Of a stretch of DNA of 28,225 nucleotides, positions 1 to 28,225 are shown in pieces. The notes under the pieces were generated by a model. The model saw only the letters and a program-made list of their open reading frames with translations, ran no database searches and had not been told where the DNA came from. The position numbers were made by a program, and so were the translations under genes. The stretch is taken from positions 1 through 28,225 of the IMG/VR virus record IMGVR_UViG_2526164619_000012; one strand, given 5' to 3'. Numbering within the stretch: the stretch's first letter is position 1; each line of letters starts with the position of its first letter. This DNA is from a virus. Lineage: Duplodnaviria > Heunggongvirae > Uroviricota > Caudoviricetes.

Positions 1-10616: not shown

Positions 10617-11115
10617 TGCAGGATATCCGGCAGGAAACACTGAATGAATGCACCCGTGCGGAGCAGTCGGCCAGCGTGGTGCTCTGGGAAATCGACCTGA
10701 CAGAGGTCGGTGGAGAACGTTATTTTTCTGTAATGAGCAGAACGAAAAAGGTGAGCCGGTCACCTGGCAGGGGCGACAGTATCAGCCGTATCCCATTCAG
10801 GGGAGTGGTTTTGAACTGAATGGCAAAGGCACCAGTACGCGCCCCACGCTGACGGTTTCTAACCTGTACGGTATGGTCGCCGGGATGGCGGAAGATCTGC
10901 AGAGTCTGGTCGGCGGAACGGTGGTCCGGCGTAAGGTTTACGCCCGTTTTCTGGATGCGGTGAACTTCGTCAACGGAAACAGTGACGCCGATCCGGAGCA
11001 GGAGGTGATCAGCCGCTGGCGCATCGAGCAGTGCAGCGAACTGAGCGCGGTCAGTGCCTCTTTTGTGCTGGCCACACCAACGGAGACGGATGGCGCGGTT
11101 TTCCCGGGGCGTATC
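10616..11115 (+). pseudogene. L: Tail assembly protein L, N-terminal 156 codons (frameshifted and truncated at the inversion breakpoint)
   Basis: MQDIRQETLNECTRAEQSASVVLWEIDLTEVGGERYF then a frameshift in the T5 run at 10723-10727 (lambda continues ...FFCNEQNEKGEPVTWQ, which is readable in the next frame). Homology ends at ...AVFPGRI (11115). Confidence 0.75.
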
Positions 11116-11116
11116 A

Positions 11117-13476
11117 CCCCTTCAGCACCTCCTCAGCCCTCCGGTAGTCCTCCGTCCCGTAAGTGCCTTTCTGGCGACTGTCATTCTCAAGCTGTTGCAA
11201 CTGTTGCCGGTATTCCTGCCGGATGCGCAACTGTGCCTGGTAGCGCTGCCGCTGCTTATCCCCCATACCTGCAGTGGCAATATCCAGATTGTGCTGCTCA
11301 CGCAGTGCACGTTCTTTGTCTGCCAGCTGGCTGGTCAGCTGAACCGTTTTTTTCTCAGGTCGTTAAGCGCTGTCTGTTTCTGCAGCTCCTGCTGTTTCAC
11401 ATCCAGCAGCGTCAGCGCCTGAATCAGCTCATTCTTACGGGCCAGCACACTCTTTTCATCTGCCGTCAGCTTTTTCCCGTCCAGGTCGCTGATGCGCTGC
11501 TGCAGGGCCAGAAGCTGTTTATGCGCTTCAGTCATCCTTTCAGTGGCAATGCCTGCTGACTGTCTGGCAGCAGCAATCTGCCCTTCCACCTGTGCCTGCT
11601 GCTGACTGTACTGCAGCAATAACCGGGTGGCCTCATCATTACGGGTTGCCCGTGTATTTTTCTTAATGGCTTTTTCGTAACGTTCATTTTCACGCTGTAT
11701 CGCCGCATCCCTGACAGCCTAGTCGGCGTACTGCATGGCATTAATACGCGCAATTTCCCGCTGATGTCGTGCAGCTTCCGTTTCATTCATCCGGTTCAGC
11801 GCGGCATTTTCAGCATTCCGGCGTTTCTGTTGCTCCTGGTAATTCCGTTCTGCCTGCGCTTTTGCATCCTGCAAATCCTTCCGGCGTTTTTTCTCCTGAA
11901 GATCGTTAAGACGCTGCTGATCGTACTCCACCTGTGTGGAGGCGTTTGTCCACGGATATTTTTTCGCGCGCTGAATTTTTTCCTGTAACGCATCAATCTG
12001 CGCATCCAGCGAGTCTTCACGACCAATATTCATGGCCGCATCCCAGAACTGCTTCCACCAGTCAGACAAGGTTTGCAGCGTACTACCCAGCGCATTGAGA
12101 TTATTATCAATATCAGATGTGCGTTTACCGGTTTCCTCTGCCAGCGCAGACATGGCGATCCGGGCCGCATCACTGGACCGCCCCTGCTCCCCAAGGACGC
12201 GTATCTGCTCAAGCTGAGTGGCAGTCAAAAAATGCAGCGCATTGTCCAGCGCCTTCGCGGCATTTACAGGATCATCCTTCAGCCGCTTAAACTGATTTAT
12301 GGTATCGCTGACCGACTGGCCAACCGATCGCTCCATCTGTGCGGCAGCTTTCGCCACCATACCAATATCGTTTCCATGAAATGCCCCACTGCCCACCACC
12401 TGTGCCAGCGCACCGGCTGCCGCATGTTGCGTGATACCATTCCCGGATATGGCCCGGCTGAGTTTCCACAACTGCCCGACAGTGACACCGGCATAATGTC
12501 CCGTCAGCGCCAGCTGACGGTTAAATTCCTCGCCCTCCTTCCGGCCGTCATGCCAGGCTTTACCCAGACCCAGGACCGCCGCGACAAGTCCGCCAATAAC
12601 GCCGCCAGTCATCATGCCTTTCGGCGACATCAGTGCGCCTGTCCATCCGGCACGGTTAGCCAGCGTTATCCCGGATCCCCTCAGCGCACCAAAATTGCCG
12701 CGCGCCATCTGACTGATTAACCCCCCCAGCTCCCGCCGGGCTGCCGCACTTTTCAGCCCCAGCGAATGTGTGGCTTTTCCTGCCCGCTCCATTTTGCGGA
12801 TATACACTTCTGCAGCACTGCTTACCCCCAGCTGAGCCGCCCTGGCGCGAAGCAACTCAGAAGACGACAGATTCTGGCGGGTTGCCTGCTCTTTAAGCTG
12901 GCGGATAAACGCCGCTTTCTGCCGGGTGGCCTGTTCCTCTGCCTGCGTCAGGGCACGGGTTTTCGCCGTGATCTCCGAAATCAACGCCAGATAATCCTGC
13001 TGACCAACCCCGCCACTGTTTCTGGCCTGTCGGATCTGCTGCTGAATACGCTGTAATTCCTGAAGCCCCGCACCGGCCTGTTTCACACTGTCAATCTGGC
13101 GATAAAAGGCGGCAGCCGCTTTATCCTGCGCCTCCGCCAGTGCCCTGGCCTGCGCCTGTTCCTCGCGCATTTTCTGATTCAGGGCATCCACGCGCAGACG
13201 GGTTTGTTCCACCTCACGGGCCATGCGTTCATGAGCCCGTGCATTCTTCTCCACCGTCTGCGCATGGGCTGATGCTGCTGTTACAGCCGAAGAAGCCGCC
13301 TGCATTGTCTGCCGGGCCGCCTGAGTCTGACGCTCCATAAAACGCTGCATACGGGCAGAAGACCGTTCTGCATCACCGGCTGCACCATTCAGAAGGTTTT
13401 TGATACGGGGAATTTCATTTTTAAACTCTGCCGCATCAATCCCCAAATCAATGACCAGGTTGGCTATCTGGTCCAT
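11117..13476 (-). pseudogene. H: Tape measure protein H, N-terminal part (amber stop plus homopolymer frameshift, truncated at the inversion breakpoint)
   Basis: Starts MDQIANLVIDLGIDAAEF... (lambda MAEPVGDLVVDLSLDAARF...). In-frame TAG at 11719-11721, after which the same frame continues (...AMQYAD*AVRDAAIQRENERYEKA...). A second break in the A7 run (plus-strand T-run 11347-11353) is followed by a coiled-coil frame that ends ...EEVLKG at 11117. Confidence 0.8.
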
Positions 13477-13790
13477 AACGCACACCTCCGGAAATACCTT
13501 CCCCAAGATGCATCAGTTCTTCGTCCGTTCGCTCCGGTATCCAGTTCTCTTCCGGTAAAAGGCTGAAATCAGCCACCGCAGCATCACTGCTGCCGGACAC
13601 CATTCTCACGATCAATGCCTTCAGCGAGGCAAACTGCGCATCCATCCACACATCACTGAAGCTCTGCATCCGGAAATAATCGCCCCACTCACCAAGCTCA
13701 GTGGCCGACATTTCCGACAGCATCCGCCGCCAGTCTGCCCGCCGGAACTCCCGGGCAAGCCGCATGACAAACTGCATTTCCCGCGTCAGG
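13448..13790 (-). CDS. T: Tail assembly chaperone T segment (expressed as a G-T fusion by -1 frameshifting)
   Basis: 109-aa ORF in the -1 frame relative to G; it overlaps the 3' end of G and the 5' end of H, which is the lambda G/GT arrangement. Confidence 0.6.
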
Positions 13791-14172
13791 ACTTTTCCGG
13801 CGTCAGCGCCTCATGATCATCATCCCCGGCATTCTCAATGGTCCCCATACCGCTCAGCGACAGAACCCTCTCCGCCCCCGCGCCCAGCGCATCATACGAC
13901 CATGTTGTCATAATGGATGCGCAAAGCGTCTCAACATCCTGAGACTGCTCAGCATTCCACAGTGAGCGGGAAACCAGCCAGGCATTGATATCCATTCCCA
14001 TACGCAGAAAAGCAATCTGTCGTTCAGCCTCCGGCAGTTCTCCCTCCTGTGCATCAAACTTTGCCGTTCGCTGCTGAACAAACGTCAGATATTCAATTCT
14101 CTGCAGCCCGGACAGCTCACTGAGCACCACGGACTGTTTTTCATAATTAAACGTATCCTGTTTCAGAAACAT
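13786..14172 (-). CDS. G: Tail assembly chaperone G
   Basis: MFLKQDTFNYEKQSVVLSELSGLQRIEYL... matches lambda G (MFLKTESFEHNGVTVTLSELSALQRIEHL...). Confidence 0.7.
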   Translation of the reverse strand: MFLKQDTFNYEKQSVVLSELSGLQRIEYLTFVQQRTAKFDAQEGELPEAERQIAFLRMGMDINAWLVSRSLWNAEQSQDVETLCASIMTTWSYDALGAGAERVLSLSGMGTIENAGDDDHEALTPEKS

Positions 14173-14230
14173 CATGTTCTCCGGATGCAAAAAGCCCCGG
14201 ATAACCGGGACAATGATGAGTATCGTCCTG

Positions 14231-14971
14231 TTATGGTGCGCTGACGGTCACCGCAGCCACTGCCACAAACTCTCCGTCAGAGGTCATGCCCACGATGCTG
14301 ACACTGCCCTGCTTCACGCCTTTCACCGTGGCCACAAGCCCGCTCAGGGTCACCGAAGCAGTCTGAGGATCTGACGAATACACACTGATCGCTTTGTCAC
14401 TGGCCCCGTCAGGTTTTACTGTAAAGGTCAGTGTGGTGGTTGCTCCCGCTTTGACACTGACAGATGCCGGTGCCACCGTCAGTCCGGTAACACCCACGGT
14501 TTCAGCGTCCTCCTCTGCCAGATACGGACGCCCCACACCGCTGATTTTTACAGTACGGGTCATCACCTCTTTTGAGGTAATGGTTTTACCCAGTGAACTC
14601 AGCCAGCCACGGAAAACATCAACCGTACCGTTGGGGTATTTGATACGAAACGCGCAGACTTCACCGGAATCGAACAACTGAACCAGTTTTTTCTGCCCGC
14701 TGTCACCCGGACGCCAGGCCAGCGTCGCCAAAGTATCACCGACGGATTTCTGCCCCTGGGTTGTCGTTTTCCAGTCTGCATCTTCATCATCGAGATAAGT
14801 GTCATCTTCTGCATCAGCGGTCATTTCGCCAGGTTGCAGATCCTTCACCATCGCAAGACGCAGCCAGTCAGTGTCCGACAAAGGGTTCGCAAACGCATCG
14901 CCCTAGCCGGTGTACATCCAGAACGTCGTTCCCGCACCTTTCGTCTTTGCCAATGGATTTGGTGTGGTCAT
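14231..14971 (-). pseudogene. V: Major tail protein V with an in-frame amber codon at codon 23
   Basis: From the ATG at 14971: [44 protein letters not shown]..., with TAG at 14903-14905; the remainder is co-linear with lambda V (...[29 protein letters not shown]...). Confidence 0.75.
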
Positions 14972-14981
14972 TGCCACCTCC

Positions 14982-15383
14982 TTAATTCGTGTACGTGATC
15001 TGGTACGTGATTTCCGCCATCGCCCAGGTGGCCATCTCATTATCACGTTGATAGTTAAAACCGAGTGGGTTCATGGTGTCGATGAGTCCGGAAAGTGCCG
15101 GTACATCATTCAGGGCCGGGAAAATGGTGCTCTCCATCCACATATCCAGCTCTGAATCCGGTGCCTGTGCCCGGATGAAGACAGCAATATGCAGAACAGC
15201 CTGCCAGTCATCTTCATCCGTCATTTTTCCGGTGTACTGAGCATCACTCAGCCACACCGCCACGGCAGGCAGTTCCTGCGCATCAACAAATGCCGGAAGC
15301 CCGTCAAAAAACGTGGCGCTGTCTCCACACTGTTCCCGAAGGCGTGCCAGTACGACCTGGCGGATCTGTGTATGTCGGTTCAT
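14982..15383 (-). CDS. U: Minor tail protein U
   Basis: MNRHTQIRQVVLARLREQCGDSATFFDGLPAFVDAQELPAVAVWL... matches lambda U. The start at 15383 overlaps the Z stop (ATGA); an alternative upstream ATG is at 15395. Confidence 0.8.
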   Translation of the reverse strand: MNRHTQIRQVVLARLREQCGDSATFFDGLPAFVDAQELPAVAVWLSDAQYTGKMTDEDDWQAVLHIAVFIRAQAPDSELDMWMESTIFPALNDVPALSGLIDTMNPLGFNYQRDNEMATWAMAEITYQITYTN

Positions 15384-15964
15384 CGGGTCAGCCATAACCT
15401 CAGTTGTTGTTTCAGTGCATACCCCAGCTGTTTCGGCATTTCCGCAGCAATGATGCGGTCGCGGGCATCTTCAAACGCCTGTGTCAGCGCTCCGGACAGC
15501 GGGATTTTCACCACATCAATGGGGTAACGATTTTTGCCGTCAATACGCCGCATCACATGCCAGCGACCATTCGCCAGTTGCTGAATAAACGCATCCCGGA
15601 AAAGGTATTTCCCCACTTTCAGAACGCTGCCACGATGACGTGAGTTGCTGCCATGCCGGGAGCGGGCCAGTCTGACCTGTGCGGTACCCAGCTTAATGGC
15701 GGGCAGGTTACCCCGGTTAACACGCATGCGGGCATACATTTTTCCTGAGGGGCTGGCTTTAAGCAGCCTGACACGCTCCCTGACCGTTTTCAGGGGAATA
15801 CCTTTCACCTGGTTATCCCCGGCAACGGTATTCTGCGCAACCTGCCGTGTGGCGACAGAAATAATCTTTGCCGCCACACGGTTTACCGCCCATGCGCTGG
15901 CCTGTGGCACCATGCGGGTATCGAGGCTGTTCAGATTACGGATGGCATTCTCAAGCCCCTTCAT
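15380..15964 (-). CDS. Z: Minor tail protein Z
   Basis: 194 aa, MKGLENAIRNLNSLDTRMVPQASAWAVNRVAAKIIS...NGRWHVMRRIDGKNRYPIDVVKIP...; co-linear with lambda Z. Confidence 0.85.
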   Translation of the reverse strand: MKGLENAIRNLNSLDTRMVPQASAWAVNRVAAKIISVATRQVAQNTVAGDNQVKGIPLKTVRERVRLLKASPSGKMYARMRVNRGNLPAIKLGTAQVRLARSRHGSNSRHRGSVLKVGKYLFRDAFIQQLANGRWHVMRRIDGKNRYPIDVVKIPLSGALTQAFEDARDRIIAAEMPKQLGYALKQQLRLWLTR

Positions 15965-15975
15965 CCCACACCTCT

Positions 15976-16251
15976 TTACTCAATAAAGATCATTGGTTTA
16001 CCGTTAAAACGTTCATGCCGTGTGACCGTCCATTGTTGTCCGTCATAAACAACGCGGTCCCCGCGCCGTGGGCGGTATCCCGAAGAAAACACCACCAGAG
16101 AGACCGCCGGTCCGGACAGAGCGTTCAGCTCTGCCAGAGTTTCTCCCGGGAGCACAGGCATATAAACATCATTAATCGAGGCCATCTTTCCCATCTTTCT
16201 GACCGTGATCGCATCCATACGCGCTGCCAGCCGGGAAAAGGGATCAGACAT
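15976..16251 (-). CDS. Head-tail joining protein, FII-like
   Basis: 91 aa in the FII position upstream of Z; C-terminal ...RRGDRVVYDGQQWTVTRHE resembles the lambda FII ...RRGDTLTIGEENFWVDRV region. Family assignment is from position and motif only. Confidence 0.5.
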   Translation of the reverse strand: MSDPFSRLAARMDAITVRKMGKMASINDVYMPVLPGETLAELNALSGPAVSLVVFSSGYRPRRGDRVVYDGQQWTVTRHERFNGKPMIFIE

Positions 16252-16567
16252 TGAGTTTTACCGGCACTTCTTCTGCACCAGCTCCGGCATCTGCCCAGAC
16301 AACCCCGACCAGCAGATCAGAGCCGCTGTTAGTCAGCTGAACTTTTCCGGACTTCAGAAAAACCTTCTTACCCGTTTTCATGTCATCCGTTTTCAGCTTA
16401 GGCAGCATAAACACACCTTCGGTCAGGCCGTCGCCTGTTTCACCCTGTGGAATATCGGTCAGCGCCACCGCAAAAACATCACCCACCTGCACCAGATCTC
16501 CGCTGCTGATGGCTGCACTGGCAACAATCGCCACCGTTTTTCCTTCTTCTACAAAATTCTTTGCCAT
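16244..16567 (-). CDS. Small phage head protein of unrecognised family (FI position)
   Basis: ATG at 16567 preceded by a GGAGAC ribosome-binding site; 107 aa, MAKNFVEEGKTVAIVASAAISSGDLVQVGDVFAVALTDIPQGETGDG...; lies between the capsid fragment and the FII-like gene. Confidence 0.4.
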   Translation of the reverse strand: MAKNFVEEGKTVAIVASAAISSGDLVQVGDVFAVALTDIPQGETGDGLTEGVFMLPKLKTDDMKTGKKVFLKSGKVQLTNSGSDLLVGVVWADAGAGAEEVPVKLNV

Positions 16568-16653
16568 AACTGTCTCCGCACAGCCCCGTTCAGGGGCTGA
16601 TTTCAGGTACAAAAAAAGCCCTTACGGGCCATCAGAGTTGTTGTCTGCGACGT

Positions 16654-17333
16654 TTACGCCGTACATTTCACCAGGCCGCGGTGATCAACTGGCGCAACAC
16701 CGGCGTCAATACGCACTTTCGTTGTCACGCCATCCACACTGAAGCCCTCCATCTGATCAATATATGGCGTATCCACACCGTTGAGATAAGCCACTTCAAT
16801 CGTATCGGAGCCTTTGGACGCAGCCAGGTAGAAGGTGGTCTGGCTGTTATCATCAAGACGAGGCTCTGCAATAACGGTCGCAAAATCTTTCACCGGGTTA
16901 ATAATACCGGCGTTAATGTCAGCCCCCTTGACACTTGAGGAGCGAATGACCTGGTTAGCAACAGACTCCATCGCCGTCGGTACCAGTACGAACGCAGGAC
17001 GAATATTCAGATGACGCTCCCCCTCTTTCTGAACACGCATCAACTGGCGGGCTTTATCCAGCGATGCCACGTCCATTGCAGCGCTCTCCAGTACGTTTGC
17101 ATGTTTCGCTTTATCGAACAGACTTACATTATCTGTGGAGATTTTCGGGTTAGACGTCAGAATGGCATAAACCAGATCGGCAATAGTGGATTTCGCCGCA
17201 CGGCCCAGTTTCATCGGGACATCGGTCAGCATATTCAGATCATCGTTGATAATGGCCTGACGGGTGATACTGAACAGTTCACCATAGGTCGCCAGTGCAA
17301 TCGTGGCCTGTTTATCTCCGGTAGTAACGTATT
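16654..17333 (-). pseudogene. Major capsid protein, C-terminal fragment (5' part removed at the IS1 junction)
   Basis: The frame is open from the IS1 boundary at 17333 to the stop at 16654; the sequence (...GELFSITRQAIINDDLNMLTDVPMKLGRAAKSTIADLVYAIL...) resembles a major capsid C-terminal domain. Confidence 0.55.
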
Positions 17334-17348
17334 GGTAATGACTCCAAC

Positions 17349-17852
17349 TTACTGATAGTGTTTTATGTTCAGATAATGCCCGATGACCTTGTCATGCAGC
17401 TCCACCGATTTTGAGAACGACAGTGACTTCCGTCCCAGCCTTGCCAGATGTTGTCTCAGATTCAGATTATGTCGCTCAATGCGCTGAGTGTAACGCTTGC
17501 TGATAACGTGCAGCTTTCCCTTCAGGCGTGATTCATACAGCGGCCAGCCATCCGTCATCCATACCACGACCTCAAAGGCCGACAGCAGGCTCAGAAGACG
17601 CTCCAGTGTGGCCAGAGTGCCTTCACCGAAGACGTGCGCCACAACCGTCCTCCGTATCCTGTCATACGCGTAAAACAGCCAGCGCTGACGTGATTTAGCA
17701 CCGACGTAGCCCCACTGTTCGTCCATTTCAGCGCAGACAATCACATCACTGCCCGGTTGTATGCGCGAGGTTACCGACTGCGGCCTGAGTTTTTTAAGTG
17801 ACGTAAAACCGTGTTGAGGCCAACGCCCATAATGCGTGCACTGGCGCGACAT
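17349..17852 (-). CDS. insB: IS1 InsB
   Basis: 167-aa ORF; one substitution relative to the other copies (VFGEGTL versus VFGERTL). Confidence 0.85.
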
Positions 17853-18046
17853 CCGACGCCATTCATGGCCATATCAATGATTTTCTGGTGCGTACCGGGC
17901 TGAGAGGCGGTGTAGGTGAACTGTAGTTGCCATGTTTTACGGCAATGAGAGCAGAGATAGCGCTGATGTCCGGCAGTGCTTTTGCCGTTACGCACCACGC
18001 CTTCAGTAGCGGAGCAGGAAGGACATCTGATGGAAATGGAAGCCAC
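17771..18046 (-). CDS. insA: IS1 InsA
   Basis: 91-aa ORF identical to the InsA of the IS1 copy at 9100-9867. Confidence 0.9.
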
Positions 18047-18181
18047 GCAAGCACCTTAAAATCACCATCATACACTAAATCAGTAAGTTGGCAGCATTAC
18101 CAGCTGTATTGAAGCATTCCATGAGGCTGAAACCAACCTGAATCACACTGTTTTCCGTCGTAATCAATGGGAGGTGCGCCC

Positions 18182-18415
18182 ATGATTCGCCGCGTCGTTA
18201 ATTCCCTGTATCACCGATACAACCGTTGCCCCCGAGTGGGGCAGTGGTTCACCACCAGCAACGGTCACGTTCTGCGGGTTTGCCTGGTCAATACAGAAAG
18301 CCAGAAGGTTGTCTGCCAGGTTCAGGGACGTACTCATACCCTGAGTTATCCGCTGGTGGCGTTTCAGTCCGGAAAAATGTTTAAACGCCTGGGAGATGGT
18401 TATGCGTCCGTCTGA
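18182..18415 (+). CDS. Hypothetical early-region protein (77 aa) immediately upstream of the O-like gene
   Basis: ATG at 18182 with a strong GGGAGG ribosome-binding site at 18169-18174; MIRRVVNSLYHRYNRCPRVGQWFTTSNGHVLRVCLVNTESQKVVCQVQG...; no family recognised. Confidence 0.4.
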   Translation: MIRRVVNSLYHRYNRCPRVGQWFTTSNGHVLRVCLVNTESQKVVCQVQGRTHTLSYPLVAFQSGKMFKRLGDGYASV

Positions 18416-18902
18416 TCTTCTGCTCGATTTTGGGCATCCGGTTGCTTATTACCCTGGGCTCGTTAAATACATGGGAAGTCCGCACGCTGTTATTTTCTTT
18501 GGTCAGATTTTTTACTGGCAGGATAAAGCACATGCAGCGGAAGGCGTACATAAAACGCGTGAAGAGATACAACACGAAACCGGACTTACATTTGAACAAC
18601 AGGCTGTAGCGCGTAAGCATCTTGTGTCCAGAGGCATTTTGGTTGAAACCAACAAGCGTCTTGAGCACAAAATGTTCTACCGTATAGATTGTGAGCGCCT
18701 TAATGAAATTATCAATGAAAACAATCAGTTTTCCCGAAATGGGGAAACCCGTTTTCGGGAAACTGTAAAACCCAATTTCGCGGAGGAGGGAAAGCCTTCA
18801 CCGCGGACACGGGAAACCCCTCGCCGCGGAGAAGGGAAAACCAATTTCGATCTTACAGAGAATACAACAGAGATTACTTCAGAGAATACTACAGAGAGTT
18901 AA
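18396..18902 (+). CDS. Replication initiator, O-like N-terminal (iteron-binding) part; ends at an in-frame TAA
   Basis: Occupies the O position upstream of the dnaC-like and dnaB-like genes; the 3' part of the coding sequence contains iteron-like repeats, as in lambda O. Confidence 0.55.
   Translation: MVMRPSDLLLDFGHPVAYYPGLVKYMGSPHAVIFFGQIFYWQDKAHAAEGVHKTREEIQHETGLTFEQQAVARKHLVSRGILVETNKRLEHKMFYRIDCERLNEIINENNQFSRNGETRFRETVKPNFAEEGKPSPRTRETPRRGEGKTNFDLTENTTEITSENTTES
18729..18865. repeat. Putative lambda-type origin of replication: five or six tandem ~22-24 bp iterons followed by an A/T-richer stretch
   Basis: Units TTTTCCCGAAATGGGGAAACCC / GTTTTCGGGAAACTGTAAAACCC / AATTTCGCGGAGGAGGGAAAGCC / TTCACCGCGGACACGGGAAACCCC / TCGCCGCGGAGAAGGGAAAACC share the core TTTCgCGG...GGGAAAaCC. 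Confidence 0.55.
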
Positions 18903-19310
18903 AACACTATTGGCGCATCCGCTGGCGCGTCTGCACCAGCGCGTTCTGCCCGACAGGAATATTCACCGGAATTTGAACAGGCCTGGCAGGAATATCCCAA
19001 ACGTGCTGGTGGCAATTCCAAGTCAGCAGCCTTCAAAGCCTGGAAAGCCCGTATCAGGGAGGGAATAAAACCGGAGACCATGCTTGATGGCGTGAAGCGG
19101 TATGCTGCCTGGGTACGTGCCACAGGAAATACCGGCACACAGTTCGTGAAGCAGGCTGCGACGTTCTTTGGACCCGATCGTCACTTCGAAGACTTCTGGC
19201 AACAGCCAGCCGCTCCCGGAGGTGGGCGACAGCGACAGGTCGATGTCCTGGCTGGCCTGGGAGCCATGTCTGACAAATTCGGTAAATCCAGTGACAAACT
19301 GACATTCTGA
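18903..19310 (+). pseudogene. Probable C-terminal part of the O-like initiator, in frame with 18396..18902 but separated by TAA
   Basis: The frame is continuous from the TAA at 18900-18902 with no ATG until 19080 (NTIGASAGASAPARSARQEYSPEFEQAWQEYPKRAGGNSKSAAFKAWKARIREGIKPETMLDGVKRYAAW...). Confidence 0.4.
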
Positions 19311-19320
19311 GGTGACAGCG

Positions 19321-20197
19321 ATGATGACGTTTAACCTGCGTGAACAACAAAAAAGACTACAGGCGCGAATGGATGAGTTACGGGCAGAGATTGCATTTGC
19401 TCAGAAGGGCGAAAAGCCATGGCCTTATCGTTCCTGCCTGATGCGTGAAGGTCGCGGATATTGCGAAAAACATGGCGAATATCACACGCATATACTGGTG
19501 TGGAGCGATCGTAATGGCGAGGACAGAGAAAAAATTTCATGCTGCCCTGACTGCTTAATCGCTGAGGCCAACGATTTGACCATGGAGCTGTCGTCCATCA
19601 AGGCGGAAGAGCTGACTGATAACGCCGGAATTGCCCTGCGTTTTCGGGACTGCGAGTTTGATAATTATCTGGAGGTTAATCCTGACGCAGCCAGAAATCT
19701 TGCGGCCTGTCGCCGCTATGCGGAGAACTGGCCAGATATGCTGGAGAACGGTACCAGTCTTGTTATGACCGGCAGTTGTGGTACCGGAAAAATCATCTGG
19801 CTGTGGCTATGGCAAAACACATCATCCGTAACTATCTGGCCAGTGTGGAGATCACCGACGTGATGCGCCTTACCCGTGCTGTGAAAAATTGCTGGCGGAA
19901 TGACAGCGAAAAACAGCGGATGAAGTTATTGAGCGTTATGCGTCAATGGATTTGCTGATCATCGACGAAGTTGGCGTTCAGTTTGGCAGCGCGGCTGAAA
20001 TGGCTATTTTGCAGGAAATTATCAACGCCAGGTACGAAAGTATCTTGCCCACCATTCTGATCAGTAACCTCTCACCGGAAGAGTTGTGGGCGTTCATCAG
20101 TCCCCGAATTGCCGACAGGATCACAGACGGGGGACGCAACTGGTTGTCGTTTAACTGGCCCAGTTACCGTTCTCGTATCAGAGGTGTGGCTGCATGA
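19321..20197 (+). pseudogene. DnaC-like helicase loader (AAA+ ATPase) with two homopolymer frameshifts
   Basis: Walker A GSCGTGK[NHLAVAMA] and Walker B DLLIIDEVG are recovered only by shifting frame at the A5 runs at 19788-19792 and 19909-19913 (each reads correctly as A6). Confidence 0.75.
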
Positions 20198-21585
20198 CAA
20201 CTCCAGTATGGCGTAACGATGACCTTGAAGGCGCTGTCATCGGCGCGTTCTTTCTGCGCGGAGCAGATCCTGAAGTGATGGATATTCTGGCCACACTGCC
20301 AGCGGACGTTTTTTCTGTACGAGCGTATCAGGATATCTATACAGGCATCTGCAGACAGGCCCGTGTTTCAGGAGTGATTGACCCCGTGCTGTTGTGTAAT
20401 GAGATGCCGGAACTTGCCCCGGTGATTACTGATACCGGGCGTAAAACCTGGGTGAAGTCTTCACTGGAGCACTATGTTGCAGCGTTGCGGCGCAATGCCG
20501 CACTGCGCGATGCAGAAAAAACACTGAATGAGGCGCTGCAGAAATTACGTGATGCGCATACCTGTGAAGCAGCTGAAGATGCCCTGAAGGATGCGCAGAA
20601 CATGATGGTCACACTGTCGACAGGAAAGGGCGTCATTCAGCCGGTACATATTGATGATGTGCTTCCGGAAGTGGTTGAGCGTGTTGAATGCCGGAATCAG
20701 GGGCTGGAGAAATCCAGGACGTTGATGACCGGTATTGATGAACTGGACGCAAAAACAGGCGGTATGGAGCCCGGAGACCTGGTATTCATTGCCGCCCGTC
20801 CTTCGATGGGGAAAACCGAACTTGCGCTGGACATCATCGACAAGGTGACTGAGCAGGGGCATGGTGTGCTTCTGTTCACCATGGAGATGGCGAACATCCA
20901 GATTGGTGAACGTATGGTGTCTGCGGCTGGAGGGATGCCAGTATCACGCCTGAAATCTGTGGCTCACTTTGAAGATGAAGACTGGGCGCGTTTCTCACAA
21001 GGGGTGGGGCGGATGACCGGGCGCAATATCTGGATGGTGGACCAAGCGAACCTGGCCATTGATGAGATATGCGTAACAACGAAACACCACCTGATTAAAT
21101 ATCCGGAAACGGCGCTGGTGGTGGTTGATTATCTCGGGCTGATAAAAACCCGAACCACGGGGCGTCATGACCTTGCCGTGGGTGAAATCTCAAAGGGGCT
21201 TAAAGGCCTGGCAAAATCCGGTGGTTTTCCGTTGATTGCGCTGAGCCAGCTCTCCCGCGGTGTGGAGTCCAGACCCAATAAACGTCCCATGAACTCAGAC
21301 CTGAAAAATTCCGGAGAAATAGAGGCGGATGCAGACATCATTCTGATGCTTTACAGGGATGAAGTGTACAACCCGGATACGCAGGCCAGGGGCATCGCAG
21401 AAATCAATATCACGAAACAACGTAACGGTTCTCTGGGAACGATTTACCGGCGTTTTTATAACGGACATTTTCTGCCTGTGGACCAGGAAAGTGCACGGGT
21501 GCTTTCCACTCCCATGAAGCCCGGCAATCCGCGCAGATACAGTAATAAACGAACTGACAGCAGTAAGATGGAGCGTTTCTTTTGA
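20194..21585 (+). CDS. DnaB-like replicative DNA helicase
   Basis: 463 aa with a Walker A-like ARPSMGKTELALD and DnaB-family C-terminal motifs (...LIALSQLSRGVESRPNKRPMNSDLKNSGEIEADADIILMLYRDEVY...). Confidence 0.85.
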   Translation: MTTPVWRNDDLEGAVIGAFFLRGADPEVMDILATLPADVFSVRAYQDIYTGICRQARVSGVIDPVLLCNEMPELAPVITDTGRKTWVKSSLEHYVAALRRNAALRDAEKTLNEALQKLRDAHTCEAAEDALKDAQNMMVTLSTGKGVIQPVHIDDVLPEVVERVECRNQGLEKSRTLMTGIDELDAKTGGMEPGDLVFIAARPSMGKTELALDIIDKVTEQGHGVLLFTMEMANIQIGERMVSAAGGMPVSRLKSVAHFEDEDWARFSQGVGRMTGRNIWMVDQANLAIDEICVTTKHHLIKYPETALVVVDYLGLIKTRTTGRHDLAVGEISKGLKGLAKSGGFPLIALSQLSRGVESRPNKRPMNSDLKNSGEIEADADIILMLYRDEVYNPDTQARGIAEINITKQRNGSLGTIYRRFYNGHFLPVDQESARVLSTPMKPGNPRRYSNKRTDSSKMERFF

Positions 21586-21839
21586 ACAACCAGACAATGA
21601 CTTTTACCCCTGAACAATTGCGTAAACACGCGCAGGAAATGCTGCGTCATGCTGAACAACTCGAAAAAACGGGCATAACAAAAGACGCTATCCGTAAAGA
21701 TATGGTACCCGCGCTTCGGGAACTGATGCAGGCGAAGCATCGCGCACAGAAAGCAGTAGATGAGCTGGTGGACTGTGTGGCAGAGCTGGAAACCAGAGTC
21801 GGAAAGTTTGAAAAACTGGTGCAGGAGGTGCTGCGCTGA
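21582..21839 (+). CDS. Hypothetical small coiled-coil protein (nin-region position)
   Basis: 85 aa, translationally coupled to its neighbours (ATGA and TGATG overlaps); no family recognised. Confidence 0.45.
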   Translation: MNNQTMTFTPEQLRKHAQEMLRHAEQLEKTGITKDAIRKDMVPALRELMQAKHRAQKAVDELVDCVAELETRVGKFEKLVQEVLR

Positions 21840-22213
21840 TGCGCCATGAGTTTATTTTACCTTATCCGCCGACGGTGAATACTTACTGGCGACGTCGTGA
21901 CAACACATATTTTGTATCAAAAGCCGGTGAGCGTTATCGCCGGGATGTGGCGCTTATTGTCCGTCAGCAGCGACTGAAATTAAGCCTGTCCGGAAGACTG
22001 GCGATAAAGATTATTGCAGAGCCACCGGATAAGCGCCGTCGTGACCTGGACAATATCCTGAAAGCACCACTGGATGCACTGACACATGCGGGAGTGTTAA
22101 TGGACGATGAGCAGTTTGATGAAATCAATATCGTTCGTGGTCAGCCAGTATCTGGTGGACGTCTGGGGGTGAAGATTTACCCCATAATGCATGAAGAGCA
22201 GGTCAAAAAATGA
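21839..22213 (+). CDS. rusA: RusA Holliday junction resolvase
   Basis: 124 aa; ...PDKRRRDLDNILKAPLDALTHAGVLMDDEQ... matches the RusA catalytic region (...[30 protein letters not shown]...). Confidence 0.85.
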   Translation: MRHEFILPYPPTVNTYWRRRDNTYFVSKAGERYRRDVALIVRQQRLKLSLSGRLAIKIIAEPPDKRRRDLDNILKAPLDALTHAGVLMDDEQFDEINIVRGQPVSGGRLGVKIYPIMHEEQVKK

Positions 22214-23031
22214 AACTGGAAGATTTACCGAAATACTACTCCCCAAAATCCCCTTGCCTGACCGATGCATCGGCCTCAACGTCAAAAGATGCGCTGAGTA
22301 TCACTGATGTGATGGCCGCGCAGGGCATGACACAGAATCGGGCTGAGATGGGGTTTTCTGCGTTCCAGGGGAAAATGGGCATCAGTATGAATGACAGGGC
22401 GCGGGCAACAGAATTACTGGCAGATTATGCACTCAGTCGGTGCGATCGTGTGGCGGCGTTGAGAAAACTTCCGGCAGAAATAAAACCGGTAGTGATGCGC
22501 ATTATGGCTTCGTACGCTTTTGAGGATTATGCCCGCAGCGCAGCGAGTAAAAAGCAGTGCCCTTGTTGCTATGGGGAAAAATTTATTGAAAGCGTAGTTT
22601 TTACAAACAAGGTCCAGTATCCGGATGGTAAGCCGCCGGTATGGGCAAAGTGTACGAAAGGTGTGTATCCGTCTTACTGGGAAGAATGGAAAAAAGTCAG
22701 AGAGGTGGTAAAAGTTGCCTGTCCGGAGTGTGGCGGAAAGGGTGAGGTTTCCACCGCCTGTAAGGATTGCCGTGGGCGTGGTGTCGCCATTCATCGTGAA
22801 GAGTCGGTAAAACGTGGTATGCCTGTTATCAGAGACTGCCAGCGTTGTGGTGGTCGTGGCTATGAAAGACTACCATCAACGGAGGCATTTAATGCTATAT
22901 GCGAGGTGACAAACCAGATAACACGCGCGTCATGGGAAAAAACAGTTAAGAAATTCTATGATGCGCTGGTGACCCGGTTTGATATTGAAGAAGCATGGGC
23001 TGAGCGGCAGTTAAAAAAGGTAACTAGGTAA
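22210..23031 (+). CDS. Q: Late-gene antiterminator Q-like protein
   Basis: 273 aa in the position after rusA, with several CxxC pairs (CPCCYGE, CPECGG, CKDCRGRG, CQRCGGRG); followed by a promoter-terminator pair and tRNA genes as in Stx-type lambdoid phages. Confidence 0.7.
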   Translation: MKLEDLPKYYSPKSPCLTDASASTSKDALSITDVMAAQGMTQNRAEMGFSAFQGKMGISMNDRARATELLADYALSRCDRVAALRKLPAEIKPVVMRIMASYAFEDYARSAASKKQCPCCYGEKFIESVVFTNKVQYPDGKPPVWAKCTKGVYPSYWEEWKKVREVVKVACPECGGKGEVSTACKDCRGRGVAIHREESVKRGMPVIRDCQRCGGRGYERLPSTEAFNAICEVTNQITRASWEKTVKKFYDALVTRFDIEEAWAERQLKKVTR

Positions 23032-23035
23032 CAAG

Positions 23036-23063
23036 GTTGATTTTTCCGGAATCTGTGGTAAAT
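23036..23063 (+). promoter_or_regulatory. Candidate late promoter (PR'-like) downstream of Q
   Basis: -35 TTGATT (23036-23041), 16-bp spacer, -10 TAAATT (23058-23063); position analogous to lambda PR'. Confidence 0.3.
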
Positions 23064-23111
23064 TCGTCATAACTATGGGCGTTTTATGCCTGACGTTAGA
23101 AGAGTTTCTAC

Positions 23112-23135
23112 AACCCGCCGCCGAGCGGGTTTTTT
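23112..23135 (+). terminator. tR'-like rho-independent terminator
   Basis: Hairpin CCCGC-CGCCGA-GCGGG followed by TTTTTTATT, about 50 nt downstream of the candidate promoter. Confidence 0.5.
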
Positions 23136-23174
23136 ATTGCGGAATTAATTACGGACCGTTATTATTCTGCTCCC

Positions 23175-23250
23175 GGCCCTTTAGCTCAGTGGTGAGAGCG
23201 AGCGACTCATAATCGCCAGGTCGCTGGTTCAAATCCAGCAAGGGCCACCA
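23175..23250 (+). tRNA. tRNA-Ile2 (anticodon CAU, ileX/ileZ-like; Met by sequence)
   Basis: Acceptor stem GGCCCTT/AAGGGCC, anticodon loop CTCATAA, T-arm GGTTCAAATCC, 3' CCA; closely resembles E. coli ileX. Confidence 0.85.
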
Positions 23251-23349
23251 TCACAAACCGCCATTAGCTTATCAGGAAGAGCAGACGACACGATAACAGG
23301 GTTGTTGGTGCGGGGGCGGGTCCCCGATGGCGGTCCATTATCGGTATTC

Positions 23350-23426
23350 AGCGTTGTTAGCTCAGCCGGACAGAGCAATTGCCTTCTAAGCAATCGGTCA
23401 CTGGTTCGAATCCAGTACAGCGCGCC
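23350..23426 (+). tRNA. tRNA-Arg (anticodon UCU)
   Basis: GCGTTGTTAGCTCAGCCGGACAGAGC..CTTCTAAG..GGTTCGAATCC..CGCGCCA; argU/argO-like cloverleaf. Confidence 0.85.
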
Positions 23427-23598
23427 ATATTCATTCTTCCAGATTCCTTCCGGCAGAGCCTTATACTGAAATATACCTGGCTCAGGATATTGTTGAAAAT
23501 ATTTTATGTTTGTCAAAAATAAAAGTTCTGTTAAGTATTGATTGGTAATGCTGCCAACTTACTGATTTAGTGTATGATGGTGATTTTAAGGTGCTTGC

Positions 23599-23874
23599 AT
23601 GGCTTCCATTTCCATCAGATGTCCTTCCTGCTCCGCTACTGAAGGCGTGGTGCGTAACGGCAAAAGCACTGCCGGACATCAGCGCTATCTCTGCTCTCAT
23701 TGCCGTAAAACATGGCAACTACAGTTCACTTACACCGCCTCTCAGCCCGGTACGCACCAGAAAATCATTGATATGGCCATGAATGGCGTCGGATGCCGCG
23801 CCAGTGCACGCATTATGGGCGTTGGCCTCAACACGGTTTTACGTCACTTAAAAAACTCAGGCCGCAGTCGGTAA
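23599..23874 (+). CDS. insA: IS1 InsA
   Basis: 91-aa ORF identical to the other InsA copies. Confidence 0.9.
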
Positions 23875-24296
23875 CCTCGCGCATACAACCGGGCAGTGAT
23901 GTGATTGTCTGCGCTGAAATGGACGAACAGTGGGGCTACGTCGGTGCTAAATCACGTCAGCGCTGGCTGTTTTACGCGTATGACAGGATACGGAGGACGG
24001 TTGTGGCGCACGTCTTCGGTGAACGCACTCTGGCCACACTGGAGCGTCTTCTGAGCCTGCTGTCGGCCTTTGAGGTCGTGGTATGGATGACGGATGGCTG
24101 GCCGCTGTATGAATCACGCCTGAAGGGAAAGCTGCACGTTATCAGCAAGCGTTACACTCAGCGCATTGAGCGACATAATCTGAATCTGAGACAACATCTG
24201 GCAAGGCTGGGACGGAAGTCACTGTCGTTCTCAAAATCGGTGGAGCTGCATGACAAGGTCATCGGGCATTATCTGAACATAAAACACTATCAGTAA
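23793..24296 (+). CDS. insB: IS1 InsB
   Basis: 167-aa ORF; begins MPRQCT where the other copies have MSRQCT. Confidence 0.85.
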
Positions 24297-24341
24297 GTTG
24301 GAGTCATTACCGTATTGATTGAGTGTTTGTTATACGGTCTA

Positions 24342-24668
24342 ATGGTTTTTTCAGCATTAAATATTTATCATTCATATGGTGTGGGTAGAGTGAATATTGA
24401 TGAGGCGTCGGGGTGTTTCATCCTTAGGCAGCGTATTGATATAGTCAATGCAGCACGAGCAAAGGCCTTCAGCCGTTTGACAGTTTTGTTCTGTACTCCT
24501 GATCGTCTTTCGGGAAGAGACGTTATTATTCTGAATAGTGATGCTATACAGAGGGTTTGCGATGAGTTCATGGTTGCTAATTCAGAATTATTTGCTCTTG
24601 TTCAGGAGTACAACAGAATAGCCAGGACCTGTGGTATGGATGAACTTCGGATTACTCATCTGGGGTAG
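24342..24668 (+). CDS. Hypothetical protein (about 107 aa) in the post-Q/tRNA cargo slot
   Basis: ORF with an in-frame TAA immediately upstream; first ATG at 24342 (MVFSALNIYHSYGVGRVNIDEASGCFILRQRIDIVNAARAKAF...); lower GC than the surrounding phage genes; no family recognised. Confidence 0.4.
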   Translation: MVFSALNIYHSYGVGRVNIDEASGCFILRQRIDIVNAARAKAFSRLTVLFCTPDRLSGRDVIILNSDAIQRVCDEFMVANSELFALVQEYNRIARTCGMDELRITHLG

Positions 24669-25063
24669 ATACATATCTGGATTATCACCTGTTACGGTAA
24701 AAAGTGATTGCTTACTGTTTTTGTGAATGGCATTGCAGCAGCCGGATAATGTCAGTGCTGGCTGACGGTGTGCTGGTGGCGGGTGTGGTAGTTGTTGCTT
24801 TCCCGTTGCTGAAAAAGAAAACGCCAGACTGTTAGCCGGGTATCAGTTAGCGGGAGAAATTTTTAAATACTTCACAATTCAGGCGGTTGACTGTTGTCTG
24901 GTTTGCGGGGAGTTTGTTAAAAGAAACTGGCATGGTGAATCCCCCTGTGCGGAGGGGCAATCAGCGAGTAGGTATATGGGATAATCGCGGATTCAGGTGC
25001 TGGTACTGAATTCACCGGGAGGCACCCGGCACCATGCAATGGCACATAGCGCCACTCTCCAGC

Positions 25064-25098
25064 CCCTCTCCGGAGGGGCTGTTTATATTGATTTTGTC
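25064..25098 (+). terminator. Candidate rho-independent terminator
   Basis: Hairpin CCCCTC-TCCG-GAGGGG followed by CTGTTTATATTGATTTT. Confidence 0.35.
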
Positions 25099-25115
25099 AG
25101 ATGTGAGTAAACTCC

Positions 25116-25451
25116 TTATGGACTTTGTTGTTTTAGTCCATAAGGACATATTTGCAGAGTGCAACGGTTATTAAAGCATTCATTCAATACGTTATCTGTA
25201 TTTGTAGGGCATTCCTGGCTGTTTTTGATTAAATTCCAGAATGTTTTATTGAATGGTACTACGTTATAAATGGTTACAGGTAGCACTTTGTTATTGAGCA
25301 TGATGCCTGTGTGAGTCAGTGTAAATATACTTTCAGGAGGTAAGAAAGCATCCGATTGATACCAGATTATTAATTTTATTTTACTCCATATGACTGAAAA
25401 AGATATTCCGCATGATGGCTGGATAACTGTATCAATCACAATCCACTTCAT
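25116..25451 (-). CDS. Hypothetical protein (111 aa) in an AT-rich island
   Basis: ATG at 25451 with an AAGGAAA ribosome-binding site; [34 protein letters not shown]...; markedly AT-rich codon usage; no family recognised. Confidence 0.45.
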
Positions 25452-25711
25452 TTAGTTTCCTTATTTATGCCTTGCTGGTGATGTTCTGAAAAGTATAAAT
25501 GATATTTTTGAATGTAAACCATAGAGCAGAATTATTTTTCTGATGTTGTTTATTGTTTATTTAAATGCAGGGTGGTTTATATCTCGTCTTGTAGTTTATC
25601 CATGCATATCTGCTTGATAATCAGGTTTTTATTTAAGGTATGGTTTTGTGTTTTTTCTGTATTACATGTCAGGTATTTTAAAGAATTATTTTTCAGATGG
25701 TGGAAAGAACC

Positions 25712-25900
25712 ATGGCATTTAAACACTATGATGTTGTCAGGGCGGCGCCGCCGTCAGATCTTGCGGAAAAGCTGACACATAAACTGAAAGAGGGCTGGCA
25801 GCCGTTTGGTAGTCCGGTGGCCATAACCCCTTATACCCTGATACAGGCGATTGCAGCAGAAGGTGATGTGGTGGTCAGTGGTGCAACTGAGCCGGAGTGA
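25712..25900 (+). CDS. Hypothetical small protein, possibly DUF1737-like
   Basis: ATG at 25712 with a GGAAAG ribosome-binding site; MAFKHYDVVRAAPPSDLAEKLTHKLKEGWQPFGSPV...; the YDV...PSDL...EGWQP pattern is reminiscent of DUF1737 as I recall it. Tentative. Confidence 0.35.
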   Translation: MAFKHYDVVRAAPPSDLAEKLTHKLKEGWQPFGSPVAITPYTLIQAIAAEGDVVVSGATEPE

Positions 25901-26104
25901 TACTACGTCATCGTACTGGCCCGGCATTCCAGGCCATAAAAGACAGTCTGGCAGTGGGACTAAATGCACTGACGCTGACGGATATTACCAAAAATGCAAC
26001 GTATGGCGTTGAGATAGAAAGTCTGGTGCTGGAGATAAATGCACCGGCATGAGGTGTACTGGCAATAGCGGACACTACCATTTGTTCTTTTTTTAAGCAG
26101 CCAT

Positions 26105-26911
26105 CTAATGATATTTTTCCCTGAAGGCTGCCGGGGAGATATTCCCCAGACGAGAGTGACGACGCTGACGATTGTAGAAAATCTCAATGTATTCCCGTAT
26201 TACTGAGATGGCTTCATCCCGGTTATTAAAACGATAGTGGCTCAGGCTCTCATTTTTCAGCGTTCCCCAGAAGCTTTCCATCGGAGCGTTGTCGTAACAG
26301 TTACCTTTACGCGACATTGATGTTTTCAGACCAGACTGCTCCTGTATGACCCGGTAATCGTATGCGCAGTACTGTGAACCTCGATCAGAGTGGTGGATTA
26401 GCCCGGCAGGTGGGCGCTGGCTCCTGAGCGCCATAAACAGGGCTTTACCTGTCAGCTCTTTTGTCATGCGCTCTCCCATGGCGTAGCCGACAATTTCGCA
26501 CGTATAAACATCTTTGATGCCAGCGAGGTACAACCATCCCTCCTGTGTGGCAACATACGTCAGGTCCGCCACCCAGACCTGATTTGGTGCTGTAGGAGCG
26601 AACGTCTGGTTCAGCAGATTTGGCGCAACTGGCAGATTGTGGTTCGGGTTCGTAGTCGCTCTGAACTTGCGTTTCTGCTTACAGCGTAGCCTTAGCTCCT
26701 TACGAAGACGTGCCAGTCGGTCACGACCAACGATGATGCCATTCTCTGCCAGCTCCGTCTGGAGCCGCCGGGTTCCATATGTTTCGCGAGTGCGGATATG
26801 TGCCACCTTAATCTCCAGTTTTAGCCGCTCATCACTTTGTTTTCTGTCTGAGGGTTCATGCTGTACCCAGTTGTAATAACCGCTCCTGGATACACCAAAT
26901 ACCTGACACAT
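26105..26911 (-). CDS. IS600 OrfB (transposase catalytic DDE part; expressed as an OrfAB frameshift fusion)
   Basis: 268-aa ORF with an IS3-family integrase core (...HSDRGSQYCAYDY...NCYDNAPMESFWGTLKNE...). Confidence 0.85.
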   Translation of the reverse strand: MCQVFGVSRSGYYNWVQHEPSDRKQSDERLKLEIKVAHIRTRETYGTRRLQTELAENGIIVGRDRLARLRKELRLRCKQKRKFRATTNPNHNLPVAPNLLNQTFAPTAPNQVWVADLTYVATQEGWLYLAGIKDVYTCEIVGYAMGERMTKELTGKALFMALRSQRPPAGLIHHSDRGSQYCAYDYRVIQEQSGLKTSMSRKGNCYDNAPMESFWGTLKNESLSHYRFNNRDEAISVIREYIEIFYNRQRRHSRLGNISPAAFREKYH

Positions 26912-26946
26912 CGCTTCAATGGGAAATTGTTGTCGCCATTGTTCGA

Positions 26947-27249
26947 TTAACGCGTATTTTTCAGCGACTCCTGTGCAAAATACGCTGTTGCTTTTTTTAA
27001 TATATCTCGCTCAAGGCGAGCTTCATTTAACGCCTTACGCAGTTGCAGAATTTCAGATTCCAGTTCAGCCACCGTGCGGGAACCAGGAGTACCGAGCCCT
27101 TTTCTGGCGGCGGTAACCCATTGTCCTAAAGTGCCTTCAGGAAGGGATAATCGGGAAGCGCCTTCACTGATCGAAAGTTGATTTTCAAGAACCGTTCTGA
27201 CAGCTTCGGCTTTGAACTCTTTAGAGTAACGTTGGTTTTTTCTGCTCAT
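26947..27249 (-). CDS. IS600 OrfA (transposase N-terminal helix-turn-helix part)
   Basis: 100 aa, MSRKNQRYSKEFKAEAVRTVLENQLSISEGASRLSLPEGTLGQWV... Confidence 0.85.
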   Translation of the reverse strand: MSRKNQRYSKEFKAEAVRTVLENQLSISEGASRLSLPEGTLGQWVTAARKGLGTPGSRTVAELESEILQLRKALNEARLERDILKKATAYFAQESLKNTR

Positions 27250-27500
27250 TATTAGCTCCTTCTGATGCCATTCTATTTCAGGAAGGAGTGTCCGTTAAAC
27301 TCAGGCTACCTCAGCATGCTGGTCACTTGCCGCAGGAGCTAATCCTAGTTTTATCGCAAGCCAGATGGGCCACACAAACGCACAAATGGTATTCAATGTT
27401 TACGGAGCATGGATGAAAGACAACAATCACGAACAGATAGAACTTCTTAACAGAAGACTATCTGAAAGTGTCCCATGCATGCCCCATAAGAAAGCGGGGT

Positions 27501-27545
27501 AAAATAAAAACTTGCAAAATCAATTGGTTTACCTTTAATCCCTGT
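27501..27545. other. Approximate prophage-host junction (att) inside the 5' end of mlrA
   Basis: MlrA-like coding sequence begins abruptly at about 27541 ([25 protein letters not shown]...); upstream sequence encodes only a partial mimic (SIGLPLI) with no start codon. Confidence 0.4.

Positions 27546-28225: not shown

Follow-up and report, generated by a model that had tools for sequence, protein, structure and literature searches.

An IS1 element without target duplication at a rearrangement junction in a defective ipaH-carrying prophage of Shigella flexneri K-315

An IS1 element that lacks a target duplication, referred to here as IS1-B, is very probably the scar of a real rearrangement within a lambdoid prophage, defective and carrying ipaH, at mlrA of Shigella flexneri K-315, and two IS-mediated events would account for the structure around it. 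The stretch of DNA analysed (28,225 nucleotides, hereafter the window) is identical to positions 1-28225 of contig AKMY01000052.1 in assembly GCA_000268165.1, a 2012 draft that belongs to S. flexneri K-315 from Bangladesh (PMC6397287). In Shigella genomes, ipaH genes lie amid prophage remnants and insertion sequences (ISs), among them IS1 and IS3-family elements, which are enriched in these genomes and mark the breakpoints of rearrangements (PMC8072062). What is described below is IS-driven prophage decay, an ordinary and already known kind of event that involves no new element or mechanism; as an example it shows cleanly how a Shigella prophage carrying a virulence gene is grounded and then eroded by IS1 and IS600 while ipaH stays.

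Content and state of the prophage at mlrA

An integrase remnant beside mlrA (yehV), together with lambda-like J, Lom and tail fibre genes followed by ipaH, identifies the window as a defective lambdoid prophage that has mlrA as its integration site and carries ipaH. Its features are these:

1-885, plus strand: 3' part of ipaH (type III secretion E3 ubiquitin ligase effector), from RefSeq annotation of 99%-identical EIEC loci; the contig starts inside the gene
3118-3717, minus strand: Lom, distal tail module
3785-7264, minus strand: tail-tip protein J, distal tail module
8827-11116, no strand assigned: inverted tail piece (L'/M/H') with IS1-A inside, from BLAST against the intact relative L001
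11117-16612, minus strand: truncated tape measure, T, G, V, U, Z, head-tail joining and DUF2190 genes, from Pfam and collinear with intact relatives
16654-17333, minus strand: 3' remnant of a ClpP-like prohead protease/major capsid fusion gene, cut by IS1-B
17334-18101, minus strand: IS1-B, with IRR at 17334 and IRL at 18101
18102-18185, plus strand: last 84 bp of an ash-family gene (Phage_ASH / pRha), from alignment to positions 12001-12084 of the relative L002 and Pfam
18182-23427, plus strand: early-right block from the ash end to the tRNAs, from relatives and Pfam
20194-21585, plus strand: DnaB-like helicase, early-right block
21839-22213, plus strand: RusA, early-right block
22210-23031, plus strand: Q, early-right block
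23175-23250, plus strand: tRNA-Met/Ile(CAT), early-right block
23351-23427, plus strand: tRNA-Arg(TCT), early-right block
23544-24311, plus strand: IS1-C, a simple insertion with perfect target-site duplication GTATTGATT
24312-26049, plus strand: Q-downstream region with DUF3927, IraM (minus), DUF1737 and a 51-aa ORF, natively contiguous
26050-27313, minus strand: IS600, 1264 bp, second rearrangement junction
27314-27503, plus strand: 3' remnant (~190 bp) of the prophage tyrosine integrase gene, 97.9% identical to the int 3' ends of FDAARGOS_943 and FDAARGOS_944
27524-28225, plus strand: mlrA (yehV), chromosomal neighbour of the integration site, split into 176 + 51 aa in the K-315 lineage

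The Pfam families NEL/LRR_TTSS are called on the equivalent ipaH gene of eight other Shigella genomes, in which the alignment covers window positions 697-885. A protein look-up with the 502-aa ORF at 7336-8844 returned no record in the collection.

Lambdoid prophages with the same integrase are also integrated at mlrA in two E. coli strains, FDAARGOS_944 and FDAARGOS_943. Their modules are all co-oriented and follow the order mlrA-int-xis-...-cI-cro-Rha-BRO-ash-hyp-O-dnaC-dnaB-...-Q-tRNA-lysis-terminase-portal-capsid-tail, which in FDAARGOS_943 extends through J-Lom-fibre-ipaH. The tail and early blocks of the window are 99.1-99.5% identical to these prophages: FDAARGOS_943 holds the tail/ipaH block (99.1%) and dnaC'/dnaB (98.7%), FDAARGOS_944 holds int, the early block (99.5%) and the capsid gene, and window positions 11117-16612 match positions 6783-13000 of L001 at 99.1% identity. 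In the EIEC strain CFSAN029787, a 99%-identical ipaH-tail fibre-Lom-J end adjoins btsS (yehU), the other native neighbour of mlrA; the head genes there differ.

Whereas immunity, lysis, terminase and portal genes are present in the FDAARGOS_944 and FDAARGOS_943 prophages, the window is devoid of them and its early block is inverted. Their absence had been asserted in the first-pass annotation of this DNA, and the comparison bears it out: int 5', xis, cI/cro, lysis, terminase and portal of L001 and L002 have no match within the window, and the modules essential for induction and particle formation have been lost. Read functionally, the sequence suggests a prophage that would be without complete integrase, excisionase, repressor/pR region, lysis, terminase, portal, protease and the N-terminal two-thirds of the capsid protein. 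It is presumably an immobile remnant for which excision, repression, lysis and packaging would be impossible, and since the modules for these functions are gone, the ipaH effector would be fixed in the chromosome.

The neighbouring mlrA gene is annotated as two ORFs of 176 and 51 aa in K-315 and four further, independent assemblies of its lineage, against 233 aa in other Shigella loci, which looks like a lineage-specific frameshift in this curli regulator gene.

The IS1 junction between capsid and ash genes

IS1-B is a bona fide IS1 that departs from a simple insertion only in its lack of a target-site duplication (TSD). It is 768 bp long, its terminal inverted repeats (GGTAATGCTGCCAACTTACTGAT and GGTAATGACTCCAACTTACTGAT) match at 20 of 23 positions, and its minus-strand ORFs are insA (91 aa) and insB' (167 aa), with an A6C frameshift motif, AAAAAAC, at position 307. 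The 167-aa product corresponds to PF03400, and the fused call in related loci to PF03811 plus PF03400. The element is 99.5-99.7% identical to the other two copies in the window. All three differ from one another by 2-4 SNPs, with IS1-A as the consensus and two private SNPs each in IS1-B and IS1-C (IS1-A differs from IS1-B at positions 187 and 481, and from IS1-C at positions 56 and 253), so the assembler did not collapse them into one.

An IS1 at 17325-18181 without target duplication, set against copies at 9100 and 23544 with perfect 9-bp repeats, was the starting observation of the first-pass annotation, and both halves of it hold. The 9-bp flanks of IS1-B, TAACGTATT and AGCTGTATT, are identical at 5 of 9 positions and have GTATT in common, whereas IS1-A (9100-9867, plus strand) and IS1-C (23544-24311, plus strand) are bordered by perfect 9-bp TSDs, CAGATGGCC and GTATTGATT respectively. 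A direct repeat at shifted offsets had been named as an observation that would speak against this description; no direct or inverted repeat of at least 6 bp occurs at any offset within 25 bp of either IS1-B end. Neither IS1-A nor IS1-C was retained as a recombination partner of IS1-B, both having kept perfect direct TSDs.

On the left, IS1-B abuts the 3' 680 bp (~226 of 686 codons) of the ClpP-protease/major-capsid fusion gene on the minus strand. The gene is indeed truncated here, as had been proposed, with its break at residue ~461 of 686, inside the capsid domain (390-683). The native capsid sequence at the break (^) is ...GTAACGTATT^TATATTCCGC, and the 5' side of the break reads TATATTCCGCTCCTTCACGC in L001 (13001-13020). 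On the right stand the last 84 bp of ash, natively ...CTACGAG^AGCTGTATTGAAGC at the break and ...GCGGTACTACGAG(AGCTGTATT) on its 5' side, and then a 77-aa hypothetical gene on the plus strand. An O-position gene, a DnaC-like loader, a DnaB-like helicase, RusA, antiterminator Q and two tRNAs come next, all on the plus strand. The earlier description of an O/dnaC/dnaB/rusA/Q/tRNA block on the plus strand and tail genes on the minus strand is thus correct in order and strands, but "O" is a name by position alone, given to a 302-aa DNA-binding gene with no Pfam match. This gene (in the region of window 18402-20199) is split into 166/143 + 76 aa in all lineage assemblies, and the DnaC-like gene is split in K-315 only (180 + 37 aa, versus 292 aa elsewhere).

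The capsid break maps to position 13000 of L001 and the ash break to position 12001 of L002, sites that lie ~14 kb apart in the intact order. The 3' parts of the two genes, which point in the same direction in the relatives, are joined head-to-head in the window, and neither FDAARGOS_944 nor FDAARGOS_943 has an IS1 in ash or capsid at the IS1-B break positions. Alignment with intact relatives had been recommended as a check, and native adjacency of capsid and early genes in this orientation had been given as what would overturn the idea of a junction; both flanks prove to be non-adjacent and inverted relative to each other, which supports the conclusion that IS1-B is a rearrangement junction and not a simple insertion.

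A simple insertion with an atypical or decayed duplication, GTATT being the remnant of a 9-bp repeat, would explain why 5 of 9 flank positions agree in register. However, such agreement is at chance level (p = 0.049 for at least 5 of 9), and an insertion does not bring together two genes that are ~14 kb apart and oppositely oriented in intact relatives; we regard this explanation as refuted and give it next to no credence. A practical caveat for annotation is that an IS without a TSD is the mark of a rearrangement scar.

In loci L005-L014 the protease/capsid gene is often called as two ORFs of ~481 and ~192 aa in different frames, in a look-up biased towards such split calls, and FDAARGOS_943 has a single 686-aa fusion. 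The 192-aa capsid ORF was rejected as a marker of the junction, for which it is not specific: a look-up with it finds only those loci that have it annotated as a gene of its own, and the head module was intact in all loci shown.

The inverted block, IS600 and the order of events

The inverted block spans 18102-26049 and retains its native internal order (ash3'-O-dnaC-dnaB-rusA-Q-tRNA-IraM-DUF1737). It is collinear with the relatives through IS1-C up to 26049; the part from 24312 to 26049 is 99.5% identical to E. coli 042 (L004 6001-7739), in which 26049 corresponds to a point ~150 bp before the holin gene. Tail and capsid genes are on the minus strand, while the ash-to-Q block lies on the plus strand like the integrase remnant and mlrA, so the early block is inverted in situ. 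At the far end of the block, IS600 is joined to the last ~190 bp of the integrase gene, beyond which mlrA begins. Two segments are missing from the window. One, of ~12 kb, runs from int 5' to ash 5' (L002 133-12000) and comprises int 5', xis, immunity, Rha, BRO and ash 5', with an IS911 in that relative; the other, of ~9 kb, comprises holin, lysis, terminase, portal and capsid 5'.

The flanks of IS600 form a 3-bp direct repeat, GCA|...|GCA (chance 1/64), as at a simple insertion; other IS600 copies are flanked by AAC/AAC and GTC/GTC. Both native sites at this break read GCAT, the holin-proximal sequence being TCATCATAAAAAGTGAGCC and the int 5' side ...GGCATACCTAT(GCA). The repeat is unexpected for a recombinant IS and may be due to chance or to some other cause. 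Simple insertion of IS600 into an existing microhomology junction was considered and rejected, as the element would have to land exactly on the junction. The FDAARGOS_943 mlrA prophage (L001, L003 and L030) is itself full of ISs, with several IS600, nested IS66/ISSfl3 and ISSso6, and two of its IS600 copies also have no 3-bp TSDs, from which IS600 recombination appears to be active in this prophage family.

Adjacent deletions and inversions promoted by IS1 through intramolecular replicative transposition are part of classical E. coli genetics, and an inversion mediated by IS1 is expected to place another IS1 copy, in inverted orientation, at the opposite end of the segment. IS1-B resembles the products of such events in being an intact IS1 at a novel joint without a 9-bp duplication, deletion and inversion being the expected outcomes; one flank may derive from the site of first insertion, the other from a new target. 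It differs from a one-step IS1 inversion in that no inverted twin IS1 occurs at the far end of the segment, where IS600 (26050-27313) is found instead, so that the IS1 step may have been a deletion; alternatively, the twin copy could have been deleted later. Because the far end carries IS600, a second event involving IS600 is required, and IS1 alone is insufficient to produce the structure. Neither a single inversion nor a single deletion suffices: at least one of each is needed. The earlier proposal that the prophage was reshaped by IS1-associated deletion and/or inversion therefore stands for the IS1-B junction, but not for the far boundary formed by IS600 and the integrase remnant, and its "and/or" becomes "and".

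Two orders of events can be envisaged. In order (a), recombination between two IS600 copies in inverted orientation, located in int and upstream of holin, would invert the whole early region, after which everything from ash to capsid would be lost in an IS1-associated deletion (an adjacent deletion promoted by IS1, or one by recombination of two IS1 copies in direct orientation). In order (b), an IS1-mediated inversion between ash and capsid would come first, produced either by intramolecular replicative transposition or by recombination of two IS1 copies in inverted orientation, and a deletion by IS600 x IS600 recombination would then take out the reciprocal IS1 junction and both missing segments. 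The two orders are equal in the number of events and in the native relative orientation that they require of the two IS600 insertions, and we consider each to be possible to the same degree, somewhat short of probable. No intermediate that would discriminate (a) from (b) was found among 5426 E. coli genomes, the eight other Shigella genomes (L032-L039) and the ash-family representatives. Recombination between IS copies in Shigella (PMC8072062) likewise places IS1 and IS600, an IS3-family element, at synteny breakpoints; the inversions reported there are of replichore scale, whereas that of K-315 is local (~8 kb) and intra-prophage, and its parental IS copies are gone.

A separate, local inversion is present in the tail module, where a 2.29-kb piece (window 8827-11116) is inverted relative to L001 5270-6785. 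It holds parts of L, all of M, the 3' end of the tape-measure gene H, and IS1-A with its TSD. No IS or repeat was found at either of its junctions (CGCCAG|GGAGCC and GTATCA|CCCCTTC); 2 bp were lost at one break and 2-3 C duplicated at the other, and four independent short-read assemblies share the right junction. More speculatively, this 1.5-kb inversion without ISs, like the GCA repeat on either side of IS600, could point to reshaping that was in part independent of ISs and involved microhomology or template switching.

Recurrence of the junctions and the Sb227-type island

Searches of 5426 complete E. coli genomes with 200-bp queries spanning the junction returned neither a whole junction nor a half-junction. 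Each IS1-B flank alone gave matches of at least 99% identity in the same genomes, the best ones in different strains (FDAARGOS_943 and FDAARGOS_944), and in strain KW21 a related capsid gene carries an IS1 that inserted independently, 33 bp away. Look-ups with DnaB, Q, the truncated tape measure and MlrA led only to K-315 and ~9 short-read assemblies of the same lineage. In the independent assembly GCA_049894805.1, a single contig (L020) runs from the right end of IS1-A across the capsid junction to 72 bp inside IS1-B, and another (L016) starts 74 bp inside IS1-B, crosses the ash junction and reaches IS1-C. The ash junction is also present in two Logan assemblies (SRR11290988 and ERR6006252), and at the int junction the lineage assemblies start ~76 bp inside IS600. 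All of the ~9 assemblies break at IS elements, and the K-315 draft contig alone bridges IS1-B; no complete genome of the K-315 lineage was found in the collections searched. The 61-aa ORF that runs from IS1-B into ash was found in the K-315 contig only and in no complete genome, and the reciprocal junctions (TAACGTATT+TATATTCC... and ...CTACGAG+AGCTGTATT) are in no recovered structure of this locus, in none of the 5426 E. coli genomes and in none of the ash-family protein representatives. The IS1-B structure can be used as a lineage marker for K-315-like strains.

These searches bear on the possibility of an assembly chimera, in which the draft assembler would have joined unrelated contig ends through multicopy IS1, and likewise IS600, so that the elements would really be simple insertions in a collinear prophage. 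The assembly is a draft from 2012, and IS1 is highly repeated in Shigella (PMC8072062). The short-read assemblies of lineage-mates break at every IS1, so adjacency across it is not confirmable from them. Differences from GCA_049894805.1 are moreover of the indel type typical of error-prone reads: 0 mismatches but 2 indels in 5.6 kb, and again in 7.6 kb, which suggests homopolymer sequencing errors in the K-315 draft. Against this, a chimera needs two coordinated errors, one at IS1-B and one at IS600; IS1-B has two copy-specific SNPs; and the window contains no N runs. A predicted read-through protein of ash 5', TSD and IS1 was also sought, and no ash-family representative in the database covers the IS1-derived tail, which is weak evidence since clustering at 90% could hide one. 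The IS600 junction and the orientation of tail (minus) and late (plus) sides beside mlrA recur in seven chromosome-length Shigella assemblies and one draft contig. We therefore consider a chimera very unlikely.

The eight Shigella genomes in question (L032-L039), which include the complete S. boydii Sb227 chromosome (CP000036.1), were reached through the 51-aa ORF whose stop codon is provided by the IS600 end, and all share the DUF1737|IS600|int3'-mlrA junction with K-315. They are laid out as window 697-3786, one IS1 and window 24755-28225, at 99.2-99.7% identity, with the tail side (minus) and late side (plus) oriented relative to each other as in the window. Window positions 3787-24754, from the end of J to mid-DUF3927, are absent; a single IS1 without TSD stands in their place, flanked by ATAAAATTC and GTGCTGGCT and identical to IS1-A in three of the eight genomes. 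The Sb227-type island thus has in common with K-315 the mlrA site, ipaH-fibre-Lom (99.2%) and DUF3927'-IraM-DUF1737-IS600-int3'-mlrA (99.7%), but it is more reduced, whereas K-315 still contains IS1-B and positions 3787-24754.

Recombination between prophages or with the chromosome is the other alternative to an event within one prophage: the tail/capsid and early blocks would derive from two lambdoid prophages joined by IS1 recombination, with the reciprocal junctions elsewhere. IS-bounded inversions are frequent in Shigella (PMC8072062), several Shigella ipaH prophages at other loci, returned by a Lom look-up that was aimed at the chromosome beyond ipaH, have an identical Lom and near-identical tail modules, and the best matches of the two flanks, as noted, are in different strains. 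Yet both blocks are native within single mlrA-site prophages in FDAARGOS_943 and FDAARGOS_944, and the Sb227-type genomes hold ipaH-fibre-Lom within 4.5 kb of mlrA. We rate this origin as improbable, if a little less so than a chimera, and favour rearrangement within the one mlrA prophage.

Since the IS600 junction is common to all and positions 3787-24754 are lost from the eight genomes, K-315 represents the less reduced form of a widespread Shigella ipaH island. Two linked readings follow, which taken together we put at an even balance. The shared IS600/int junction would come from one already-rearranged prophage, either ancestral to Sb227-type S. boydii and the K-315 lineage or exchanged among them; and the K-315 lineage would preserve a stage, elsewhere lost, through which the mlrA ipaH phage passed as it was domesticated step by step, IS1-B representing the step before the final 21-kb IS1 deletion. 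One more step would thereby be added to the history of the widespread ipaH island beside mlrA.

An identical Lom protein and near-identical tail-fibre-ipaH modules are present in prophages at other sites as well (L045-L048), for example near aspS and near bioA, and such paralogous ipaH phage remnants in Shigella chromosomes could recombine with each other.

What the first reader, a model, noticed from the sequence alone, without database searches (positions are those of the whole stretch)
23032..25115. Unrecognised cargo in the slot where Stx phages carry the toxin genes
The order Q, late promoter/terminator, tRNA-Ile(CAU), tRNA-Arg(UCU) is the classic context upstream of stxAB in Stx phages. 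Here that slot holds an IS1 (simple insertion, TSD GTATTGATT), then a ~107-codon ORF of unrecognised family (24342-24668) in the same orientation, then ~450 bp of structured non-coding sequence with two GC hairpins (24941-24957 and 25064-25079). No stx, lysis or nanS-like genes follow. The ORF would be read from the Q-dependent late transcript if the IS1 were absent.
Basis: partly seen in the sequence, partly recalled or inferred. Interest (0 to 1): 0.6.

Follow-up and report, generated by a model that had tools for sequence, protein, structure and literature searches.

The report
Common prophage cargo in Stx slot
The stretch is the variable "cargo" position of a decayed lambda-like prophage, where Shiga-toxin phages carry the toxin genes; here it holds an IS1, a small conserved gene of unknown function, a gene remnant and a known small RNA, all widespread in E. 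coli, so it is ordinary rather than new.

Summary
Both flanks are homologous to the flanks of stx2AB in an Stx2 phage: the tRNA block at 88% and the STnc100-iraM-nanS block at 70%.

The IS1 (23544-24311) is a simple insertion with a 9-bp duplication. E. coli 042 carries the same module at 99.5% identity without it.

The ORF is a real gene, but it runs from GTG 24390 to 24668 and encodes 92 aa. It belongs to phrog_2873. Three diverged clades align without indels, with dN/dS about 0.26. The predicted fold is a generic two-helix hairpin, so function stays unknown. RefSeq left the ORF region unannotated in 36 of 40 sampled genomes.

The "structured non-coding" stretch is not empty. It contains a 5'-truncated tciB/DUF3927 remnant (24704-24835) and the known prophage sRNA STnc100 (24901-25090).

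One is an iraM-like anti-adaptor gene on the minus strand (25116-25451). The other is an internally deleted nanS-p (25697-26052), cut by IS600.

The cargo is very common: the ORF region is in 1,185 of 5,426 complete E. coli genomes, and the exact 108-aa product appears in 7,259 collection blocks. Low novelty.

The parts
22210..23031 (+). Q-type late antiterminator gene (273 aa)
   Evidence: Pfam PF03589 Antiterm 1.1e-53. The equivalent 273-aa gene is annotated as antitermination protein in E. coli 042.
23037..23140 (+). PR'-like late promoter (TTGATT, 16 nt, TGgTAAATT) and tR'-like intrinsic terminator (stem 23112-23131 plus T-run)
   Evidence: The terminator is listed by the scan. The promoter hexamers are my own reading; they score below the scan's 9/12 threshold.
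23175..23250 (+). tRNA with anticodon CAU (tRNA-Ile2 / ileZ type)
   Evidence: ARAGORN, Rfam tRNA 72.5 bits. The same gene is annotated tRNA-Ile in E. coli 042 and ileZ in the Stx2 phage.
23351..23427 (+). tRNA-Arg(UCU)
   Evidence: ARAGORN, Rfam 68 bits. 88% identical block to the argN/argO region of Stx2 phages.
23535..23543 (.). Left copy of the 9-bp target-site duplication GTATTGATT
   Evidence: Direct reading and script.
23544..24311 (+). IS1, 768 bp, insA 23599-23874 and insB' 23793-24296 open, terminal inverted repeats present
   Evidence: Two further IS1 copies lie at 9100-9867 (+) and 17334-18101 (-). The element is absent from the otherwise 99.5% identical E. coli 042 locus.
24312..24320 (.). 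Right copy of the target-site duplication GTATTGATT
24390..24668 (+). Conserved 92-codon gene (GTG start), phrog_2873, predicted two-helix hairpin, function unknown.
   Evidence: phrog_2873 5.6e-58. Conservation starts at NIDE. GTG start is shared by three clades, and one clade has a stop 5 codons upstream. dN/dS is 0.26-0.27 with no indels at 67-72% nt identity. An ungapped family alignment holds down to 21-40% identity. AlphaFold2 pLDDT 85.5.
24704..24835 (+). DUF3927 / TciB-like small membrane-protein ORF (43 aa). Only its 3' part, about 100 nt, is homologous to full-length tciB, so it is a 5'-truncated remnant at a mosaic joint near 24736.
   Evidence: Pfam PF13064 1.7e-27. phrog_1470 matches residues 12-40 only. 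Homology to JLK-2012 tciB begins at window 24736, which is 65 nt into that gene.
24901..25090 (+). STnc100 prophage sRNA gene (RF02076) with its Rho-independent terminator (25060-25081 plus T-run).
   Evidence: cmscan 132.4 bits against a gathering score of 47, E 3.7e-30, full-length model match. Terminator scan. Fold -74.6 kcal/mol, z -2.2.
25116..25451 (-). iraM-like anti-adaptor gene (111 aa), antisense to the late operon
   Evidence: NCBIfam NF007393 162 bits against a cut-off of 121. 62% identity to K-12 IraM. 75% identity to an unannotated ORF in the Stx2 phage. PGAP names it IraM in E. coli 042.
25547..25563 (+). PhoP-box-like direct repeat TGTTTATTGTTTATTTA, 96-112 bp upstream of the iraM-like start codon
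   Evidence: It is the only match in the window; 0.01 are expected by chance. The consensus was recalled from memory, so this is a lead only.
25697..26052 (+). Internally deleted nanS-p esterase: DUF1737 N-terminal ORF (25697-25900) and a 51-aa C-terminal ORF (25897-26052) cut by IS600
   Evidence: Pfam DUF1737 6.2e-17. phrog_143 positions 1-58 and 582-630 of 634. Homology to E. coli 042 ends at 26050.
26053..27300 (-). IS600 (IS3 family), replacing the lysis and morphogenesis genes and abutting an integrase remnant and mlrA
   Evidence: 99.9% identical to elements annotated as IS3-like element IS600. orfA/orfB are open. The MlrA C-terminal ORF starts at 27577 (MlrA Pfam domains in L030-L035).

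Best explanation
The interval is the hypervariable cargo (moron) position of a lambdoid late operon, in a prophage remnant at mlrA that carries several IS elements and is of Shigella type.

The conserved frame is: Q, PR'/tR', tRNA-Ile2, tRNA-Arg, then the cargo, then STnc100, iraM (antisense) and nanS-p. Stx2 phages carry stx2AB at the cargo position. Other phages carry nothing there, or tciA-tciB.

Here the cargo consists of three things:
1. An IS1 that inserted 69 bp upstream of the gene start.
2. One intact 92-codon gene (24390-24668, phrog_2873).
3. The 3' stump of tciB (DUF3927).

The 'structured non-coding' DNA is the STnc100 sRNA gene and its terminator.

How it works:
- Shown: the 92-aa gene is protein-coding and under purifying selection. 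In every relative examined it lies between Q and the lysis genes, on the late strand.
- Inferred: in IS1-free relatives it has no convincing promoter of its own. It would be transcribed from PR' by Q-modified RNA polymerase that reads through tR' and the tRNAs. Unmodified transcripts would end at the STnc100 terminator.
- Inferred, low confidence: its product is a soluble, mostly acidic two-helix coiled-coil hairpin. It most likely acts by binding another protein rather than DNA or membrane.
- Inferred: in this window the gene is a passenger. IS1 separates it from PR', IS600 has removed the lysis and structural genes, and sister Shigella genomes have deleted the gene altogether.
For: Slot homology on both flanks to an Stx2 phage, with an empty slot in phi296 and tciAB in JLK-2012.

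Simple IS1 insertion relative to E. coli 042.

The ORF is a real gene:
- phrog_2873 at 5.6e-58.
- Three clades at 59-63% aa identity with no indels and dN/dS 0.26-0.27.
- An ungapped family alignment down to 21-40% identity with invariant R23, P37, N64, Y74 and N75.

Its position between Q and holin/lysozyme is conserved in E. coli and Salmonella relatives.

No promoter signal above chance upstream of the gene in the IS1-free locus (4 hits against 2.0 +/- 1.4 expected).

Hairpin model with pLDDT 85.5. Four of the five members checked are acidic, pI 4.8-5.7, and the fifth has pI 9.24.

STnc100, iraM, DUF3927 and the nanS-p remnants all score above curated thresholds.

STnc100 copies are transcribed in EHEC, and one copy was confirmed by Northern blot (PMC5331693). 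STnc100 overlaps the Hfq-binding sRNA EcOnc27 downstream of stx2B (PMC12711010).

Deletion of the gene in the S. boydii Sb227-type locus, which shares the same IS600/mlrA junction.
Against: - No expression data exist for the 92-aa gene.
- PGAP leaves the ORF region unannotated in 36 of the 40 sampled RefSeq genomes and in all of those that carry this clade.
- Its Shine-Dalgarno sequence in this clade is weak (GTGGGTAGAGTG, against CAGGAGTAGAGTG in clade C).
- Only 1 of 50,697 deposited phage genomes carries it, so it may mostly reside in defective prophages.
- The fold is generic, and no partner or activity can be inferred.
- Q-dependent read-through of tR', the tRNAs and IS1 is assumed from lambda and Stx-phage biology and was not tested.
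- One family member has pI 9.2, so 'acidic protein binder' does not hold for the whole family.
Confidence: 0.75

Rival explanations
1. The 92-aa protein is the second gene of a regulatory cassette headed by a prophage YdeO/GadX-like AraC regulator. It could be the regulator's target, co-factor or anti-activator. On this reading the window lineage has kept only this half of the cassette.
For: In two diverged clades the gene lies 90-130 bp downstream of a 241-242-aa AraC-family gene: L004 2721-3446 followed by 3536-3814, and L011 4142-4870 followed by 5001-5279. That regulator's best NCBIfam matches are YdeO and GadX, both below their cut-offs. In L011 no promoter-like site separates the two genes, and a strong terminator follows at 5303-5320.
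Against: No AraC gene precedes the 92-aa gene in the window clade (the most abundant one), in L003 or in the Salmonella relative L009. The linkage was seen in only a handful of loci and was not tested statistically. There is no evidence of interaction.
Confidence: 0.15
2. The ORF is a chance open frame in AT-rich intergenic DNA and not a gene, as the RefSeq annotation implies.
For: PGAP annotates nothing under the ORF region in 36 of 40 sampled genomes. There is no Pfam or NCBIfam family. The ribosome-binding site in this clade is weak.
Against: Three clades at 67-72% nucleotide identity keep the frame open with no indels. Third-position changes are in excess (for example 19/19/39), and dN/dS is about 0.26, whereas the other two frames carry 4-13 stops. 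The family has 20 representatives at 50% identity, including Salmonella members at 40% identity. RefSeq does annotate the clade-C version, WP_001017777.1.
Confidence: 0.04
3. The 92-aa protein is a toxin-like or virulence cargo analogous to Stx. It would be produced late and released by phage lysis to act on the host animal or on competitors.
For: It has the same position and orientation as stxAB downstream of Q and the tRNAs. It is widespread in E. coli from humans and animals.
Against: No hydrophobic signal-peptide-like or transmembrane segment is apparent in the sequence (no predictor was run). There is no similarity to any toxin or effector family. The fold is a simple helical hairpin. The gene is lost without consequence in sister Shigella genomes. 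It occurs in commensal and environmental strains.
Confidence: 0.05

Closest known systems
stx2AB locus of Stx2-converting phages (example: Stx2a_WGPS8, AP012540.1; 933W/Sp5 type)
   Same: The frame is the same: Q, PR'/tR', ileZ and arg tRNAs, cargo, STnc100, iraM-like ORF on the opposite strand, nanS-p. The tRNA block is 88% identical and the downstream block 70% identical over about 1 kb.
   Different: The cargo is stx2A-stx2B there. Here it is IS1, the 92-aa gene and a tciB stump. This window has two tRNAs rather than three. Its nanS-p is internally deleted and its lysis genes are replaced by IS600.
IS1-free prophage module of E. coli 042 (NC_017626.1, about 2.255 Mb) and of about 860-1,190 other complete E. 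coli genomes
   Same: 99.5% identical from Q through the nanS-p remnant, including the 92-aa ORF, DUF3927, STnc100, iraM and the split DUF1737/C-terminal ORFs.
   Different: It has no IS1, and holin, lysozyme and terminase genes follow instead of IS600. PGAP leaves the 92-aa gene unannotated there.
tciA-tciB cargo of Escherichia phage JLK-2012 (JQ347801.1), and the AraC / 92-aa / TerB-like / DUF3927 cassette of L011
   Same: It occupies the same slot between Q plus tRNAs and nanS-p (yjhS). The 3' part of tciB and the sequence after it are 93% identical to window 24736-25037. L011 shows the 92-aa gene and tciA-tciB side by side.
   Different: The window lacks tciA (the TerB-domain gene) and the first roughly 22 codons of tciB. 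JLK-2012 lacks the 92-aa gene.
PHROG family phrog_2873 (unknown function)
   Same: The product aligns to profile positions 17-108 of 108 at E 5.6e-58.
   Different: The profile's first 16 positions correspond to the non-conserved upstream extension, and my comparison puts the start at the GTG. The family has no assigned function.
STnc100 (Rfam RF02076), which overlaps EcOnc27/sRNA103 of EHEC and is related to PasD
   Same: A full-length covariance-model match with all stems and the terminator. It has the same position downstream of the cargo as in Stx1 and Stx2 phages (PMC12370729, PMC12711010, bioRxiv 10.64898/2026.05.13.724894).
   Different: This copy has a shortened central stem-loop region: about 11 model positions are deleted. 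Its targets are unknown.
IraM (YcgW) of E. coli K-12, an anti-adaptor that blocks RssB-mediated RpoS degradation
   Same: 62% identity over 107 aa. It scores above the NCBIfam subfamily cut-off. It has a PhoP-box-like repeat upstream.
   Different: It is prophage-borne and 111 aa long. RssB binding and PhoP control were not tested here.

Membership tests
IS1 | About 768-bp element with imperfect terminal inverted repeats, insA and insB' frames, and a 9-bp target duplication | tested here: met
   768 bp. The ends GGTAATG...CATTACC are inverted repeats. InsA is 91 aa and InsB' 167 aa, both open. GTATTGATT lies on both sides. It is 99.5-99.7% identical to two other copies in the window.
Stx-phage toxin slot (late-operon cargo position) | Flanks homologous to the flanks of stxAB: Q/PR'/tR' and the ileZ-arg tRNAs upstream, STnc100 and nanS-p downstream | tested here: met
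   88% identity over 303 bp upstream and 70% over 1,029 bp downstream, against AP012540.1. STnc100 also lies just after stx1B in Shigella phage 75/02.
Stx-converting prophage | Presence of stxA/stxB | tested here: not met
   The roughly 1.4 kb between tRNA-Arg and STnc100 consists of IS1, short AT-rich spacers, the 92-aa gene and the tciB stump. No stx ORF is listed.
phrog_2873 | Significant full-length match to the family profile | tested here: met
   E 5.6e-58, 194.8 bits, residues 1-92 against profile positions 17-108.
Protein-coding gene (as opposed to a chance ORF) | Frame conserved without indels, and excess synonymous change between diverged homologues | tested here: met
   dN/dS 0.26-0.27 in three pairwise comparisons. 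Codon-position differences are 19/19/39, 25/23/43 and 23/18/40. The alternative frames carry 4-13 stops.
DUF3927 / TciB (PF13064, phrog_1470) | Match above the Pfam gathering score, and the full-length roughly 50-aa protein | tested here: inconclusive
   The Pfam score of 95.6 bits exceeds the cut-off of 25. However, nucleotide and PHROG homology cover only the C-terminal part, about 30 residues, and the N-terminus is unrelated to full-length members. It is a remnant, or possibly a shortened variant that PGAP still names.
STnc100 (RF02076) | Covariance-model score at or above the gathering threshold over the whole model | tested here: met
   132.4 bits against 47, model positions 1-206.
STnc100 (RF02076) | Expressed, Hfq-associated sRNA | not testable with these tools
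   The only evidence comes from other strains. Copies are transcribed in EDL933, and one copy was confirmed by Northern blot (PMC5331693). An Hfq-bound sRNA, EcOnc27, overlaps the copy downstream of stx2B (PMC12711010).
IraM anti-adaptor (NCBIfam NF007393) | Score above the curated cut-off, and similarity to characterised K-12 IraM | tested here: met
   162 bits against 121. 62% identity over 107 aa to b1160.
IraM anti-adaptor (NCBIfam NF007393) | Binds RssB and stabilises RpoS; induced by PhoPQ at low Mg2+ | not testable with these tools
   The only lead is a PhoP-box-like repeat at 25547-25563.
NanS-p esterase (DUF1737 + SASA + DUF6645; phrog_143) | Full-length protein of about 620-660 aa with the SASA esterase domain | tested here: not met
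   Only the N-terminal DUF1737 part and the C-terminal roughly 50 aa remain. Full-length versions follow the same cargo in other genomes (L017, L019, L023).

The most novel reading that the evidence does not exclude
The 92-aa hairpin protein could be a host-modulating lysogenic-conversion factor that has so far been overlooked. It is carried at the stx position by prophages in more than a fifth of complete E. coli genomes, and RefSeq leaves it unannotated there. It might work with or against prophage YdeO/GadX-like regulators or another host regulator, much as the neighbouring IraM acts on RssB.
Probability: 0.12. Interest if true: 0.5.

Novelty: already known. Interest (0 to 1): 0.22.

Why it matters
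The result mostly clarifies what is there. It shows that the stx position is a general exchange point in lambdoid late operons, bounded by the tRNA block on one side and by the STnc100 sRNA on the other. It also shows that this Shigella-type remnant carries the commonest non-toxin filling of that slot.

Two practical by-products follow:
- A small gene under purifying selection, whose region is present in about 1,200 complete E. coli genomes, is left unannotated by PGAP in 36 of 40 genomes sampled.
- At least one deposited Stx2 phage record lacks an annotation for its iraM-like gene.

Neither point changes our understanding of these phages.

Tried and rejected
- **Family searches.** Pfam, NCBIfam and PADLOC gave nothing for the 92-aa product. 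A lenient Pfam scan of 11 family members gave only scattered single hits.
- **Finding the source genome.** An exact search for the IS1/flank junction in genome contigs gave 0 hits, so it did not identify the source genome. Looking up the IS600-truncated 51-aa ORF did find Shigella-type relatives.
- **Literature.** A search for TciA/TciB returned only Trypanosoma papers.
- **Own promoter for the gene.** Pattern hits upstream in the IS1-free locus are not above the shuffled expectation.
- **Weak Rfam hit.** The Trp_leader match at 23032-23138 (25.5 bits against 41) is just the tR' hairpin.
- **Pfam discrepancy.** My own Pfam scan of the iraM-like product returned no family, although the collection's precomputed table lists PF11183 PmrD for the identical 111-aa protein. 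I relied on NCBIfam and on the direct comparison with K-12 IraM instead.
Full report
**1. What is in the sequence**

The Q antiterminator gene at 22210-23031 (Pfam Antiterm 1.1e-53) is followed by a PR'-like promoter. I read this as TTGATT 23037-23042, a 16-nt spacer, then TGgTAAATT. An intrinsic terminator follows at 23112-23131 plus a T-run.

Two tRNAs follow. One has anticodon CAU at 23175-23250, and the other is Arg(UCU) at 23351-23427. ARAGORN labels the first as Met. The identical gene is annotated tRNA-Ile in E. coli 042, and its Stx-phage homologue is ileZ.

The IS1 is exactly 768 bp (23544-24311). Its insA and insB' frames are open and its terminal inverted repeats are present. It is flanked by GTATTGATT at 23535-23543 and 24312-24320. 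The window contains two more IS1 copies.

**2. The IS1 is a simple insertion into a very common module**

E. coli 042 is 99.5% identical to the window on both sides of the IS1. Window 22900-23544 aligns to L001 5366-6010, and window 24312-26050 aligns to L001 6001-7739. The two alignments overlap by the duplicated target.

The region 24297-25700 is covered at 80% or more in 863 of 5,426 complete E. coli genomes. The ORF region is covered in 1,185. The exact 108-aa ORF product is indexed in 7,259 blocks of the assembly collection. There it always lies downstream of Q. It is followed by DUF3927 and then either by iraM(-) plus full-length or deleted nanS-p, holin and lysozyme, or by TolA-like genes, holin and lysozyme.

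**3. The slot comparison holds**

Window 23135-23435 is 88% identical to the ileZ-argN-argO block just upstream of stx2A in phage Stx2a_WGPS8. More than 270 Stx-phage records match this block.

Window 24872-25869 aligns at 70% over about 1 kb to the sequence just downstream of stx2B in the same phage. That sequence contains STnc100 (158.5 bits). It also contains an unannotated 107-aa iraM-like ORF on the opposite strand, 75% identical to the window's, and the start of nanS-p.

In phage phi296 the tRNAs are followed directly by STnc100 and NanS, so the slot is empty there. In phage JLK-2012 the slot holds tciA-tciB. In Shigella phage 75/02, STnc100 lies between stx1B and the esterase gene.

The cargo position is therefore bounded by the tRNA block on the left and STnc100 on the right.

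**4. The ORF**

Pfam, NCBIfam and PADLOC give nothing for it. PHROGs gives phrog_2873, of unknown function, at 5.6e-58.

Protein searches found three E. coli clades at 59-63% identity to the window protein. They also found Salmonella and other members at 21-43% identity. There are only 20 representatives at 50% identity among 1.84 billion proteins, so the family is small and appears confined to enterobacterial prophages.

Conservation begins exactly at residues NIDE. One clade has a stop five codons upstream of the GTG. Another clade has a good Shine-Dalgarno sequence (AGGAG) before the same GTG. The gene is therefore 24390-24668 and encodes 92 aa.

Pairwise comparisons of the three clades cover 67-72% nucleotide identity. 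They show no indels, a third-position excess of changes, and dN/dS of 0.26-0.27. The other two frames contain 4-13 stops. An 11-member alignment is ungapped over the core, with invariant R23, P37, N64, Y74 and N75. This is a real gene and not a fragment of a larger one.

PGAP nevertheless annotates nothing under it in 36 of 40 sampled genomes. Only one of 50,697 deposited phage genomes carries it.

**5. What the protein might do**

AlphaFold2 (pLDDT 85.5, pTM 0.73) predicts two long helices (3-35 and 50-81) forming a hairpin, with the conserved F-S-R-L-T-V-x-F/Y-x-x-P-D-R motif at the turn.

The structural searches gave nothing specific:
- Foldseek against PDB and BFVD found nothing at E <= 0.001.
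- PDB profile searches gave only sub-threshold GapR/UPF0335 hits. I do not accept these.

Four of the five members checked are acidic, with pI 4.8-5.7, and the fifth has pI 9.24. No hydrophobic signal-peptide-like or transmembrane segment is apparent, although no predictor was run. The most I can commit to is a soluble coiled-coil protein that acts through protein-protein contacts. This is inference with low confidence.

Context adds one lead. In two diverged clades the gene directly follows a 241-242-aa AraC-family gene whose best matches are YdeO and GadX. In L011 the pair ends in a strong terminator and is followed by a TerB-like tciA and a DUF3927 tciB. The window clade, L003 and the Salmonella locus lack that regulator.

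**6. The 'structured non-coding' 450 bp**

Positions 24704-24835 form a DUF3927 ORF (Pfam 1.7e-27). Homology to full-length tciB begins only at 24736, which is 65 nt into that gene, and the N-terminus is unrelated. It is a 5'-truncated remnant marking a mosaic joint.

Positions 24901-25090 are a full-length match to the STnc100 sRNA (RF02076; 132.4 bits against a gathering score of 47).

What the literature says about STnc100:
- It is a multicopy prophage sRNA. EDL933 has 11 copies, which are transcribed, and one was confirmed by Northern blot (PMC5331693).
- It overlaps the Hfq-binding sRNA EcOnc27 downstream of stx2B (PMC12711010).
- It lies 75 nt downstream of the stx2 operon in other STEC strains (PMC12370729).
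- It is structurally related to PasD (bioRxiv 10.64898/2026.05.13.724894).

It also occurs in tandem arrays in some of the loci I fetched.

**7. Just beyond the interval**

A 111-aa iraM-like gene lies on the minus strand at 25116-25451. It scores 162 bits against a cut-off of 121 on NCBIfam NF007393, and it is 62% identical to K-12 IraM. A PhoP-box-like repeat lies about 100 bp upstream; it is the only match in the window, with 0.01 expected by chance. The consensus was recalled from memory, so this is a lead only.

Positions 25697-25900 (DUF1737) and 25897-26052 match the two ends of NanS-p, so the esterase gene is internally deleted. IS600 begins at about 26051-26053 and replaces the lysis and morphogenesis genes. 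An integrase remnant and mlrA follow.

**8. Origin and fate**

The IS600-truncated 51-aa ORF is found in S. boydii Sb227 (CP000036.1) and related genomes, at the same mlrA junction. In those genomes an IS1 abuts the DUF3927 stump directly, and Lom lies on its other side. Q, the tRNAs and the 92-aa gene have been deleted. In Shigella-type hosts, then, the gene is dispensable.

In the window, IS1 separates the gene from PR'. No promoter signal above chance lies upstream of it in the IS1-free locus. Tail genes elsewhere in the window are inverted and interrupted by IS1 copies. The cargo here is best seen as a silent or weakly expressed passenger in a decaying prophage.

**9. Verdict**

The slot homology is real. 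The cargo, however, is a known and very widespread module made of catalogued parts, and one of those parts has no known function. Novelty is low ('already known'). The residual interest lies in the small gene, which is conserved, under purifying selection, and routinely unannotated.

Noticed in passing
L007 (AP012540.1, Stx2a_WGPS8) 6419-6742, minus strand: An unannotated 107-aa iraM-like ORF lies between stx2B/STnc100 and nanS-p in a deposited Stx2a phage. It is 75% identical to the window's iraM-like product. Stx2 phages of this type may therefore carry an RpoS anti-adaptor homologue next to the toxin genes.
   Followed up: partly
L011 4142-5320; L004 2721-3814: In two diverged clades the 92-aa gene lies directly downstream of a YdeO/GadX-like AraC-family regulator gene. 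In L011 the pair ends in a strong intrinsic terminator and is followed by a TerB-like tciA and a DUF3927 tciB.
   Followed up: partly
L004 2132-2344 and 5440-6419; L005 2696-5658: STnc100 occurs in arrays: five copies in each of these two loci, four of them back to back in L004. They lie between cargo genes and nanS-p, as if the element also serves as a recombination scaffold or boundary between cargo cassettes.
   Followed up: no
L030-L035 (including S. boydii Sb227, CP000036.1): Sister genomes share the window's IS600/mlrA junction and the truncated 51-aa nanS ORF. Their order is Lom, IS1, DUF3927 stump, so about 20 kb including Q, the tRNAs and the 92-aa gene has been removed, presumably by IS1-mediated deletion.
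   Followed up: partly
window 9100-9867 (+), 17334-18101 (-), 23544-24311 (+): The window holds three nearly identical IS1 copies. Lambda-like tail genes (lom, J, a fused I/K-like ORF, L, tape measure, tail tube) lie on the minus strand at 3118-14881, opposite to the Q/late region. This indicates IS-mediated rearrangement of the prophage.
   Followed up: partly
window 25547-25563: A PhoP-box-like direct repeat TGTTTATTGTTTATTTA lies 96-112 bp upstream of the iraM-like start codon. It is the only match in the window, with 0.01 expected by chance. It overlaps a promoter-like site on the iraM strand (25559 to 25531).
   Followed up: partly
window 25116-25451 (-): My Pfam scan of the iraM-like product returned no family. 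The assembly collection's precomputed table lists PF11183 (PmrD) for the identical 111-aa protein. This is probably a difference in version or threshold.
   Followed up: no
window 23516-23489 (-): The best sigma-70-like match in the region (TTGACA, 16 nt, AACAAT; 10/12) points leftwards, antisense to tRNA-Arg, in the AT-rich spacer just left of the IS1. It is conserved in E. coli 042 (L001 5982-5955). Its significance is unknown.
   Followed up: no

Follow-up and report, generated by a model that had tools for sequence, protein, structure and literature searches.

An AT-rich island in a decayed lambdoid prophage very probably carries the anti-adaptor gene iraL opposite two stumps of one nanS-p gene

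Hryckowian et al. (mBio 2014, PMC4045071) characterised IraL of CFT073 as an anti-adaptor of RssB; in E. coli and Shigella it makes RpoS more stable during log phase. [quoted passage not shown] UPEC and Shigella are significantly enriched for the gene, for which the published criterion is a match of at least 95% over the whole coding sequence together with distinctness from iraM (PMC4045071). K-12 IraM (YcgW) is likewise an RssB anti-adaptor that stabilises RpoS, and its identity to CFT073 IraL has been published as 58.9% (PMC4045071). In the IraM-RssB structure (PDB 8TWD), a PmrD-like beta-barrel bridges the RssB domains and excludes sigma-S (PMC10844676). IraM responds to Mg2+ starvation by way of PhoP/PhoQ and makes contact with both domains of RssB. 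IraL works in log phase in the absence of stress and, in two-hybrid assays (PMC4045071), binds the RssB N-terminal domain only.

The DNA analysed here is a stretch of 28,225 nucleotides (the window). Its 600 bp of lowest GC lie at 25091-25690 (GC 0.318), 4.6 SD under the mean of 600-bp windows taken across the whole window (mean 0.528, SD 0.046), and the minimum elsewhere, outside 24000-26300, is 0.443. An earlier note on this DNA had called 25100-25700 conspicuously AT-rich, and its GC of 0.321 confirms that description; GC is 0.342 for the minus-strand gene and 0.292 for the 260-bp spacer, while DNA rightward of 25712 is back to ~50-53%. The open reading frames (ORFs) named in the note also exist, a 111-codon minus-strand ORF and a 62-codon plus-strand ORF that diverge from the spacer, with the plus-strand ATG at the start point of NanS-p homologues. 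Both have the plausible ribosome-binding sites that had been proposed for them, AAGGA located 7 nt 5' of the ATG on the minus strand and GGTGGAAAG 5' of the ATG at 25712, and the GTGA overlap with a second plus-strand ORF is likewise present. The note took the divergent ORFs for two unknown small genes; we find instead a characterised gene, iraL, and a fragment of a nanS-p pseudogene. We conclude with high confidence that the island is an iraL moron of a decayed lambdoid prophage and that the plus-strand ORFs are stumps of one nanS-p. Coordinates are collected in Table 1.

Table 1. Features of the AT-rich island and of the DNA to its right (positions are those of the window)
Feature	Position	Strand	Remarks
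STnc100-family prophage sRNA (Rfam RF02076)	24901-25090	+	Convergent with iraL 3' end
Minus-strand ORF (iraL by sequence)	25116-25451	-	ATG, 111 aa
iraL 5' UTR	25452-25484	-	33 nt; transcription start 25484
iraL core promoter	-10 TATACT at 25492-25497; TTTACA or GTTTAC at 25513-25519	-	
iraL 5' UTR + core promoter block	25452-25520	-	
Divergent intergenic region	25452-25711		iraL upstream regulatory region, to nanS-p start; GC 0.29
DUF1737 ORF	25697-25900 as listed (67 aa)	+	ATG at 25712 gives 62-aa form
nanS-p 5' remnant	25712-25931	+	Codons 1-62 (DUF1737), TGA 25898-25900, then ~10 in-frame codons (YYVIVLA...)
GTG-start ORF	25897-26052	+	51 aa; GTGA overlap with preceding DUF1737 ORF
nanS-p deletion junction	25916-25931	+	16-nt microhomology CTGGCCCGGCATTCCA
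nanS-p 3' remnant	25932-26049	+	Last ~40 codons, lectin-like C-terminal region; frame of 51-aa ORF
IS600	26050-27313	-	1264 bp; inverted ends TGAGGT.../...ACCTCA; orfA 26947-27249, orfB 26105-26911
Integrase remnant	27314-27502	+	C-terminal 62 codons, yehV/mlrA-targeting lambdoid integrase

The left border of the island is marked by an STnc100-family sRNA, which cmscan matched over the full model (1-206) with 132.4 bits (gathering score 47) and an E value of 3.5e-30. An intrinsic-terminator-like hairpin at 25060-25081, with 9 pairs and a T-rich tail, ends the sRNA. The STnc100 family is prophage-borne and related to PasD (bioRxiv 10.64898/2026.05.13.724894). The left flank is common to phage mEp460_ev081 and window 24312-25038 (99.6% identity) and the phage carries different cargo beyond it, which puts the left-hand boundary of the iraL insertion at about 25040.

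On sequence grounds, the minus-strand ORF is iraL, a member of the IraM/IraL/RssC group of RssB anti-adaptors. Its product is identical to CFT073 IraL (WP_000871291.1) at 111 of 111 residues, and the coding sequence differs from that of CFT073 at the single site 25266, a synonymous difference with zero amino-acid changes. It is thus identical to the characterised IraL and distinct from iraM, with 59.5% amino-acid identity to K-12 IraM; identity to the 'iraM' product of Stx2_EH1910 is 70.3%. The product scores above the curated cutoff of NCBIfam NF007393, the IraM subfamily to which K-12 IraM also belongs (162 bits vs 121, E 4.7e-48, profile positions 1-113 of 114). A PmrD-like beta-barrel fold, as for the K-12 protein, is indicated by a sequence search that matched PDB 8TWD chain A (IraM) with an E value of 9.1e-32 over residues 1-78. 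Pfam hmmscan found no family for the window protein even at E ≤ 1, unlike a precomputed table that assigns it to PF11183 PmrD, a label that fits the PmrD-like fold reported for IraM (PMC10844676). In hundreds of E. coli genomes RefSeq gives the same protein sequence the name 'anti-adapter protein IraM', and 1446 of 5426 complete E. coli genomes contain iraL-type DNA.

The upstream region is conserved along with the coding sequence. The RACE-mapped 5' end of the CFT073 transcript, ACATCACCAGCAAGGCATAAACAAGGAAACCA, matches the minus strand of the window, beginning at 25484. The hexamers given in Table 1 are our own reading of the sequence and leave a spacer of 15-16 nt; CFT073 has exactly the same -10/-35 stretch and the same Shine-Dalgarno sequence. 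Window 24312-26049 (1738 bp) has 99.25% DNA identity to CFT073, with 13 SNPs in all, five SNPs in the 260-bp intergenic region, and differences near the iraL start at 25485 (-1) and, in the 5' UTR, at 25463 and 25454. The window therefore has an iraL-type promoter and transcription start at the level of upstream identity, at least 96%, that is reported for iraL-bearing strains (PMC4045071). The RACE-supported promoter was not reported by a generic sigma-70 promoter scan; the scan returned two other minus-strand sites, 25559-25531 and 25400-25373, which were given no weight because their frequency did not exceed that in shuffled sequences. Our PhoP-box search returned one string with a single mismatch at 25547-25563, on the opposite strand and 63-79 bp upstream of the iraL start, in a T-rich region; such matches were not enriched in the window (6 vs 4.9 expected). 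When we looked for homology between the upstream regions of iraL and K-12 iraM, we found none: the two genes are related within the coding sequence only (70.9% DNA identity), hence the promoters differ, in line with the separate regulation of iraL that the literature describes; an effect of Fur has also been reported.

We propose that a sigma-70-type promoter of its own, within the AT-rich spacer, would drive iraL and that the 111-residue protein, with its PmrD-like fold, would bind the N-terminal receiver domain of RssB. RssB bound in this way would not hand RpoS (sigma-S) to the ClpXP protease, and even in exponential growth RpoS would last longer and reach higher levels. Given what the identical CFT073 protein does, IraL from the window is expected to bind RssB and to shield RpoS from ClpXP in growing cells. 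The coding sequence is intact and the promoter conserved, from which we infer that the window copy is expressed and active.

It is conceivable that iraL is intact but silent or non-functional, either because nucleoid proteins silence DNA of 29-34% GC or because of the three start-proximal SNPs, and the island would then be inert baggage of a dying prophage. The strong AT-richness of the island, the SNPs at -1 and in the 5' UTR, and the heavy degradation of the surrounding prophage by IS1 and IS600 are what such a reading would lead one to expect. However, the -10/-35 stretch and Shine-Dalgarno sequence are exactly those from which iraL is expressed in log phase in CFT073, the one difference in the coding sequence is silent at the protein level, and loss of iraL lowers sigma-S in S. 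sonnei (PMC4045071). The gene has also been kept in Shigella genomes in which IS1 replaced window 3794-24754, and Shigella as a group is enriched for it (PMC4045071). Weighing these points, we regard a silent iraL as improbable and continue with the reading of an expressed, active gene.

NanS-p is a phage sialate O-acetylesterase that joins a DUF1737 domain, a SASA domain and a lectin-like domain. Judged from alignments with such proteins, the two plus-strand ORFs of the island are the remaining 5' and 3' ends of a single nanS-p gene, now a pseudogene. The earlier note had itself named fragments of known genes, nanS-p among its examples, as an outcome that would overturn its view of the island, and for the plus-strand ORFs this outcome holds. 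The 62-aa ORF contains the N-terminal DUF1737 domain (PF08410, E 4.9e-17, residues 3-50) and matches residues 1-62 of the 631-aa Stx2_EH1910 NanS-p (yjhS) with 89% identity and the 618-aa SASA esterase of E. coli DA33133 at 60 of 62 positions. More broadly, these first 62 codons are 89-97% identical to those of 933W NanS-p, phi24B gp84, JLK-2012 yjhS and DA33133 WP_000874301.1, and the remnants occupy the same location, just upstream of holin, as nanS-p does in these relatives. Codon 63 is TGA in the window and TGG (Trp63) in the homologues, giving PE*YYV in place of the PEWYYV of DA33133; the site reads CCGGAGTGGTACTAC in DA33133 and CCGGAGTGATACTAC in the window.

The microhomology at the deletion junction aligns to two places of intact nanS-p, nt ~205-220 (CTGGCCGGGCAATCCA) and nt ~1712-1730. 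Overlapping blastn HSPs give a gap of 1507 bp relative to JLK-2012 yjhS and of 1510 bp relative to DA33133; neither length is divisible by 3, so the frame is shifted. The entire SASA catalytic domain and most of the C-terminal one went with the deletion, what is left is the 5' 220 nt and the 3' ~135 nt, and no SASA (PF03629) domain is found in a single ORF of ~620-645 aa. Since the catalytic domain is missing, the remnants are without esterase function. By tblastn, residues 8-51 of the 51-aa ORF (~44 codons) correspond to the C-terminal end of NanS-p/SASA esterases with 88.6-90.9% identity (JLK-2012, Stx2 phage 86, PPyecE_EH1910), and the DNA of the 3' remnant is 93-94% identical to that of relatives. 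The earlier note had IS600 interrupting this second ORF; the element does abut it, but clips the 3' end by replacing the final two codons and the stop and nothing more. The ORF is accordingly 53 aa in CFT073 and 042 and 51 aa in the window, where IS600 supplies the stop codon; beyond the cut CFT073 reads ...GCACCGGCATCATCATAA and relatives end ...APASS*.

Together, the nonsense mutation and the frameshifting microhomology deletion identify the GTGA overlap, and the apparent translational coupling it suggests, as an artefact of decay. The ancestral state is seen in E. coli DA33133, in which an identical IraL faces an intact nanS-p esterase followed by holin. The gene of the window would have been killed by the Trp63 TGG>TGA change and by a ~1.5-kb frameshifting deletion between 16-nt imperfect repeats. 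PGAP annotates the same 62-aa ORF in 042 and CFT073 as a pseudogene, 'incomplete; missing C-terminus'.

A different reading of the 62-residue ORF is that it encodes a functional stand-alone protein, for example a capsid-decoration or binding module exapted after the esterase was lost, in which case the island would still be a two-gene divergent unit. The ORF has kept its ATG and a plausible ribosome-binding site, and its stop falls just past the domain. According to a 2026 preprint, cleavage after residue ~57 frees the DUF1737 domain of phi24B gp84, which decorates capsid hexons, and ~2528 of ~3000 DUF1737 proteins are single-domain. Moreover, in at least 859 complete E. coli genomes a single location holds 80% or more of window 24300-26060, and every genome among the matches listed is annotated in the truncated way, with a DUF1737 protein and a hypothetical protein. 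Set against this, the stop is a single-base change in an otherwise colinear nanS-p whose in-frame codons continue beyond it, the allele also bears a frameshifting deletion of the kind typical of decay, and PGAP flags the ORF as a pseudogene. Its abundance reflects recent spread at >98% identity, not demonstrated purifying selection, and the capsid gene of the window is truncated by IS1, leaving no capsid to decorate. We therefore think an exapted function very improbable and retain the pseudogene reading, although the stub may still be translated given its start codon, its plausible ribosome-binding site and the mostly single-domain character of the DUF1737 family.

The surroundings of the island are those of a rearranged prophage. 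From the left, the window contains the C-terminal (NEL) portion of an ipaH gene on the plus strand, cut by the left end of the window, and then tail-fibre, lom, J and other tail genes and the truncated capsid gene, with most phage genes on the minus strand. An IS1 follows, then a DnaB-like helicase gene, rusA, Q and two tRNAs on the plus strand, another IS1, the iraL module, IS600, the integrase stump and mlrA; lysis, terminase and portal genes are gone. In an intact lambdoid prophage with a plus-strand int reading toward att, Q and the late genes lie on the minus strand. Because int of the window has just this orientation, the stretch that runs from the replication genes to the nanS-p remnant is inverted relative to its flanks. 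The IS600 region contains the Pfam domains rve, HTH_21 and related domains. The integrase stump is 98.4% identical by tblastn to the integrases of VT1-Sakai, JLK-2012 and YYZ-2008, and downstream of it come the att junction and a 5'-truncated mlrA in which MlrA domains were found. As a separate observation, one additional G compared with S. boydii puts mlrA of the window out of frame.

The earlier note had placed the divergent ORFs next to the integration site, and physically they do adjoin the integrase stump and mlrA/yehV; this position is not native, being created at an IS600 junction. CFT073 homology ends exactly at 26049, the IS600 border, and the DNA to the right of IS600 is absent from the four comparison loci (042, Stx2_EH1910, K-12 and CFT073), which makes the adjacency to int and att secondary. 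The intact relatives do not have the module at int/att, and in CFT073 the integrase lies ~15 kb off, at the other prophage end. The native site is a late-operon cargo slot between Q and the tRNAs on one side and the holin and lysis genes on the other, that is, the position of the stx locus. Gene order in CFT073, 042, DA33133 and vB_EcoS-640R1 is Q, tRNAs, DUF3927 ORF, iraL (opposite strand), nanS-p, holin and lysozyme, with nanS-p either intact or a remnant in these loci, and in Stx2_EH1910 the iraM-like gene and nanS-p lie directly downstream of stx2AB. Protein look-up showed the junction of truncated nanS-p, IS600, integrase stump and mlrA in S. boydii Sb227 (CP000036) as well as in other complete genomes; an exact search of a genome contig collection for the nanS-p/IS600 junction gave no match. 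We propose that the lysis and packaging genes were lost in rearrangements involving IS1 and IS600, which would also have joined the module to the integrase stump beside mlrA.

Next to CFT073, where iraL lies on the potB prophage island, the window has the same protein, DUF3927 ORF, STnc100-type sRNA region and AT-rich promoter region, the same transcription start and -10/-35 region, and the same truncated DUF1737 ORF and downstream short ORF flanking iraL. The two loci differ by the 13 SNPs, three of them at -1 or in the 5' UTR. Downstream, CFT073 has holin and lysis genes, in place of which the window has IS600 and the integrase stump at mlrA; the window, unlike CFT073, also has an IS1 between the tRNAs and the iraL module. 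The hosts differ as well, that of the window being a Shigella-type genome (ipaH is present) and CFT073 a UPEC strain. Stx2a and Stx2c phages (for example Stx2_EH1910 and phage 2851) share the order and orientation of an iraM-like gene and nanS-p and a partly conserved intergenic region. They differ in that the anti-adaptor is ~73% (DNA) and 70% (protein) identical, in that nanS-p is intact, and in that the stx operon lies upstream, at the place where the window has the DUF3927 ORF and the sRNA.

The recurrence of this arrangement bears on whether iraL and nanS-p form a unit. At least 80% of the 785-bp segment from iraL to the DUF1737 ORF is present in 43 phage records, mostly Stx2a/2c phages, at ~73% identity, and in ~300 more phage records nanS-p is the only part of the query with a match. 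Identical IraL proteins are found beside an intact (DA33133) or a truncated (CFT073) nanS-p. On the co-occurrence check suggested in the earlier note, the pair thus recurs, but the association is not obligate. What the note said would overturn its view was gene fragments with no conserved pairing, and this is only half borne out: the nanS-p pieces are indeed fragments, yet the divergent arrangement itself is conserved. Searching the five local products against PADLOC defence models gave no match. The non-obligate pairing and this negative result indicate that iraL and nanS-p are neighbours in a cargo hot spot and not a functional pair.

The suggestion that the divergent ORFs are cargo for toxin-antitoxin function or anti-phage defence, placed beside the integrase, draws on a generic accessory-cargo pattern, small divergent ORFs in an AT-rich prophage island, and can be set aside with near certainty, because there is neither a match to a known model nor obligate co-occurrence of the partners, one partner is the characterised IraL and the other a pseudogene fragment, nanS-p occurs so often without iraL, and the position beside int is an IS600 artefact. 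We keep the reading of an iraL moron beside a dead nanS-p. The note was right that neither product is a core phage function, and its idea of accessory cargo survives in the form of a horizontally acquired moron with a host-directed, fitness- or virulence-associated function; the defence and toxin-antitoxin part of that idea does not.

Little of this is new, since iraL and its effect on RpoS are published and the NCBI pipeline already gives the gene a name ('anti-adapter protein IraM') and marks the DUF1737 ORF as pseudogenic. The outcome is mainly corrective: the 'pair' is one live gene and one dead gene, the GTGA overlap reflects decay, and the int-proximal position reflects the IS600 junction. 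There is some mild evolutionary interest in iraL outlasting repeated IS-mediated erosion of its prophage in Shigella, a survival that fits the published enrichment of the gene in that group (PMC4045071). The block of sRNA, iraL and promoter, together with the nanS-p 5' stub next to the upstream region of iraL, might have been selectively kept in Shigella while IS1 and IS600 deleted its surroundings. We offer this tentatively and consider it unlikely on present evidence, which is that ~21 kb of the same prophage was replaced by one IS1 in Sb227-type genomes with the block untouched. If it were true, constitutive IraL-driven stabilisation of RpoS would be under positive selection in Shigella, and the dead nanS-p stub would persist as a carrier of iraL regulatory DNA. 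More speculatively, Q-dependent late transcription running antisense through iraL may once have coupled prophage induction to the general stress response of the host. About one in four complete E. coli genomes has the module, and in S. boydii Sb227-type genomes iraL and its promoter are retained beside the single IS1 that replaces window 3794-24754.

Upstream of iraL, the RssB anti-adaptor gene, a PhoP-box-like string occupies the positions 63-79 bp before the transcription start, and E. coli CFT073 carries the identical string TGTTTATTGTTTATTTA. Since matches to the PhoP box were not enriched across the window (6 observed vs. 4.9 expected) and the DNA around this one is T-rich, the string may be a chance match. 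PhoP regulates iraM, the K-12 paralogue of iraL. In a precomputed Pfam table (loci L005-L010) the IraL protein, encoded at 25116-25451 (-), is labeled PF11183 (PmrD), and a fresh hmmscan against current Pfam-A returned no family for it at E<=1. That label agrees with what is known of IraM, for which a PmrD-like fold has been reported.

Features of the iraL surroundings, the insertion sequences and the effector fragment
Feature	Position	Strand	Remark
IpaH-type effector, C-terminal NEL E3-ligase domain	7-885	+	Pfam PF14496, E 1e-77
IS1 copy	9099-9867	+	
IS1 copy	17334-18101	-	
tRNA(CAU)	23175-23250	+	just 3' of Q
tRNA-Arg(UCU)	23351-23427	+	just 3' of Q
IS1 copy	23541-24313	+	
STnc100-family sRNA (Rfam RF02076)	24901-25090	+	full-length match, 132 bits vs. 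gathering score 47
PhoP-box-like string TGTTTATTGTTTATTTA	25547-25563	+	KGTTTA-N5-KGTTTA consensus, one mismatch

Two tRNA genes follow the antiterminator gene Q, the usual set upstream of the stx/cargo slot of lambdoid phages, and IS1 now parts them from the iraL module. ARAGORN calls the tRNA(CAU) Met, whereas tRNA at this position in related RefSeq prophages is called Ile. On the other side of IS1, an STnc100-family sRNA closed by a terminator hairpin (25060-25081) converges with iraL, whose stop codon is 26 nt away; on the strand opposite the sRNA, RefSeq genomes carry a pseudogene annotated as "hypothetical protein, incomplete" over the same DNA. STnc100 and PasD sRNAs have been tied to phage esterase genes (2026 preprint, bioRxiv 10.64898/2026.05.13.724894).

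At the tail-fibre end of the prophage, the window edge cuts through the gene for the IpaH-type effector, and the NEL domain encoded there identifies the host as Shigella or enteroinvasive E. coli. The prophage has three IS1 copies inside it and a capsid gene that is truncated (16654-17232). Tail gene L (10648-11559) is on the plus strand, unlike the genes next to it, which are on the minus strand. The stretch that runs from the replication genes to the remnant of the sialate O-acetylesterase gene nanS-p, about 18396-26049, is in inverted orientation compared with the tail genes and the integrase gene int. A single IS1 stands in place of window positions 3794-24754 in S. boydii Sb227-type genomes. 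GCA occurs on both sides of IS600 (26047-26049 and 27314-27316), mimicking a 3-bp target duplication, but the flanks are different parts of the prophage, the 3' ends of nanS-p and int; the match could be a coincidence (1 in 64) or a clue to the origin of the junction.

Beyond int, the prophage cuts off the 5' end of mlrA, the curli and rdar regulator gene. The remaining reading frame contains an extra G at 28080-28090 (+), reading …CACTCGGCTCAA… where S. boydii Sb227 has …CACTC-GCTCAA…, and this one-base insertion shifts the frame so that the protein terminates …HSAQSTTP*. Because of the truncation and the frameshift together, mlrA looks doubly inactivated.
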